Positions 1-64,000 of a DNA stretch of 64,000 nt are shown piece by piece. The stretch's first letter is position 1; the number at the start of each line of letters is the position of its first letter. The position numbers and the translations under genes were made by a program. The stretch lies in assembly GCA_959600635.1 (NCBI GenBank), contig CAUGMN010000004.1, positions 990-64,989 on the forward strand. The letters are read 5' to 3'. Below the pieces are notes generated by a model, which did no database searches, was not told the origin of the DNA, and was given only the letters and a program-made list of their open reading frames with translations. This stretch comes from an uncultured Eubacteriales bacterium. Its GTDB lineage: Bacteria; Bacillota; Clostridia; Oscillospirales; QAMX01.

Positions 1-137
1 AAATATCTCTGGATAAAATACCTTCTGAGGAGCTGGATTGATTCAGGTCTGACGGACACATAAAAAAGAATATAGTGTAGAATTGTTTTGAATTAGACGG
101 CCTTGCTCCGGATTTCGTAAGGAGTAAGGCCATTTTT

Positions 138-427
138 TATGAGGCGAGTGGCTTCGTGGCGGAATCAAGGACAGATTTTGACCCGAAACAGGCGCCGAAG
201 GGATGGGATTATGAGAAACAGGGAAAACCGGATATCCTGTTCTGGCGATACGCGGGAGAAGAGGCGGCGCAGGCGGCAAAACCAACGGATGTAGAAAGCT
301 TGTGGAAGAGTAACTACGAGGTAGCCGAGGAATGGCGTGACACGGAGATCAGGAAGGCGGAGGAGGAGAACGCGAACAAAACGGTAGAGGAAGAAAAACA
401 ACCGACAAACGAACATATGGTTGACAA
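138..427 (+). repeat. Direct repeat copy 1 (~290 bp), partner at 1459..1748
   Basis: Hand alignment at a constant offset of 1321 nt. There is a long identical run from about 166 to 323 and only a handful of mismatches elsewhere. It covers the N-terminal coding part of ORF 156..857. Confidence 0.9.
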
Positions 428-857
428 GAATGGTATAATGAAAGAGGATAGTACGAATGCGAAACAACAAAATGGTAGTCATGAACAAGAGGAGAAAAGA
501 AGAGATGATGAAAACATTGTAAAATTTCACAGAGTGGCCTCAGATACTCCAACTAGTGTTGAATGGAAGACCCATGATTATATTCTTAATAACGAACACC
601 CTGTTGGAAAAAGTAAGGCAGAATGGTTTGAACGGGCATTAGGAATTTCAAGAAAAAATGCAGAAGTTCTCAACCGTCAGGTGATCTTTGATGCTGATAA
701 GGCTATAAAGACAGCGGAGACAGAATATGGGATAAAATATAATCAAATAACTACCATTGTAGGAGCTAATGGTAGGAAAATTGATGTGATCGTTGTATGG
801 ATTAAAAACAATGACGGCGTTGTACGTCTTGTAACAATTATACCCAAAAAGAAATAA
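156..857 (+). CDS. Protein with a charged E/K-rich N-terminal half and a DUF6883-like C-terminal domain (toxin-module-like); start uncertain
   Basis: The C-terminal ~95 aa (DYILNNEHPVGKSKAEWFERALGI...YGIKYNQITTIVGANGRKIDVIVVWIKNNDGVVRLVTIIP) fits the pattern I recall for Pfam DUF6883 (HPxGxxKAxxF..LG...YG.ry...G..G....v..WI......rLvT..P). The frame is open back to 81 with no in-frame ATG. An AGGAG-like motif lies at ~119-124. Confidence 0.6.
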   Translation: MAESRTDFDPKQAPKGWDYEKQGKPDILFWRYAGEEAAQAAKPTDVESLWKSNYEVAEEWRDTEIRKAEEENANKTVEEEKQPTNEHMVDKNGIMKEDSTNAKQQNGSHEQEEKRRDDENIVKFHRVASDTPTSVEWKTHDYILNNEHPVGKSKAEWFERALGISRKNAEVLNRQVIFDADKAIKTAETEYGIKYNQITTIVGANGRKIDVIVVWIKNNDGVVRLVTIIPKKK

Positions 858-869
858 GGAGGTATTAGC

Positions 870-1058
870 ATGTTCGATGAATATGATTTGGTCATAGCCG
901 AGCGTGATTTGTCCAAAAACGTTAAAAAAGGTTGTGTAGGAACGATCCTGATTGTGTTCAGTGAACCGTCAATAGCATATGAAATTGAATTTATAGCTGA
1001 GAACGGGGATACATTAGATGTTCTTACAGTCTATCCTAATGATATTAAGGAAAAATAG
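870..1058 (+). CDS. DUF4926-like small protein (62 aa), candidate partner/immunity of the upstream gene
   Basis: ATG preceded by AAGGAGG, 12 nt after the upstream stop. The sequence MFDEYDLVIAERDL..KKGCVGTILIVF...AYEIEFIAENGDTLDVLTV fits the DUF4926 pattern (D.V.l..dl....l.kG.vGtIv.v....ayEvEF....G.t). Confidence 0.6.
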   Translation: MFDEYDLVIAERDLSKNVKKGCVGTILIVFSEPSIAYEIEFIAENGDTLDVLTVYPNDIKEK

Positions 1059-1211
1059 CAAGATAGAAGAAGATGGATTGTTCGACGGAGCAAAAATGGA
1101 GAGACTTCGTACTTATTTAGGTAGAAGAAAGATGGGGAATAGATTGTATGAATGGGAATGTATGTAATAAAAGTTAGATTGAAAATTTGATTTGAGAACA
1201 AATATAGAGGA

Positions 1212-1241
1212 AGCAGACGCTTTTCAAGCGTCTGCTTTTTT
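1212..1241 (+). terminator. Rho-independent terminator after the two-gene cassette
   Basis: AGCAGACGCTT / AAGCGTCTGCT 11-bp stem with a 3-nt loop, followed by a T-run. Confidence 0.8.
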
Positions 1242-1404
1242 ATCTGTTAGAGAGTGTCGTGGTTATTAAGATGAATGAGGACGTGGCTAATTAATAATTG
1301 GAAAAATATTATAAAAGAGCAGAGTCTCGATCAGAAAAACGGACGGAGAGATCGGGTCGTGGTTCAGTGAGAGAGGGAAAGAGCTGGAAACCCTGAACGA
1401 GGCG

Positions 1405-1770
1405 GTGAGACTGGGAGGAAAGAAGCTCGCCGACTACGACGGGGAGAGAAACCGCTTCTACGAGGCGAGCGGATTTGTGGCGGAGTCAAGGACAGATTTT
1501 GACCCGAAACAGGCGCCGAAGGGATGGGATTATGAGAAACAGGGAAAACCGGATATCCTGTTCTGGCGATACGCGGGAGAAGAGGCGGCGCAGGCGGCAA
1601 AACCAACGGATGTAGAAAGCTTGTGGAAGAGTAACTACGAGGTAGCGGAGGAATGGCGTGATACAGAGATCAGGAAGGCGGAGGAGGAGAACGCGAACAA
1701 GACGGTAGAGGAAGAAAAACAACCGACAAACGAACATATGGTTGACAAAGGAGCAATTAAACCGCTGTGA
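1405..1770 (+). pseudogene. Truncated paralog of the N-terminal half of ORF 156..857 (no C-terminal domain)
   Basis: Shares the FYEASGFVAESRTDFDPKQ...NEHMVDK segment almost identically. It then ends after 7 more codons (GAIKPL*) inside a hairpin. The frame is open from 1315 without an ATG; only a GTG at 1405. Confidence 0.45.
1459..1748 (+). repeat. Direct repeat copy 2 (~290 bp), partner at 138..427
   Basis: Same hand alignment as for copy 1. Confidence 0.9.
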
Positions 1771-1798
1771 AATGATTCATATCATTTCACAGCGGTTT
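1759..1798. terminator. Perfect 17-bp inverted repeat between convergent genes (bidirectional terminator candidate)
   Basis: AAACCGCTGTGAAATGA ttcata TCATTTCACAGCGGTTT. The stop codon of ORF 1405..1770 lies inside the stem. Confidence 0.7.
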
Positions 1799-1856
1799 GA
1801 TTGGATGCGAGCCGCTTATATTACGAAGAGTTTTGGGGGGATGGAAAAGCGAAGCA

Positions 1857-4055
1857 CTACGCCTTGACCGGCGTTTTTTCGGCGTCGGCCATTTTTGTCG
1901 TCTGACGCTGCGCCATGACCAGACGGTAATACACGCCCTTTTTCTCCAACAGCTCGTCGTGCGAGCCCATTTCCGCGACCTTGCCCTTGTCAATACAGAG
2001 AAGCTTGGTCGCATGGCGCAGAGTCGAGAGCCGGTGGGCGATGGCAAAGGTGGTGCGTCCCTTGATCAGCCGTTCGAGAGCCTCCTGAATCAGATGCTCG
2101 GTCTCGGTGTCGAGCGAGGCGGTGGCTTCGTCGAGGATCAAAATCGTCGGGTTGCGCAGCACGGCGCGGGCAATGGCGATGCGCTGGCGTTCGCCGCCCG
2201 ACATCGTAAAGCCGTTTTCACCGATCTTGGTGTTGTAGCCGTCGGGCAGCTTAATGATAAACTCATGGGCGTTGGCAATTTTCGTGGCGGCAAAAATCTC
2301 TTCTGGCAGCGCGTCCGGCTTGGCATAGGCGATGTTGTCGTAAATCGTCCCCGCAAAGAGGAACGTCTCCTGAAACACAATGCCGATATTCTCGCGCAGC
2401 GTCTGCTGCGGAAGGTCGCGGATATCCGTGCCGTCGATGAGAATCCGGCCGCCGGTTACGTCATAGAAACGCATGATCAGGTTGATGAGCGTCGACTTTC
2501 CGACGCCGGACGGCCCGACGACGCCGACCATCTCGCCGGGCTGGATATCAAAGCTGATGCCTTTGATAACCGGTTCATAGCTGTTGTAACCGAAGAAAAC
2601 ATCTTCAAAACGGATATGGCCGCGAATGTCGACGATCTCCGCGTTTTCTTTATCCTCGACGTCCTGCTGTTCGTCAAAGACTTCGAAGAGCTTTGCGGAG
2701 GAAGTAAAGAACGAGGTGAGCTGCTGCGGCAGCAGCGTCAGAGAGTTGAGCGGGGCGTAGATATAGCCGAGGAAAGAGGTGAACTGGATCAGCTCGCCGA
2801 CGCTCATCTGGCCGCCGATGACGTTTTGGCCGCCGAAGTAGAGGATGATAAACTCGCCGAAACCCATGACGAAACCGAGAATCGGCCCCAGCGTCGCCCA
2901 GAGTTTTTCGTTGGAAATCGTGACGTCGGAGAGCTTGCGGGAGACTTTCTCATACTTTTCTACTTCGAGCTTTTCGGTGCCGAAGCTTTTGACGACGCGG
3001 ATGCCGCGGATGATGTCGTAGAGGATGGAGTTGGAACGCGACGACCAGCGCCACAGGCTCTCATATTTGAGGTTAATGACACGGCGGTACATGACGATGC
3101 ACAGCGCAACGAACGGAACGGGAAGAAACGCCCAGAGCGTCAGACGCCAGTTGACGATAAACATGATGACCGTGACAACGATCAGCGAGGTGAGTTGCAG
3201 CAGGACCGTTTGCAGCGTACCGGTGATAAAGCCCTGCACGGTCGCGGTGTCGCTGGTGATACGGCGCATGAGGTCGCCCGGCGTACGCTTGGAGATCGAG
3301 TTGACGCTCATCGCCTGAATTTTGGAATACGCCATGATTCGCAGGTCGTTGGAGAACGAGTTACCGACGCGGACGCTGCGGCGGTTGGCGTAAATGGAGA
3401 TAAAGGTGCTGAAAATGTGGCAGGCAAATATGGCGGCGACGAGCAGGAGCGCTTCATGGAGCGGGCCGCGCTGCGGCGCCAGATAATCGTCTATCAGGAC
3501 ACGGTTGATGATCGGCATGGCAATCGAAATGGCGCTGGAAAGCACATAGAGCGAGATGACGAGAATCATCGTCGGCAGATACGGCCGCAGCGTTTTGAGC
3601 ATCTTGCCGAAAACAGAGCCTTTTTTAGCGCAGAACGGGCAGATGTTCGAGCCGCGGATCAACTGCCGGCCGCACTTGAAGCAGATGCGCTCGTCGTCGT
3701 CGCTGTCCTCGATCCATGTGTTGTGTTCGTTTTTGATACGGACGGCGCGCGCCAGCTCGGCAAAGCGCTCGGAATGCTTCCTGGAAAAACGCGCGATCAG
3801 ATACGGCTCGCCGCCGTCGATCTCCGCGACAAACTCCGCGCAGCCGACGCCCAGATGGATGGTCAGCTCGCTGAGCTTGGCGACGTCGACGCGCTGCAAC
3901 AGCGTTTCTCCCGCGTAAGTCAGGATGTCGTTTCCGACAACGGCGACGACGCCGTCGCAGGGCGCGCCGTCGAAGTCCATATCGCAGGGGATACAGTATA
4001 CGGCGTCTGCGAGGATGGCCTTCAAAGTTTCCGGCGGATCAAATTTCAGTCTCAT
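1857..4055 (-). CDS. ABC exporter, fused permease/ATPase, with an N-terminal cytoplasmic domain ending in a zinc ribbon
   Basis: Walker A GPSGVGKST, signature MSGGERQRIAIARA, Walker B ILILDEATASLD. Six-TM exporter-type region. CFKCGRQLIRGSNICPFC lies just before TM1. Confidence 0.85.
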   Translation of the reverse strand: MRLKFDPPETLKAILADAVYCIPCDMDFDGAPCDGVVAVVGNDILTYAGETLLQRVDVAKLSELTIHLGVGCAEFVAEIDGGEPYLIARFSRKHSERFAELARAVRIKNEHNTWIEDSDDDERICFKCGRQLIRGSNICPFCAKKGSVFGKMLKTLRPYLPTMILVISLYVLSSAISIAMPIINRVLIDDYLAPQRGPLHEALLLVAAIFACHIFSTFISIYANRRSVRVGNSFSNDLRIMAYSKIQAMSVNSISKRTPGDLMRRITSDTATVQGFITGTLQTVLLQLTSLIVVTVIMFIVNWRLTLWAFLPVPFVALCIVMYRRVINLKYESLWRWSSRSNSILYDIIRGIRVVKSFGTEKLEVEKYEKVSRKLSDVTISNEKLWATLGPILGFVMGFGEFIILYFGGQNVIGGQMSVGELIQFTSFLGYIYAPLNSLTLLPQQLTSFFTSSAKLFEVFDEQQDVEDKENAEIVDIRGHIRFEDVFFGYNSYEPVIKGISFDIQPGEMVGVVGPSGVGKSTLINLIMRFYDVTGGRILIDGTDIRDLPQQTLRENIGIVFQETFLFAGTIYDNIAYAKPDALPEEIFAATKIANAHEFIIKLPDGYNTKIGENGFTMSGGERQRIAIARAVLRNPTILILDEATASLDTETEHLIQEALERLIKGRTTFAIAHRLSTLRHATKLLCIDKGKVAEMGSHDELLEKKGVYYRLVMAQRQTTKMADAEKTPVKA

Positions 4056-4098
4056 AGAGCAAAATCCCTTTTTCGTCTAATTTGTCGCGCACAGCCAC

Positions 4099-4620
4099 TT
4101 ACAGCAGATACGGCTCGATGCGCTTAAAATCCTTGTCCGGCATCTTGGAGACATCCGGGATCTCATAGCGGTTGCCGTCGACGTCGATGATGATGATGCG
4201 CGCGCCGTCGTCCAAACGGCGGAGGTTATGCGTCGCGTCCCGCAGCGCAAAGGATTTGTGTCCCGCGTCCGTCTCCACCTCAAAGTAGAGATAACCGAGT
4301 TTTTCCTTGACAGAGGGGATTTTGGAGATCTTCGGGCAGAAATAGCGCTTTTTCAGCACGGCGGCGAGCACCCCGATCTGCTCGTCGCTGAACTCGTACA
4401 GCGAATGGATGAGGAACAGTTCCTTTGATTCCATATCCTGCACGGAAATGTAGTCGTCGGGCAGCTTAAACGGCATGGCGCGATGCAGTTTCAAATTTTC
4501 ATACGTCTCTCCGTCGTAATCCAGACAGAGAAAGTTTTCGTATTTGATATAAAACCTCGCTTTGGCGGGATCGAGATAATTGACGCCGGCGAGCCGTTCG
4601 AGTGAAACCTTTCTTTCCAT
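4099..4620 (-). CDS. DUF1854-like protein encoded between the two ABC genes
   Basis: GGAGG RBS before the ATG. The 173-aa soluble protein ends DVDGNRYEIPDVSKMPDKDFKRIEPYL, which fits my recollection of DUF1854, a family typically linked to ABC exporter pairs. Confidence 0.6.
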   Translation of the reverse strand: MERKVSLERLAGVNYLDPAKARFYIKYENFLCLDYDGETYENLKLHRAMPFKLPDDYISVQDMESKELFLIHSLYEFSDEQIGVLAAVLKKRYFCPKISKIPSVKEKLGYLYFEVETDAGHKSFALRDATHNLRRLDDGARIIIIDVDGNRYEIPDVSKMPDKDFKRIEPYLL

Positions 4621-4665
4621 AAAACAAAACCTCCGTAGATGAGCTGAACCGCGTTCCGCCGAGTC

Positions 4666-6987
4666 TCAGCTGTTGGTTCCGATGAATTTGAGCGCCTCCA
4701 TTTGGAGGTCGTAGAGCTTTTTATAGGTGCCGCCCTCGAGGTTGATCAGCTCGGCGTGGGTGCCAAACTCGACGACGCGGCCCTTATCGATGACGGCTAA
4801 GACGTCGGCGTCGCGCAGAGTCGAGAGCCGGTGGGCGATGGCGATGGTCGTGCGCCCTTTTTGCAACTCGGTCAGAGAGTTTTGGATATTGCGCTCGGTT
4901 TCCGTATCCATAGCCGCGGTGGCCTCGTCGAGAATCAGAATCGACGGGTTCTGGATGATCGCGCGCGCGATGGAAAGGCGCTGCCGCTCGCCGCCGGAAA
5001 GCCCTTGGCCGCCGGCGCCGACGCGCGTCTCATAGCCGTCGGGCAGCTTGATGATGAAGTCGTGCGCGCAGGCGGCGCGCGCGGCGGTGATGACCTCTTC
5101 AAGCGTCGCGTCCGGACGCGCATAGCGGATGTTGTCGGCGATGGAACCGATAAAGAGGTAGATATCCTGAGAGACGATGCCGATGTTGCGGCGCAGATCG
5201 CCCACGAAGATGTCCTTGATATTGTGGCCGTCGAGCGTAATCGTCCCCTCGTTGGGGTCGTAGAGGCGCGCGAGGAGGTTGACGAGCGTCGATTTGCCCG
5301 CGCCGGTTTTGCCGACGATGCCGAGCATCTGCCCGCCCTTGACCGAAAGCGTCAGATTGCGGACGACAGGACGGCCGGGCTCATACTCGAACAGCACGCC
5401 GTCGGCCTCAAAGTCGCCCTTGATCGTGTCGAGGCGGACGGGATTTTCCGCGTCGGGCAGGTCGGACTTGGCGTCGATGACCTCGAAAATACGCTGAGCC
5501 GAATCGACGCAGCTCGACCACCAGTTGGAGAGGTTGGTAAAGAAGCCGAGCGGCTCAAAGAGCATGTTGAGGTAAGCCGTCAGCGTCATCAGGATACCGA
5601 CGCTCATTTCACCGCGCAGAACAAGGATCGTCCCCGCGCCGAAGAGCACCATATGCGCCGTGCGCATGATCAGGCCGACGAGCGGGTAGGCCGTATTCTG
5701 CGTCAGACCGAGGCGGGTATGAGAGGTGTTGACGCGCTGGCTGTACGAGGAGAAACGGGTGTTTTCCGCATCCTCCTGCGTGAAAGCCTTGATGACGCGC
5801 TGGCCGTAGAGCGCGTCGGATAAAAGCGCGTGCATCCGCGAGCCGTAGACCCAGTTGGCGTGATACATGCCGCGCACGGCGCGCATGATCAGCACATAGC
5901 CGGTTACGATCAGCGGCACGGCCGCGAACACGATCAGCGTCAGCTTCCAGTTGATGACAAACATCAGCGACAGAACGCCCGTAAACGTGAGCACCGAGGT
6001 GAACAGATAGGGAATGCCGTTGATCAGGAAGTTATAGACGTTGTTGGCGTCGTCGTTGACGCGCGACATCAGCGAGCCCGTCTGCTTTGAGGTGTAGAAG
6101 CCGACGCTGAGCCGCTGCATGGCGGAAAAAATCATCAGCTTCATGTCGTAGACGACCTTGGGGACCGTTCCGGCGATGTAGCGGGAGCGCAGGATTCCAA
6201 GCACGTTTTGCAACACGCGGACAACGATCAGCCCGAGAACGACGAGGCCGATTTCATGGAACAGGTCGATGCCGAAATAGAAGGTGTCGGCCGCGCCGGA
6301 GGCGTGCAGCTCCTTGTCGACGAGCACCTTGTCGTAGATCAGCGCCGTGGAGAAATACGGGCTGAGAATGGTAAAGCCGGTCGTCAGCGCCAGAAAAAGC
6401 AGGATCATCAGCACCTGCGGGATATATCTTTTGAAAAGGCTGAGCAGCCGGAAGGTCAGCGACGATTTCGAGAGGCATTTGGGGCAGACCTTGCGCGCCG
6501 GGTTGGGGTAGCGCGTACCGCATTTCGGACAGAACAGCTCCGGCTCCTCGCCGATGGGGCCGTCGTCTTTTTCCTCGATATGACTGGTGGCGCGGTTGAA
6601 GTTTTTGGCGAAAATCTCAAAGGCGGCGCTGCGCCCGATGGCGAAATCGCAGATTTCTTCCAGCGTGCCGTCGTCGCCCTCGGAGACGAGGCGCGCCGTG
6701 GCGATCATCTGGTCGACGTCTAAATGGCCGAGAGTGGAGAGCAGCCGCTCCGAGAAGTCCGAGACGTCGAAAACCGTTTCGAGCCGTTTCTCCTTTTCGA
6801 CGCGGATGACGTGTTCAAGGCCGGTCATGATGTAGAATTTCTGATCGTCAAAGGCGACGACCTGATCGGTAAAGCACTGTTCGAGATCCATATCGCCCTT
6901 GACATAACGCACGATTTTGTCCGTATCGACGCCGCGCTCGGCAAAACGGAGCGCGATATGGGCGGGAAGTTTGTTGTAGGTTTTCAA
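4666..6987 (-). CDS. ABC exporter, fused permease/ATPase, with an N-terminal cytoplasmic domain ending in a zinc ribbon
   Basis: Walker A GKTGAGKST, signature LSGGERQRLSIARA, Walker B ILILDEATAAMD. CPKCGTRYPNPARKVCPKC lies before TM1. I place the start at TTG 6985-6987 (MKTYNKL...), 7 nt after AAGAGGTGG, rather than at the upstream ATG of the ORF track. Confidence 0.8.
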   Translation of the reverse strand: MKTYNKLPAHIALRFAERGVDTDKIVRYVKGDMDLEQCFTDQVVAFDDQKFYIMTGLEHVIRVEKEKRLETVFDVSDFSERLLSTLGHLDVDQMIATARLVSEGDDGTLEEICDFAIGRSAAFEIFAKNFNRATSHIEEKDDGPIGEEPELFCPKCGTRYPNPARKVCPKCLSKSSLTFRLLSLFKRYIPQVLMILLFLALTTGFTILSPYFSTALIYDKVLVDKELHASGAADTFYFGIDLFHEIGLVVLGLIVVRVLQNVLGILRSRYIAGTVPKVVYDMKLMIFSAMQRLSVGFYTSKQTGSLMSRVNDDANNVYNFLINGIPYLFTSVLTFTGVLSLMFVINWKLTLIVFAAVPLIVTGYVLIMRAVRGMYHANWVYGSRMHALLSDALYGQRVIKAFTQEDAENTRFSSYSQRVNTSHTRLGLTQNTAYPLVGLIMRTAHMVLFGAGTILVLRGEMSVGILMTLTAYLNMLFEPLGFFTNLSNWWSSCVDSAQRIFEVIDAKSDLPDAENPVRLDTIKGDFEADGVLFEYEPGRPVVRNLTLSVKGGQMLGIVGKTGAGKSTLVNLLARLYDPNEGTITLDGHNIKDIFVGDLRRNIGIVSQDIYLFIGSIADNIRYARPDATLEEVITAARAACAHDFIIKLPDGYETRVGAGGQGLSGGERQRLSIARAIIQNPSILILDEATAAMDTETERNIQNSLTELQKGRTTIAIAHRLSTLRDADVLAVIDKGRVVEFGTHAELINLEGGTYKKLYDLQMEALKFIGTNS

Positions 6988-7254
6988 GTTTGAACCACCT
7001 CTTTGAATCAAAACAAAAAAGCCGCGGACACACATGTATCCACAGCTTGAAAACACACCGGCGCGTCAAAAAAAACCGCGGACGGAAGCGATCACAGCAG
7101 ATACAATGCCCCATATTGTATTCTGGGTTGTTTGTAATAAGCGATTAGGCTATGATTTACCTCCTGCGGGAAACGCGCTGCCGCACCGATTCTGAAAGCA
7201 CCGCGCGTCAGTCCTGCGGACGACAAAACCGATCCGCACGAAACGACTATGAGA

Positions 7255-7283
7255 ATTTTAATGCAAACGGACGCAAATGTCAA
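7255..7283 (-). promoter_or_regulatory. Sigma-A-type promoter candidate for the ABC operon
   Basis: On the minus strand: TTGACA, 17 nt, TAAAAT. It would give a ~260-nt leader. Confidence 0.5.
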
Positions 7284-7576
7284 GCGAATCCTGAAAAAAT
7301 ATAACCAAAAAAAGCCGGGATATTGGCCGCAGGCTTGTGAGGAAAATAAACAAAGCCCTGTTTTTGACGAAAAAACGGAAAAAACTCGGGGAATTGCCCT
7401 GTTTTTTTATGTGAAGCTGCGGCATAAAACTGGGCCGCTCTCATCCCTGCAATATCGGGAGAGAGTAAAAAGCGAGGCACAGACATCTGTCTGTGCCCCG
7501 GATGACGACGGCCGGGCCAAACCATTGGCGCGCCCGCCGGATGGAACCGATATCGGGTTCCGGAAGCGCGGGGAAG

Positions 7577-7996
7577 TCAGTCGATAACGATGTAGACGCC
7601 GAGCGTCCGGCGCGGATCCGGGCATTTTTCGTATCCGACGACGTCCCGTTCCCCACCGTCGGCGCGCTTGGTGCGGGGCAATTTTTGTTTTGGTAAAAAC
7701 TCGTCGCCCGCCTCATATTCGGCGAGATCAACGGCGCGCATGAGCAGCGTCCGCTTCATGTCCTCCGCGCTCTGCCAGCCGCCGTGCCAGACGATACCGT
7801 TTTTGGCGATCCGCCACACCCAAGCGGAAAGGCTGCGCGGCGTAGCGCCGCGGCTCAGCGACAGCAGAACCTCGTAGCTGATATCGCTTGTCAGCTCCTC
7901 GGCCTGCTGCTCGCCGCCTGTCTTGCGCAGACAAAAATAGAAGATCTTTTCCAGATGGTTTGCACAGAATTCCTCCGCGTATCGCATGCGCTTCAC
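7577..7996 (-). pseudogene. Sigma-70-family region-2-only fragment, paralogous to the N-terminus of 9547..11133
   Basis: HLEKIFYFCLRKTGGEQQAEELTSDISYEVLLSL...SLSAWVWRIAKN parallels FIEPIFCFCLKRVGNRADAEDLAGEIMLHILDG...SFEAWVWRIAHN. No region 4 / HTH follows, and the last ~70 aa look unlike any sigma factor. Confidence 0.4.
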
Positions 7997-8201
7997 CTCG
8001 CTTGTCCGTCTTCATTTATATAGTGAGCGGAACAGGGCGTTTGGATTTGAAGTTTTTTCAAAAATATCGAAAAAATATCCGGCCAGAGCGAAAGGGAAAA
8101 AATGAATTGACGAACGGCGGCCGGCGGGATATAATAATGATATACAGTGGCAACAGAATGAAAGCGAAACCTGAAATTTGACAAGGAGCAGGGCGGTTTT
8201 T

Positions 8202-9197
8202 ATGATTCGTGTCGGCATCATCGGACTGGGCGGGATCAGTCATGTACACAGAAAGTCGTATCGGCGGCTGATGGAAGAGGGGGCGGCGATTTCTTTGGAG
8301 GCGTTCTGCGACCTGCTGCCGGAGCGCACGGTGGATCTGGGCGGCCGCGCCTATACGGAAATCGAAACGTTTCTACGGGAGGAACGGGGGCGGCTCGATA
8401 TGGTCGACATCTGCCTCCCCACCTATCTGCACGCGGAGACGGCGGTCCGGGCGCTGGAAAGCGGCTTCCATGTGCTCGTAGAGAAGCCGATGGCGCTCAA
8501 TCATGCGGACGCGCTCAGAATGTGCCGCGCGGCGGAGCGGAGCGGCAAAACCCTGATGGTCGCGCAGTGCCTTCGCTTTTCACAGGAGATTGAGGCGGTT
8601 CGCCGTTATCTCGCCTCCGGCGTTTTCGGCGCGTTTAAAACAGCCGACGTCCGCCGCGATTTCGGGCGGCTGAACGTTCCGGAGGGTTATTGGTTTCTCA
8701 AAGAGGAGTGTTCCGGCGGCGCGCTGCTCGACGTCCATGTCCACGATATCGACTGGATGCAGTCGGTCTTCGGCGTCCCCGAAGCGCTGAGCACCGGCGC
8801 GAGCAAGGTGATCCCCGGAGACGGCTACGATATCGTCAGCACCAACTATTACTATAAAGGCGGGGCGTTCGCCCATTGCAGCGGCGAATGGACGACCGAT
8901 CACAACCCCTACGCCTCCGTTCAGCAGCTTGTCAAGTTTGAAAAGGGCTATCTGCTCCATACGAGCTTCGGAGGAGAGCGCGTTTTTCGGGCGGTCTCCG
9001 AAGACGGAACCGTGACCGAGCTCGCGCCGGAACAGCCCGTGGATATGTATTATGAGGAGATCCGGTATTTTACAGAGTGCGTCGCGGCCGGCCTGCCTGT
9101 GGCGCGCTGTACGCCGGAGAGCACGGCGGAATCCATCCGTATCGCCATGGCGGAAATCGCCAGCGCCGACGCAAAGGGCGAACGGATCGCGCTGTAA
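8202..9197 (+). CDS. Gfo/Idh/MocA-family NAD(P)-dependent oxidoreductase
   Basis: N-terminal Rossmann motif MIRVGIIGLGGISHVH and the EKP motif (VLVEKPMA). Start chosen at ATG 8202 after AAGGAG. Confidence 0.8.
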   Translation: MIRVGIIGLGGISHVHRKSYRRLMEEGAAISLEAFCDLLPERTVDLGGRAYTEIETFLREERGRLDMVDICLPTYLHAETAVRALESGFHVLVEKPMALNHADALRMCRAAERSGKTLMVAQCLRFSQEIEAVRRYLASGVFGAFKTADVRRDFGRLNVPEGYWFLKEECSGGALLDVHVHDIDWMQSVFGVPEALSTGASKVIPGDGYDIVSTNYYYKGGAFAHCSGEWTTDHNPYASVQQLVKFEKGYLLHTSFGGERVFRAVSEDGTVTELAPEQPVDMYYEEIRYFTECVAAGLPVARCTPESTAESIRIAMAEIASADAKGERIAL

Positions 9198-9303
9198 GAG
9201 AAACCGCTCCGGCGCAAAAAAGCGCAGGCGGAAAAGGCCGGTTCACCGTTTGCCGGAAGCGGAGCGCGCGGGGCAGACAGCGTATAGAAGGATAAAGACA
9301 ACT

Positions 9304-9345
9304 TGCAGCCTGTCGATTCGAAAGGAATTCGCAGGCTGCATTTTT
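9304..9345 (+). terminator. Rho-independent terminator after the oxidoreductase gene
   Basis: TGCAGCCTG ... CAGGCTGCA stem followed by TTTTT. Confidence 0.65.
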
Positions 9346-9411
9346 CAAAAAAACTTCTGAAACGCCTATCCGTTTCGTTTTTTTCCACACTTTATAGGCG
9401 TCATCATGATG

Positions 9412-9529
9412 ATTCGTTTTTTAGTCGATTGTAAAACTGCGTTTTCCAATCGAGAGACTCGCGCTGATCGCACTCGCTGCGCTCGTTTGGTCGGCGCGAG
9501 GGCTCGCTTTCCCATTCAAATTCGTTTTT
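9412..9529 (+). repeat. Structured intergenic repeat, copy A (short form), in the 5' leader of the sigma gene
   Basis: About 90 nt (AGTCGATTGTAAAA...GGCGCGAGGGCTCGCTTT) is near-identical to the reverse complement of 33190..33299. It ends in CGTTTTT directly before the GAAAAGGAGG RBS. Confidence 0.85.
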
Positions 9530-9546
9530 GAAAAGGAGGAAGGGAG

Positions 9547-11133
9547 ATGAAAATGGAGGAAAGAGAAATCGTAAAATTCATCGAACCGATTTTCTGCTTT
9601 TGCCTGAAACGTGTCGGCAACCGTGCGGATGCCGAGGACCTTGCGGGTGAAATTATGCTTCATATTCTGGACGGCGCACGAAGGTATGAAATTCAGTCTT
9701 TTGAAGCGTGGGTATGGCGCATCGCGCATAACCGTTACGCCCGTTTTTGCAAAGCGGAAAAAAACAAAGGGGAAGTCCTTGTCGGTGAATGGGTACTGGA
9801 CTCTGAAAATGACGGTAGATTCGCCGACGAGGACATGGTTGCGGATGAATACGACCGCGTCTTTCGATACCTCCATACCCTGTCCTCTGATTACAGAAAC
9901 ATTATGGTAGACTACTACATATACGAGCTTCCTGTAAAAAAGCTCGCAGAAAAGTACGCTCTGCCGGAAAACACAATCAAATGGCGGCTGCATGTCAGCC
10001 GTCAGAAAATTCGGGACAGAATAGGAGAGAATCAAATGGATAAGATTTATAAGCGGATCAATTGGGAGACCTCAACGTGTAACGGCTCTATGGACAGCAG
10101 CAGATACCTTTCCAATCAGGTCGCGCGGGCGATCTGCGAGTCGGCGTATGAAAAGCCGCTGACCGTTGAAGAAATCAGCCTCAAAACAGGTCTCCCTTCT
10201 ATGTACATTGAGGATGCGCTTCCAAAACTGATATATGGAGACGCCATTGAACAGGTTGGCAACAGATACGCGGCCAATTTTATCATTCTCCGCCTGAAAG
10301 ATCGAGAAAAGCTTGAAAAAAACATCCGTCCTCTCGTAAAGGATATCGCCGACTACTTTGAGAAGCGCTTCCGTGACTGTGCCGGCGCAGTCGGCGCGAT
10401 GGAGTTCTACGGCCACGACTACGGAATGGAAAGGCTCGGATACATCGCTCTGCCGCTTTCCCTGAGAGGAAAGGTCCGGGACATCAAAAACAGCCGGCCC
10501 GACTGGAAGAACGGGCCGTATCCGCCGCGCAAAGACGGCGGATACGGGTGGTTTATCGTCGAGGAAACGAACGACGAAAACGATCAGGCCGACGAATATT
10601 CATCCGGATGCAATATCGCCGACGGAGCGGTCGGCGTGATCTATTACTATCACACCAGAAAATATTTTGACCCAAACGTCTATCACAACGGCGGTACAAG
10701 GTGGCTTTCGCAGCGCAAAATTCCACAGCAATGCCGGGACGGGATGATCCCCGCCGGTCTGCTGCCCGAAGAGGAACTTGCCCGTCTCTTACAAAATAAC
10801 CTGATTGTAAAGTTTGAAAACGGATATATGCTGAATTTTGCGTGTTTCACACGGGAGCAGTTTGACGGCTTTGCGAAGACATTTTGTATGAAAGACGAGG
10901 CACTGGATCAAAAAACAACCGATCTGATTCTGCATATCAGGGAAAGCTTTATAGACTTTGTGCCGAAACGGCTCGACAGTCAGATCAATCAATGGGTATC
11001 CTGTTATGTTCATGCGATGACCGGCTATGTCACGGAAGAGCTGATTGCCAGAGGCGTTCTGGAAAAGCCGGACGGGGAAAAGCCGCTCACTAACGGGGTT
11101 TTCTATGTGGAAGGCCGCGCCGTGGCCGTGTGA
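9547..11133 (+). CDS. Sigma-70-family (ECF-like) sigma factor with a ~350-aa C-terminal extension of unknown function
   Basis: Region 2 (DAEDLAGEIMLHIL...WVWRIAHNRYARF) and region 4 HTH (LPVKKLAEKYALPENTIKWRLHVSRQKIR) lie in the first ~170 aa. The remaining ~350 aa have no motif I recognise. Strong RBS AAAGGAGGAAGGGAG. Confidence 0.7.
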   Translation: MKMEEREIVKFIEPIFCFCLKRVGNRADAEDLAGEIMLHILDGARRYEIQSFEAWVWRIAHNRYARFCKAEKNKGEVLVGEWVLDSENDGRFADEDMVADEYDRVFRYLHTLSSDYRNIMVDYYIYELPVKKLAEKYALPENTIKWRLHVSRQKIRDRIGENQMDKIYKRINWETSTCNGSMDSSRYLSNQVARAICESAYEKPLTVEEISLKTGLPSMYIEDALPKLIYGDAIEQVGNRYAANFIILRLKDREKLEKNIRPLVKDIADYFEKRFRDCAGAVGAMEFYGHDYGMERLGYIALPLSLRGKVRDIKNSRPDWKNGPYPPRKDGGYGWFIVEETNDENDQADEYSSGCNIADGAVGVIYYYHTRKYFDPNVYHNGGTRWLSQRKIPQQCRDGMIPAGLLPEEELARLLQNNLIVKFENGYMLNFACFTREQFDGFAKTFCMKDEALDQKTTDLILHIRESFIDFVPKRLDSQINQWVSCYVHAMTGYVTEELIARGVLEKPDGEKPLTNGVFYVEGRAVAV

Positions 11134-11380
11134 GAAACGGCCGCGCCGTCGTTTGTGTGCAAGAAGATTATCCCAAGGGAAAGACGAAAAAACGTTATCC
11201 AAACGCTGCGAGTCTTTGCGCATAAAGCGTAAAGAGAAAAGGCTGTCCGTGCGGTTATGAAATCAGACAGAGCAAGGCTCCGATTGAAAACGGGGCCTTG
11301 CTCTGTCTGGCTCTAACCCCCTGAGCCTCACCGCGACCGGCGGCCGGCCGGAAAAATGATCATAGAAAAACAGAAATATA

Positions 11381-11413
11381 CAAAAAGTCGGAACAAAGCT
11401 TCCTTTGTTCCGA
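11381..11413 (-). terminator. Terminator downstream of tRNA-Trp
   Basis: TCGGAACAAAG cttc CTTTGTTCCGA hairpin, followed on the minus strand by CTTTTTG. Confidence 0.7.
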
Positions 11414-11415
11414 CT

Positions 11416-11491
11416 TGGCAGGGGCAGAAGGGATCGAACCCTCGGCCTACGGTTTTGGAGACCGCCGCTCTACCAGCTGAGCTATACCCCT
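11416..11491 (-). tRNA. tRNA-Trp: tRNA-Trp (anticodon CCA), 3' CCA encoded
   Basis: The reverse complement reads AGGGGTATAGCTCAGCTGGTAGAGCGGCGGTCTCCAAAACCGTAGGCCGAGGGTTCGATCCCTTCTGCCCCTGCCA. It has a 7-bp acceptor stem, D and T arms (GGTTCGATCC) and anticodon loop CTCCAAA. Confidence 0.93.
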
Positions 11492-11584
11492 GTATTGTGC
11501 GGCAAAAACAAATCCTTGCATATTATACACATTCTTTGGCCGGATGTCAAGGCCTTATATGGAAAATTTTTTCTCGGAAAAATC

Positions 11585-11613
11585 TTGTAAATTTAGGGCC
11601 TTTATGTTATAAT
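11585..11613 (+). promoter_or_regulatory. Promoter candidate for the decarboxylase cluster
   Basis: TTGTAA, 17 nt, TATAAT, with a TG at the extended -10 position. Confidence 0.6.
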
Positions 11614-11717
11614 CATTTTTGAATGCAGAGTTGCGAAAGCGCTGTCTGCGTGGATGTTTTTTTGGTTACCGAGTAGATTAAATCGGGTTGAAAAATCCGA
11701 AGGAGGTATACATCATT

Positions 11718-13145
11718 ATGGATACAGTCGGGAAAAGAAATGATTTTCTCGAAAAACGGCAGGCGATCGCGGCCGCAGGCGCGAAAGCGCGCAGGCGGAT
11801 CGAACAGCTTCTGGACGCCGGCAGCTTTATGGAGATCGGTGCGTTTGTGAAGCAGCGGCCGACCGAATTCGGCGCGGTTGACGCGGCGGCTGAGGGCGTC
11901 GTCACGGGATGGGGAACGATCGAAGGCACGCCCGTATGCGTTTTTTCACAGGATTCCGAGGCGCTCGGCGGCGCGGTTTCCGAGATGCACGCCAAAAAAA
12001 TCACGGTTCTTTACGAGTACGCGCTGAAAACCGGCATTCCCGTGATCGGATTCTTTGATTCGAAGGGCGCTCGGATCGCCGAGGGCGTCGACGCGCTCGA
12101 CGGCTATGCAAAGCTGATCGCGTCCGCGGCGGCGGCCTCCTCCCTCGTCCCGCAGATCGCGGTGATCTCGGGCATCTGCGGCGGCGCGGCCGCTCTGGTC
12201 GCCGAGAGCTTCGACTTTGTCGTCGCCGTCAAGGGCGGCGAGCTGTTTATGCATTCTCCGGCCGTCGTTGCGGCGGTTTCGGAAGAGAAAAACCTCTCCG
12301 CCGGCGCCGAGGAGAACGCGAAATACGGAAACGTTTCCTTCTGCGCCGAAGATGACGCCGCGGCCGCGGCGCTGGTGCGCTCGCTCGTCTCCATGCTGCC
12401 GGCCAACAGCGCCGGCGACCGGAACTATGCGGCGTCCAGCGACGACATCAACCGGCCGGCGGACATCGCGGCGATGGGCGACGGCGCGCCGAGAGCGGTA
12501 CTCGCCCAGATCGCCGACAACGGCTTTTATCTGGAAGCCGGCGCTCAGTGCGCGCCGGAAATTACGACCGCGTTCGCGCGCTTTGACGGCGAGACCGTCG
12601 GCGTCGTCGGCGCCGAGGGAGTTGTGTCGATGGCGGGCATCGGCAAAGCCGCGGCGTTCGTCTCGTTCTGCGATACGTTCGGCATCTCGCTGCTGACCAT
12701 CGTCAACGCCGCCGGCTTTGAAATGACGCCGTGCTTCGAGCGCTTCGGCGGTATGTCGAAGGCCGCTTCTCTGGCGGCGGCCTACGCGACGGCCGACACC
12801 GCAATGATCACGCTTGTGACCGGTAAGGCGACGGGCTCGGCCTACGTCGCGTTCGGCGCGCGCGGCCTCGGCTGCGACATGGCATTTGCCTGGCCGCAGG
12901 CGGAAATTTCCGCGATCGCCGCGCCCGCCGCCGTGGACATGCTCTGCCTTGACGAGATCAAAAAAGCGGCCGATCCGATCCAAAAGCGTGCCGCGCTGGA
13001 AGCGGAGTTTGCGGAGAAAACCGCTGCGCCCTACGAGGCCGCCAAACGCGGCTATGTCGACGAGATCGTCGATCCGGCCGAAACCAGACAGGCGATTGTT
13101 TACGCTCTGGGTCTCCTGTCCACCAAAAACGGCTCGGCTCGGTAA
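11718..13145 (+). CDS. Acyl-CoA carboxyltransferase (12S / MmdA / PccB-like), divergent
   Basis: Family pattern GVVTGWGTIEGTPVCVFSQD...GGAVSEMHAKKI...IGFFDSKGARIAEGVDAL. Start at ATG 11718 after GAAGGAGG. Several normally conserved motifs are altered (GFFDSKGAR for GLNDSGGAR; GICGGAAAL for GPCAGGAVY). Confidence 0.7.
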   Translation: MDTVGKRNDFLEKRQAIAAAGAKARRRIEQLLDAGSFMEIGAFVKQRPTEFGAVDAAAEGVVTGWGTIEGTPVCVFSQDSEALGGAVSEMHAKKITVLYEYALKTGIPVIGFFDSKGARIAEGVDALDGYAKLIASAAAASSLVPQIAVISGICGGAAALVAESFDFVVAVKGGELFMHSPAVVAAVSEEKNLSAGAEENAKYGNVSFCAEDDAAAAALVRSLVSMLPANSAGDRNYAASSDDINRPADIAAMGDGAPRAVLAQIADNGFYLEAGAQCAPEITTAFARFDGETVGVVGAEGVVSMAGIGKAAAFVSFCDTFGISLLTIVNAAGFEMTPCFERFGGMSKAASLAAAYATADTAMITLVTGKATGSAYVAFGARGLGCDMAFAWPQAEISAIAAPAAVDMLCLDEIKKAADPIQKRAALEAEFAEKTAAPYEAAKRGYVDEIVDPAETRQAIVYALGLLSTKNGSAR

Positions 13146-13270
13146 GGTATAGAAAATCGGCGTCATGCCCGTGAGACGGGTATGGACCAGAAAGGCATGG
13201 TTTCAGTATGTTGAGATTTATTTCAGCGGCCGCGGCCGTCACGGAAGCGGAGCTGACGCTCGGAGAGAAA

Positions 13271-13597
13271 ATGAGCGAAGGCGTGATGACGCTGATCATC
13301 GGCATGGGGACGGTTTTCGTCGTGCTGATCGTTCTCTGGCTGATGGTCGCGCTGATGGGCCGTGTGATTACGGCGATGAGCGGTAAAAAAGCGGCGGCTA
13401 TTCCCGCGCCGAAAGCGGTAGCCCCGGAACCTGTCCGGGAAGAGCCGCCGGTTGTCGAAGCCGCCGGAGAGACCGTTTCTCCCGAACTGATCGCCGTTTT
13501 GTCCGCGGCGATTGCAGAATTTGAAGGCCCGGAGGCGCCGCGGCTCGTGATCCGTTCCGTCCGGCGGACGACACAGTGGAACGGCGGTCGCCGGTAA
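13271..13597 (+). CDS. OadG/MmdD-like small membrane subunit of a Na+-translocating decarboxylase
   Basis: Single N-terminal TM (MTLIIGMGTVFVVLIVLWLMVALMG) followed by an Ala/Pro-rich tail. Its position between the carboxyltransferase and the biotin carrier also fits. Confidence 0.6.
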   Translation: MSEGVMTLIIGMGTVFVVLIVLWLMVALMGRVITAMSGKKAAAIPAPKAVAPEPVREEPPVVEAAGETVSPELIAVLSAAIAEFEGPEAPRLVIRSVRRTTQWNGGRR

Positions 13598-13660
13598 CTC
13601 AGCCGGCATAAGAGGATTATTATCAATACAATCAATAAAATAAGGAAAGGAACCTATACC

Positions 13661-14074
13661 ATGAAAACCTATAAGATTACCGTGAATGGCGTTTCATATG
13701 ATGTGACCGTTGAGGAGACCGGCGCTGCGGCCTCCGCCCCCGCCGCTCCTGTGGCCGCCCCCGTCCCCGTGGCCGCTCCGGTTCCCGCTGCGGCCCCTGC
13801 TCCCGCCGCCGCTCCTGCTCCCGCTCCTGCGGCCAAGCCCGCTGCGGCGCCTGCCGCCGGAGGCACGGCGGTTTCCTCGCCGATGCCGGGAACGATTTTG
13901 AAGGTCAACGTCGCGGTTGGCGCGGAGGTCAAGAAGGGCGACGTGCTGCTGATCCTCGAAGCGATGAAAATGGAAAACGAAATCATGGCGCCGTGCGACG
14001 GCAAGGTGCTGTCCGTGTCCGCGAAGAGCGGCGATTCCGTCAACGCCGGAGACGCGCTCGTTTCCATCGGCTAA
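13661..14074 (+). CDS. Biotin carboxyl carrier protein (biotinyl domain with Ala/Pro linker)
   Basis: C-terminal biotinylation motif EAMKMENEI. Long AP-rich linker. 137 aa. Confidence 0.85.
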   Translation: MKTYKITVNGVSYDVTVEETGAAASAPAAPVAAPVPVAAPVPAAAPAPAAAPAPAPAAKPAAAPAAGGTAVSSPMPGTILKVNVAVGAEVKKGDVLLILEAMKMENEIMAPCDGKVLSVSAKSGDSVNAGDALVSIG

Positions 14075-14213
14075 CAGAAAATCCGCCCTGCGTTTCGCAG
14101 AATAAGCGTACCTGCGCTCCTCCGGTGACGGAGCTTCCATATGCTTAGGGCTATCTGCGAAGCGGGGAACCTATGAAAATAATGGTCACCGGAGAAAATA
14201 GGTGAAGTGCAAC

Positions 14214-15386
14214 ATGGACACGATTTTGGAATTCCTGAAAACAACCGGCGTCTATTTAATGCAGGACTGGCGCACTTTGGTCATGTACCTCATCGTCGCC
14301 GTGCTGTTCTACTTAGCGATCGTCAGAAAGTTTGAGCCGCTGCTGCTGCTGCCGATTGCGTTCGGTATGCTGCTGGCGAATCTGCCGGGCGCAGAGCTGA
14401 TGCATACCGACTGGTTCATCGAGATCGAGGGCAAGTATCCGAACTTCGGCCGGATCCTGCGCGACGGCGGCCTGCTTGACATTCTCTACCTCGGCGTTAA
14501 GCTCGGCGTTTATCCGCCGCTGATCTTCTTAGGCGTCGGTGCGATGACCGACTTCGGCCCCCTGATCGCAAACCCCAAGAGCCTGCTTCTGGGCGCGGCC
14601 GCCCAGCTCGGTATCTTTACCGCCTTTTTCGGCGCGCTGCTGCTCGGCTTCAATATGGCTGAGGCGGCGGCCATCGGCATCATCGGCGGCGCCGACGGCC
14701 CGACGGCCATCTTCGTCACCAAAACGCTCGCGCCGCATCTGCTCGGTGCGATTGCCGTTGCGGCATACTCTTACATGGCGCTCGTCCCGATTATTCAGCC
14801 CCCGATCATGAAGGCGCTGACGACGAAAAAAGAGCGTTCCATCGTCATGGGACAGCTCCGCACCGTTTCCAAGACGGAAAAGATCATTTTCCCGATCTTC
14901 GTTACGCTGATTGTCAGCCTGATTTTGCCGAGCGCGGCTGCGCTCGTGGGCGCGCTGATGCTGGGTAACCTCATGCGCGAGAGCGGCGTTGTCGAGCGTC
15001 TGTCGAAAACGGTTCAGAACGAGCTGATGAACATCATCACGGTGCTGCTCGGCCTGACGGTCGGCGCAACGGCAAACGCGGAGACATTCCTGAGCTTCGG
15101 CACGATTAAGATCATCATCCTCGGCCTGTTCGCCTTTGCCTGCGGCACGGCCGGCGGCGTTCTGTTCGGCAAGCTGATGTGCTTGTTCACCAAGGGTAAG
15201 GTCAATCCGCTGATCGGTTCGGCGGGCGTTTCGGCGGTTCCGATGGCTGCGCGCGTTTCGCAGGTGGTCGGACAGAAGGAGAACCCGTCCAACTTCCTGC
15301 TCATGCACGCCATGGGTCCCAATGTCGCGGGCGTTATCGGCTCGGCGGTCGCTGCGGGCGTGTTCCTGTCGATGTTCGCGGGCTGA
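14214..15386 (+). CDS. Na+-translocating decarboxylase beta subunit (OadB/MmdB/GcdB family)
   Basis: Polytopic membrane protein with family-typical segments ([58 protein letters not shown]). Confidence 0.85.
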
Positions 15387-15410
15387 TGATTTGAAAGGAG
15401 AATTACGATT

Positions 15411-16805
15411 ATGGGTTTTGGAATTACTGAAACTGTGCTGCGCGACGCGCACCAGTCATTGATTGCAACGCGTATGACCACGGAAGAAATCCTTCCGGCG
15501 GTCGAACTGCTCGACGATGTCGGCTATCATTCCCTCGAATGCTGGGGCGGCGCGACGTTTGACGCCTGCCTTCGCTTTTTAAACGAGGATCCGTGGGATC
15601 GGCTGCGCAAGATCCGCGACAAGGCGAAAAAGACGAAGCTGCAAATGCTGTTCCGGGGACAGAACATCCTCGGCTACCGGCACTACGCCGACGACGTGGT
15701 CCGCTATTTCGTTCAGAAATCGATCGGAAACGGCATCGACATCATCCGTATCTTCGACGCGCTGAACGACCCGCGCAATTTGAAAACCGCGATTGACGCG
15801 ACCATTCAGGAAAAGGGCCATGTGCAGGCCTGTATCAGCTATACCATCAGCCCGGTGCACTCCATCGAGGCGTTTGCGAAGCTCGCCAAACAGCTCGAAG
15901 AGATGGGCGCCAACTCTATCTGCATCAAAGATATGGCCGGCCTGCTGCTGCCCTACACGGGCGCGGAACTGATCGCCGCTTTGAAACAGACGGTGAAAAT
16001 CCCCATCCAGCTCCATATGCACTATACGGCGGGCACAGCCTCAATGGCGTATCTCAAAGCGATCGAGGCGGGCGTGGACGTGGTCGACTGCGCGATCTCG
16101 CCGATGGCGCTCGGCACCTCGCAGCCCGCGACCGAGCCGATCGTCAAGACCTTCCAGGGGACGCAGTATGACTGCGGCCTTGACATGGAAAAGCTCAACA
16201 AGGTCAAGGATTATTTCCTGCCGCTCCGCCAGAAATATCTGGCCAGCGGCCAGATGGACGTCAAGAGCCTCGGCGTCGACGTCAACACGCTTCTGTATCA
16301 GGTGCCGGGCGGCATGCTCTCCAACCTGATCTCCCAGCTCAAACAGGCCGGGAAGGACGACAAGTTCTACGAGGTGCTCGCAGAGGTTCCGCGCGTGCGC
16401 GAAGACGCCGGCTATCCGCCGCTCGTTACGCCGACCTCGCAGATCGTCGGCACGCAGGCGGTTATGAACGTCATCTGCGGCGAGCGCTACAAGCAGGTCA
16501 CCAAGGAGTTCCGCGGTCTGGTGCGCGGCGAATACGGCAAGACGCCGGCTCCGATCTCGCCGGAATTCCGCAAGAAGATCATCGGCGATGAAAAGGCGAT
16601 TACGCACCGTCCCGCCGACAGCATCAAAAACGAGCTCGAACGTTTCCGCGGCGAAATCAAGGACCTCATGGTCCAGGACGAGGACGTGCTTTCCTACGCG
16701 CTGTTCGACAAGGTCGCGCTCAAATACTTTGAGCACCGCAAGGCGCAGCTCTACAAGCTTGACGCCGATCGCTCCGACATGGACGCAAAGGTGACGACGG
16801 TCTAA
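15411..16805 (+). CDS. Oxaloacetate decarboxylase alpha / pyruvate carboxylase subunit B-type carboxyltransferase (5S type), no biotinyl domain
   Basis: N-terminus ITETVLRDAHQSLIATRM, then CWGGATFDACLRFLNEDPWDRL and KDMAGLL. The protein stops at 464 aa without an AMKM motif. Confidence 0.85.
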   Translation: MGFGITETVLRDAHQSLIATRMTTEEILPAVELLDDVGYHSLECWGGATFDACLRFLNEDPWDRLRKIRDKAKKTKLQMLFRGQNILGYRHYADDVVRYFVQKSIGNGIDIIRIFDALNDPRNLKTAIDATIQEKGHVQACISYTISPVHSIEAFAKLAKQLEEMGANSICIKDMAGLLLPYTGAELIAALKQTVKIPIQLHMHYTAGTASMAYLKAIEAGVDVVDCAISPMALGTSQPATEPIVKTFQGTQYDCGLDMEKLNKVKDYFLPLRQKYLASGQMDVKSLGVDVNTLLYQVPGGMLSNLISQLKQAGKDDKFYEVLAEVPRVREDAGYPPLVTPTSQIVGTQAVMNVICGERYKQVTKEFRGLVRGEYGKTPAPISPEFRKKIIGDEKAITHRPADSIKNELERFRGEIKDLMVQDEDVLSYALFDKVALKYFEHRKAQLYKLDADRSDMDAKVTTV

Positions 16806-16837
16806 GTTCGCCGCCGGAGCGTATGCTGTAAAAAGCC

Positions 16838-16873
16838 TTCCCGTGCCGGATGTCTGCACATCCGGCACGGGAA
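16838..16873 (+). terminator. Hairpin terminator after the decarboxylase cluster
   Basis: TTCCCGTGCCGGATGT ctgc ACATCCGGCACGGGAA. The T-run is weak. Confidence 0.6.
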
Positions 16874-16927
16874 ATAGTAAACAAAACGAATCAGTGAAGT
16901 ACCTATGAGAAAACCTTGGGGAAAAGG

Positions 16928-17884
16928 ATGGTCGCAGAAATGTATATCGGTATTGATCTCGGTGGAACCAACATCGCGGCGGGGCTCGTGAATGAGAACT
17001 GCGAAATCATAGCGAAAAAGAGCATTCCCACGAAGGCGGAGCGGCCGGTCGGCGAGATCATTGCCGATATGGCGGTCCTGGCGCGCGAGCTGACCGTGGA
17101 AGCGGGGCTGAATGAGAGCGGCGTCGAGTGGGTCGGGATCGGCGCGCCGGGCACAGTGGATGCGAAAAACGGCGTGATCGTTTATGCCAACAACATCGGC
17201 TTCCGCGACACGCCCGTCGCGGAGATTTTCAAAACCTATTATAACGTTCCGGTCTTTCTCGGCAACGACGCGAACTGCGCGGCGCTCGGCGAGGCCTATG
17301 CCGGCGCGGCCAAGGGCTGCGACACGGCCGTGATGATCACACTGGGGACAGGGCTCGGCGGCGGCATTATCATCGACCGCAGAATCTATGCCGGCTTTAA
17401 CGGCGCGGGCGGCGAGCTCGGACATATGGTCATCGTCAAGGACGGCGTGCCGTGCAGCTGCGGCCGGCGCGGCTGCTGGGAGGCGTATTCTTCGGCGACG
17501 GCGCTGATCCGCATGACGGCGGAGGCGATGGAGCGGGATACGGAAAAGAAGAGCCTGCTCTGGGAGATGACCGGCGGCATCGACAAGGTCAGCGGCAAAT
17601 CGGCCTACCGCGCCGCCGACCAGGGCGACGCGGTCGCCAAAGAGGTCGTGAAAACGTATGAGGAATATCTGGCCTCGGGGATTGCGACGATTATCAATAT
17701 TTTCCAGCCGCAGGTCGTGTGTATCGGCGGCGGCGTCAGCCACGAAGGCGACAACCTGCTCGTTCCGCTGAAAAAGCTGGTGTTTTCCGAGGTCTATACG
17801 AGAAACGTGGCCCAGACCGAGCTGAAAATTGCCACGCTCGGCAACAACGCCGGCATCGTCGGCGCGGCCATGCTGGGAAAATAA
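16928..17884 (+). CDS. ROK-family glucokinase
   Basis: IGIDLGGTNIAAGLV ATP-binding motif and ROK zinc motif CSCGRRGCWEAYSS. The start could instead be ATG 16940. Confidence 0.85.
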   Translation: MVAEMYIGIDLGGTNIAAGLVNENCEIIAKKSIPTKAERPVGEIIADMAVLARELTVEAGLNESGVEWVGIGAPGTVDAKNGVIVYANNIGFRDTPVAEIFKTYYNVPVFLGNDANCAALGEAYAGAAKGCDTAVMITLGTGLGGGIIIDRRIYAGFNGAGGELGHMVIVKDGVPCSCGRRGCWEAYSSATALIRMTAEAMERDTEKKSLLWEMTGGIDKVSGKSAYRAADQGDAVAKEVVKTYEEYLASGIATIINIFQPQVVCIGGGVSHEGDNLLVPLKKLVFSEVYTRNVAQTELKIATLGNNAGIVGAAMLGK

Positions 17885-17934
17885 CCGCTCAGCAGGTTCA
17901 GCATAGCCAAGGTCATAAAAAATATCAAATTGTA

Positions 17935-17963
17935 TTGACAAAACCGGCGCAAAGAGATATAAT
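17935..17963 (+). promoter_or_regulatory. Consensus sigma-A promoter with no downstream protein gene
   Basis: TTGACA, exactly 17 nt, TATAAT. Confidence 0.7.
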
Positions 17964-17969
17964 AAAAAA

Positions 17970-18109
17970 GCAATTCATACTCTCCTGAATTTGGGGGAGA
18001 ATGAAATGTCTCTGTCTGTCAGACAGCTTGATTGCTTATCTCTTACACGTTTTATGGTGTGTTCAAATTATCTCCGGAAAAAGACCGCTCGTTTTCGAGC
18101 GGTCTTTTT
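17970..18109 (+). ncRNA. Candidate ~140-nt small RNA (promoter to intrinsic terminator)
   Basis: Bounded by the consensus promoter and the terminator GACCGCTCG tttt CGAGCGGTC plus TTTTT (18083..18109). It is AT-rich relative to its flanks. No reading frame closes before the terminator. Confidence 0.4.
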
Positions 18110-18297
18110 CTATCTGTATTGACACGGTGATTCTGGCATACGCCTCCGGCGAATGCATGTTTGCCGTTTAACGGATGTTCCCGATTGCGTCCTCATAGAT
18201 ACAGGCTTGGCTTGCCGGCAAAAGGCGTCGCTTTCCGCTTCATCCCCGGTGTTTTCCGGCGAAGCCGCTCATGTGTTTCAGCACGCAAAGCCGGAGT

Positions 18298-18963
18298 TCA
18301 GGCGTCAGCCTCCGCCTCCTGAATAAGCCGGACAATGCGGCTTGTGCCGAGACGGTCGGCGCCTAAGGCGAGGAATTCGGCGGCGTCGTCGAGCGTTTTG
18401 ATTCCGCCGGCGGCTTTGATTTTCAGGCCGTTTGACCTGTGAGCGGCGAACAGCCGGATATCGTCCGCGGTTGCGCCGCCGCTGGAAAAGCCGGTCGAGG
18501 TCTTAATGTAGTCGGCGCCGGACTCGGAGACGATTTCCGTGAGCCGGATTTTTTCCTCTTGGGCGAGCAGGCAGGTTTCAACAATTACTTTCAGAATTTT
18601 TCCCGGGCAGGCGCTCCTGACCGCCGCGATTTCGGCGGCCGTGTCGGCAAAGCGGCCTTCCTTGACGGCGCCGATGTCGATGACCATGTCGATTTCTCCG
18701 GCTCCGTCCTCGACGGCGCGGACCGCCTCAAACGCTTTGACGGCGGCGGCGTGATAGCCGTTGGGAAAACCGACGACCGTGCAGACCGGCAGCCGCCCGC
18801 CGAGATATGCGGCGGCGCGCCGCACGAAACTGGGCGGAATGCATACGGAGGCGGTGTGATAGCGCAGCCCCTCGTTGCAGAGCGTGTGGATCTGTTCCCA
18901 TGTCGCCGCGGGAGAGAGCAGCGTATGATCGACATGAGAGAGCAATTCGGCATACGAATTCAT
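18298..18963 (-). CDS. deoC: Deoxyribose-phosphate aldolase
   Basis: DHTLL, CIPP, LKVIVETCLL and IKTSTGF (Schiff-base Lys) motifs. Start at ATG 18963 (MNSYAELL). Confidence 0.85.
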   Translation of the reverse strand: MNSYAELLSHVDHTLLSPAATWEQIHTLCNEGLRYHTASVCIPPSFVRRAAAYLGGRLPVCTVVGFPNGYHAAAVKAFEAVRAVEDGAGEIDMVIDIGAVKEGRFADTAAEIAAVRSACPGKILKVIVETCLLAQEEKIRLTEIVSESGADYIKTSTGFSSGGATADDIRLFAAHRSNGLKIKAAGGIKTLDDAAEFLALGADRLGTSRIVRLIQEAEADA

Positions 18964-19124
18964 GGTGAATTCCTCGCATTTCTGTGTATTTTTTGTGTTC
19001 AAGCGTCGGAATCGGTTGCATATTCGGACGCGGTGCGGTACAATATAGGCAAAGCCGTATGGTGAAACGATCAAAAGCAAACGAGAACCGCTGCATGGCG
19101 GCATGGAGAGCGGAGGCAGATGGG

Positions 19125-20769
19125 ATGGAAATGGAAAAGGCGCTGACCCGCCTGAAAGCGTTGCAGGCAAAGCTGCACGCATATGAGCATGCGGAAAACA
19201 TCATCTACTACGACTCGGTGACGGCTGCGCCCGCAGATACCGACGAGGGCCGGGGCGAGACGCTCGGCGTTCTCACCGGCGAAGCCTATGCGCTGTTTGC
19301 GACGCCGGAGACAGAGCGGCTGCTCGCTTTTTTGGAGGAGCGCGCCGACGCGCTCACGCCGGAGCTGCGGAGGCAGACTGAGCTTCTGCGCCGGCGCTAC
19401 CGGAAAATGAGCTATATTCCGCAGGAGGAATATGTGGAATACCAAAAGCTCGTCAACAGCGCCCAGCACGTCTGGCACAGGGCGAAAGAGGAAAACGATT
19501 TTCCCGCCTTTGCGCCGTATCTCCAACGCCTGATCAGCATGAAAAAGCGCTTTGCGGAGCTGTATGACAGCGCGAAGGATCCGTATGATGTGATGCTCGA
19601 CGAATATGAGCCGGGGATGACGCGCGCCGCGCTGGATCCGTTTTTTGAGCGGCTGCGCGCCGATATCGTGCCGCTGATCGAAAAAATCCGCGGCGCACAT
19701 GCGGCGATCCGCGACGATTTTCTGTACAGGGAATACCCCGCGGCCGGTCAGCGCGCGCTCGCCGATGAGCTGATGACGCTGATGGGCATCGACCGCCGCC
19801 ACTGCGGCCTTGGCGAAACGCTGCACCCGTTTACGATCACCTTCAACAACAAAGACGTGCGCATCACCACCAACTACGACGAACGCAATCTCGCCAGCTC
19901 GCTCTATTCGGTCGTTCACGAGGGCGGCCATGCGCTTTATGAGCTGAACACCGCCGACGAATTTGAGGGCACATGCCTCGCGGGCGGCGTCTCCATGGGG
20001 ATTCATGAGAGCCAGTCGCGCCTGTTTGAAAACGTCATCGGCCGAAGCCGCGCCTTTGTCTCCGTGGTTTACCGCAAATGCCGGGAAATTTTCCCCGAAC
20101 AGCTCCGCGACGTCACGGAGGAGGAGCTGTACCGCGCGGTCAACAAATGCGTTCCCTCGCTGATTCGCACCGAGGCCGACGAACCTGCGTACCCGTCATG
20201 TACATGTGCCGCGTGAGCGAAAAATGTATATCAAGCGGATGTCAACGCGATTTTGGCGAACCTGCGTACCCGTCATGTACATGTGCCGCGTGAGCGAAAA
20301 ATGTATATCAAGCGGATGTCAACGCGATTTTGGCGAAGTGACGTATTGTCTGCATGTGATGGTGCGCTATGAAATCGAAAAGGGCCTGTTCGCCGGCAGT
20401 ATCCGCGTCGACGAACTGCCCGCGGTCTGGGCGGAAAAGATGAACGCTTACCTCGGCGTTTCCGTACCGGACGACGCGCGCGGCGTTTTACAGGATTCCC
20501 ATTGGAGCGGCGGGGATTTCGGATATTTCCCCTCCTATGCGGTGGGGAGCGCTTATGCCGCGCAGATCGCCGCGGCGATTTCCAAAGCGCTCGATATCGA
20601 CGCCTGCGTCCGAAACGGAGAGATCCCGAAAATCACCGCGCTGCTGCGCGACGGCCTGTACCGCTTCGGCTGCCTCTACGATCCCGCGGCGCTGCTCGAA
20701 CGCTTCTGCGGCGAGCCGTTCAATCCCGCGTATTATACAAACTATCTGACGGAAAAATATCATGGATAA
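19125..20769 (+). pseudogene. M32 (Taq-type) metallocarboxypeptidase, interrupted by a 154-bp insertion
   Basis: HEGGHALYE (HExxH) and IHESQSRLFEN motifs. The reading frame breaks at 20184. Deleting 20184..20337 joins ...LIRTEADE to VTYCLHVMVRYEIEK... and restores one 1491-nt (496-aa) ORF. Confidence 0.8.
20184..20337 (+). repeat. Perfect tandem duplication, 2 x 77 bp, inserted in the M32 gene
   Basis: Unit CCTGCGTACCCGTCATGTACATGTGCCGCGTGAGCGAAAAATGTATATCAAGCGGATGTCAACGCGATTTTGGCGAA is read twice without mismatch. CGAA precedes the first unit and ends each unit. Confidence 0.95.
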
Positions 20770-21034
20770 CCCGCCGGACGCCTGACAAAATTATACCGCG
20801 AAACGGCGGTTTTGTAAATACTTGGCGGAAAATCCCTTTTTTCCTTTCCAACCGGCGCCGGAGCCTGAATGCGCAAAAAGCGGCGGATTCACAGCCTGAA
20901 CGCGGGGAATACTTGTGAATCGTTTGTGGAACTTTGATTTGGCAATTTACGAACGCTTCACAATGTATTCACTCCGTATAGGAAATTTGATTGTATCATA
21001 TACTTGTAAACGAAAACGAAGGGAGACGAACCAA

Positions 21035-22318
21035 ATGGAATATAAATCTGAGTTTATGCCTCCGGAAAAGAAGTCGCGGAAGGGCCTCGGCAAAAAGATC
21101 ACGGCGCTGGCGCTGTGCGCCCTGTTGCTCTGCGGTACGGCTGTCGGCGGCATCTGGGCCATCCATTCATTCACGATCACAAAGACGAATTCGAATCTGT
21201 CCATGAACGCCGGCGACGGCGGCAACGGCGTCACGCCGGACATGACGAAAAACGAGCCGTCCGGCGCGGGCTACGTGCAGCCGCTCGTCACCAAGGGCGA
21301 GGGAACGGCGATGACGGCGGCGGAGATTTACGAGAAGTATGTCTCCTCTGTGGTCGGCATCGTCACGGAGGGAACCACCACCAATATTTTCGGCCAGCAG
21401 ACGAATTATGCGGCCAGCGGCACGGGCTTTGTCGTCTCGGAGGACGGCTATATCGTCACCAACTGCCACGTCATCGACGGCGGAAGCAAATTCACCGTGT
21501 CGTTTGAGGACGGCAGAACCTACGACGCCAAGCTCATCGGCAGCGACGCTGAAAACGACGTCGCGCTTCTGAAAATCGAAGCAACCGGCTTGCAGCCCGT
21601 CGTCATTGGCGACAGCGACGACATCCGCGTCGGCGAAGAGATCTGCGCGATCGGCAACCCGCTGGGCGAGCTGACGTTCTCGCTGACAAAGGGCGTCGTC
21701 AGCGCGCTGAACCGCGTTGTGACCACCGACGACGACGAGTCGAATTTCATGTTCCAGATCGACGCGGCGGTCAACTCCGGCAACTCCGGCGGCCCGGTGT
21801 TCAACGGCTACGGGCAGGTCATCGGCGTGGTGACGGCGAAATATTCGTCGTCGGGCGTCGAGGGGCTCGGCTTTGCGCTCCCGATTAACGACGTGGCGCG
21901 GATCATCAACGAGCTGAAAGAAAACGGCGTCGTCCGCAAGGTAAGCTTCGGCATCACGGTCGGCAACGCGACCTATTCCGATTCGGGCGAGGATACGTCC
22001 ATCGCCGGAGCGCGCGTAAAGGTCGTCGACAGCGGGAGCTGCGCGGAAGAAGCGGGGTTAGAGGTCGGCGATATCATCACCAAGATCGACAGCATGAAGA
22101 TCACCGGCGTGACCGATTTGCTTGCGGCGAAGAAACGCTACGTTCCCGACGAGTCGGCCGAGCTGACGGTGATTCGGGACGGCAAGGAGATCAAACTGAC
22201 ACTGGTCTTTGACGAAGCTGCCGAGGAGACGCAGCAGACGCCTCAGACAAACACCCCCGACGGCTGGACGGAACAGGATCCGTTTAGCGGACTGAATCCG
22301 TTCGGTGGCTGGGGGTGA
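21035..22318 (+). CDS. HtrA/DegP-like S1C serine protease with N-terminal membrane anchor and C-terminal PDZ domain
   Basis: Catalytic-triad context (TNCHVI, DVALLKI, GNSGGPVF). TM segment ITALALCALLLCGTAVGGIWAI. PDZ-like C-terminus. Start at ATG 21035 after GAAGGGAG. Confidence 0.85.
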   Translation: MEYKSEFMPPEKKSRKGLGKKITALALCALLLCGTAVGGIWAIHSFTITKTNSNLSMNAGDGGNGVTPDMTKNEPSGAGYVQPLVTKGEGTAMTAAEIYEKYVSSVVGIVTEGTTTNIFGQQTNYAASGTGFVVSEDGYIVTNCHVIDGGSKFTVSFEDGRTYDAKLIGSDAENDVALLKIEATGLQPVVIGDSDDIRVGEEICAIGNPLGELTFSLTKGVVSALNRVVTTDDDESNFMFQIDAAVNSGNSGGPVFNGYGQVIGVVTAKYSSSGVEGLGFALPINDVARIINELKENGVVRKVSFGITVGNATYSDSGEDTSIAGARVKVVDSGSCAEEAGLEVGDIITKIDSMKITGVTDLLAAKKRYVPDESAELTVIRDGKEIKLTLVFDEAAEETQQTPQTNTPDGWTEQDPFSGLNPFGGWG

Positions 22319-22330
22319 TCATTTATTTGA

Positions 22331-22381
22331 CAGGGGAGCGCCCGTCCAAAGCGCTTTGGACGGGCGCTCCCCTGTTTTTTC
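22331..22381 (+). terminator. Strong rho-independent terminator
   Basis: ~20-bp GC-rich palindrome CAGGGGAGCGCCCGTCCAAAGC/GCTTTGGACGGGCGCTCCCCTG followed by TTTTTT. Confidence 0.9.
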
Positions 22382-22399
22382 AAAAAAGGGCGGTTGGTG

Positions 22400-22428
22400 T
22401 CGATTATAAACGAAAAATATGGTATAAT
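22400..22428 (+). promoter_or_regulatory. Extended -10 promoter candidate upstream of cls
   Basis: TGgTATAAT with a weak -35 (TCGATT). It would leave a ~190-nt GC-rich leader. Confidence 0.4.
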
Positions 22429-22622
22429 ATCATCTGCGCCGGAGAGAAAAAATACAGCCCGGCGGTGAACGTGACTGCTGTTCCAGCCCCGGCAATCGCC
22501 GCCGGGACCGCTGCCGGCTGACAGAGGCGGCGCGGCGAAAAAAGCGGGACGGCGCGTTGTTCCGGTTACGGGCGCACAGGCGCGCGGGATAGAATTTTAT
22601 ACGAAGTGGCGGTGAATACGCT

Positions 22623-24155
22623 TTGAAACGCAGTTGGCTGCGGGCGCTGGTCGGGCGCCGGATCGTGATTTTTCTCCTTTTGATTTTACAGGCGGCGCTG
22701 ATGGTCTATATTGTCATCAGTTCCAGCCGGACTTCGCAGATCATCGACGTCAGCCTGCGGCTGGTGAGCGCGTTTGTGGCGCTGTTTATGATCAACCGCG
22801 AGATGAACGCCTCCTATAAGCTGGCTTGGATCTTTATGATCCTGCTGCTGCCGCTGTTCGGCGGGCTGTTCTATCTCACCTGCGTCTGCCAGGCCAGCAC
22901 GCGGCGCTTCAAAAAGGATGTCACGGCAATCGACGCGCGCTGCAAGCATTATTTGAAGCCGGAGCCGGACTGCCTGAATGAGCTGGCCGACGCCGGCAAG
23001 GCTGTTTCCACAGCGCGGTACTTACAAAACTGCGCCGGATTTCCGCTGTGCAAAGACACGGAGACGCAGTTTCTCTGCCCGGGCGAGCGCTTTTTCGAGG
23101 CGGCTTTACGCGAACTGGAACAGGCGAAGCGCTATATTTTTCTGGAATATTACATCATCCGTGACGGCGAGATGTGGAACGCCGTTCTCGAAATCCTCAA
23201 ACGCAAAGCCGCCGAGGGCGTAGACGTCCGCGTGCTGTACGATGATTTCGGCTGTTTTCTGTCTTTTTCAAGGCGTTATCGGCGCTATCTCCAAGAATGC
23301 GGGATCAAATGCCGTGTTTTCAACAGCTTCCGGCCGATTTTAACGACGGTGCAGAACAACCGCGATCACCGCAAAATCATGGTGATCGACGGCCGCGTCG
23401 GCTTCACGGGCGGCATCAATCTCGCCGACGAATATATCAATCGGGATTCGCCGCTCGGCCACTGGAAGGATGCGGCGATTCTGCTGCGGGGAAACGCGGT
23501 CAAAAACCTCGTGGGGATTTTCTTCTCGCTGTGGTACCGGCGCGGCGACGCGCCGGAAGACGAAACGCTGTTTCTGCCGGAGCCTTGCGGCGCTCTGTCC
23601 GAACATCCGGAGGGGTATTGCATTCCGTTTTCGGATTCGCCGATGGACAGGGAATCGGTGGGCGAGCGCGTCTATCTGCAAATGATCAACCACGCCACCC
23701 GCTATATCAATATCGCCACGCCGTATCTGGTCATCGACGACGGGGTGATGGAGGCGCTGACGGCGGCGGCAAAAGGCGGCATCGACGTCCGCGTGATGGT
23801 GCCTGCGCGCGGGGACAACCCCCTCGTACAGCGGACCATGCGCTCCTATTTCCGGCGTCTGCTGCGCGCGGGCGTCAAGCTATACGAGTATACGCCCGGC
23901 TTTGTCCATGCAAAAACCATCGTCACCGACGACGAATGCGCCGTCGTCGGCACGATCAATTTCGATTACCGCAGCTTGTACCTGCAATTTGAATGCGGCG
24001 TCTGGATGTACAAGACGGCCGCCGTCGCGCAGGTACGCGACGATTTCCTCAAAGATCTGCCGCGCTGCCGCGCCCTGAGCGAGGCCGACTGCCGGAAAAA
24101 TGTTTTTTCCGGCCTCGTCGACGAGATTCTGCGCCTGTTCGCGCCGCTGATGTAG
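22623..24155 (+). CDS. cls: Cardiolipin synthase (PLD superfamily)
   Basis: Two N-terminal TM segments and two HKD motifs (HRKIMVIDG..GGINL and HAKTIVTDD..GTINFD). Confidence 0.85.
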   Translation: MKRSWLRALVGRRIVIFLLLILQAALMVYIVISSSRTSQIIDVSLRLVSAFVALFMINREMNASYKLAWIFMILLLPLFGGLFYLTCVCQASTRRFKKDVTAIDARCKHYLKPEPDCLNELADAGKAVSTARYLQNCAGFPLCKDTETQFLCPGERFFEAALRELEQAKRYIFLEYYIIRDGEMWNAVLEILKRKAAEGVDVRVLYDDFGCFLSFSRRYRRYLQECGIKCRVFNSFRPILTTVQNNRDHRKIMVIDGRVGFTGGINLADEYINRDSPLGHWKDAAILLRGNAVKNLVGIFFSLWYRRGDAPEDETLFLPEPCGALSEHPEGYCIPFSDSPMDRESVGERVYLQMINHATRYINIATPYLVIDDGVMEALTAAAKGGIDVRVMVPARGDNPLVQRTMRSYFRRLLRAGVKLYEYTPGFVHAKTIVTDDECAVVGTINFDYRSLYLQFECGVWMYKTAAVAQVRDDFLKDLPRCRALSEADCRKNVFSGLVDEILRLFAPLM

Positions 24156-24257
24156 CGCAAGTAGCGCAAGTAGCGCAAATGGAAAGGCCGCTCCGAGGGG
24201 AACGGGATTTGCAAGCGCGCCCCTGCCGCCGGGGCGCAAGGGAAAGGGAGGTTAGAG

Positions 24258-25079
24258 ATGCCGGAATTGCCTGAGGTTGAAACGGTTCGAAGCGTTCTTG
24301 CGCCGCAGCTGTGCGGGCGAACCGTCGTTTCCGTCGCAGTCAGCCGTCCAGACGCCGTCGCCTATCCGTCGGCGGCCGCCTTTGCTTCCGCCGCGGCCGG
24401 CCGGACGATCCGCGAGCTCGGCAGGCGGGGAAAATTTCTCCGCATCCTGCTGGACAGCGGCTGTATCGTCGCGCATCTGCGCATGACGGGGCGGCTTTTG
24501 GTTACGCCGCAGGGCGAACCGCTTGAAAAACATACGCATGTCGTCGTCTCGCTGGATAACCGGACGGAGCTGCGCTTTATCGACCCGCGCCGCTTTGGCC
24601 GGCTGTGGTGGATCGCGGAGGCGGAAGAGGACAGATACAGCGGGGTGGAGCGCCTCGGACCTGAACCGTTCGACGCGGCGGTCAATGCGGCGGCCTTAGC
24701 GAAGCGGTTCGGCGCGAGCAGGCGAGCCGTCAAGACCTGCCTGCTCGACCAGAGCGCCGTCGCCGGGATCGGAAACATCTATTCCGACGAGATCCTCTTT
24801 GCGGCGGGAATCGATCCAAGGCGCCCCGCGGCTGCTCTGAGACGGGACGAGTGGGAAAAGCTGAGCGCGGAGATTCCGCGGGTGCTGCAAAAGGCGATTG
24901 ACGATAACGAGATCACCGCGGACGAATATCTGGCCGGGCGCGGGATGGAGTACCGAAACACCCCGTTTTTTCAGGTCTACGGGCGCGCCGGCGAGCCGTG
25001 TCCGCGCTGTGGGCTGCCGCTGGAAAAGACCGTGATTGCCGGCAGAAGCAGCTGTTTCTGTCCGCGCTGCCAGCAATAA
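24258..25079 (+). CDS. mutM: Formamidopyrimidine-DNA glycosylase
   Basis: N-terminal MPELPEVETVR, H2TH region, C-terminal zinc finger CPRCG...CFCPRCQ. Confidence 0.9.
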   Translation: MPELPEVETVRSVLAPQLCGRTVVSVAVSRPDAVAYPSAAAFASAAAGRTIRELGRRGKFLRILLDSGCIVAHLRMTGRLLVTPQGEPLEKHTHVVVSLDNRTELRFIDPRRFGRLWWIAEAEEDRYSGVERLGPEPFDAAVNAAALAKRFGASRRAVKTCLLDQSAVAGIGNIYSDEILFAAGIDPRRPAAALRRDEWEKLSAEIPRVLQKAIDDNEITADEYLAGRGMEYRNTPFFQVYGRAGEPCPRCGLPLEKTVIAGRSSCFCPRCQQ

Positions 25080-25132
25080 ACAGCCGTTTTGGCGCGGAGC
25101 GGCCAGAGGAGATCTCTTTTATACAGGCGATC

Positions 25133-25166
25133 AAAAAACAGGCGGGGTGGATTCCCCGCCTGTTTC
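25133..25166. terminator. Bidirectional terminator between convergent mutM and the MATE gene
   Basis: AAACAGGCGGGG tggatt CCCCGCCTGTTT, flanked by an A-run and a T-run. Confidence 0.8.
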
Positions 25167-25194
25167 TGCATTCAATCGTCCGGCCCGGAGGCGC

Positions 25195-26604
25195 TCAGCT
25201 TTCAGCCGCCGCGCTTTGCGGCGCGACGATCTTCTGGAGCCAGATGCCGCGTTTGAGCATGATGAAACCGAACACGCACTTGACGAGGTCGATCAGCTGG
25301 CCGAGGAGATAAACCGAGACGATATTCAGCGCCGTAAAGTGGACGAGCGCATAGACAAACGGAATCGCGATCGCCCAGATGTGAACGCAGTCGAACAAAA
25401 AAGTAATCAGCGTTTTGCCGCCGGAGCGCAGCGTGAAATAGCAGCAGTGCGCAAACGCGAAGATCGGCATACAGACGGCGGAAACGAGGATAAACCGCGT
25501 CGCCAGCGAGCGGACGCTATCGGTCGTTTTATAGATGAGCGGGATAAACGGCGCGGCGGCAGCCAGCAGCACGCCTACCGCGAAGCAGCAGGCGACGGAA
25601 AAAAAGATCAGCTTCGCCGCCGTATCCTTGGCCTTGCCGTATTCGCCCGCGCCGAGCTGCTGGCCGACGAGAATGGCGACGGCGCTGCCGAGCGCTTGGA
25701 AGACGATGTTGAAGAAATTGGAGACCGTCGTCGAGATGTTCAGCGCCGCGACGACGGACAGCCCGCGCGAGGAATAGCATTGGACGAGGAAAGCCATGCC
25801 GACCGACCACAGCAGCTCGTTAATCAGCAGCGGCATGCCGCGCAGGATGATGTTTTTGACCAGACCACTGGGGATTTTCAGACTTCTGTATACGCCCCTG
25901 ATGAAGCGGTGGATTTCAGCGTGCCGGTGCGTGCTGACGGCGATGACCGCCAGCTCGACAAAGCGGGAAATGACGGTCGCGGCCGCGGCGCCGGCGACGC
26001 CGTAGGCAGGAAAGCCGAAGCGGCCGAAGATCAGCATGTAGTTCAGCACGAAGTTTGTGAGAACAGAGACGACAGACGCTTTCATCGGCAGCACCGTCGA
26101 GCCTGTTTCGCGGAGCGTGCTGGCGTAAATCTGTGTGAGCGCGAACGGAATCAGACCGAGCGACATGATTTTCAGGTAATCCAGCCCATAAGCCGCCGTC
26201 GCGGCGATGTCGCCGACATCCTCCTTGCCGCGCAGGTAGAGGTAAATCAGCTTTTCGCCGAAAAGAAAGAGGATTGCGAAGCCGGCGGCGCAGATAACGG
26301 CGGCGGTGATCAGCTTGAAACGAAACGTATCGCGCACGCCCTTGTCATCGCCGGAACCGTGAAACTGTGCGGTGAAAATGCCCGCGCCCGACAGACCGCC
26401 GAAAATACAGAGATTGAAAATAAACAGCAGCTGGTTGGCGATGGCGACGCCGGACATCTGATCGGTTCCGACCTGTCCGACCATCACGTTGTCTAAGAAC
26501 CCGACAAAATTGGTAATGCCGTTTTGAATCATGACCGGGATGGCGACGGCAAAAACGATTTTGTAGAATTCCCTCGTCCCGATTAGGCGCTTGACTTTGA
26601 GCAT
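25195..26604 (-). CDS. MATE-family efflux transporter
   Basis: 12-TM protein with a MATE N-terminus (FYKIVFAVAIPVMIQNGITNFVGFLDNVMVGQVG). Start at ATG 26604 (MLKVKRL) after GGAG. Confidence 0.85.
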   Translation of the reverse strand: MLKVKRLIGTREFYKIVFAVAIPVMIQNGITNFVGFLDNVMVGQVGTDQMSGVAIANQLLFIFNLCIFGGLSGAGIFTAQFHGSGDDKGVRDTFRFKLITAAVICAAGFAILFLFGEKLIYLYLRGKEDVGDIAATAAYGLDYLKIMSLGLIPFALTQIYASTLRETGSTVLPMKASVVSVLTNFVLNYMLIFGRFGFPAYGVAGAAAATVISRFVELAVIAVSTHRHAEIHRFIRGVYRSLKIPSGLVKNIILRGMPLLINELLWSVGMAFLVQCYSSRGLSVVAALNISTTVSNFFNIVFQALGSAVAILVGQQLGAGEYGKAKDTAAKLIFFSVACCFAVGVLLAAAAPFIPLIYKTTDSVRSLATRFILVSAVCMPIFAFAHCCYFTLRSGGKTLITFLFDCVHIWAIAIPFVYALVHFTALNIVSVYLLGQLIDLVKCVFGFIMLKRGIWLQKIVAPQSAAAES

Positions 26605-26960
26605 AGGATACTCCGTTTTCTGAAAATTTTCCCTTTTGCGGCGGTGAGGCCGACGGCCGAAAGCCGTTTCCGTTCGCTTCGCGCATGGCGCCCGTGAAGA
26701 AGCCCGGCGCCGGCGCGGTCTTCGCATATAGACGCCGCCGGCCTTTCAAACCGCGCGAGTACGCTGCGCACGCGGCTGCCCGCTTGCGCTCCGCCGAAAA
26801 AGTGTTCCCATTATATCATATTTCGTCAGCCTTCGCAAGCGCTCCGGCGCTTGACAAGGCTTAGAAAATTTGATACCATACCAAAGACATCAAGCATCCG
26901 ACCCGGCGCGCGGCTCTTACGGCGTCCCGCCCTCCCGGATGCGGCCGGGAGATATTCAGC

Positions 26961-28748
26961 TTGGACAAATATGAGGTATTAAAGCAGTATTTTGGATACG
27001 ATTCTTTCCGCGACGGACAGGAGGAGCTGATCGACGCCATTTTAAGGGGCCGCGACGTCCTTGGGATCATGCCGACAGGCGCGGGAAAGTCTCTGTGCTA
27101 TCAGATTCCCGCCGTGATCACGGAGGGGATCGCCGTGATCGTTTCGCCGCTGATCTCGCTGATGAAGGATCAGGTGGGCGCGCTCAATCAGGCGGGGATC
27201 CGCGCCTGCTATCTGAACAGCTCGTTAAGCTACCGCCAGTACCGGCTCGCGCTCCGCTATGCGGCCGAGGGGCGGTATAAAATTGCCTACGTCGCGCCGG
27301 AGAGGCTTTTGACGCCGGAATTTCTCTCTTTCGCCCGGTGCGCCGACATCCGCCTGCTCTGTATCGACGAGGCGCACTGCGTCTCCCAGTGGGGGCACGA
27401 TTTCCGCCCCGCCTATCTCGACATCCCGCGCTTTGTCGCGGAGCTGCCGGAGCGGCCGGTGGTCGCGGCGTTCACGGCGACGGCGACGGCGCTCGTCCGC
27501 GACGATATCGTCAGACTGCTCGGCCTGCGGGAGCCGCTGATGCGGACGACCGGCTTCGACCGGAGTAATCTGTATTTTTCCGTTCTGACGCCCTCGGACA
27601 AATACGCGGCGCTGAAACGCCAGCTTGACCGCCGCGACGGCGACAGCGGTATCGTCTACTGTCTGACGCGCAAAGCGGTCGAGGAGGTCTGTGAAAAGCT
27701 GACGGCCGACGGCGTTAGCGCCACGCGCTATCACGCGGGTCTGTCCGACGAGGAGCGCGGCGCCAATCAGGACGATTTTCTTTACGACCGCAAAAAGGTC
27801 ATGGTCGCCACAAACGCCTTCGGCATGGGCATCGACAAGTCCAACGTGCGCTTTGTCATCCACTATAATATGCCGAAAAACATCGAGAGCTATTATCAGG
27901 AGGCGGGCCGCGCCGGCCGCGACGGGCTGCCGAGCGACTGCGTGCTGTTTTTTTCGGAGCGGGACGTCGCGGTCGGCCGGTTTCTGATTGAGCGCGCGCA
28001 GGAGGATGAGGAGCCGCGGCCGCCGGAGATCGTCTCGCGGGAGCTGGAACTGCTGATGAAGATGTCCGATTACTGCCGGACGACGGACTGCCTGCGCGCC
28101 TATATTCTGCGCTATTTCGGCGAGACTGCGGAGGTTTTCTGCGGCGCGTGCTCGAATTGCCGCGGCGATTTCGTCGACGTCGACGTCACCGTACTCGCCG
28201 AGAAGATCCTCGGCTGCGTCACGACCTGCCGCGAGCGGTTCGGCGCCGGCGTCATTGCCGACACGCTGCGGGGCAGCCGCTCGGAGCGCTTGAAGCTCAA
28301 CCGCATGGATAAGAACCCTTATTACGGCGCGCTGAGCACGGAAAGCGCCGATAAGCTGCGGTCGGTCATCGACCATCTCTGCGTGCGCGGCTATCTGAAA
28401 CGGGACACCGACGGCATGCCGGTGCTGCGTGTGACCGAGAGCGGCAGGGCCGTTCTCAACGGCGGCGAGCGCGTCGCCATGCGCGCCGAGCGGGAACAGC
28501 CGAAGCCGGAGCGGCCGGTGAAAGCGGAGGGCGGTTCAATGTTCGACCGACTGCGCGCTGTTCGGCTCGAGCTGGCGAAGCGGGAATTCGTGCCGCCGTA
28601 TGCGATTTTTTCCGACAAAACGCTCGTTCAGATGTGCGAGGAGCGGCCGCAGAGCGAGGAGGAGCTGCTGCGAATCAATGGCGTCGGCGCGGTCAAGCTG
28701 CAAAAATACGGAAAAATTTTCCTCGACGTGCTCCGCGCGGCGGAGTAG
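26961..28748 (+). CDS. recQ: ATP-dependent DNA helicase RecQ
   Basis: FGYDSFRDGQEE, MPTGAGKSLCYQ, DEAHCVSQWGHDFRP, the RQC zinc-binding Cys cluster and a C-terminal HRDC-like region. TTG start is uncertain. Confidence 0.9.
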   Translation: MDKYEVLKQYFGYDSFRDGQEELIDAILRGRDVLGIMPTGAGKSLCYQIPAVITEGIAVIVSPLISLMKDQVGALNQAGIRACYLNSSLSYRQYRLALRYAAEGRYKIAYVAPERLLTPEFLSFARCADIRLLCIDEAHCVSQWGHDFRPAYLDIPRFVAELPERPVVAAFTATATALVRDDIVRLLGLREPLMRTTGFDRSNLYFSVLTPSDKYAALKRQLDRRDGDSGIVYCLTRKAVEEVCEKLTADGVSATRYHAGLSDEERGANQDDFLYDRKKVMVATNAFGMGIDKSNVRFVIHYNMPKNIESYYQEAGRAGRDGLPSDCVLFFSERDVAVGRFLIERAQEDEEPRPPEIVSRELELLMKMSDYCRTTDCLRAYILRYFGETAEVFCGACSNCRGDFVDVDVTVLAEKILGCVTTCRERFGAGVIADTLRGSRSERLKLNRMDKNPYYGALSTESADKLRSVIDHLCVRGYLKRDTDGMPVLRVTESGRAVLNGGERVAMRAEREQPKPERPVKAEGGSMFDRLRAVRLELAKREFVPPYAIFSDKTLVQMCEERPQSEEELLRINGVGAVKLQKYGKIFLDVLRAAE

Positions 28749-28832
28749 GCGGCGCGTGAAAAAACGACAGCGCAATACGCGAAAATCTGCCGCCGGTCGG
28801 AAAAAGCCGCAGATGCGTTTATGTTTACATAG

Positions 28833-28876
28833 AAGCCCTCCGCGCAGGGGCAGAGCCTTGCGCGGAGGGCTTTTGT
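28833..28876. terminator. Terminator hairpin between convergent recQ and the XRE gene
   Basis: AAGCCCTCCGCGCA ... TGCGCGGAGGGCTT followed by TTTTGTGCTTT. Confidence 0.8.
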
Positions 28877-29054
28877 GCTTTGAAAGATCTTTTTTCTGTT
28901 TTCGAGGTAGAGAAACTCTTCCCCTTCTGCCCACCGGCGTTTCCGGCGGCGCAGGAGCCCGCGGGAGGCGATTCGCGCCGGTCTGCAAACCGCGCCCGTC
29001 AGGTGAACCGTGATTGAAACGCGCGGCGGAACAGAGGGCGCAGGTTCCGGCGGC

Positions 29055-29915
29055 TTATTCGCCGTCGTCAGACGCTCCCGATTCGTGGACAATCTGCTTG
29101 CATTTGACGGCGCAGTCGACGAGCTTCCTCTTGACGCGCAGCGTCTCGCACTCAACGCGGATCTCGCCGCGGCCCTTGTTGACAATGCTGTCGCAGTGGA
29201 TATCGCCCTCTTTGGCTGTGGCGCTGCCGTTGATATCCCGGCATTCAATTGAGCCTTCCGCGCTGGCGCTGCCGTTGACATTCCCACAATTGATGTTGTC
29301 TCCTGCATGGGCGCTGCCGTTGACATCCCCGCAGTTAATGCCGTCTCCTGCATGGGCGCTGCCGTTGACGTCGCCGCAGTTGATGCCGTCTCCTGCATGG
29401 GCGCTGCCGTTGACGTCGCCACAGTTGACGCCGTCTCCGGCTTTAACGCTGCCGTTGACGTTGCCTTTGATATCGGCGCTGCCCCAGATCTCGATGGGGA
29501 GTTTGAGATCCCGGTATCTCGCGTCCTCAAACGGCCGCAGGTCGAGTTTGATCGGACAGTCCTGCTTCCATTCCTCGGCGGCCAGCGGCGTAGCGCCCCA
29601 GAACTGGACAATGCGCAGCACGCCGTCGTCCTGAATGCCGACGGGGAGATCAGGGGCCGAGCCGTTAGGCGCGGCGGCTTCCGCTGCCGGCGGCTCAGCC
29701 GCATCGCCGGCAGCGCCGTAAAACAGCGTGTCAATCGAGACGCCGAAGGTCTCGGCGATCAGAGGCAGAGTCAGGATATCGGGCAGCGCCGAGCCGGTTT
29801 CCCATTTGGAAACGGCCTGCATTGAGACGCCGAGCATGTCGGCGAGGTCCTTCTGGCTCAGCCCTTTGGCATGGCGCAGGGCGCGGATGGTTTCGCAGAT
29901 TTTGTTTTCACACAT
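29055..29915 (-). CDS. XRE-family HTH protein with a C-terminal 15-residue tandem-repeat (beta-helix-like) domain
   Basis: The N-terminus ICETIRALRHAKGLSQKDLADMLGVSMQAVSKWETG is a classic Cro/C1 HTH. The C-terminus carries NGSxxAGDxINCGDV repeats. Start at ATG 29915 (MCENKI). Confidence 0.75.
   Translation of the reverse strand: MCENKICETIRALRHAKGLSQKDLADMLGVSMQAVSKWETGSALPDILTLPLIAETFGVSIDTLFYGAAGDAAEPPAAEAAAPNGSAPDLPVGIQDDGVLRIVQFWGATPLAAEEWKQDCPIKLDLRPFEDARYRDLKLPIEIWGSADIKGNVNGSVKAGDGVNCGDVNGSAHAGDGINCGDVNGSAHAGDGINCGDVNGSAHAGDNINCGNVNGSASAEGSIECRDINGSATAKEGDIHCDSIVNKGRGEIRVECETLRVKRKLVDCAVKCKQIVHESGASDDGE
29221..29490. repeat. Six tandem 45-bp repeats inside the XRE-repeat gene
   Basis: GCGCTGCCGTTGA recurs at 29221, 29266, 29311, 29356, 29401 and (as ACGCT...) 29446. 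The central three units are nearly identical. Confidence 0.9.
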
Positions 29916-30171
29916 GGCGGCTTGTCTCCGTTTCGTCTGTTTTCTTCCCCCCCCCGGGTAACTCGATTGTAACACATAAGTTGCAGAAAAACAATAAAAG
30001 CGTGTTCGAGTTGACTCAACCAACGGTAGAATCCAACCCGTTTTACAGACGCCGCCGGGGAAAAAGGCGCCGCAAAGGGCTCTGCCGACTCCGAAAGCAC
30101 AGAGCGCCGTATTCGCAAAGGCGTTTCTGCGGCGGAGACAGAGCGCTTCGTTTGGCTCCGTCTTTCCGGGC

Positions 30172-32202
30172 TTATTCGGCGTCGACGGCCTCGAAAAACC
30201 AGAGCGCTCCGTTCCTCTGCGGAAGCGCAAAGGTGAGCCCGCCGCTCATTGCGGCCGCGCCGCCGGAGCGGAAGGACTGTCCGCGCTCGGGGTCGGTGAA
30301 GCGGTAGGTGCGCGACGGGTCGAGCGCGGCGGGGAAGACCGTGAGGGTGTCGGCGTCGGCGCGGGCGTTGCGGATGACGTGGACAAAGCCGCTCTGCGTC
30401 TTGGGATCATGGAACTCATAAGCGCACCAGTCGAAGGCCGACTTGCGCAGCTCCGTGAGCGGATAATAGTCGGCGGACAGCAGATACTTTGCGGCGGGCC
30501 GCCAGACGGTTTCGGAAAAACGGCGCACGAGCGCAAATTTTTCCTCCGGAGCGTCGCAGAAGACACAGCAGTGCACGGCGGGGCCGAGGCCGTTGTGAAG
30601 CGCGAAGCTGTCGACGCCGCGCGGGTCGGGCGCGTACATTTGATATTCTCCGTTTTCCTCCGTCCAGATATCGGTAAAGGTGCGGAAATAGGGAATCCAT
30701 GTAAACAGCGCCGAACAGAACGCCTGCTTGACCGGCGGCATCCCGTAGCCGTAATCGGTCGGATGGAGCGGTACGGAGCGGCGCATCGTTTCCAGATCGT
30801 TGCGCCGCCCGCCGGAGGCGCAGGAGTCGATTATGAGCCCGGGATTCCGTTCCAGAAGCGCGTCCCAATAGGCGAGATAACCCTGTACATGCAGGTTCTC
30901 GGTCATGCCGAGCCGGTCCTCGCCGTCGGCTTGGAGCCAGTATTCGAGCGGTTCAAAGTTAAAATCCTGCCGGTAGATGGCGATCCGTCCCTCTTTGATG
31001 AGCCGGTCGACGTGGTCGGTCAGCCACGCGCGGCATTCCGGGTCGCCGAGGTTCAGAAGCCCCTGGTCGGAGCGCTGTTCTTTTCCGTTGTGCCGCTCGG
31101 TGCGGTAGAGGATATACTTCTCCGGCAGCTCGGGCGAGCGGTATTCCAGCTTGATCCGTTCCGGTTCGAACCAGAGCAGGAATTTGATGTCGTTTTCGGC
31201 GCATTTTTCGCCCACCGGCCCGAGCCCGTTGGGAAAACGCTCCGGATCCGGAATCCAGTTGCCGGTGCGCGGCCAGCGGCGGATGCCTTCGGCGTCCTTG
31301 CAGGGGTACCAGCCGGCGTCGAGCCACCAGATGTCGGGCTTTAAGCCGCGGCGCAGATATTCCGAGATCGCCTCGCGCTGGTTCTGTTCGTCGGCGTGCG
31401 TAAACTCCTCGTCGCCCGCGGGATGGCACATGTTCATCATCGGCGCGAGCGGCGCGCCGCCTGTGCGCGGCAGGATATGCCGCAGATACCAGCGCCGCCA
31501 CAGGTTCCGGCCGCGCGCTTCGCCGCCCTCATACGCCATGACGGTGATGCGCGGCGCGCGGTATACCTCGCCCGGGCGCAGAGAAAACGCCGTATACTGC
31601 TGCTTGGCGGCGAAGCGGAAGCCGCCGCCGGCCGCGGAGAACTCCGCTTGCCACTGTCCGGGCCAGCCGACGGCGAGGTTATAGCCTGTTTGTCCGCAGA
31701 GCACGCGGAAATACGGAAACGCCTGATCGCACGGCCGCCCGCCGACGGGGCGGATCAGCTCCGTCTCAGCGCCGAGCGGGACGGCGGCGGTTTCATAGCC
31801 GTCATGCGAATAAAAGTCGCCGTTGCAGCGGTACAAAACGGGCGCTTCGCCGGGCAAAACGACGTCAGACGCGTATAAATCGGTGATCAGCGGGCTGTTT
31901 TGGCATGAAACGTTGCGGATTGTGACAAGATATTCATAAACGGGAAAATCGAGGTACTGCGTCGCTTCGACCGTGACCTGCAAATTGTAGTCCCGAAGCA
32001 GAGCGATCGTATCGGTCAAGAGAAGATTGGCGTCCGCGCGGCGGCGTCTGACAGACTGAACGCCGCCGAGGGTCCTGATCTCTTTTTCGCCGATACGCAG
32101 CGAGAGCGGACAGACGCCGTTCGCCTCCTGCATGGCGGCGACCGCCCCGGCGATCAGCGCCATATCCTTCGGCGTGGTTTGGTTCGGATCGGTATAAACC
32201 AT
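30172..32202 (-). CDS. Cytoplasmic glycoside hydrolase, alpha-galactosidase-like (GH36/GH27 clan)
   Basis: WWLDAGWY, FLLWFEPER, YRQDFNFEP and IDSCASGGRRND resemble the GH36-type catalytic barrel. No signal peptide. Start at ATG 32202 after AGGAG. Confidence 0.55.
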   Translation of the reverse strand: MVYTDPNQTTPKDMALIAGAVAAMQEANGVCPLSLRIGEKEIRTLGGVQSVRRRRADANLLLTDTIALLRDYNLQVTVEATQYLDFPVYEYLVTIRNVSCQNSPLITDLYASDVVLPGEAPVLYRCNGDFYSHDGYETAAVPLGAETELIRPVGGRPCDQAFPYFRVLCGQTGYNLAVGWPGQWQAEFSAAGGGFRFAAKQQYTAFSLRPGEVYRAPRITVMAYEGGEARGRNLWRRWYLRHILPRTGGAPLAPMMNMCHPAGDEEFTHADEQNQREAISEYLRRGLKPDIWWLDAGWYPCKDAEGIRRWPRTGNWIPDPERFPNGLGPVGEKCAENDIKFLLWFEPERIKLEYRSPELPEKYILYRTERHNGKEQRSDQGLLNLGDPECRAWLTDHVDRLIKEGRIAIYRQDFNFEPLEYWLQADGEDRLGMTENLHVQGYLAYWDALLERNPGLIIDSCASGGRRNDLETMRRSVPLHPTDYGYGMPPVKQAFCSALFTWIPYFRTFTDIWTEENGEYQMYAPDPRGVDSFALHNGLGPAVHCCVFCDAPEEKFALVRRFSETVWRPAAKYLLSADYYPLTELRKSAFDWCAYEFHDPKTQSGFVHVIRNARADADTLTVFPAALDPSRTYRFTDPERGQSFRSGGAAAMSGGLTFALPQRNGALWFFEAVDAE

Positions 32203-32355
32203 GATAAAAAGCTCCTTTCCTGACAGCGCGAAGAGATGATTGTGATATTTTTTTTGAATACGATGCAAGATGAAAAACAGTCTCCGTCTTGGGAAAACTG
32301 CGGGGAGAGGGGTGCGCGGGAGGCGCGCCGCGCTGCAAATCGCCAGCGGGGCGGC

Positions 32356-33099
32356 TTAACGGGACGGATCGTTGATTTTTCCGGAGATCTTCATCGCCCG
32401 CAGCCGTTGCTTTTCCTCCGGCGCCGCGCCGCGCAGCTCGCAGATTTTTGCGATCGCCTTGTTGTGCGTCCATGCGTCGAGCCGCCGCGCCGAAAGCAGC
32501 GGCAGCGTCTGCGCCGGAAAGGATTTGTAAAAGGCCGAAACCGCCCAGGCCACGGCCATGCGCGCATAATAAGAGCCGTTGGACACGGAGCAGAGGCGCT
32601 CTAAGACGCGCTCGCAGTACGCCGCGCCGTTGAAGCGGAAGAGCGCGCAGACGACGGCGAAACGCGCATAATACGTTCGCTCGTCCGCAAACAGCGGCTC
32701 GATCCGGCGAAACCACGCTTCCTCCTCCGAAGGCGGAAAACGGAGCGCGGCGCAGAAGCTGTCGCAGACCGACCAGTTGTCGATCAGCGGCAGAAAAGCC
32801 TCGACCCGCCGCGCGCGCTCCTCAAAGGAGCCGCCGGCAAACGCCGTACAGAAGCCGAGCAGCATGACCGATTCAAACGACGCCGGACGAATCGCGGGAA
32901 AGCCGCCGCGCCGCACGAGCCCCCGCGCAAACCGGCGCAGCTCCGGCACGGGCACGCCGAGCAGATGGCGCGGACAGCCGGGCAGCAGCGACGAGGCGAA
33001 GGCCGCGTACTGCGGGTCGGCCCAGCGGATCAGCGCCGTATCCGGGTCGGACGGATCAAACCCTGCAAAATCGGCTTCGGAGAAACGGCGGACGGACAT
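32356..33099 (-). CDS. DNA alkylation repair (AlkD-like HEAT-repeat) protein
   Basis: All-helical 247-aa protein with IDNWSVCDSFC and repeated helical-hairpin periodicity typical of the DNA_alkylation family. AAAGGAGG RBS. Confidence 0.5.
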   Translation of the reverse strand: MSVRRFSEADFAGFDPSDPDTALIRWADPQYAAFASSLLPGCPRHLLGVPVPELRRFARGLVRRGGFPAIRPASFESVMLLGFCTAFAGGSFEERARRVEAFLPLIDNWSVCDSFCAALRFPPSEEEAWFRRIEPLFADERTYYARFAVVCALFRFNGAAYCERVLERLCSVSNGSYYARMAVAWAVSAFYKSFPAQTLPLLSARRLDAWTHNKAIAKICELRGAAPEEKQRLRAMKISGKINDPSR

Positions 33100-33127
33100 G
33101 GAACGCCTCCTTTAAAAACGGAACGAA

Positions 33128-33299
33128 CAGGCGATTGTAAAGCTCTCGCTTTCCCATTCAAATTCGTTTTTGAGGTGGCTTTGCCGCCTCAAAAACTCGA
33201 CTTTGGCGAGCAAAGCGAGCCCTCGCGCCGACCAAACGAGCGCAGCGTGTGCGATCAGCGCGAGTCTTTCGATTGTAAAACGTAACTTTACAATCGACT
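33128..33299. repeat. Structured intergenic repeat, copy B (long palindromic form), MITE-like
   Basis: 11-bp terminal inverted repeats CGATTGTAAAG (33132..33142) / CTTTACAATCG (33286..33296). Flanked by 13-bp direct repeats AAAACGGAACGAA (33115..33127 and 33300..33312). The right ~110 nt is near-identical to the reverse complement of copy A. Confidence 0.85.
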
Positions 33300-33328
33300 A
33301 AAACGGAACGAATGAAAGCGGGATCAAA

Positions 33329-33356
33329 CTCGTCCGGCCGCCGCAGGCCGGACGAG
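33329..33356 (-). promoter_or_regulatory. GC-rich hairpin in the leader of the AlkD-like gene (attenuator-like)
   Basis: CTCGTCCGGCC gccgca GGCCGGACGAG, followed on the minus strand by TTTGATC. Confidence 0.4.
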
Positions 33357-33383
33357 CCGCGCGCTTCCGCCCGGATTAGGATG

Positions 33384-33412
33384 AGTGTACCATATTTTAT
33401 TCTGAAAATCAA
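33384..33412 (-). promoter_or_regulatory. Promoter candidate for the AlkD-like gene
   Basis: Minus strand: TTGATT, 17 nt, TACACT, with a TG at the extended -10 position. It implies a ~280-nt leader. Confidence 0.45.
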
Positions 33413-33568
33413 GAATTGTCTGCAACAAATCGTTTATAAAAGCAAGGCTGAGCCGACCGGAAAAACGCGGCGGAAGCGGCGCGAAAAGACGCGGCCGCAT
33501 ACGGAGAACAGGCTTGGCGCGATATCCGGCCGCGGCAAAAGGAATTTGAAGATTTATGCGCAAAATCC

Positions 33569-33597
33569 TTGACTTTTTTTATCTGTTGTGATATAAT
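33569..33597 (+). promoter_or_regulatory. str operon promoter
   Basis: TTGACT, 17 nt, TATAAT, with a TG at the extended -10 position, ~40 nt upstream of rpsL. Confidence 0.75.
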
Positions 33598-33635
33598 AAC
33601 AAGCACTGATGTTTAAATGGGAAAGGAGGTGCAAT

Positions 33636-34058
33636 ATGCCAACATTCAATCAGCTCGTCAGAAAAGGGCGCGAAGCCTCGGTGTACAAGTCCACGGCTCC
33701 GGCGCTTCAGGTCGGCTTCAACTCGCTGCAACAGCGTCAGACCGACAAATCGTCCCCGCAAAAGCGCGGCGTCTGCACGGTCGTCACGACCAGAACCCCC
33801 AAGAAGCCGAACTCGGCTCTTCGGAAGGTCGCGCGTGTCCGCCTGACAAACGGCTTCGAGGTCACGTCGTATATCCCGGGCATCGGCCACAATTTGCAGG
33901 AGCACTCGGTCGTTATGATCCGCGGCGGACGTGTCAAGGACCTCCCTGGTGTGCGTTACCACATCATCCGCGGCGTCCTCGATACGCAGGGCATGGCCAA
34001 CCGCAAGCAGGGCCGCTCCAAGTACGGCGCGAAGCGCCCGAAGGCGGCCAAAAAGTAG
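33636..34058 (+). CDS. rpsL: 30S ribosomal protein S12
   Basis: [12 protein letters not shown]...[19 protein letters not shown]...[12 protein letters not shown]...[15 protein letters not shown]. Confidence 0.97.
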
Positions 34059-34316
34059 GCTCGGGAACCGGGTCAAACACAGCGATTTGTTCCCAACAAG
34101 CGCGCGGCAACGGGGCAACCCCGCCGCGTCATCGCTTTGCAGGGGTGAATATATAAAAGGAAACGCCGCGGCTTTTCGCCGCATGGTTTTCCGCCGGCGG
34201 CGCGGTCTGCGCGGCCGAACTGTATATTTCCTCGGATGCAAGGCGCGTACGGGGGCTGAAAAATGCCTTCGAGTACCTGTGAAATCATTTTATTTTGAAT
34301 GAAGGAGGGAAGATTT

Positions 34317-34787
34317 GTGCCAAGAAGAGGAAGTGTACCCAAGCGGGAAGTTCTGGCTGACCCGCTTTACAACTCTGTTGTCGTCACAAAACTGATCAAC
34401 GGTATTATGTACGACGGTAAAAAGGGCGTCGCACAGCAGATCGTCTATGACGCGTTTGCCGCGGTCGAGGAAAAGACCGGCAAGCCGGCGCTCGAGGTTT
34501 TCCAGGCTGCTCTGGAAAACATCATGCCGGTTCTCGAGGTCAAGGCGCGCCGTCTGGGCGGCGCGACGTATCAGGTGCCGATCGAGGTGCGTCCGGAGCG
34601 CCGGAACACGCTCGGCATCCGCTGGCTCGTCAATTTCTCGCGTACGCGCGGCGAACGGACAATGGCCCAGCGTCTGGCGGCGGAGATCATTGACGCGTCC
34701 AACAACACCGGTAACGCCGTAAAGCGCCGTGAAGACACGCATAAGATGGCAGAAGCCAACAAGGCGTTCGCGCATTACCGCTGGTAA
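34317..34787 (+). CDS. rpsG: 30S ribosomal protein S7
   Basis: GTG start after GAAGGAGGG gives [20 protein letters not shown].... The C-terminus is AFAHYRW. Confidence 0.95.
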
Positions 34788-34822
34788 GCCGTCTGCCGTA
34801 AAAACGATGTAAGGAGCAAGAT

Positions 34823-36907
<2,085 letters not shown>

Positions 36908-37007
36908 ATTGAGCGCAGGAAAAAACAAGAAAACTATTGCAAAATCCGTTGTAATGGTGTAGAATACTATTATATTGAAAAGTCAAACAAGAGGAGGCTA
37001 CAATTCA

Positions 37008-38216
37008 ATGGCAAAGGCTAAATTTGAAAGAAACAAACCCCACGTCAATATTGGTACCATTGGCCACGTCGACCACGGCAAGACCACGCTGACCGCCGCG
37101 ATCACGAAGGTTCTGGCTCTGCAGGATCCGACGCACGCTGCGTTCACCGCGTATGATCAGATCGACAAGGCGCCCGAAGAGAAGGCCCGCGGCATCACGA
37201 TCAACACCGCGCACGTCGAGTATCAGACCGATACCCGTCACTATGCGCACGTCGACTGCCCGGGGCACGCCGACTATATCAAGAACATGATCACCGGCGC
37301 GGCGCAGATGGACGGCGCGATCCTCGTTATCGCGGCGACCGACGGCGTTATGGCGCAGACGTATGAGCACATTCTGCTCGCCCGTCAGGTCGGCGTTCCG
37401 GCCATCGTCGTGTTCATGAACAAGTGCGACGCGGTTGACGATCCCGAACTGCTCGAACTCGTCGAGATGGAAATCCGCGACGCTCTGAACAAGTATGAGT
37501 TCCCGGGCGACGATATCCCGATCATCCAGGGCTCCGCGCTTGTCGCGCTCGAATGCACCTCGACCGATCCGAACGCGCCGGAGTACGCGCCGATCGTTGA
37601 GCTGATGAAAAATGTCGACAGCTACATTCCGACGCCGGCCCGCAAGGCGGATCTGCCGTTCCTGATGCCGGTCGAGGACGTTATGACGATCACCGGCCGC
37701 GGCACCGTCGCGACGGGCAGAGTCGAGCGCGGCCAGCTCAAACTCTCCGAAGAAGTTGAAATCGTCGGTCTGCACGACGAATCCAAGAAGACCGTCGTCA
37801 CCGGTATCGAGATGTTCAGAAAGCTCCTCGACTACGCCGAGGCGGGCGACAACATCGGTACGCTGCTCCGCGGCGTTCAGAGAAACGAGATCGAGCGCGG
37901 TCAGGTTCTTGCCAAGCCCGGTTCGATCAAGCCGGTTACGAAGTTCGAGGGTCAGGTTTACGTTCTGACCAAGGAAGAAGGCGGCCGTCACACGCCGTTC
38001 CTCTCCAACTACCGTCCGCAGTTCTATTTCCGCACCACCGACGTCACGGGCGTTATCACGCTTCCCGAAGGCGTTGAGATGTGCATGCCGGGCGACCACG
38101 TCACGATGAAGATCGAGCTCATTAAGCCGATCGCGATCGAAGAGGGTCTCCGCTTCGCTATCCGTGAAGGCGGCAGAACGGTCGGCTCCGGCGCCGTTAC
38201 GGCGGTTCTCGACTAA
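37008..38216 (+). CDS. tuf: Elongation factor Tu
   Basis: [40 protein letters not shown]. Confidence 0.97.
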
Positions 38217-38226
38217 TTAGCGGTTG

Positions 38227-38264
38227 AACAGAGGAGATGGTTTTCCGTCTCCTCTGTTTTTTTT
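38227..38264 (+). terminator. Rho-independent terminator after tuf
   Basis: AACAGAGGAGATGG tttt CCGTCTCCTCTGTT followed by a T-run. Confidence 0.9.
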
Positions 38265-38446
38265 CGCCCGAACCTGATTTCAGGCAGGCGCGTAGGAGTG
38301 CCCGCGGGCGAATATTCCGCATGAAGCGTTTTTCAGAACCGGCTTGACCGCCGTTTGTCTGCTCTCCGAATCCGATGCGCCCTCGGCGTGCCGGATGAGG
38401 GTTGAAAAGCGCGGCGGAACCGGAAGCGAGGAAAGGGAATTTTACG

Positions 38447-38650
38447 ATGCCGAAACGCTGTATCAGATTGATTCTCGGGGTTGTATTCGGCGTGGTCGCC
38501 GCCTACTATGTGGGCGCGATGATCAATTTTCTGCCTTTTGTAGCCGATGATCTGGCCATCAGCGCCATCGGTTTTGGCGCCTTGATCGTCAGCGCGGTTA
38601 TCGCCGTTTGCAGCTGCGTCATCATCATGGAAATACGAAACAGAAAATAA
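38447..38650 (+). CDS. Small hypothetical membrane protein (67 aa, two TM segments)
   Basis: ORF with two hydrophobic stretches (LILGVVFGVVAAYYVGAMINFL; AISAIGFGALIVSAVIAVCSCVIIM). No family recognised. Confidence 0.45.
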   Translation: MPKRCIRLILGVVFGVVAAYYVGAMINFLPFVADDLAISAIGFGALIVSAVIAVCSCVIIMEIRNRK

Positions 38651-38794
38651 CCCGTCGCGAGGGCCTGATCGTTTCCGCCGGTGGCCGAATAGGGGCGACC
38701 GGCAGGCCGGCGCCTCCGCGACGGGATTCAGCCGACAAGCCGATCGTACCCTGCCTGCGGTCAGGCGGCTTTGCGGATAAAGGAGCGAGAATCG

Positions 38795-39442
38795 ATGTCT
38801 GTTCCCACAACGGAACCGGTCTGCTATATCGTCGGCGCGGGCGAGTGCGGCGGACTGAACTTTTCTAAAACAACAGGCGACCTCGTCATCGCCGCCGACG
38901 GCGGCCTGACGTATCTGGAACGCGAGGGCATAGCGCCCGACCTCGTCCTCGGCGATTTTGACTCTCTGGAAGGGGATAGACCGAGCGGAAACGTGTTGAC
39001 CTATCCGTCGGAAAAAGACGAGACGGATATGTTTCTCGCCGTGCGCTATGCAGTGGAACACAGTTTTCAACGCATCGAGATCTACGGCGGACTGGGCGGG
39101 CGACTCGATCACACGCTGGCGAATATTCAGACGATCGTCTGGGCCGCCCGGCGCGGTGTGCGCGCGAGACTGCTCGATACTTCCGTGGCGCTGTATGCGG
39201 TGGCGGACGGAGAGCTGCGGTTCCCGGCCGGACAGAGGGGCGGCGTCTCCGTGTTTTGCTCGGGAGAGCGCGCCGAGGGCGTCGACCTGATCGGATTAAA
39301 ATATCCGCTCAATAACGCCGCGCTGACGGATGAGTTTCCGCTCGGCGTCAGCAACGAATTTACGGGCCGGGAAAGCGTCGTCCGCGTGCGCCGCGGCACG
39401 CTTGTCGTCCTGACGGACAGCGCCGTACAGCAGAAGAGATGA
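38795..39442 (+). CDS. thiN: Thiamine pyrophosphokinase
   Basis: VIAADGG...LGDFDS...EKDETD...GGLGGRLDHTLANI motif series. AAAGGAG RBS. Confidence 0.8.
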   Translation: MSVPTTEPVCYIVGAGECGGLNFSKTTGDLVIAADGGLTYLEREGIAPDLVLGDFDSLEGDRPSGNVLTYPSEKDETDMFLAVRYAVEHSFQRIEIYGGLGGRLDHTLANIQTIVWAARRGVRARLLDTSVALYAVADGELRFPAGQRGGVSVFCSGERAEGVDLIGLKYPLNNAALTDEFPLGVSNEFTGRESVVRVRRGTLVVLTDSAVQQKR

Positions 39443-39463
39443 AAAGGTTACGCAGGCGAATGT

Positions 39464-39502
39464 GTCCGCCGGAACAAAATTGGTTTCCGGCGGACTTTTT
39501 TT
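39464..39502 (+). terminator. Rho-independent terminator
   Basis: GTCCGCCGGAA ... TTCCGGCGGAC followed by TTTTTTT. Confidence 0.9.
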
Positions 39503-39833
39503 GTACCAACGGCCAACACGGCGGTGTTTTTCGGAGAAAAAACGCGCTTTTTTCGTTCAGGTCACATCATGCGCTTGCGAGACAGGCTCGTTTGTGGTAT
39601 CATATATCCATTCCATCAACAGCGCCGCAGGCGTATGCGCAGAGGAAAAGCGGCGGCGGCGGAGTTGGGAAAAGCCTGCCTGTGGGGGCGATACGCGATA
39701 CGGTCGATCGGCGGGGTCTGCGCCCTGGAAAAACGATTCGCCGCGGCCTTAGTGAGCCCCCATGACAGACAGACAAACGCGGTTTTATGCCGAAAATCGC
39801 GGAATGAAGGGGTAAAGGAGATCATAACGCTAT

Positions 39834-42800
39834 ATGGCAAGAGACTATGAAACACGGATCGACGGAGAGATCATGAGCGTCGATTTTGCGGATTTAGAGG
39901 CGGCCGCGGCTGCCGGAGACGCGGAAGGCTTCCGCAATCAGGACTGGATGGTGACCGGCCCGTTCGTCGCGCGCACCGAAGGCGCGTTCGAAACCGAGTA
40001 TCTCTACGAGCGCGAGAAGATTTTACAGATCGACTATCTCGCCGCCGACGGCGGAGAGGCGGATGCTGCGCCTTACCTCGGTCTGCGCGGCCACAACGAA
40101 TACCTCGGCTGTGAGTCGCCCGTCTGGACAAAGGGCATCCGTAAGTGGAATATGCTCCGCTTCGACCCCGACGACGGCGATTCCGCCTGCGACGAGGCGC
40201 TTTATATGACCGAGCAGCGCAACTGCGTGTTCTACGCGGCGGTCTATGTGCGCTGCGCGGGCGCAAAGCGCGCCGTCGTCTGCTATGAAAACTCCGGCTG
40301 CCGGCTTTTCCTGAACGGCCGGCTGGTTTCCGATACGCCTTACGGCCGCGTCAAGGGCGTTCCCACGATGGGAAACTTAGTGCCGGTCACGTTTGAGGAC
40401 GGGCTGAATCTGCTGCTCTTCAAGCTGCGCCCCGGCTATATCTGCGATACGGTTGATCTGTCGATGACCAACTGCTCGATCTATCCGGTCGCCGCGCAGA
40501 GCGGCGCGCTCTGCTTGACCTATCCGGCGAGAACCGCGGTTTTTGTCAACCGCGGCAGTCAGCCCAAGCAGATCTTCCCGTGCTTTGCCGCGGCGTTTGC
40601 CGATCTTGCAGACGGGCGCGTGGAAATCGGTTCTGCGGACGGCGGCGTGCAGACCGTTGCGCTCGGCGCAATGCGCGCCGGGGAATGCCGGCTGGTCCGC
40701 GCCGAGATCGACGCGATAGCGGGCGAGACGCCGGCTGTTCCCGTCGCGGTGACGGCCGCGGGCAGCGCGCGCGGCGAAGGCTGCTTCCCCGTGCGGCCGA
40801 GCGCCGCTCCGGCCTTCACGGGCACGGAGCTGGCGATGACGAGCTTCCACTTCGACACGACCTACCATCAGGAGCAGCGCGTCTACGCCATGGGCGCGAT
40901 CTATATTCTGAAAGAAATCCTCCAAGAAATGCGCCGCGACGACCGCTTCAAGGCCATTATCTCCGAGGTGGATTATCTGCACCCGTATTACAGCATTTAT
41001 CCGGCCGACCGCGAATTTTTGAAGCAGAAATTTATCGACGGCCACGCCGAGTCGGACTGCTTCTACAACCAGCCCAATGAGATGACCTCCGCACCGGAGG
41101 GCATCGTGCGCAACCTCGTGTACGGGCAGCTCTACCACCGCGACGTGCTCGGGCGCATCTGCGACGTGTACAGCCCCGGCGACGTTTTCGGCCACTTCAA
41201 CCAGATGTCGCAGGTCTCGGCCAAGGGCGGCTGCGGCGGCATATACTGGGGCAAGCACATCTTCGGCTTCCTCCCCGCCTTCCGGCACGTTTCGCCCGAC
41301 GGCACGACGCTGATTCACCGCCGCGGCGGCATCGGCCGCGGCACCGCCGCCGAGTGGGATCTCTCTGTCTGCGAGGGCGACGGCTCGGCAATGTCGTATG
41401 TTCCGGGCTATCCGGTCGACGGCAGCTTGTCGTGGATGGACGAGACGACCCCGACGGCCAGATACGCGATCCCGAGCGAATACCGCCGCGCGCTCGAAGC
41501 GGACGAGGCGCGCATTACCGAGGGAGGCGGCCTGTCGCCGTTTGGCGCGACGAGCCGCGACATGTCTCTCTACCACGCCGGCGTCTCGCTGACGCGGACG
41601 GATTTCAAACAGGCCAACCGCATGGCCGAAAACCTGCTGATTACCGCCGAAAAGCTCTCTGTCCTCGCGGCGGTGAACGGCGCGGAGTATCCGGAGCGCG
41701 CGCTTGACAAGGCGTGGCGGCAGGTGCTCTGCGGCCAGCACCACGATTCGATCACCGGCACGAACAACGAGGTTTCGTTTGTCGATCTGATGATCCAGTA
41801 CCGCGAGGCCGTCGAGCTCGCCGCCGATATCTGCGACCGCGCGGCCGCGTATATCGCCTCGCACATCTGCACGGAGAACGGCCGCCGCGCCGTCGTTCTC
41901 TTCAACCCGCACGCGTGGGAGCGCACCGAGCATATCGAGCTGACCATAAAAACCGACAAGCCCTTCGCTCGCCTGCGCTTTACGGATACAAAGGGCGCGC
42001 CGGTTCCGGCGCAGCCCGTCAGAGAGGTGGAATGCGGCGGCGGCTTTGTGACCGAGCTGCTGCTCCGCGCCTCTGTTCCCGCCTGCGGCTATACGGTCTG
42101 TTATATCGACGAAAAGCCGACGCTTTCCCTGCCGGGCGCGCTGACGATGCCCGCAGGTCTGCCGGAGCGCGCGGAGGGCGCGGTGATCGAAAACGCGTTT
42201 TATAAAATCGCCGTCGATCCGGCGCAGGGCGGCGGTATCGTCTCGATTTACGATAAGGAGGCGAAGCGCGAATTGATCGACGCGGCCGGCGACGGCCCGG
42301 CCAACCGTCTCGTCGCGCTCAAAGAGACGCACGACCGCATGGAGACGCAGCACGAATTCTATACGACCGGCCACAAGCTCGCTTCGGACGGGGAACGCGC
42401 CGCCGTCGCATGCACGCGCTGCGCCGAATTTGAAACGCTGACAATTCGCTATGACCTCGGCAACGTCGTCCATGTGACGCAGGAGATCACGCTGCGGCGC
42501 GGCGACCGCCGCATCGATTTCAAGACGCGGCTCGACGACTACCGCGACGAGGACGATCTGATGACGCTGACCTTCCCGGTGCGCGTCAAGGGCGCCAAGC
42601 CCGTTTTTGACGACCGCTTCGCCCCGCAGGTGCGCACGTCTTCGCGGCGCGCCCTCTCGTTCCGCACCCACCAGTTCGCCATGGCCTCGCACTGCGCGGT
42701 CTACGCGGCGAACCAATGGCTGGACTACGGCCCGACTGTGACGGTCAGGCTCTCCGAGGGCTTCCGCTCCGGCTCCTTCCAGCTCGGCATGACCCAGCTC

Positions 42801-44645
42801 ATCCGCAGCGCCGACAAGCGGCTGGTTGAGCTCGGCGAGACGCTGCTGACAATACTGACGAAAAAGGCGATCCCCGTCACGCCGTTTGCGGACGGTCGCC
42901 AGCCGTGCACGGGTTCGCAGATCGTTCATTTCAACGAGGATCTCTATTCCGACACGCGCATTGTCCTCTGCGTCGACGGTCTTGAAAACGAATATGAAGC
43001 CAAGCTCGCCGAACGCTACTCCGCGCCGTACGCGCGGCTCTGCAAGGCGGCGGAGAAAAACGGCGCGGCGGTCATGTATGTGTGCGACGAGGATAACGAC
43101 TGGGGCAAGCCGGTCGACGTGCTGCTCGTCAAAGCGGCGACATACAAGGCGCTCGCGGCGTGGATCGATAACGTCGCGGCGGCGCTCGCCAAGGGAAGCG
43201 CGCTGACGTTTGAGGCGGTTCTGGCCGGAGAACTGGGCGAGGCGGACGATTACGGCGTCGCGCTCATCAACACCGGCAACATCGCGTGCAGCGTCGAAAA
43301 GGGCGGCATGCTCAACCTGATGCTGTTCCACACCGCGGAGTTTTACGGCAACGTCGGCAACGCGAACTGCGGCGCCAAGCTCGTTCCGGAGCGGAAATCG
43401 CATATCTTTACCTATTCGCTGCTCCCGCATCAGGGCAGCTACCGCGAGGCGCAGCTCTACCGCCGCGCCCTCGAAAAAAACGACCCGCTGTTTGCCGTCA
43501 CCGAATTCACCCGCGCGGCCGACGCAGCTCTGCCGGAATCGATGAGCCTTGTGAGCGCCGACGACAACGTGATCGTCACGGCGGTCAAGGCCGGCGGCTA
43601 TCCGTCCGCGTCGATGAAGGGCGTGCCGGGCGGTCTGCTCAAACGCGGCATCGCGCTCCGCTGTTTTGAACACAACGGCTTGGCCGCCGACGCGAAGATC
43701 CGCCTCGGCTTTGCGGCCGAGAGCGCGGCGCGCGGCAACCTGCTCGAAGAGGAGCTGACAGCGCTCGGCGTGGAGAACAACACGATCACGCTCCAAATGA
43801 CGCCGCACGATATCGAGACGGTCGTCATTGCGCCCGCTGCGGCCGCGGTCAGAGAAGGAAAGGCGCAGATCGGCGCGGCGGCGGAAATCACCGAGCCGAC
43901 CTATATCCGCTCGTGGGAGCACGACCTCGGCACCATGCCGATGGGCTATCTCTCGCTCTGCGCCGTCATCGGCCGCAATCCCAGACAGATTGACGAGCGG
44001 CGCTTTGAAATCGAGGTCTCCGTCGCCAACAACCACACCGATATGGAAGCCGGGGGCACGGCGCGGCTTCTTCTGCCGGCGGGCTGGACGGCCGACGCCG
44101 AGCGGATCGATTACAGCCTTGCGCCGGGCGCCTGCGCGGTCAGGCGCGTCACGGTCGAGAAGCCGTCGGCCGACGCCAAGGGCATTCTGCGCCTCGAATA
44201 CGGCCATCTCGGCCAGACCTTTGAGGATATCTTCGAGGTCGGCTATTTCAACCCCGACCTCAACGTCGAGATCGAGGGCGACGCCATCACCGTCACCGTC
44301 ATCAACGACACCGACGAGCTGCTGCGCGGCGAGCTCGCCATGGCCACGCCGGTCGAAACATGGGGCGGCCTCGGCGGCAAAAACCCGTTCGGCGCCGCTG
44401 AAATTTCACCGTATCAGCGGCCGGTGTCCGTGCCCGCGCACAGCCGCCGCGTGTATACATATACCTGCACGGGCGACGTCTCGCTCTCCTTCTGGGCGGT
44501 CGCCAAGCTGATGGTCAACGGGAGAATCTACTTCAAGGGCGTGCTGCACCGGCCGGTTCAGCCGCATGTGCTGTGGGCGCACACGTTTGTGGACGAGATC
44601 TACCGCGACGGCGGCTCGCTCAGAAAGCTGAACGCGCTGGAATAA
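39834..44645 (+). CDS. Very large (1603 aa) cytoplasmic GH38-like alpha-mannosidase-family protein
   Basis: QHHDSITGT motif near residue 635 and a GH38-like N-domain starting near residue 337 (FHFDTTYHQEQ). No signal peptide. Start could be at an internal ATG. Confidence 0.6.
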   Translation: MARDYETRIDGEIMSVDFADLEAAAAAGDAEGFRNQDWMVTGPFVARTEGAFETEYLYEREKILQIDYLAADGGEADAAPYLGLRGHNEYLGCESPVWTKGIRKWNMLRFDPDDGDSACDEALYMTEQRNCVFYAAVYVRCAGAKRAVVCYENSGCRLFLNGRLVSDTPYGRVKGVPTMGNLVPVTFEDGLNLLLFKLRPGYICDTVDLSMTNCSIYPVAAQSGALCLTYPARTAVFVNRGSQPKQIFPCFAAAFADLADGRVEIGSADGGVQTVALGAMRAGECRLVRAEIDAIAGETPAVPVAVTAAGSARGEGCFPVRPSAAPAFTGTELAMTSFHFDTTYHQEQRVYAMGAIYILKEILQEMRRDDRFKAIISEVDYLHPYYSIYPADREFLKQKFIDGHAESDCFYNQPNEMTSAPEGIVRNLVYGQLYHRDVLGRICDVYSPGDVFGHFNQMSQVSAKGGCGGIYWGKHIFGFLPAFRHVSPDGTTLIHRRGGIGRGTAAEWDLSVCEGDGSAMSYVPGYPVDGSLSWMDETTPTARYAIPSEYRRALEADEARITEGGGLSPFGATSRDMSLYHAGVSLTRTDFKQANRMAENLLITAEKLSVLAAVNGAEYPERALDKAWRQVLCGQHHDSITGTNNEVSFVDLMIQYREAVELAADICDRAAAYIASHICTENGRRAVVLFNPHAWERTEHIELTIKTDKPFARLRFTDTKGAPVPAQPVREVECGGGFVTELLLRASVPACGYTVCYIDEKPTLSLPGALTMPAGLPERAEGAVIENAFYKIAVDPAQGGGIVSIYDKEAKRELIDAAGDGPANRLVALKETHDRMETQHEFYTTGHKLASDGERAAVACTRCAEFETLTIRYDLGNVVHVTQEITLRRGDRRIDFKTRLDDYRDEDDLMTLTFPVRVKGAKPVFDDRFAPQVRTSSRRALSFRTHQFAMASHCAVYAANQWLDYGPTVTVRLSEGFRSGSFQLGMTQLIRSADKRLVELGETLLTILTKKAIPVTPFADGRQPCTGSQIVHFNEDLYSDTRIVLCVDGLENEYEAKLAERYSAPYARLCKAAEKNGAAVMYVCDEDNDWGKPVDVLLVKAATYKALAAWIDNVAAALAKGSALTFEAVLAGELGEADDYGVALINTGNIACSVEKGGMLNLMLFHTAEFYGNVGNANCGAKLVPERKSHIFTYSLLPHQGSYREAQLYRRALEKNDPLFAVTEFTRAADAALPESMSLVSADDNVIVTAVKAGGYPSASMKGVPGGLLKRGIALRCFEHNGLAADAKIRLGFAAESAARGNLLEEELTALGVENNTITLQMTPHDIETVVIAPAAAAVREGKAQIGAAAEITEPTYIRSWEHDLGTMPMGYLSLCAVIGRNPRQIDERRFEIEVSVANNHTDMEAGGTARLLLPAGWTADAERIDYSLAPGACAVRRVTVEKPSADAKGILRLEYGHLGQTFEDIFEVGYFNPDLNVEIEGDAITVTVINDTDELLRGELAMATPVETWGGLGGKNPFGAAEISPYQRPVSVPAHSRRVYTYTCTGDVSLSFWAVAKLMVNGRIYFKGVLHRPVQPHVLWAHTFVDEIYRDGGSLRKLNALE

Positions 44646-44744
44646 GCCGGAACCGGCGGAAGCAGGGAGCTTCCTGTGATTCAAAGGCTGGACGGCAGGC
44701 GGGCGGTTGAAAAGACCGGCCGCCGGGTCTGCCCAGCGACCACT

Positions 44745-44778
44745 GAGATGTCCGCGCCGGTTCCGGCGCGGACATCTC
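44745..44778 (+). terminator. GC-rich hairpin downstream of the GH38-like gene
   Basis: GAGATGTCCGCGCCGG tt CCGGCGCGGACATCTC. No clear T-run. Confidence 0.45.
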
Positions 44779-44879
44779 TGAGAACAAATCGTTGAGTTCA
44801 GAGGTTTCTGTTACACACACTGCTGCCGGTTCGCGCCGAAGCAGCTCGATTTTCAGGAAAGAGAGGGGCCCTTTACCGA

Positions 44880-45632
44880 ATGTATTTTCATGAGCCGAGC
44901 TATGATCTCGCGCGCCTTGCGCGGCAGAATCTTCACATCCATACAACCTTTTCCAACTGCGCCAAGCCGGAGATGACGCTGGCGGCCATCGCGGCCGAGG
45001 CGGAGTCCGCGGGGCTGGAACAGATCGCGGTCGTCAACCATCAGAACTATGACAACCCCGACGAGGTCTGCGCCGGCTGGGTCGAAACGCTCCGCGCGCA
45101 GGCGGCGCAGCTTGATACGCCGGTCAGAATCCGCTTTGGGATGGAGTTTTCCTGTTACGGAATCGGAAAAACGTTGGAGGGCGAGGCGCTCCGCAGGCTG
45201 GTGGACTACCGCCTTTTCGCCTGCAACCATTATCATGTCTCCAACTGGGAGCACCCGGAGGACCGGTCGCCGCGCGGCTATGCGGAGCACGCGGTGGCGG
45301 TCGTCCGCTCGCTGCTGCTTTCGGGCAAGGCGGACTGCATCGCGCACCCGTTCACCGCAGGCTATATCTTCAAGGACGAGCGGCGGGAAATGGTGACGGC
45401 GGCGATCACCGATCAGGAGCTCGGCGAGCTGTTCGAGCTGGCCGTGCGCATGCAGACGGCGTTCGAGATCAATTCCGGCTCCTTCCTCGGCGATCCGGAA
45501 TTTTCAAAGCGGATGTGGAATCTGGGCAGGGAAGCGGGCGTTCAGTTCAACGTCGGGACAGACGCGCACCGCCTCTGCAATATTCCCACCGCGCCGCTGC
45601 TCGCCGCCGCGGAGAAAATGCTGTCGGCCTGA
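44880..45632 (+). CDS. PHP-domain metal-dependent phosphoesterase (HisJ-like)
   Basis: N-terminal NLHIHTTFSNCAKPEMT motif and later His-containing segments (NHQ, AHPF, GTDAH) typical of the PHP fold. Confidence 0.5.
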   Translation: MYFHEPSYDLARLARQNLHIHTTFSNCAKPEMTLAAIAAEAESAGLEQIAVVNHQNYDNPDEVCAGWVETLRAQAAQLDTPVRIRFGMEFSCYGIGKTLEGEALRRLVDYRLFACNHYHVSNWEHPEDRSPRGYAEHAVAVVRSLLLSGKADCIAHPFTAGYIFKDERREMVTAAITDQELGELFELAVRMQTAFEINSGSFLGDPEFSKRMWNLGREAGVQFNVGTDAHRLCNIPTAPLLAAAEKMLSA

Positions 45633-45871
45633 CCGTCTCGCCCACCCTATGCGCACCGCCGGAGCGGCATCAAAAAATCTGCCGGAAGCAAGCGATTGGG
45701 GAGAGCCTGCACAAAGAGTTCCAAAAAAAATGAGCTCGCCTTGCGTAAAAAAAGGGCGTCAATGCGAAGCCTGTCTGACGGAGGGATTGGAAGCATCCAC
45801 GGCCGTGAAGACATTGAAAATTCCTTTTCAGATCGCTCGAAAAAATAATCATTTGGAAAGTGAACAAAAAA

Positions 45872-46330
45872 ATGAAATACAATTGCCCTGTGCTCGTCGT
45901 GACGGACATGGATAAGACGGTAGAGTTTTATAAAAAGGTTCTGGGCCTTCGTGTGACAACGGATTTCGGAGCCAATAAAACCCTCACCGGAGGCTTGGCT
46001 TTACAGACAATCGAAACCTATAAGGATTTTATTGGCACAAATCACATTTCCTTTGGCGGCAACGACTTTGAGGTTTATTTTGAAGAAGAGGATTTTGACC
46101 AATTTGCGGAGAAATTAAAAGAGTGTGCCGTCGAATACGTTCATCCGGTAAAAGAACACCGCTGGGGACAGCGTGTTGTCCGTTTCTATGACCCTGACAA
46201 GCACATCATCGAGGTTGGAGAAAACATGGAAGCGGTCTGCCGGCGCTTCCTGAACGCTGGAATGACACCGCAACAGGTGGCCGAGCGTATGGATGTGCCG
46301 GTGGATTTCGTCAATGCCTGTATGCGGTAA
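45872..46330 (+). CDS. VOC-family (glyoxalase/bleomycin-resistance fold) protein
   Basis: VLVVTDMDKTVEFYKKVLGL and the C-terminal HRWGQRVVRFYDPDKHIIEVGE pattern. The gene is visibly lower in GC than its neighbours. Confidence 0.65.
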   Translation: MKYNCPVLVVTDMDKTVEFYKKVLGLRVTTDFGANKTLTGGLALQTIETYKDFIGTNHISFGGNDFEVYFEEEDFDQFAEKLKECAVEYVHPVKEHRWGQRVVRFYDPDKHIIEVGENMEAVCRRFLNAGMTPQQVAERMDVPVDFVNACMR

Positions 46331-46350
46331 ATTCCACTTTGGAGAAAAGA

Positions 46351-46390
46351 AAGGATAACGGTTGGAAGTCCAACTGTTATCCTTTTTGTT
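46351..46390 (+). terminator. Rho-independent terminator
   Basis: AAGGATAACGGTTGG aagt CCAACTGTTATCCTT followed by TTTGTTT. Confidence 0.85.
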
Positions 46391-46504
46391 TCTGCCTCTT
46401 TGTCTCGTGTGCGCCTTTGGGCAGACTTTTGATTGGTGATATTCCCAAAAGGCTGTGGAAAATCCGGCGCGGCGTTTTGCCCCCCAGCCGAACAGCGGGC
46501 GTTT

Positions 46505-47851
46505 TTACGCCTGCATGGCTGTCGGCTCCTGTTCCGGCGATTGATCCGGCTGCGGCAGTGCGGCTTCCAGATTTTCTCTGGCGACGGCGAGCATCAGCTT
46601 GATGCGGTTCTCCTGGTTGACCTTGGTCGCGCCGGGGTCGTAGTCGATGGCGACGATGTTGGCGAGCGGGTTCTGCTGCTTGATGGTACGCATCACGCCC
46701 TTGCCGCAGATGTGGTTGGGCAGACAGCCGAAGGGCTGGACACAGACGATATTCGGAAATCCGCTGGACACAAGCTCCATCATCTCCGCGGGCAGCAGCC
46801 AGCCCTCGCCCATCTTGACGCCGCGGTCGATGACCTGATCGGCCAGCTTCGTCAGGCGCGCGAAGTCGGCGGGCGGGGTGAAGCGCGGGTGATTTTTCAG
46901 CGCGTCGAGCATCAGCCTTTCCCGCCCGATGAGGTATTTCATGACAAGACGGCCGCCGCGGGCGCGGAGAAAGCCGCCGCCGTACAGCTCGCGGTCGGTT
47001 TCGGTGTTGCTGATACAGTAGAGGATAAAGCTCAATAAGCCGGGGACGCAGACCTCGCAGCCCTGAGAGGTCAGAAATTCCTCCAAACCGTTGTTGGCGA
47101 GCGCCGAATACTTGACATAGATTTCCCCGACGATGCCGACGCGCACTTTCGGCGTCATATCAACGGGAATCTGCTCAAAATCCGTGACCATTCGGCGCAG
47201 GTTGTCGCGCACATCGGCGGTTTTCAGGCCCTTTTTATTTTGAAACTGCTCCGTCAGCGCCGCGAGCCAGCGCTCCGTCAGCGCCGCCGCGGCGCCCTTC
47301 CGAACTTCATACGCCTGCACATGGTTTCGCAGCAGCGTCAGCATATCCCCGTAGATGACCGCCGAGATCGCCTTGCGCAGCAGCTTGGGCGTCAGGCGCA
47401 GCCCGCTGTTCAGCTCCAAGCCGCTCAGGTTCATCGACAGCACCGGAACATGGCCGAACCCGGCCTTTGTCAGCGCCTTGCGCAGCAGATGAATATAATT
47501 CGAGGCGCGGCAGCCGCCGCCGGTCTGCGTGATCGCTACGGCGACGCGGTCGGTGTCGTAACGGCCGCTTTTTAATGCGTCGATGAACTGTCCGATAACC
47601 AGTAAAGCCGGGTAACAGGTATCGTTGTGGACGTATTTTAGGCCCTCGTCGACGACGGCGCGGCTGGCATTCGTCAGCAGCTCGGCGCGGTAACCCTCCT
47701 GTTCGAGGATGCTTTTGAGCATCGAGAAATGAAGCGGAAGCATCATCGGCAGGAGGATGGTATGAGTGCGGCGCATGGCGCGCGTGAAGCGCGGGCGGCC
47801 GCTTTGCGTATCGGAAAGCGGTGTCGGGGCGGATCTTGGATTCTGGTTCAT
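46505..47851 (-). CDS. 2-hydroxyacyl-CoA dehydratase-related protein (DUF2229/HgdB-like)
   Basis: Family-like segments TILLPMMLPLHFSMLKSILE and VCVQPFGCLPNHICGKGV. Start is uncertain. Confidence 0.55.
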   Translation of the reverse strand: MNQNPRSAPTPLSDTQSGRPRFTRAMRRTHTILLPMMLPLHFSMLKSILEQEGYRAELLTNASRAVVDEGLKYVHNDTCYPALLVIGQFIDALKSGRYDTDRVAVAITQTGGGCRASNYIHLLRKALTKAGFGHVPVLSMNLSGLELNSGLRLTPKLLRKAISAVIYGDMLTLLRNHVQAYEVRKGAAAALTERWLAALTEQFQNKKGLKTADVRDNLRRMVTDFEQIPVDMTPKVRVGIVGEIYVKYSALANNGLEEFLTSQGCEVCVPGLLSFILYCISNTETDRELYGGGFLRARGGRLVMKYLIGRERLMLDALKNHPRFTPPADFARLTKLADQVIDRGVKMGEGWLLPAEMMELVSSGFPNIVCVQPFGCLPNHICGKGVMRTIKQQNPLANIVAIDYDPGATKVNQENRIKLMLAVARENLEAALPQPDQSPEQEPTAMQA

Positions 47852-48016
47852 AGAAATCTGTAAGAGCTTCCTTTCAGGGGCGTCGCGCCCGGTATCGCGC
47901 CGGCAAGCCGGCGCGGGGAGGAAGAGACGGGACGCCTTTGAGATTCCTTTCATGTATGCGGACGGGAAAAAACGGAGACGCGGCATAGGCGGCGTCCGAA
48001 ACGCGGGCGACAGGGG

Positions 48017-50992
48017 TCAGCGCAGAGCTGTCGGCGTCTCGGGCCGCTCCTGCGAGCCGAGCGCGGCGAGCAGACTCCTGAGCCGGATCTTGACGGCGCC
48101 TAAATTGGTGATCTCGTCGATTTTGAGCTGGGTGTACAGCTTGCCGCGCCGCTCTAAAATCCGGCGAACCTCGTCGGAGGTGATCGCGTCGAGCCCGCAG
48201 CCGAAGGAGACGAGCTGTACCAGGTGCATATCCGGCTGTGTCGAGAGATATTCCGCGGCGGCGTAGAGCCGCGCGTGATACGTCCACTGATTCAGCACCT
48301 CGACGGGGTGCTTGGAGAGATGCGGCAGCAGCGCGTCCTCCGTGACGACCGCCGCGCCCAGCGAAGTGATCAGCCGCGGGATACCGTGGTGGATCTCCGG
48401 GTCGGTGTGATACGGCCGGCCGGCGAGCACGATGATGGGCAGGCCGCGTTCGCGCGCGCGGGCGATGACCGCCTCGCCTTCACGGGCGACCTCGCGCAGA
48501 TATCCGTCATAGGCGGCGTAGGCGCGTTTGGCGGCGGCCGCCACCTCCTGACAGGCGATATCCGGCCATACGGCGCTGAGATGCGCGTGCATTTTTTTCA
48601 CAAAGTCGCGGCGGCGGTGAAGGCCGATGAACGGATACAGGAATCGCACCCTGCGCACATCCGGCATATTCGCGGCGATAACCTCGGGGTAATAGGCCAC
48701 GACCGGACAGTTGAAATGGCGGTCGCCGAGCTTTTCGTCGGTGTTATAGCTCATGCAGGGGTAGAAAATGGTTTCGATCCCGTCGTCGATGAGCTGCTGG
48801 ACATGGCCGTGCATCAGCTTGGCCGGAAAACAGACCGTGTCCGACGGCAGAGAGGCCGCGCCCTTGATGTACAGCGGCCGGCCGGAGGGCGGGGAGAAAA
48901 CCGGCTCAAAGCCGAGGTGGGCAAAAAAAGCATGCCAAAACGGGCGCAGCTCGTACAGATTCAATCCAAACGGGAGACCGATACGCCCGCGCCGTGCGGC
49001 AGAAGCGGCCGCCGGACCGGAAGTCGCGCCGTGCGTCAGCAGCGTCCGCAGCTTGAAATCGCAGAGGTCGAGATCCGTGCTCTGCGCCTTATGCGTGACC
49101 GGCCGCTCACAGCGGTTGCCGCTGATATAGACGCGCCCGTCCGCAAAACGGTTGACGGTGAGCCGGCAGTTGTTCTCGCAGCCGCCGCAGCGCGCGTCGG
49201 TGACGGTATGCGTAAAATGGGCGAGCGCCTCGCGGGAGAGAATCGATCCGCCGCCGCGTTCGGCCGCGTAGAGCGCCGCGCCGTAAGCGCCCATGAGTCC
49301 GGCGATGTCGGGGCGCACCACCTCGACGCCCAGCTCCGCTTCAAAGGCGCGGAGCACAGCGTCGTTGAGAAACGTCCCGCCCTGCACGACGATCTTAGAG
49401 CCGAGCGCGCGCTTGTCGGAGACGCGGATGACCTTGTACAGAGCGTTTTTGACAACGCTGATGGACAGACCCGCCGAGATGTTTTCGACGCTGGCGCCGT
49501 CCTTCTGAGCCTGTTTGACCGAGGAATTCATAAAAACCGTGCAGCGCGAGCCGAGGTCGACCGGCCGGTCGGCGAACAGGCCGAGCCGCGCGAATTCCTC
49601 GGAGGTGTAGCCGAGCGCGCTGGCGAACGCCTGCAAAAACGAGCCGCAGCCTGAGGAGCAGGCCTCGTTTAAATATATGTTGTCGATCGCGCCGTTAGAA
49701 ATCTGCAAACATTTCATATCCTGCCCGCCGATGTCGATGATGAATTCGACGTCGGGCATGAAGCGTTTGGCGGCGATAAAATGCGCGACCGTCTCGACGA
49801 TGCCGCCGGAGAGCGAAAAGGCGCTTTGCATCAGCTCTTCGCCGTAGCCCGTGGCCGCGCCGCCGGCGATATGAAGCTGCGGATAGGCGTCGTAAATCCG
49901 CTCCAAACAGTCGCGGACGAGCGCGACGGGGCTGCCGTTATTCTCGCGGTATTCGGTAAATAAAAGCTCGCCGCCCTCGCCGACCAGCGCCAGCTTTGTC
50001 GTCGTCGAGCCCGCGTCAATGCCCAGATAAGCGCGGCCGGTATAGCTCGCCGGATCCGAGCGCGGCACGACATGCTGCGCATGCCGCCGCCGGAAATCGG
50101 CGTATTCCTCCGCGTTTTGAAAGAGCGGCGGAACGGCGAGATAGGCGTGCGTTTTTCCGTATGTATCGAGGCGGTCGAGCAGCGCGTCAAGGTCGCACGC
50201 TTCTGTGGCCGCGAACGCCGCGCCGAGGGAGACGTAGTAGAGCGCGTCGTCGGGGCATACGCCGGCGAGCCCGAGCGCCTTGTCAAAGCGCGCGCGCAGC
50301 TCCGAGAAAAAGTGGAGCGGGCCGCCGAGATACGCGACCTTTCCGGCGATCGGCCGCCCCTGCGCAAGGCCGCTGATGGTCTGATCGACGACGGCGCTGA
50401 GAATGCTGGCGGCGATGTCGCTTTTTTTGGCGCCCTGATTGACGAGCGGCTGAATGTCGGATTTGGCGAATACGCCGCAGCGCGAGGCGATCGTATACTG
50501 CTCGGTGGCGTTTTGCGCCTCCTCGTTGAGCTGCTCCGGCGTCAGGCCGAGCAGCGTCGCCATCTGGTCGATAAACGCGCCGGTCCCGCCCGCGCACGAG
50601 CCGTTCATGCGCACCTCGGTTCCGCCGGTGAGGAAGATGATCTTCGCGTCCTCCCCGCCGAGCTCAATGGCCGCGTCCGTTCCGGGGAGGAGGCGGTCGA
50701 GCGCCTTGCGCGTCGCATAGACCTCCTGCACAAACGGGATCCCGCACGATTCAGAGACGCCGAGTCCCGCCGAGCCGGAAACGGCGAGCAGCGCGCGCCG
50801 GCCGCCGAGCAGATCGCGGATTTTCCGAAGCAGCTGCGCCGCTTGGCTGGCGATCTGCGCGCCGTGCCGGTGATAGGCGCGGAAGATGATGTTGTCGTCG
50901 CGGTCTAAGATCGCGCATTTCAGCGTCGTGGAACCGATGTCGAGGCCGATCCGGACCGTATCGCGGTATTTTTGAATGTTGCTGTAATTCAT
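48017..50992 (-). CDS. Double BadF/BadG/BcrA/BcrD-type ATPase (dehydratase-activase-like) fused to a dehydratase-related C-terminal domain
   Basis: Two ASKHA ATPase modules (RIGLDIGSTTLKCAILD and YLGIDAGSTTTKLALV), each with downstream Cys motifs. Followed by a domain with CGGCENNCRL and FYPCMSYN. Start at ATG 50992. Confidence 0.7.
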   Translation of the reverse strand: MNYSNIQKYRDTVRIGLDIGSTTLKCAILDRDDNIIFRAYHRHGAQIASQAAQLLRKIRDLLGGRRALLAVSGSAGLGVSESCGIPFVQEVYATRKALDRLLPGTDAAIELGGEDAKIIFLTGGTEVRMNGSCAGGTGAFIDQMATLLGLTPEQLNEEAQNATEQYTIASRCGVFAKSDIQPLVNQGAKKSDIAASILSAVVDQTISGLAQGRPIAGKVAYLGGPLHFFSELRARFDKALGLAGVCPDDALYYVSLGAAFAATEACDLDALLDRLDTYGKTHAYLAVPPLFQNAEEYADFRRRHAQHVVPRSDPASYTGRAYLGIDAGSTTTKLALVGEGGELLFTEYRENNGSPVALVRDCLERIYDAYPQLHIAGGAATGYGEELMQSAFSLSGGIVETVAHFIAAKRFMPDVEFIIDIGGQDMKCLQISNGAIDNIYLNEACSSGCGSFLQAFASALGYTSEEFARLGLFADRPVDLGSRCTVFMNSSVKQAQKDGASVENISAGLSISVVKNALYKVIRVSDKRALGSKIVVQGGTFLNDAVLRAFEAELGVEVVRPDIAGLMGAYGAALYAAERGGGSILSREALAHFTHTVTDARCGGCENNCRLTVNRFADGRVYISGNRCERPVTHKAQSTDLDLCDFKLRTLLTHGATSGPAAASAARRGRIGLPFGLNLYELRPFWHAFFAHLGFEPVFSPPSGRPLYIKGAASLPSDTVCFPAKLMHGHVQQLIDDGIETIFYPCMSYNTDEKLGDRHFNCPVVAYYPEVIAANMPDVRRVRFLYPFIGLHRRRDFVKKMHAHLSAVWPDIACQEVAAAAKRAYAAYDGYLREVAREGEAVIARARERGLPIIVLAGRPYHTDPEIHHGIPRLITSLGAAVVTEDALLPHLSKHPVEVLNQWTYHARLYAAAEYLSTQPDMHLVQLVSFGCGLDAITSDEVRRILERRGKLYTQLKIDEITNLGAVKIRLRSLLAALGSQERPETPTALR

Positions 50993-51237
50993 CGATCTCT
51001 CTCTGCATTCTAAGATTCGTTGACGTGCTCCGCCGTATGGGCGGAGTAGCGAAAGACATTTTGTGGAACGCTGAAAAAACAGCGTCCCGCCGCGGCTCGA
51101 AAGCGTTGGCGGGAGCGGGACGCATTTCAATCGTCTTTTCACACGCAGGCGCCGAACGGAATGTAACGGCGGGAAACGCCGTCCTTGGACCCTGAGGAGC
51201 TTCTTTCGCGTGTCCGTTCGGAGGACCGGAAAGAGAA

Positions 51238-52305
51238 TCAGCTTTTCACCTTCTGCGCCTCAGGGTGCTTGGCTTTGATAAACGCCGTCGAAAAATGACG
51301 GCTGACAAAGGAGATGGAAAACGCCATCATGATATTGAGAAAACAACTCTCCGTTTTCATAACGCGGACGGCCGTGTTCATCACAAAGCCGCGCGGCCGG
51401 TACCGGCGGATGGCGGCGCGCACCTGCTCATTTGTGAGAATCTCGCGGATTTTTGCCTTTTTTTCCGCGAGCGGATACGGGCAGGAGGGCAGAAACAAGT
51501 TTGTTTCGCAGGAGAGAATGCTTTTTAGGTACATATAATTGATCTCCTGCATGGATTGGTCGTCGCCGATGCCGCGGACGCGCTGAAATTCCTGAATCGT
51601 CTTGTCAAAACGGTTGCAGACCTCGAATTTCTTGTCGTAGAATTTTGAAACCAGACTTTCCTTAGAACGGATGAAGTAATTGTATAGGCACTGGTCGGAG
51701 ATATAAATCGTTTCGCAGAGGGGCAGCACGTCGAAGACAAACAACCGGTCCTCGCCGTACCGGTAATCCAGGAACCGGCAGTGATGATCCCGGAGCACCG
51801 AGGCGCGGTAGACCTTGTTCCAGACCTGATTGAGCAGATTGTTCTGATACAGAGCGCCGAAGTGACGATCCAGAGCGTTTCTGTCGGGCAAAAAGGTCTC
51901 CGGATACGAATAGACAAAATCAGTCGCGCCGGCGACATTTTTGGTTCGAAAGCCGAAGATCATCAAGTCGCAGCGATAAGCGGCGAGCTTGTCCGCGATC
52001 AGGGAAAGCGCGTCCGGCTGGATGGTATCGTCGCTGTCAAGAAACATGATGTAGCGGCCGGCAGCCGCGTCGATGCCGGTGTTGCGCGCAACCGCCGGCC
52101 CGGCGTTTTCCTGGGAGATCAGGCGGACGCGTTCGTCCCGCCGCTGAAAGTCGCGCAGGAGGTCGATTGTCCCGTCAGTAGAGCCGTCATCCACCAGAAT
52201 CAGCTCAAAGTTCGCATAACTCTGCGCAAGGACACAGGAAAGCGTGTCCGATATTACATCGACGACGTTATATATGGGGATGATGATGCTGATCTCTGGC
52301 GACAA
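51238..52305 (-). CDS. Family 2 glycosyltransferase
   Basis: ISIIIPIYNVVD...AQSYANFELILVDDGSTDGT...DSDD motifs. The TTG start at 52305 (after GGAGGG) is uncertain. Confidence 0.8.
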   Translation of the reverse strand: MSPEISIIIPIYNVVDVISDTLSCVLAQSYANFELILVDDGSTDGTIDLLRDFQRRDERVRLISQENAGPAVARNTGIDAAAGRYIMFLDSDDTIQPDALSLIADKLAAYRCDLMIFGFRTKNVAGATDFVYSYPETFLPDRNALDRHFGALYQNNLLNQVWNKVYRASVLRDHHCRFLDYRYGEDRLFVFDVLPLCETIYISDQCLYNYFIRSKESLVSKFYDKKFEVCNRFDKTIQEFQRVRGIGDDQSMQEINYMYLKSILSCETNLFLPSCPYPLAEKKAKIREILTNEQVRAAIRRYRPRGFVMNTAVRVMKTESCFLNIMMAFSISFVSRHFSTAFIKAKHPEAQKVKS

Positions 52306-52533
52306 ATCAATCCCTCCGTACAAAAAACGGCGCGGCTCGGGAAAAGGAGACTCATGTCCGCGTGCCGGTAATAGGTCAAAATTTCATGCGGCGTCTGAGG
52401 AACGCATCTACTATACACCATTTTATTATAACACACGCCGCAATCAATTTCAACTCTATTTTTTGAACAGAAACGGCGGACTGGGAGCGCGCCTGCCTAC
52501 CGTGTCCGACCTATGGCGTTCCATAGGCAGGCT

Positions 52534-53379
52534 TTATCGATCTTCTAACTCCGGCGGGACGGGTTTATTGTTTTTTCTGTCCTTGACCCGCGGGATCAGG
52601 CTGCCCGCCAGCTTGCCCTTGCCGCGGTTCTTGACGTAAAAAAAGCCGATGACCGAGAAAACGACGGCGCCGATAAAGTTGACGAAGAGGTCTTTCATGG
52701 TGTCGATCAGGCCGATGTCGAGATAGCCGCCCAAAAGCGCTGTCCAGTCCTCGCCGTTGACGACGACGCTTTCGATGTCGACGTGGTGAACGACGTTGAG
52801 TCCGTTGGGGTCGAGCTTGACGGTGTTGATCGCCGTGACAATGGAATCCTTCTGCATATCGATATGCAGAAGCTGGTCGGCCGCAAACTCAAAGAACTCC
52901 CACAGCACGCCGATGGTCATCGAAAAGCAGAAGGCGACGACAGAAAGAAAAAAAGGCGAGAGCCGAAAGGAGACGTTTTCATTGCGGTTCAGAATATCCA
53001 CAAGAGCAAAACCGACGGCCGCCATCAAAAAGCCGGTAACGGTGTGAAGCATGGCGTCCCAGTAGGGGACCTTGGTAAAAAAAGACGAGATCTCGCCGAG
53101 AATTTCCGCAGCGAAGATGAAGAGAAAGACAACGTTTTCCAGCGCGGGCGGGAGGTCGATGCCGAGGCGGCGGTCGATAAAGCCGGGGACGGCAAATAAA
53201 ACGAGCGTCAGGAGGCCGATAAAGACGTTTTCATAGTTTCCGATCCAAAATTGCCGGAAAATAATGATGATCACAATGATGGAAAGGATGCTCCGCACCG
53301 TCAAACGGTCGCGGAGCCGCGTGTCGAGCATCAGCTTTTTCGCGGATTGTTGGTTGGACGGTTGAGGTTTCCGCTTCAC
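52534..53379 (-). CDS. Hypothetical polytopic membrane protein
   Basis: Six or more hydrophobic segments with natural composition. No family confidently recognised. GTG start is uncertain. Confidence 0.55.
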   Translation of the reverse strand: MKRKPQPSNQQSAKKLMLDTRLRDRLTVRSILSIIVIIIIFRQFWIGNYENVFIGLLTLVLFAVPGFIDRRLGIDLPPALENVVFLFIFAAEILGEISSFFTKVPYWDAMLHTVTGFLMAAVGFALVDILNRNENVSFRLSPFFLSVVAFCFSMTIGVLWEFFEFAADQLLHIDMQKDSIVTAINTVKLDPNGLNVVHHVDIESVVVNGEDWTALLGGYLDIGLIDTMKDLFVNFIGAVVFSVIGFFYVKNRGKGKLAGSLIPRVKDRKNNKPVPPELEDR

Positions 53380-53685
53380 AGCGAGAACAGCTCCTTTCGA
53401 TAAACGCCCGCGGCGAATGGCGGGCGCGACAAATCACGGCGACGCTTCGGGGCGGCGGACGCCAAGGCCAAACCGAACGAAAAAAGGCGAAAAACGCGGG
53501 CGAAGCGTATGGAACGCTTCCGCCTTTGCGCAGCCTGCGGCCGCTTTGGAAAGCGGCCTGTCTGCAAAAAACAGAGCGCGTCACGCCGCAATCCGTTTCA
53601 ACAGACCTTATTATATCATTTTATTGCCGTCAGATCAATAAAATGATGAAGAAAAGAGAATTTATTTCGACCGGAGCGCCGTTCC

Positions 53686-53714
53686 TTGCAAAGCCTGCGC
53701 CCGTCTGCTATAAT
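53686..53714 (+). promoter_or_regulatory. Promoter candidate for the 53780 glycoside-hydrolase-like gene
   Basis: TTGCAA, 17 nt, TATAAT. Confidence 0.6.
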
Positions 53715-53779
53715 AACAGATAGACGGCCTGCCCCCACCCGGCGCGGCGGCCTAAGAAAAGACAAAGGAGATAAGAGAT

Positions 53780-56152
53780 ATGGCGAATTTATTGAAAGCG
53801 CAGATTATCGCCTGCGAGCCGCTGACAGAAAAACAGCGGCGTTTTGCGGAGATTCTTTGCGAAGAGGTAGAAAAGCGCACAGGCGTGCGGCTGCCCATAG
53901 CCCCCGCGGCGCAGCCGGGCCGCCCGGCGATTACGCTCTCCGTAAACGGCGCCGGCACGGCGGACTGGGCCGACCTTGCGCAGCCGGCGGCGGAGGGCTA
54001 TCGCCTTGGGATATCGGACGACGGCGTTTGGATCGACGGCGCCGACACGCGCGGCCTGCTCTACGGAATCGGCAAGCTGCTCCGCGTCTCGCGGCTGAAA
54101 AAGGGCGAATTCACGGCGCCGGACGGCCTGCGCCTGTCGGAATCGCCGCGTTTTGCCCTGCGCGGCCACCAGCTCGGCTACCGCCCCAAGACAAACGCCT
54201 ACGACGCGTGGACGCCGGAGATCTACGCGCAGTACATCCGCGAGCTGGCGCTGTTCGGCGCCAACAGCATCGAGTTTGTCCCGCCGCGCACCGACGACGA
54301 CGAGACGGGGCCGCATCTGAAATACGATCCGCTGTTTATGCTCAATCACGTCTCGCGCGTCTGCGATTCGCTTGATCTCGACGTCTGGCTCTGGTATCCC
54401 AACATCGGTGCGCCCGATACATGGTACCCCGATTCGGGAAACGACAAAGAGTTTATGAAGCCGGACAACCTGAAAGCAAATCTCGCCGAACGCGCCGAGG
54501 TCTTCGCGGCGATGCCGCGGCTTGACCATCTGATGATCCCCGGCGGCGATCCGGGCGGGCTGACGGCGCAGGACCTGTTCGACTTTTCCGAGCTGGAAGC
54601 GGAGCTTCTGCACAAAACGCACCCGAACGCCAAAATCTGGATCGCGCCGCAGGCCTTTAACCCGACCGACGAATGGCTGGATACGTTTTTTGAAAACGTC
54701 CGGCGGCTGCCGGCGTGGCTGGGCGGCATGGTGTTTGCGCCGTGGGAGAAGTATTCGCTGCCGAAGCTGCGCGAGCTGACGCCGCCCTCGCTGCCCATCC
54801 GCCTGTATCCCGATATCACCCACAGCACCCACTGTCAGTTTGTCATCCCGAACTGGGATACGGCGTTTGCGCTGACGCTCGGCCGCGAGTGTATCAACCC
54901 GCGCCCCGTGGCTGAGAAACACATTCATAATTGGCTGATTCAGACCGATGTCGTCGGCTCGCTCTCCTATTCGGAGGGGATTAACGACGACGTCAATAAA
55001 TTCGTATGGAGCGGGCAGGACTGGAATCCCGAAACGCCGGTGGAGCAAACCGTCCGCGAATATGTGCGGTTTTTCCTGTCGCCGGACGTTGAGGACAGCG
55101 TGACCGAGGGAATTTTCGAGCTGGAACGCCATTTTGAAGGGCCGCTGCTCGCCAATCCCCAGATCGAAAAAACGCTGGCGCGTTTTCTTGAACTCGAACG
55201 GGCGGCGAACGAAGGCCTGCAAAACAACTACCGCTTCGAGATGTGCCTGCTGCGCGCCTGCTTCGACGCCTATATCAAGGCGCGGCTCGTCCATGAGACG
55301 GCGCTGACCGCGCGCGCCGAAGAGCTGCTGCGCGGCGAGGGGACGGCGGAGGAGCGCATGGCGCGCGCCGAGGCCGCGCTGCGCGAAAAGACGGAACGGC
55401 CCGTGGCCGTCAACCTGCGCGAGAAATGCCTGGCGCTGGCCGACCGGCTGTTTGCGCATATCGGCTCGCAGCTGACGACGAAAAAGCACCTCGCGCTCAA
55501 CACCGAGCGCGGCGCCTTCCTCGACAATCTCGACCTCTGGGTGACCGACGGCGGGATGTATCTCGCCGCCTTCGAGCGCATCCGCGCTTTGCCGGACGAA
55601 GCCGAACGCGCCGCCGCGCTCAACCGCCTGCTGACGCGCACGGACGCGGGCGCAGACGGGTTCTACGACAGCTTCGGCGTCGGCGGCGGCGCTTCGCTGG
55701 AACGCATCGTTTTTCAGCACGACTGGGCCGATGACCCCGGAGCGCTGGAAACGCCGCTCATTATTCAGAAGCCGGCGCTCCGCTATGACGCGGCGCGTTT
55801 CCACGGCAGCGAATACGCGGCCGTGGCCGGCGCGCTCGTCAAAGGGCTCGATATCCCGCCGCTCGCGTGGGTCAGCGGCGTCGGCATCTATTACGACGCG
55901 CCGCTGGAAATCCGCTACCCGCGGATTGCGAAAGGCCGCTATACGGTTCAAATCACCGGCCTGTGGAACGGCGGCTTCCACCTCTATGCCAACGGCGTCC
56001 AAATCGACACGACGCCGGAGATGAAAGGGCCGGTCTACGCCTTTGAGCTGACGGAAGAAATGACGGCGGCGGGCAGCCTGTCGCTGGTCTGGAAACAGGA
56101 GGACGACGGCCAGCAGCCGTATATCGCCGAGATTCTCATCCGCAGGAAATAA
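53780..56152 (+). CDS. Putative cytoplasmic glycoside hydrolase, family unassigned
   Basis: The N-terminal module with GADTRGLLYGIGKLLR resembles the alpha/beta N-domain seen in GH20/GH67/GH115-type enzymes. It is followed by a TIM-barrel-like region (RGHQLGYRPKTNAYDAW...ANSIEFVPP). No signal peptide. Confidence 0.4.
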   Translation: MANLLKAQIIACEPLTEKQRRFAEILCEEVEKRTGVRLPIAPAAQPGRPAITLSVNGAGTADWADLAQPAAEGYRLGISDDGVWIDGADTRGLLYGIGKLLRVSRLKKGEFTAPDGLRLSESPRFALRGHQLGYRPKTNAYDAWTPEIYAQYIRELALFGANSIEFVPPRTDDDETGPHLKYDPLFMLNHVSRVCDSLDLDVWLWYPNIGAPDTWYPDSGNDKEFMKPDNLKANLAERAEVFAAMPRLDHLMIPGGDPGGLTAQDLFDFSELEAELLHKTHPNAKIWIAPQAFNPTDEWLDTFFENVRRLPAWLGGMVFAPWEKYSLPKLRELTPPSLPIRLYPDITHSTHCQFVIPNWDTAFALTLGRECINPRPVAEKHIHNWLIQTDVVGSLSYSEGINDDVNKFVWSGQDWNPETPVEQTVREYVRFFLSPDVEDSVTEGIFELERHFEGPLLANPQIEKTLARFLELERAANEGLQNNYRFEMCLLRACFDAYIKARLVHETALTARAEELLRGEGTAEERMARAEAALREKTERPVAVNLREKCLALADRLFAHIGSQLTTKKHLALNTERGAFLDNLDLWVTDGGMYLAAFERIRALPDEAERAAALNRLLTRTDAGADGFYDSFGVGGGASLERIVFQHDWADDPGALETPLIIQKPALRYDAARFHGSEYAAVAGALVKGLDIPPLAWVSGVGIYYDAPLEIRYPRIAKGRYTVQITGLWNGGFHLYANGVQIDTTPEMKGPVYAFELTEEMTAAGSLSLVWKQEDDGQQPYIAEILIRRK

Positions 56153-56163
56153 CGGAAGAGCGC

Positions 56164-56198
56164 AAAACCGCGCACGCCAACAAGCGTGCGCGGTTTTT
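56164..56198 (+). terminator. Rho-independent terminator
   Basis: AAAACCGCGCACGC caacaa GCGTGCGCGGTTTT. Confidence 0.9.
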
Positions 56199-56227
56199 AA
56201 CACAACGCAGGAAATCAATAAAAAAGA

Positions 56228-56256
56228 TTGACAAATAAGGACGTGAAATATATAAT
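56228..56256 (+). promoter_or_regulatory. Perfect consensus sigma-A promoter
   Basis: TTGACA, exactly 17 nt, TATAAT. Confidence 0.75.
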
Positions 56257-56476
56257 TATTTTATAACAAGGGCGGCCGCATACGCTCAGCGACGGATCTC
56301 TGCCGCATATTTCCATCGGCGCGATGCCGGTTCGTATGGCCGGTTCGTATGGGTGGTTCAGCCGCTGACCAAGCTTCGGGCCGGAGTTCGGGATACGTTT
56401 GTACAATGCATAAGCGATGCGGTCGATCACCGCCGCCCATCGCAAAGAGCGCCGCCTGTCCGGCGAAAGAGAAGGG

Positions 56477-57292
56477 ATGATCATGGACAAAAGCAAGAAA
56501 ATTCGTCTGCCGGTGAAGATCGCAAACGCCGCCGCCGCTGCGGCCGCGTTCGCGCTGTATTTTGTCCTCTGCTACCGCGCATGGGACGGTCCTTACGCGC
56601 CGAATGCGGATACCCGGCTGTACGGCTCGCTCCTCGCCGCTCTGGCAGGCGCTTTACCGCTGGCCTTCGGCCGCTACGCCTATACGCTTTCCTTCCTGTT
56701 GAGCTTTCTTTTGGGCGTGCGGGAAAACCGGCGCTTTGCCGAGGCGGGCATGACCGCTTCCGACGCGGTGCGGACCTCGAAGATGCTGGTGATTCTCTTC
56801 GCTCAGTGCGGCGCGATCCTCGGCGTTCTCCTCGAATTTGCGCTGGCCTGCTGGCTTGGCCGCCGCGAAGGCGTCGGAGCCGTTCTGAGCCGCCTGCTGA
56901 AAAACCGCTTTGTGCAGGCGGGGCTTGTGTTTCTCTGCCTCGCCGTGGCCATGGGCGACCCGCTGTTCCGCAACGGAAGGTATTGGCCGGGGGAGCGGGT
57001 CATGCTTGTCTGCTGCGCGGGGGCGCTGCCGTTTCTGTTCCGCTATTACGCGACGGGCGGGCTGTACCTGATCGGCTATGTCGTCGCCAACCAGATCGGA
57101 AACGCGCGGAGCGTGATGGCGCATCCGTACGGAACCGTGCCGTACGGTACGGCGAACGGCGGCATGACGCATCTGATGCTCGTCGTGCTGTTCGTCCTGC
57201 TCGGTCTGGCGGCCGATACGGCGCGCCTGCTGTACCGGAGCTGCGCGGGGAAGCGGGAGAAACCAAACGAGCGGGAGGAAAAAGCGCAGTAA
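56477..57292 (+). CDS. Hypothetical polytopic membrane protein
   Basis: ATG after GAGAAGGG. Several TM segments. No family recognised. Confidence 0.55.
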   Translation: MIMDKSKKIRLPVKIANAAAAAAAFALYFVLCYRAWDGPYAPNADTRLYGSLLAALAGALPLAFGRYAYTLSFLLSFLLGVRENRRFAEAGMTASDAVRTSKMLVILFAQCGAILGVLLEFALACWLGRREGVGAVLSRLLKNRFVQAGLVFLCLAVAMGDPLFRNGRYWPGERVMLVCCAGALPFLFRYYATGGLYLIGYVVANQIGNARSVMAHPYGTVPYGTANGGMTHLMLVVLFVLLGLAADTARLLYRSCAGKREKPNEREEKAQ

Positions 57293-57655
57293 AGGGCGGC
57301 GGCGCGCCTGTTTCAAAAAGAGCTTCCATCACTTTTTTTTGAATTGAACATAACATATTGTCGCCGTGATTGGCTTACTATACTTGTCCATAAAAGGCCG
57401 CAGAAAGAAATATTACAATTTTGAAATACCAGAATTACAAGACGCAGCCGCGATAGCTGCGTCCTCTTTTTTGAGATTTAGGCGTGCGGATTGATACAAA
57501 TCCTCCCACCTGCGTTAAAGGCTGTGGCAAATAAAAGGATGGTAAAGATTATTAAACCGCAAATATATTTAAATAAGAAAAAGGACTATAAAATAATATA
57601 GACATATAAAACAGCCTGTTTTATAAAATATAAGAGGTATATTTCTTTAAATATA

Positions 57656-57684
57656 TTGACAATACAGAAATGGTTGTATATAAT
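57656..57684 (+). promoter_or_regulatory. Consensus sigma-A promoter for the solute-binding protein gene
   Basis: TTGACA, 17 nt, TATAAT, inside an AT-rich intergenic region. Confidence 0.75.
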
Positions 57685-57767
57685 AATAGACATCTAATTC
57701 CATTCCAAGAAGGAATGGAGATCAGCCGGAGCAGATTGGCTCTGAATTTAATTTGGGAGGAAAAGAC

Positions 57768-59222
57768 ATGAAAAAGCATTCAAGACTCTTGGCGCTTTTG
57801 CTCGCGCTCGTGATGGTTACGGCCATGTTTACCGCCTGTACCAACAACGGCGACGATCCGGACAGCACGACGCCCGCGCCACAGAGCGATACCACTGCGC
57901 CTGGGCCGGACGTTACGACCGATCCGAACCAGACCACCCAGGGCACGACTGTTGATCTGACGGGTTACGAATTCACCATCACTGGTACCAACGATGTTTT
58001 CCCGGAGACGGATGAAAACGGCGTCTACATCAACGCGACCGAACAGCAGCTGGCTGATGAACTGGCCGACCTCGAAGAGCGCCTGGGTATCACGATTACC
58101 TATCAGGATTTCTCCGGCGATAAGCTCGAAGTTTTGACCACTGCCATGCTCGCCAATACGAAGGTTGCCGATATCATCTGGGCGCACGTCGAAGTGCTGT
58201 GGCCGCTCGCCAAAATGGGCGGTATCCTCCCCTACGACGAAGGCACGCTGGCTGACCTCGGCGTCAACTGGCAGGATGAAACCCGTTGGTTTGTTCCGAC
58301 CACTGAATGGACCTCGATGTTCGGCAACGTCTGGGGCCTGAACGTCGCCAGCGAATACGTTGCGGTCAAGACCGGTTACTTCGTGCAGACCAACAAGGAA
58401 ATCTGCGCCGCCGCCGGCTACCCCGATCTATATCAGATGGTTCGCGACAAGGAGTGGACTTGGGAAGTCTACCGCGACATTGCCAAGAAGTCCACGAAGG
58501 ACCTTGACGGCGACGGTATCTACGATCAGTGGGGCACCTCCGCGACCGCGTGGGGCAACGAAGTGATGTCCAACGGCGTCCAGTACGTTGACGAAGTCGA
58601 CGGCAAGTGGACGGTCAGCATCGACAGCCAGGAAGGCATCCGCGCCCTCCAGTTCCTGTATGACATCAACTTCGGCGACGCCACCCACAACCTCACGGTT
58701 TCCAACAGCGACAACCGTCAGCTGTTCTGTGACGGCTACGCTGCGTTCAACATGTCCGACATGGGCCGTATCAATGGGCCGACGCAGCAGTGCTTCAACA
58801 CCAACCATCCGTACGGCATCGTTCCGATCCCGCTGGGCCCGGATGCCACGGAATACGCCTCTGGCCACAACGACCTCGACGGTTGGGCCATCCAGGCTTG
58901 CAATAAAGATCTGGAAAAAGTCGTTCCGATCCTCAACGAGTGGGCTCTCATCGTTAACGACACCAATGCTTATCTCGACGTCCTCAACGATGGCCGCTGC
59001 CACACCGAAGAAGACAAAGAAATGATGATCGAATACATCATCCCGAACTTCGCGCTGAACTATGCGACCGCGACCCCGGACATCTGGAGCGCTGTCGATG
59101 ACAACGACGAAGGCGGCGGTTTGATCAACGATGTTTCCTACAACGGCATGACTCCGCAGCAGGCAATTGAGACCAATAAGAACGTCATCCAGGCGGTTCT
59201 CGACTCTTTCTTCAACAAATAA
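57768..59222 (+). CDS. ABC transporter extracellular solute-binding lipoprotein (sugar-type), orphan
   Basis: Signal peptide plus lipobox (LVMVTAMFTAC). Size and composition are typical of family 1 SBPs. GGAGG RBS. No adjacent permease or ATPase genes. Confidence 0.75.
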   Translation: MKKHSRLLALLLALVMVTAMFTACTNNGDDPDSTTPAPQSDTTAPGPDVTTDPNQTTQGTTVDLTGYEFTITGTNDVFPETDENGVYINATEQQLADELADLEERLGITITYQDFSGDKLEVLTTAMLANTKVADIIWAHVEVLWPLAKMGGILPYDEGTLADLGVNWQDETRWFVPTTEWTSMFGNVWGLNVASEYVAVKTGYFVQTNKEICAAAGYPDLYQMVRDKEWTWEVYRDIAKKSTKDLDGDGIYDQWGTSATAWGNEVMSNGVQYVDEVDGKWTVSIDSQEGIRALQFLYDINFGDATHNLTVSNSDNRQLFCDGYAAFNMSDMGRINGPTQQCFNTNHPYGIVPIPLGPDATEYASGHNDLDGWAIQACNKDLEKVVPILNEWALIVNDTNAYLDVLNDGRCHTEEDKEMMIEYIIPNFALNYATATPDIWSAVDDNDEGGGLINDVSYNGMTPQQAIETNKNVIQAVLDSFFNK

Positions 59223-59628
59223 TCCATTTTTCTGCAACTTCCTCCCAATTCAACGCGTTTGGGTGGGTCAAAAGGGGCTGTAAAAAAACGCTGTTGCTTT
59301 AAAAAACAGCTCTATGAAAAGCTGCAATTCCCCGCAAAAGTCAGGAAAAACAACCTGCTTTTGCGGGGAATGATTGTGGATGATTCTTGGAATTAGAGTT
59401 TTTACAGCTCTTTTGTGGCAATAGATGACCCTAAAAGTTGAGGAATACCGCATGATTTAGGGCTGTCATGCTTTTGAATTGCATTTGCAATTTCTTCTTT
59501 GTGTTTTTCGCGGAAGCGTCGAACAGCAAAAATCAAAAATATGTCCGTATGTAATAATGCTGCGCGGTGCAGGGCGCAATCGCAATATAGGTTGCGATTG
59601 CGCCCAATGATCTTGCGATTGCCTGTTT

Positions 59629-59686
59629 GAACCGCACCCCACTTGTTGATAGCATATCATACTGTTTAACAAGAGGGGTGCGGTTC
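59629..59686. terminator. Long hairpin downstream of clpC
   Basis: GAACCGCACCCC-ACTTGTT ... AACAAG-A-GGGGTGCGGTTC. No clear T-run on either strand. Confidence 0.45.
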
Positions 59687-59720
59687 ATTTAAAGCGCACA
59701 GGGTTTTTGATAAAACTCCC

Positions 59721-62177
59721 TTATTCCTGCCGGACGGCGATCTCGCCGTTTTCGGCGGAAGCGACGACCGTGTCGCCCTTCTGAACCGACTTGTCGAGCA
59801 GCTTCTCGGACAGCGTGTCTTCCAGCTTCGAGCGGATGGTGCGGCGCAGCGGCCGCGCTCCGTAGACCGGGTCGTAGCCCGCCTTGGCGAGGCAGTCGAC
59901 GGCCGAGTCGTCCCACTTGAAGACGACGCCGAGCTCCTCCATCTTTTTCGCCAGCGTGGCGAGCATGTTGACGGCGATCTTCTTGATGTCGTCCTCAGTG
60001 AGCTTGGAGAAGACGATGATGTCGTCCACGCGGTTGAGAAATTCGGGGCGGAAGGTGCGTTTCAGCTCCTCCATGACGATCTCTTTGATGTTGCGGTCGG
60101 AGTCGTCCGTGGCTTTGAAGCCGAGGCTCTTGCCGTGGTTGGTGATGCTGCTGGCGCCGACGTTGGAGGTCATGACGATGATCGCGTTTTTGAAGCTGAC
60201 GCGGCGGCCCTGACCGTCGGTGAGGATGCCGTCCTCCATGATTTGGAGCAGGATGTTGAAGACGTCGGGGTGCGCTTTTTCGATCTCGTCGAAGAGGATG
60301 ACGCTGTAAGGCTTGCGGCGCACCTTTTCGGTGAGCTGGCCGCCCTCCTCATAGCCGACGTAGCCCGGAGGCGAGCCGACGAGGCGGCTGACCGTGTGCT
60401 TTTCCATGTACTCCGACATATCGAAGCGGAGCATCGCGTTTTCGTCGCCGAACAGGCTCTCGGCGAGCGCCTTGCAGAGCTCGGTCTTGCCCACGCCGGT
60501 CGGCCCTAAGAAGATAAACGAGCCGAGCGGGCGCTTCGGGTCTTTCAGACCGGCGCGGCCGCGGCGGATCGCCTTGGCGACTGCGGTGACGGCCTCGTCC
60601 TGTCCGACGACGCGGGCGTGCAGCACGTCCTCCATTTTCAGAAGCCGTTCGCTCTCCGTCTCGGTCAGGCGGCGCACCGGAATCCCCGTCCACGAGGAGA
60701 TGATCTCGGCGATGTCGTCGGCGCCGATGGTGTCGGAATGCGTGGTCGACGAGCTCTGCCATGCGCTGCGCTTGTCCTCGAGCTCTTTTTTCTTCTTGTT
60801 TTCCTCGTCGCGCAGAGAGGCGGCCTTTTCAAAGTCCTGCGCGCGGACGGCCTCTTCCTTTTCCACCGAGATCTGCGCGATCTCGTCTTCCAGGCTTTTG
60901 AGGTCGGCCGGCGGCGTCAGATTGGTGAGCCGCGCCTTGGCCGCGGCCTCGTCGATGAGGTCGATGGCCTTATCCGGCAGGAAACGGTCGTTAATATAGC
61001 GCGACGACATCTTGACGGCGGCCTCGATGGCCTCGTCGCTGATCTTGATTTTGTGGTGCGCCTCGTAGCGGTCGCGCAGGCCTTTGAGGATCTGGATGCT
61101 GTCCTCCTCGCTTGGCTCGCCGACCTGCACCGGCTGGAAGCGGCGTTCAAGCGCCGCGTCCTTTTCGACGTGTTTCTTGTACTCGTCGAGCGTCGTCGCG
61201 CCGATGACCTGCAACTCGCCGCGCGCCAGCGCGGGTTTGAGGATGTTGGCCGCGTCGATGGCGCCTTCCGCGCCGCCCGCGCCGATCAGGGTGTGCAGCT
61301 CGTCGATAAAGAGGATGATGTCGCCGGCTTTTTTGACCTCGTCGATAATATTGCGGATGCGCTCTTCAAACTCGCCGCGGTATTTCGTGCCGGCGATGAT
61401 GCCGGCGAGGTCGAGGGTGTAGATCTTTTTGGATTTCAGGTTTTCAGGGATGTCGCCGAGGACGATTTTCTGCGCCAGCCCTTCGACGACGGCCGTCTTG
61501 CCGACGCCCGGTTCGCCGATCAAAACGGGGTTATTTTTTGTCCGGCGCGACAGAATCTGAATGACGCGGTTGATCTCGTCGGTGCGGCCGAGGACCGGGT
61601 CGAGGTTGGAATCGGCGGCCATGGCGTTTAAGTTGCGCGCGTATTCTTTCAGCAGCTTCGGTTCGCCGCCCTTCTGCTTGGAGGCGCCGCCGCCCGGCTG
61701 AGCCGACATCGCGCCCTCGCGTTCCGGCGCGCCGTCCTCCTCGCCCTCGCCGATGGCGCTGAGGATACGCTCGACGATCTTGCGCATATCGCCGCAGAGC
61801 TCATAGAGGATACGGGCGCCGACGTTTTCGCGCTCGCGGATGATGCCGAGCAGAATGTGCTCGGTGCCGATATAGTTGTGGCGGAGACGCACCGCCTCCT
61901 CCGAGGCGTAGTTGAGAATCAGCTTGGAGCGCGGCGTCAGATCCTGCGGCTTGACGCCCGGGTCGCCGAAGCCGACATCCTCGCGGATGCGCTCGACGAC
62001 GTCGTCGGCGCTGACGCCGAGGTCGGTCAGAACGCGCGCGGCCACGCCCTCCTGCTCCCGCAGCAGGCCGAGCAGAATGTGCTCGCTGCCGATATAGCTG
62101 TGTCCCATTTCCACGGCCGAGGCATACGCTAAGCTGATGGCCTTGTTGGCGCGCTGTGTAAATCTTTTGTCTGTCAT
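59721..62177 (-). CDS. clpC: ATP-dependent Clp protease ATP-binding subunit ClpC
   Basis: Two Clp_N repeats, two AAA+ modules (GEPGVGKTA and GPTGVGKTE) and a UVR linker motif ([14 protein letters not shown]). Confidence 0.95.
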
Positions 62178-62320
62178 AAAAAGCCTCTTTTCTCCGCCGC
62201 GCCCAGAGGATCGGTTCCGTTCTATTTCAGTGGACAGCGCACGTCCGGCGGCGGTGGGAGGGGCGCTGTAAAGTCGGTGGTCATTTCAGATGTGAAAAAT
62301 CGATCGGGTGTTTGAGCGCG

Positions 62321-63361
62321 TTATCCGAGCCGCTTGCGCAGCAGGGCGGCGCGCGTCTCGTCGCGCTGTTCGGCTCCAGCGGAGATCGCCGCGTTCAGGC
62401 AGAGCGTCGCGGGCTGAATCTCGCTGATCAGGGCGTTGATTGTCCCGACGTCGCCGGGCAGCAGGCCGAGCGAAACGCCGAGCCGTTCGTCGCTGAGCAG
62501 GCCCATCGCCTCCTCGGCGGAGATCAGCCGCGCGGAGACTAAGAGCGCGTGCGAACGGCAGACCTTGTCTTCGAGGCGCAGCCGCTCGGCGTCCATCAGC
62601 GCTTTGCGCGCGGCGCGCTCCTCGCTGATGATCTGCGCGACGATCTCGCGCAGGTTGTCGCAGAGCTCTTTTTCCGTATAGCCGAGCGTAATCCGGTTGG
62701 AGATCTGATAAAGGTCGCCGGATTCGCGGCTGCCCTCGCCGTAATAGCCGCGGATGGCGAGCCCTAAGCTGCCCGCGGCGTTCATCAGCGCTTTCAGGCG
62801 GCCGTTGGCGGCGAGTGCCGGGAGGTGAAGCATGACCGAGGCGCGCAGCCCGGTGCCGAGATTGGTCGGGCAGTGGGTCAGATAGCCGAGCTTGTCGTCA
62901 AAGGCGTAGCGCGCGCCGTGGGCGTTCAGCCCCTCGTCGATGAGCGTGTCGATCTTGACAGCGCAGTCGAGGCATTCGTCGATACAGAGCCCGGTGCCGA
63001 TGACTTGGAGCCGGATGTGATCCTCCTCGTTGATCATCACGGAGATCCCCTCGTCCGACGAGAGGCACAGCGCGCGCGGCAGCGAGCTCTTGGCAAACTC
63101 CGGCGAGATCAGGTGGCGCTCCACGAGGCTGACGCGCTCGGCATCCGACATCGACGAGGATTTTTTCAGCGTAAAAACGTCTTTGGTGACGGGGTTCTCC
63201 ATGAGCTGAGACGAGCAGAGCGCGACGATTTTTTCCGCGTCCTCCGCGCTCTGGCGGGCGCCGAAGGGAATGCCCTCGATGTTGCGCGCTAAGCGGACGC
63301 GCGTGCTGACGGCGATGTCGCCGTCGCTGCCGTTTATGTCAAACCAGTTTTTGTTTTCCAT
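62321..63361 (-). CDS. mcsB: Protein arginine kinase McsB
   Basis: ATP:guanido phosphotransferase fold (VSTRVRLARNIEGIPF, NEEDHIRLQ, CPTNLGTGLRASVMLHLP). Start at ATG 63361. Confidence 0.9.
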   Translation of the reverse strand: MENKNWFDINGSDGDIAVSTRVRLARNIEGIPFGARQSAEDAEKIVALCSSQLMENPVTKDVFTLKKSSSMSDAERVSLVERHLISPEFAKSSLPRALCLSSDEGISVMINEEDHIRLQVIGTGLCIDECLDCAVKIDTLIDEGLNAHGARYAFDDKLGYLTHCPTNLGTGLRASVMLHLPALAANGRLKALMNAAGSLGLAIRGYYGEGSRESGDLYQISNRITLGYTEKELCDNLREIVAQIISEERAARKALMDAERLRLEDKVCRSHALLVSARLISAEEAMGLLSDERLGVSLGLLPGDVGTINALISEIQPATLCLNAAISAGAEQRDETRAALLRKRLG

Positions 63362-63526
63362 GTATAGAACCATTCCTTTCGCGTGATTTCGCTTGAAAAA
63401 TGGATTGGATTCAGCCGCAGTCTGTGCGGCGTGACTGGCGTCCGGCCGCAGAAGCCGCCGGACAGAGCCGGTCACAGATGGATATGTCCGCGGCGCGGCC
63501 GGTATGCCGCCGCAGGCGAGCAGCCG

Positions 63527-64000
63527 TTACGCCTTGCCGTCCTGTTTCAGGGCGTTGATCTGGTCGCGCAACACGGCGGCCTTTTCAAAGTTTTCCTCCC
63601 GGATCGCCTCGTCAAGCTCTTTTTTCAGCTTTGTCAGCTGTTTCTCGGCCTCGTTGACCGGCGCCTCCGGCTTTTTGGCGGAAAGCGGAACCCGACCGCG
63701 GTGCGCCACGTGGCCGTGCAGCTTGGCGATATAGGGAGAAAACATCTGCGCGAAGGTGCGGTAGCATTCCGAACAGCCCGCGTAGGCGCTCTTGGCGATC
63801 TCTGCGGAGGTCGCGCCGCAGAGGCTGCACACGCGCCGCGCCGGCTCGGCATGGCCCCTCAGCGCGCCGGAGAGCAGGGAGGCGATGCCGCCGAAGGGCT
63901 CGCCCGTCCCCATCAGACTGTGCGCCGACTCGGCGGCGCAGGACGGACAGAGATGCAGCTCCGTTATCTGTCCGTTGACGTTTTGTTTATAATGATAAGT
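63527..64000 (-). CDS. mcsA: McsA (UVR-domain activator of McsB), 5' end outside the window
   Basis: Cys-pair zinc motifs (LCPSC, CSLCG, CSECY) and C-terminal UVR motif EENFEKAAVLRDQINALK. The frame stays open from 63913 to the window edge. Confidence 0.8.
   Translation of the reverse strand, partial: TYHYKQNVNGQITELHLCPSCAAESAHSLMGTGEPFGGIASLLSGALRGHAEPARRVCSLCGATSAEIAKSAYAGCSECYRTFAQMFSPYIAKLHGHVAHRGRVPLSAKKPEAPVNEAEKQLTKLKKELDEAIREENFEKAAVLRDQINALKQDGKA

Follow-up and report, generated by a model that had tools for sequence, protein, structure and literature searches.

Positions 81 to 1798 of the stretch of DNA analysed here (the window, 64,000 nucleotides from an uncultured Eubacteriales bacterium) hold an AT-rich pair of genes, assigned to the families DUF6883 and DUF4926, that is bracketed by direct repeats, which raises the question of what kind of module is encoded at this site and to which larger system it belongs. 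A preliminary description, made from the letters alone, had read the pair as a swappable effector/immunity module. This reading stood up well, as the pair turned out to be an orphan C-terminal toxin and immunity cassette that has a segment in common with a larger gene lying further left. The region probably forms the final part of a polymorphic toxin island, consisting of the orphan DUF6883/DUF4926 cassette and a remnant, in a gut bacterium of the Oscillospiraceae/Ruminococcaceae. Its features are the following.

99–140, plus strand: intrinsic-terminator-like hairpin with T-run, stem 99–109/121–131 (folding of 92–145: −21.5 kcal/mol, z −4.0)
135–427, plus strand: constant (pre-toxin) segment, copy 1, 5'-truncated form, encoding FYEASGF...NEHMVDK
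156–857, plus strand: orphan toxin ORF, 233 aa from GTG 156, with the frame open from nt 81
567–851, plus strand: DUF6883 domain (BECR-Tox3), a predicted BECR-fold RNase (Pfam, AlphaFold, Foldseek)
870–1058, plus strand: DUF4926 gene, 62 aa, for a predicted cognate immunity protein (Pfam, adjacency, association in the literature)
1211–1245, plus strand: cassette-closing terminator, hairpin 1211–1237 with T-run (folding of 1200–1250: −22.6 kcal/mol, z −5.9)
1342–1748, plus strand: constant segment, copy 2, full 407-nt form, of which 1456–1748 is the part repeated in copy 1
1405–1770, plus strand: terminal remnant ORF, 121 aa from GTG, constant segment plus six codons (GAIKPL) and no toxin domain
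1754–1803, no strand assigned: 23-bp hairpin with a perfect core of 17 bp, right edge of the island (folding of 1745–1815: −36 kcal/mol, z −8.2)

The direct repeat comprises 293 nt (135–427 and 1456–1748) at 97% identity, with 10 mismatches and a longest identical run of 161 nt (165–325), in close agreement with the 138–427 and 1459–1748 and the approximately 158 bp of uninterrupted identity given before. The two copies encode identical peptides and neither has an in-frame ATG, the first start codons being GTG 156 and GTG 1405; both points had been noted in the preliminary description, whose hand counts of G+C (21/60 at 431–490, 31/60 at 181–240) are also exact. All 10 mismatches lie on third codon positions and are synonymous. 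As only 19% of random single changes in the repeat sequence would be synonymous, such an outcome has a P of ~7e-8, and we count it as support for selection on the constant segment. Judged by sequence comparison, copy 1 is a 5'-truncated form of the 407-nt constant region and copy 2 is the full form: copy 1 shows 94–96% identity to the constant segment of the main toxin gene on three related contigs (L001, L003, L012), and positions 1342–1748 match three places in L001, the main gene included, at 96–97%. An assembly artefact was rejected as the origin of the repeat, since many independent metagenome assemblies have the same structure, with the repeat present two to three times per contig; an attachment site of an integrated element was rejected as well, the 1 kb between the copies being free of an integrase, as was an RNA element, Rfam having no matches in 1–2000.

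Between the repeats, the variable block at 428–1264 has a G+C content of 35.8%, compared to 59.2% for positions 2000–64000, and the AT-rich stretch followed by a terminator that had been described corresponds to this block and to the hairpin with T-run near its end. The hairpin at 99–140 closes the preceding cassette, the 118-aa gene of which lies just left of the window (seen in L009), and copy 1 of the constant segment starts at the T-run of this same hairpin. The orphan toxin ORF is built from the constant segment, a linker (NGIMKED...) and the C-terminal DUF6883 domain. It has a GTG as its only start, a weak ribosome-binding site and a terminator directly upstream, features with which it may be silent; a single, weak promoter-like site was found in 1–2000. 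The toxin stop codon TAA (855–857) is followed by an AGGAGG (858–863) and by the ATG of the DUF4926 gene at 870, 12 nt past the toxin stop, in keeping with the tight coupling attributed to this gene earlier. At the right end, the stop codon of the remnant (1768–1770) sits in the 5' arm of the hairpin at 1754–1803; the earlier observation that the ORF after copy 2 stops within seven codons, inside a perfect 17-bp hairpin, thus translates into six codons and the core of a 23-bp hairpin. No record was found for the exact sequence of the 121-aa remnant ORF, and remnants ending in GAIKPL also occur on the contigs L002, L006, L029 and L031–L036. The hairpin is located between the remnant ORF and a convergent ABC-transporter gene (1857–4055, minus strand) and is retained even where the last cassette of a strain is a different one.

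Both domain assignments put forward in the preliminary description were matched by Pfam above the cut-off. DUF6883 was found with an E-value of 7.9e-15 and 55.5 bits (cut-off 27) at residues 163–257 of the frame counted from nt 81, while sequence searches against the PDB gave one spurious PAS-domain match and nothing else. A word-indexed protein search with the domain retrieved two relatives, and the alignment behind the structure model is therefore shallow. The AlphaFold model (pLDDT 85.8) consists of three helices followed by four strands, which is the BECR fold pattern of N-terminal helices and a subsequent four-stranded antiparallel sheet, and its top PDB matches are BECR tRNases: Foldseek places 6cp9 first (E 2.4e-4, TM-score 0.65), with 6cp8 also among the best PDB matches. 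Among viral structures, its matches are to 'minor capsid' and metallopeptidase proteins of phages. Residues K163, Y167, H173, R249 and T252 (codons at nt 567, 579, 597, 825 and 834) are invariant in the shallow alignment of three sequences. The active site of 6cp9 is formed by K, Y, H and R-x-x-T, and H173 and T252 occupy the expected structural elements of the model, the helical part and the last strand, respectively. We infer that DUF6883 is a predicted BECR-fold RNase whose catalytic residues would correspond to those of 6cp9 by sequence pattern; it would act as a metal-independent enzyme, probably a tRNase, by means of His173 and the Arg249-x-x-Thr252 motif. The earlier statement that the pair has no assigned function needs qualification in this respect: a 2026 preprint places DUF6883 in a BECR ribonuclease family (BECR-Tox3), reports it to be often fused to Phage_Mu_F and gives DUF4926 as its usual downstream partner. 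This was the one paper found to name DUF6883; its classification is computational, and the literature search yielded no RNase assay of the family.

The small downstream protein has DUF4926 as its only Pfam match (E 1.2e-12, 47.5 bits, cut-off 29.1). NCBIfam, PHROGs and PADLOC contributed nothing useful for the cassette proteins, and a single-sequence structure prediction of DUF4926 was poor (pLDDT 61.8) and left out of the fold search. In every contig that reaches past DUF6883, the DUF6883 tail is followed by DUF4926, and this adjacency is kept even on a different N-terminus (L023). DUF4926 would bind and block the DUF6883 toxin, and its own strong ribosome-binding site would allow protection against the same toxin when it comes from relatives. 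By the general definition of polymorphic toxins, the toxin, once exported or delivered, would inhibit cells lacking the immunity protein.

The larger gene carrying the repeated segment, which had been anticipated to the left of the window, was found on related metagenome contigs. There, the main toxin gene encodes a protein of 969–1039 aa with the constant segment in frame, composed of a conserved N-terminal carrier, a constant segment of ~135 aa that closes with NEHMVDK and, behind it, a C-terminal toxin domain that varies. The full-length gene is followed by a cassette array in L001, L003 and L012; in L001 it encodes 1039 aa and the array includes the cassette of the window, while L009 extends the window 989 nt leftward and adds a third copy of the segment with another tail. 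Among the tails after the NEHMVDK junction, Pfam recognizes barnase (PF00545, with Barstar, PF01337, downstream), TNT (PF14021) and DUF6883; the tail of P0028 is of the Endonuclea_NS_2 type by inspection, and the arrays also contain Endonuclea_NS_2 genes (PF13930) that stand alone and lack the constant segment. Every cassette seen whole combines a piece of the segment with a toxin domain different from the others and with a small gene after it, such as Barstar after barnase, an Imm59-like gene after TNT and DUF7957 after a 184-aa tail (T3). The locus hence displays what characterizes polymorphic toxins, namely one conserved region with at least 12 distinct alternative tails, four of them of Pfam toxin types, small cognate-type genes directly downstream of the toxin domains, orphans that carry a segment of the full-length gene, and a cassette content that varies between strains. 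The DUF6883 tail was never seen on a full-length gene and occurs only in orphan ORFs of 233 or 257 aa, so that a swap into the expressed site is undocumented for this cassette. A scan of species-representative genomes for the constant segment gave a single 2.3-kb contig, in a Bacteroidales MAG and probably mis-binned, and a search with the 1039-aa toxin yielded at least two proteins, low-complexity Q/E-rich words having filled the candidate list.

This setting bears on the idea that the pair is a self-contained toxin–antitoxin or anti-phage abortive-infection module next to which the repeat is incidental. BECR/RelE-type RNases are common type II toxins, and the small pair is tightly coupled and, at 36% G+C, horizontally acquired. 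However, the toxin domain is an in-frame extension of the pre-toxin segment of a protein of ~1000 aa, the pair is one member of an array in which barnase/Barstar, TNT and nuclease cassettes all use this junction, the toxin gene comes first, Pfam detects only DUF4926 and no DNA-binding antitoxin domain, and none of the 5027 defence-system models of PADLOC matches, all of which makes such a module very unlikely.

Comparison of related strains, as proposed in the preliminary description, reveals cassettes that are variable rather than invariant, with changes bounded by the segment. L002 carries two extra cassettes exactly between two segment copies, with flanks that are 98.6% and 99.2% identical to the window, whereas L037 has no toxin cassettes between the partner gene (see below) and the ABC gene, and the last cassette is not the same in all strains whose 732-aa ABC protein is identical. 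The constant segment thus delimits the cassettes that related strains have gained, lost or replaced. As strains with an identical flanking ABC protein vary by segment-bounded cassettes, the pair is best understood as one orphan toxin/immunity cassette belonging to a polymorphic toxin locus. The constant segment would serve as substrate for RecA-type homologous recombination, which would delete, duplicate or move cassettes and could place an orphan tail together with its immunity gene onto the expressed full-length gene.

Alternatively, the cassette might be decaying debris of past recombination, subject to neither expression nor selection and with no role as a reservoir or in protection. The absence of an ATG start, the shortening of the constant segment to 293 nt immediately behind a terminator, the complete loss of the toxin domain from the neighbouring copy 2 and the lone weak promoter-like site would all agree with decay. 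Yet both ORFs are intact, an identical DUF4926 protein was present on 22 contigs read and an identical 233-aa ORF on 6, the DUF6883 tail is nearly invariant between strains, the differences within the constant segment are all synonymous and the immunity gene retains a consensus AGGAGG. We therefore consider debris improbable and retain the orphan toxin/immunity cassette as our reading.

As for the carrier, the preliminary description had given LXG, Rhs and CDI as example types, and it proved to be none of these but a relative of phage polyvalent proteins whose genes lie beside head genes. Pfam has no match in the 786-aa and 1039-aa toxins, and thus no LXG, RHS, CdiA-type, Phage_Mu_F or LPD38 domain; likewise, no TPS domain, haemagglutinin repeats, VENN junction or cdiB (toxins by Pfam; 10 kb upstream) and no WXG100 or T7SS genes (10 kb upstream) were found. 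The MuF family is absent among the PHROG matches, and the carrier is undescribed in the domain libraries and literature searched. An RHS_repeat match is, by comparison, readily detected in P0023, an unrelated protein that has just one toxin domain in common. A classical secreted antibacterial effector system of the T7SS/LXG, Rhs or CDI kind has the same architecture of orphan cassettes sharing a constant segment, but with full-length toxins devoid of any LXG, WXG100, RHS, haemagglutinin-repeat or other Pfam domain, no T7SS genes in the 10 kb to the left and a carrier homologous to phage proteins instead, it is exceedingly unlikely here.

Homologues of the N-terminal 640 residues of the carrier and of a conserved partner protein of 508 aa are encoded next to capsid genes in Oscillospiraceae prophages. 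Partner homologues follow the capsid gene in L017, L019 and L021, and the L021 prophage, with a 1117-aa toxin and a 518-aa partner, shows the same design, with orphans that share a repeated segment. Residues 193–640 of the carrier align with residues 187–640 of a 2006-aa LPD38 polyvalent protein (E 4e-20) that is placed after a capsid gene and a partner gene in a Caudoviricetes genome, and the carrier matches the 1117-aa prophage toxin with an E-value of 2e-14. It features a doubled N-terminal motif, ITDEDRxxVARN, and has giant relatives with Zeta-toxin and metallopeptidase modules. In the window species, the island lies between ordinary chromosomal genes without adjacent phage head genes. A tblastn search with the central region of the carrier found nothing in 50,697 GenBank phage records or in PLSDB plasmids, a scan of IMG/VR for the 1039-aa toxin gave no match, and a scan of JGI metagenomes for the partner protein retrieved three short contigs only. 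The carrier and the 508-aa partner may descend from phage proteins whose genes stand directly behind that of the capsid, so that the toxins would travel inside phage particles and be ejected into target cells. That a phage module from the side of the head genes, possibly an ejection-type pair of partner and carrier, was turned into a chromosomal polymorphic toxin system of gut Oscillospiraceae, with recombining orphans and delivery by helper-prophage particles or another route, is a tentative and on the whole rather doubtful scenario; if true, it would represent a delivery platform of phage origin that differs from MuF, tailocins and the T6SS.

Taken as a whole, the locus is a known kind of system, orphan toxin/immunity cassettes, on a carrier not previously described in the libraries and literature searched. 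Polymorphic toxins shape the coexistence of strains in the gut, and to our knowledge almost nothing is known on such weapons in the Oscillospiraceae, which are abundant and mostly uncultured. The repertoire on this carrier without a domain-library match is rich and comprises RNases, NADase-type domains and DNases. Homology and gene order link the carrier to the prophage head region, which widens the concept of phage-borne polymorphic toxins beyond the MuF family; loci of this kind can also maintain orphan arrays in the manner of Rhs and CDI loci. The cassette itself provides a cheap and concrete test case for the DUF6883/DUF4926 pair, with predicted catalytic residues.

Orphan toxin/immunity arrays are reportedly found in Rhs, CDI (cdiA-CT/cdiI), MafB and LXG loci. 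The present locus resembles these in having a full-length gene followed by 5'-truncated toxin fragments, each with an immunity gene, in the sharp junction at which homology stops (NEHMVDK here, VENN or PxxxxDPxGL there) and in its strain-variable cassette content; it differs in its unrelated carrier, in its host, a Clostridia bacterium of Gram-positive type, and in that no secretion system was identified. For the toxin domain, the closest structural counterparts are the BECR-fold tRNases CdiA-CT of Klebsiella pneumoniae 342 (6cp9) and of E. coli 3006 (6cp8). Their order of secondary structure, helices and then a four-stranded sheet, is similar to that of DUF6883, and by sequence pattern they agree with it in that the helices contain K, Y and H while the last strand carries R-x-x-T. 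On the other hand, their sequence identity to DUF6883 is only 18–20%, with no match at the sequence level, and the immunity protein is unrelated, here a small all-beta DUF4926.

The MuF toxins (Jamet et al., 2017, PMC5576092) are likewise linked to phage genes, as are the carrier and partner, whose relatives occur in the head-gene region of gut Firmicutes prophages, and in both systems small immunity genes come after C-terminal toxin domains that vary. Delivery with phage DNA is proposed for both, and DUF6883 is itself often found on Phage_Mu_F, its model matching phage 'minor capsid' proteins. In contrast to MuF toxins, the carrier described here lacks a Phage_Mu_F domain, is accompanied by the conserved 508-aa partner gene, has orphan arrays with a constant segment of 293–407 nt (the word 'orphan' is absent from PMC5576092) and is encoded apart from any head genes in this species. 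The LPD38 polyvalent proteins (Iyer et al., 2017, PMC5512222) are connected to the carrier by the alignment of its residues 193–640 with the 2006-aa protein, and their definition as large multidomain proteins that are encoded among virion genes and contain LPD or effector domains fits the homologues in L017 and L021. The proteins of the window locus share the N-terminal module only, have no LPD38 match and are not encoded beside virion genes; with just one toxin domain behind the carrier, a downstream gene dedicated to each and spare copies as orphans, they instead follow the logic of polymorphic toxins.

The DUF6883/DUF4926 gene pair is flanked by a direct repeat of 293 nt (window 135-427 and 1456-1748, 97% identity, longest mismatch-free run of 161 nt at 165-325), confirming the preliminary description of near-identical copies that encode the same peptide. 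All mismatches between the copies (10/10) fall at third codon positions and the encoded peptides are identical. With a synonymous share of 19% among random single substitutions in the repeat, the chance of ten out of ten is about 7e-8, and because of this purely synonymous pattern the constant segment, as we refer to this pre-toxin stretch ending in NEHMVDK, has diverged under selection on its encoded protein. The block 428-1264 has a G+C content of 35.8% versus 59.2% in the rest of the window; earlier hand counts (21/60 and 31/60) were exact on recount. The cassette genes and hairpins are located as follows:

99-131: hairpin and T-run directly 5' of the first repeat copy (strong fold)
81-857: orphan toxin ORF, frame open from nt 81, first start GTG at 156, end at 857; the C-terminal part is DUF6883
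870-1058: DUF4926 gene (62 aa), with AGGAGG before the start
1211-1237: hairpin and T-run 3' of the DUF4926 gene (strong fold)
1754-1803: hairpin with a 23-bp stem, holding the stop codon of the second copy's ORF (strong fold)

In Pfam, the C-terminal part of the toxin ORF scores above the curated cut-off for DUF6883 (E 7.9e-15) and the 62-aa product above that for DUF4926 (E 1.2e-12), so that both proposed assignments hold, as do the terminator after the DUF4926-like gene and the end of the second copy's ORF inside a hairpin, six codons past the repeat. An orphan ORF that starts at GTG with a terminator directly upstream could possibly be pure debris; however, the ORFs are intact and near-invariant in many samples, and the divergence of the constant segment is free of amino acid changes. 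By exact look-up, the identical DUF4926 protein occurs on 22 metagenome contigs, and those nameable by source among the 10 listed are human gut samples.

The larger gene with the repeated segment that had been expected to the left of the window was found in related contigs. L009, a contig with 100% identity to window 1-1396, runs 989 nt further left, where it carries a third constant-segment copy with a different 153-aa tail and a 118-aa gene, followed by the terminator at window 99-131. The head of the toxin locus, including the expected gene, is carried by contig L001, which contains:

a 786-aa protein, then a 129-aa gene
a 1039-aa protein with the constant segment in frame (...GSWFSERGKELETLNEAVRLGGKKLADYDGERNRFYEASGF...NEHMVDK), then a 185-aa tail
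a 69-aa gene after the 1039-aa toxin gene
an Endonuclea_NS_2 gene and a partner gene, downstream of the 69-aa gene
the DUF6883/DUF4926 cassette, with a 257-aa ORF bearing a longer form of the constant segment
a further orphan of 316 aa, then a DUF7957 gene

Two or three copies of the constant segment occur per contig, and since most contigs begin or end within it, the repeat evidently breaks the assemblies. Stand-alone Endonuclea_NS_2 genes (174-181 aa, Cys-rich N-terminus) also lie within the arrays (L001:7556-8567 and, in another related contig, L002:2264-3267), alongside a weakly YezG-like partner gene and with no constant segment; such pairs would be a second cassette class, not swappable via the constant segment. 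The sole match in the species-representative genome set, L011 (NWBO01000169.1, 2332 nt), contains both the constant segment and the 185-aa tail; its assignment to 'Bacteroidales bacterium Phil12' is probably a binning error, since the context everywhere else is of Clostridia type.

A census of every reading frame crossing the NEHMVDK junction revealed at least 12 unrelated tails, with post-junction linkers of two types (NGIMKE... and KPKSDIIKEEK...). The tails include:

DUF6883
barnase (PF00545), then Barstar (PF01337)
TNT (PF14021), then an Imm59-like gene
an Endonuclea_NS_2-type nuclease
a widespread 116-aa toxin domain, elsewhere also found on an RHS protein
several tails without a Pfam match

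L002 is 98.6% identical to the window over 346-1748 and 99.2% over 1342-5000, and two extra cassettes, absent from the window, sit between two of its constant-segment copies; L006, a contig of 99.8% identity, shares the window's arrangement. As a second strain comparison we used contigs whose 732-aa ABC-transporter protein is identical to that of the window (1857-4055, minus strand). Beside this gene lies the remnant (the second copy's ORF, ending in GAIKPL, without toxin domain), a TNT cassette and then the remnant, or barnase/Barstar and then a fragment of the gene for the 508-aa partner protein. In L028 and L030 this fragment (118 aa) lies between the Barstar gene and the boundary hairpin, and in L037 a partner-gene copy (5619-6575, minus strand), both truncated and frameshifted, lies right against the hairpin and the ABC gene, the two genes having no toxin cassette between them. 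From the L002 insertion and the differing elements beside an identical ABC gene it follows that the cassette is variable among strains, with rearrangements bounded by the constant segment. This comparison of relatives for cassette gain, loss or replacement had been named beforehand as a test, and its outcome supports the reading as a swappable toxin/immunity-type module with a shared constant segment. The in-frame fusion of the toxin domain to the pre-toxin segment, the gene order, the other cassettes in the same array and the lack of a PADLOC match contradict the alternative in which the pair would be a toxin-antitoxin or defence module of its own.

At the island's right border, two ABC exporter genes (732 and 796 aa; ABC_membrane and ABC_tran) around a 173-aa DUF1854 gene (window 1857-7056, minus strand) are kept in all strains examined. 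Between the GFO_IDH_MocA and ABC genes (window ~7100-9200), a Sigma70_r2-like gene is called as 136, 306, 309 or 540 aa (L028:4859-6481, L029:6069-6479, L032:3702-4622, L034:3422-4351), a spread among otherwise nearly identical strains that is suggestive of frameshifts or of phase-like variation in length. A tRNA-Trp (CCA; window 11416-11491, minus strand) is the sole RNA gene in the 64 kb according to Rfam and ARAGORN. The product of a 1603-aa ORF (window 39834-44645, plus strand) has no exact match in the protein collection, unlike most other window proteins looked up.

A carrier of LXG, Rhs or CDI type, as initially envisaged, was not borne out. Neither full-length toxin of L001 (786 and 1039 aa) has a Pfam domain; they therefore fall outside the LXG, Rhs, CdiA and MuF families, and the same lack of LXG, Rhs and CdiA features speaks against classical secretion routes. 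Their first ~57 residues are common and contain a doubled motif, ITDEDRxxVARN (L001:933-1100 and 4135-4305), which may serve as a signal for packaging or for binding the partner; a prophage homologue has MRITDADRRNV...VTADDRAAV at its N-terminus (L021:11526-11640). In an exhaustive phmmer search, residues 300-750 of the carrier, the N-terminal part of the full-length toxin, were related to the N-termini of giant 1700-2800-aa proteins, one with a Zeta-toxin domain. Left of the toxin genes lies the gene for the 508-512-aa partner, which has many homologues, one of them labelled Caudoviricetes. In the Caudoviricetes contig L017 the order is terminase, capsid, a 114-aa gene, a partner homologue, a 2006-aa LPD38 (Pfam) protein and integrase, and residues 187-640 of the LPD38 protein align with the carrier (E 4e-20). 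In L021, a prophage in a Ruminococcaceae MAG, a partner homologue follows portal and capsid genes and precedes the gene of an 1117-aa protein. This protein shares the N-terminal motif, is related to the carrier in its central region (E 2e-14), contains HExxH and has Endonuclea_NS_2 at its C-terminus; the genes after it form an array of nuclease and SUKH-type immunity cassettes, and in one of these a 300-nt main-gene segment recurs at 98%. By sequence homology, carrier and partner correspond to prophage head-region genes, and the gene order of L017 and L021 together with the L021 cassette array indicates that the window-type design is present in apparently complete prophages. Two contigs of the same prophage type (L019:10001-12418 and L020) have the partner gene and a SUKH-family immunity gene, with the large toxin gene missing between them.

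By 90%-identity clustering, window proteins group with sequences whose named sources are MAGs labelled Clostridiales, Ruminococcaceae or Oscillospiraceae bacterium. In the window's lineage, a trypsin-like protein, small secreted proteins and metabolic enzymes are encoded left of the partner gene (contig L016) and ABC transporters right of the island, and no head genes adjoin it on these two flanks. The island is either a prophage leftover, or now works through particles whose genes lie elsewhere or through a different route.

The C-terminal 115 residues of the toxin ORF were modelled with AlphaFold2 (mean pLDDT 85.8) as three helices and then a four-stranded sheet. The sole significant family in a Foldseek search of the PDB was CdiA-CT of Klebsiella pneumoniae 342 (6cp9, E 2.4e-4, TM-score 0.65), the next match being CdiA-CT of E. 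coli 3006 (6cp8), both of them BECR-fold tRNases cutting tRNA-Ile(GAU). Across three DUF6883 sequences, K163, Y167 and H173 (helical part) and R249-x-x-T252 (last strand) are invariant; the 6cp9 active site (K157, Y160, H170, R252, T255; review PMC9086364) has the same K/Y/H and R-x-x-T pattern, a likeness of sequence pattern rather than of superposed residues. DUF6883 was independently assigned to a BECR family, BECR-Tox3, with a conserved downstream DUF4926 gene and frequent Phage_Mu_F fusion (2026 preprint, 10.64898/2026.08.28.747851). Among predicted viral structures, the best matches were a phage zinc metallopeptidase and two 'minor capsid proteins' (E 8e-7 to 2e-5). DUF4926 follows DUF6883 in every contig extending past the toxin domain, and is still downstream in one contig in which another N-terminus precedes the domain (82% identical). 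Because its structure model is poor (pLDDT 61.8; small, all-beta), the predicted immunity role of DUF4926 rests on gene position and co-occurrence.

The modelled fold and motif would make DUF6883 an RNase, probably a tRNase, whose activity DUF4926 binding may block. By analogy with Rhs, CDI and MafB loci, the constant segment would mediate homologous recombination that reshuffles cassettes and can put an orphan tail onto the expressed full-length gene, and orphan immunity genes would guard against the toxins of relatives. Delivery might conceivably take place within phage particles. Taken by itself, the cassette is an ordinary example of an already known type of system. Undescribed in the family libraries and limited literature searched is its carrier, a non-MuF family that is tied to phage head-region genes, has a conserved partner gene and orphan arrays, and is here detached from a prophage.
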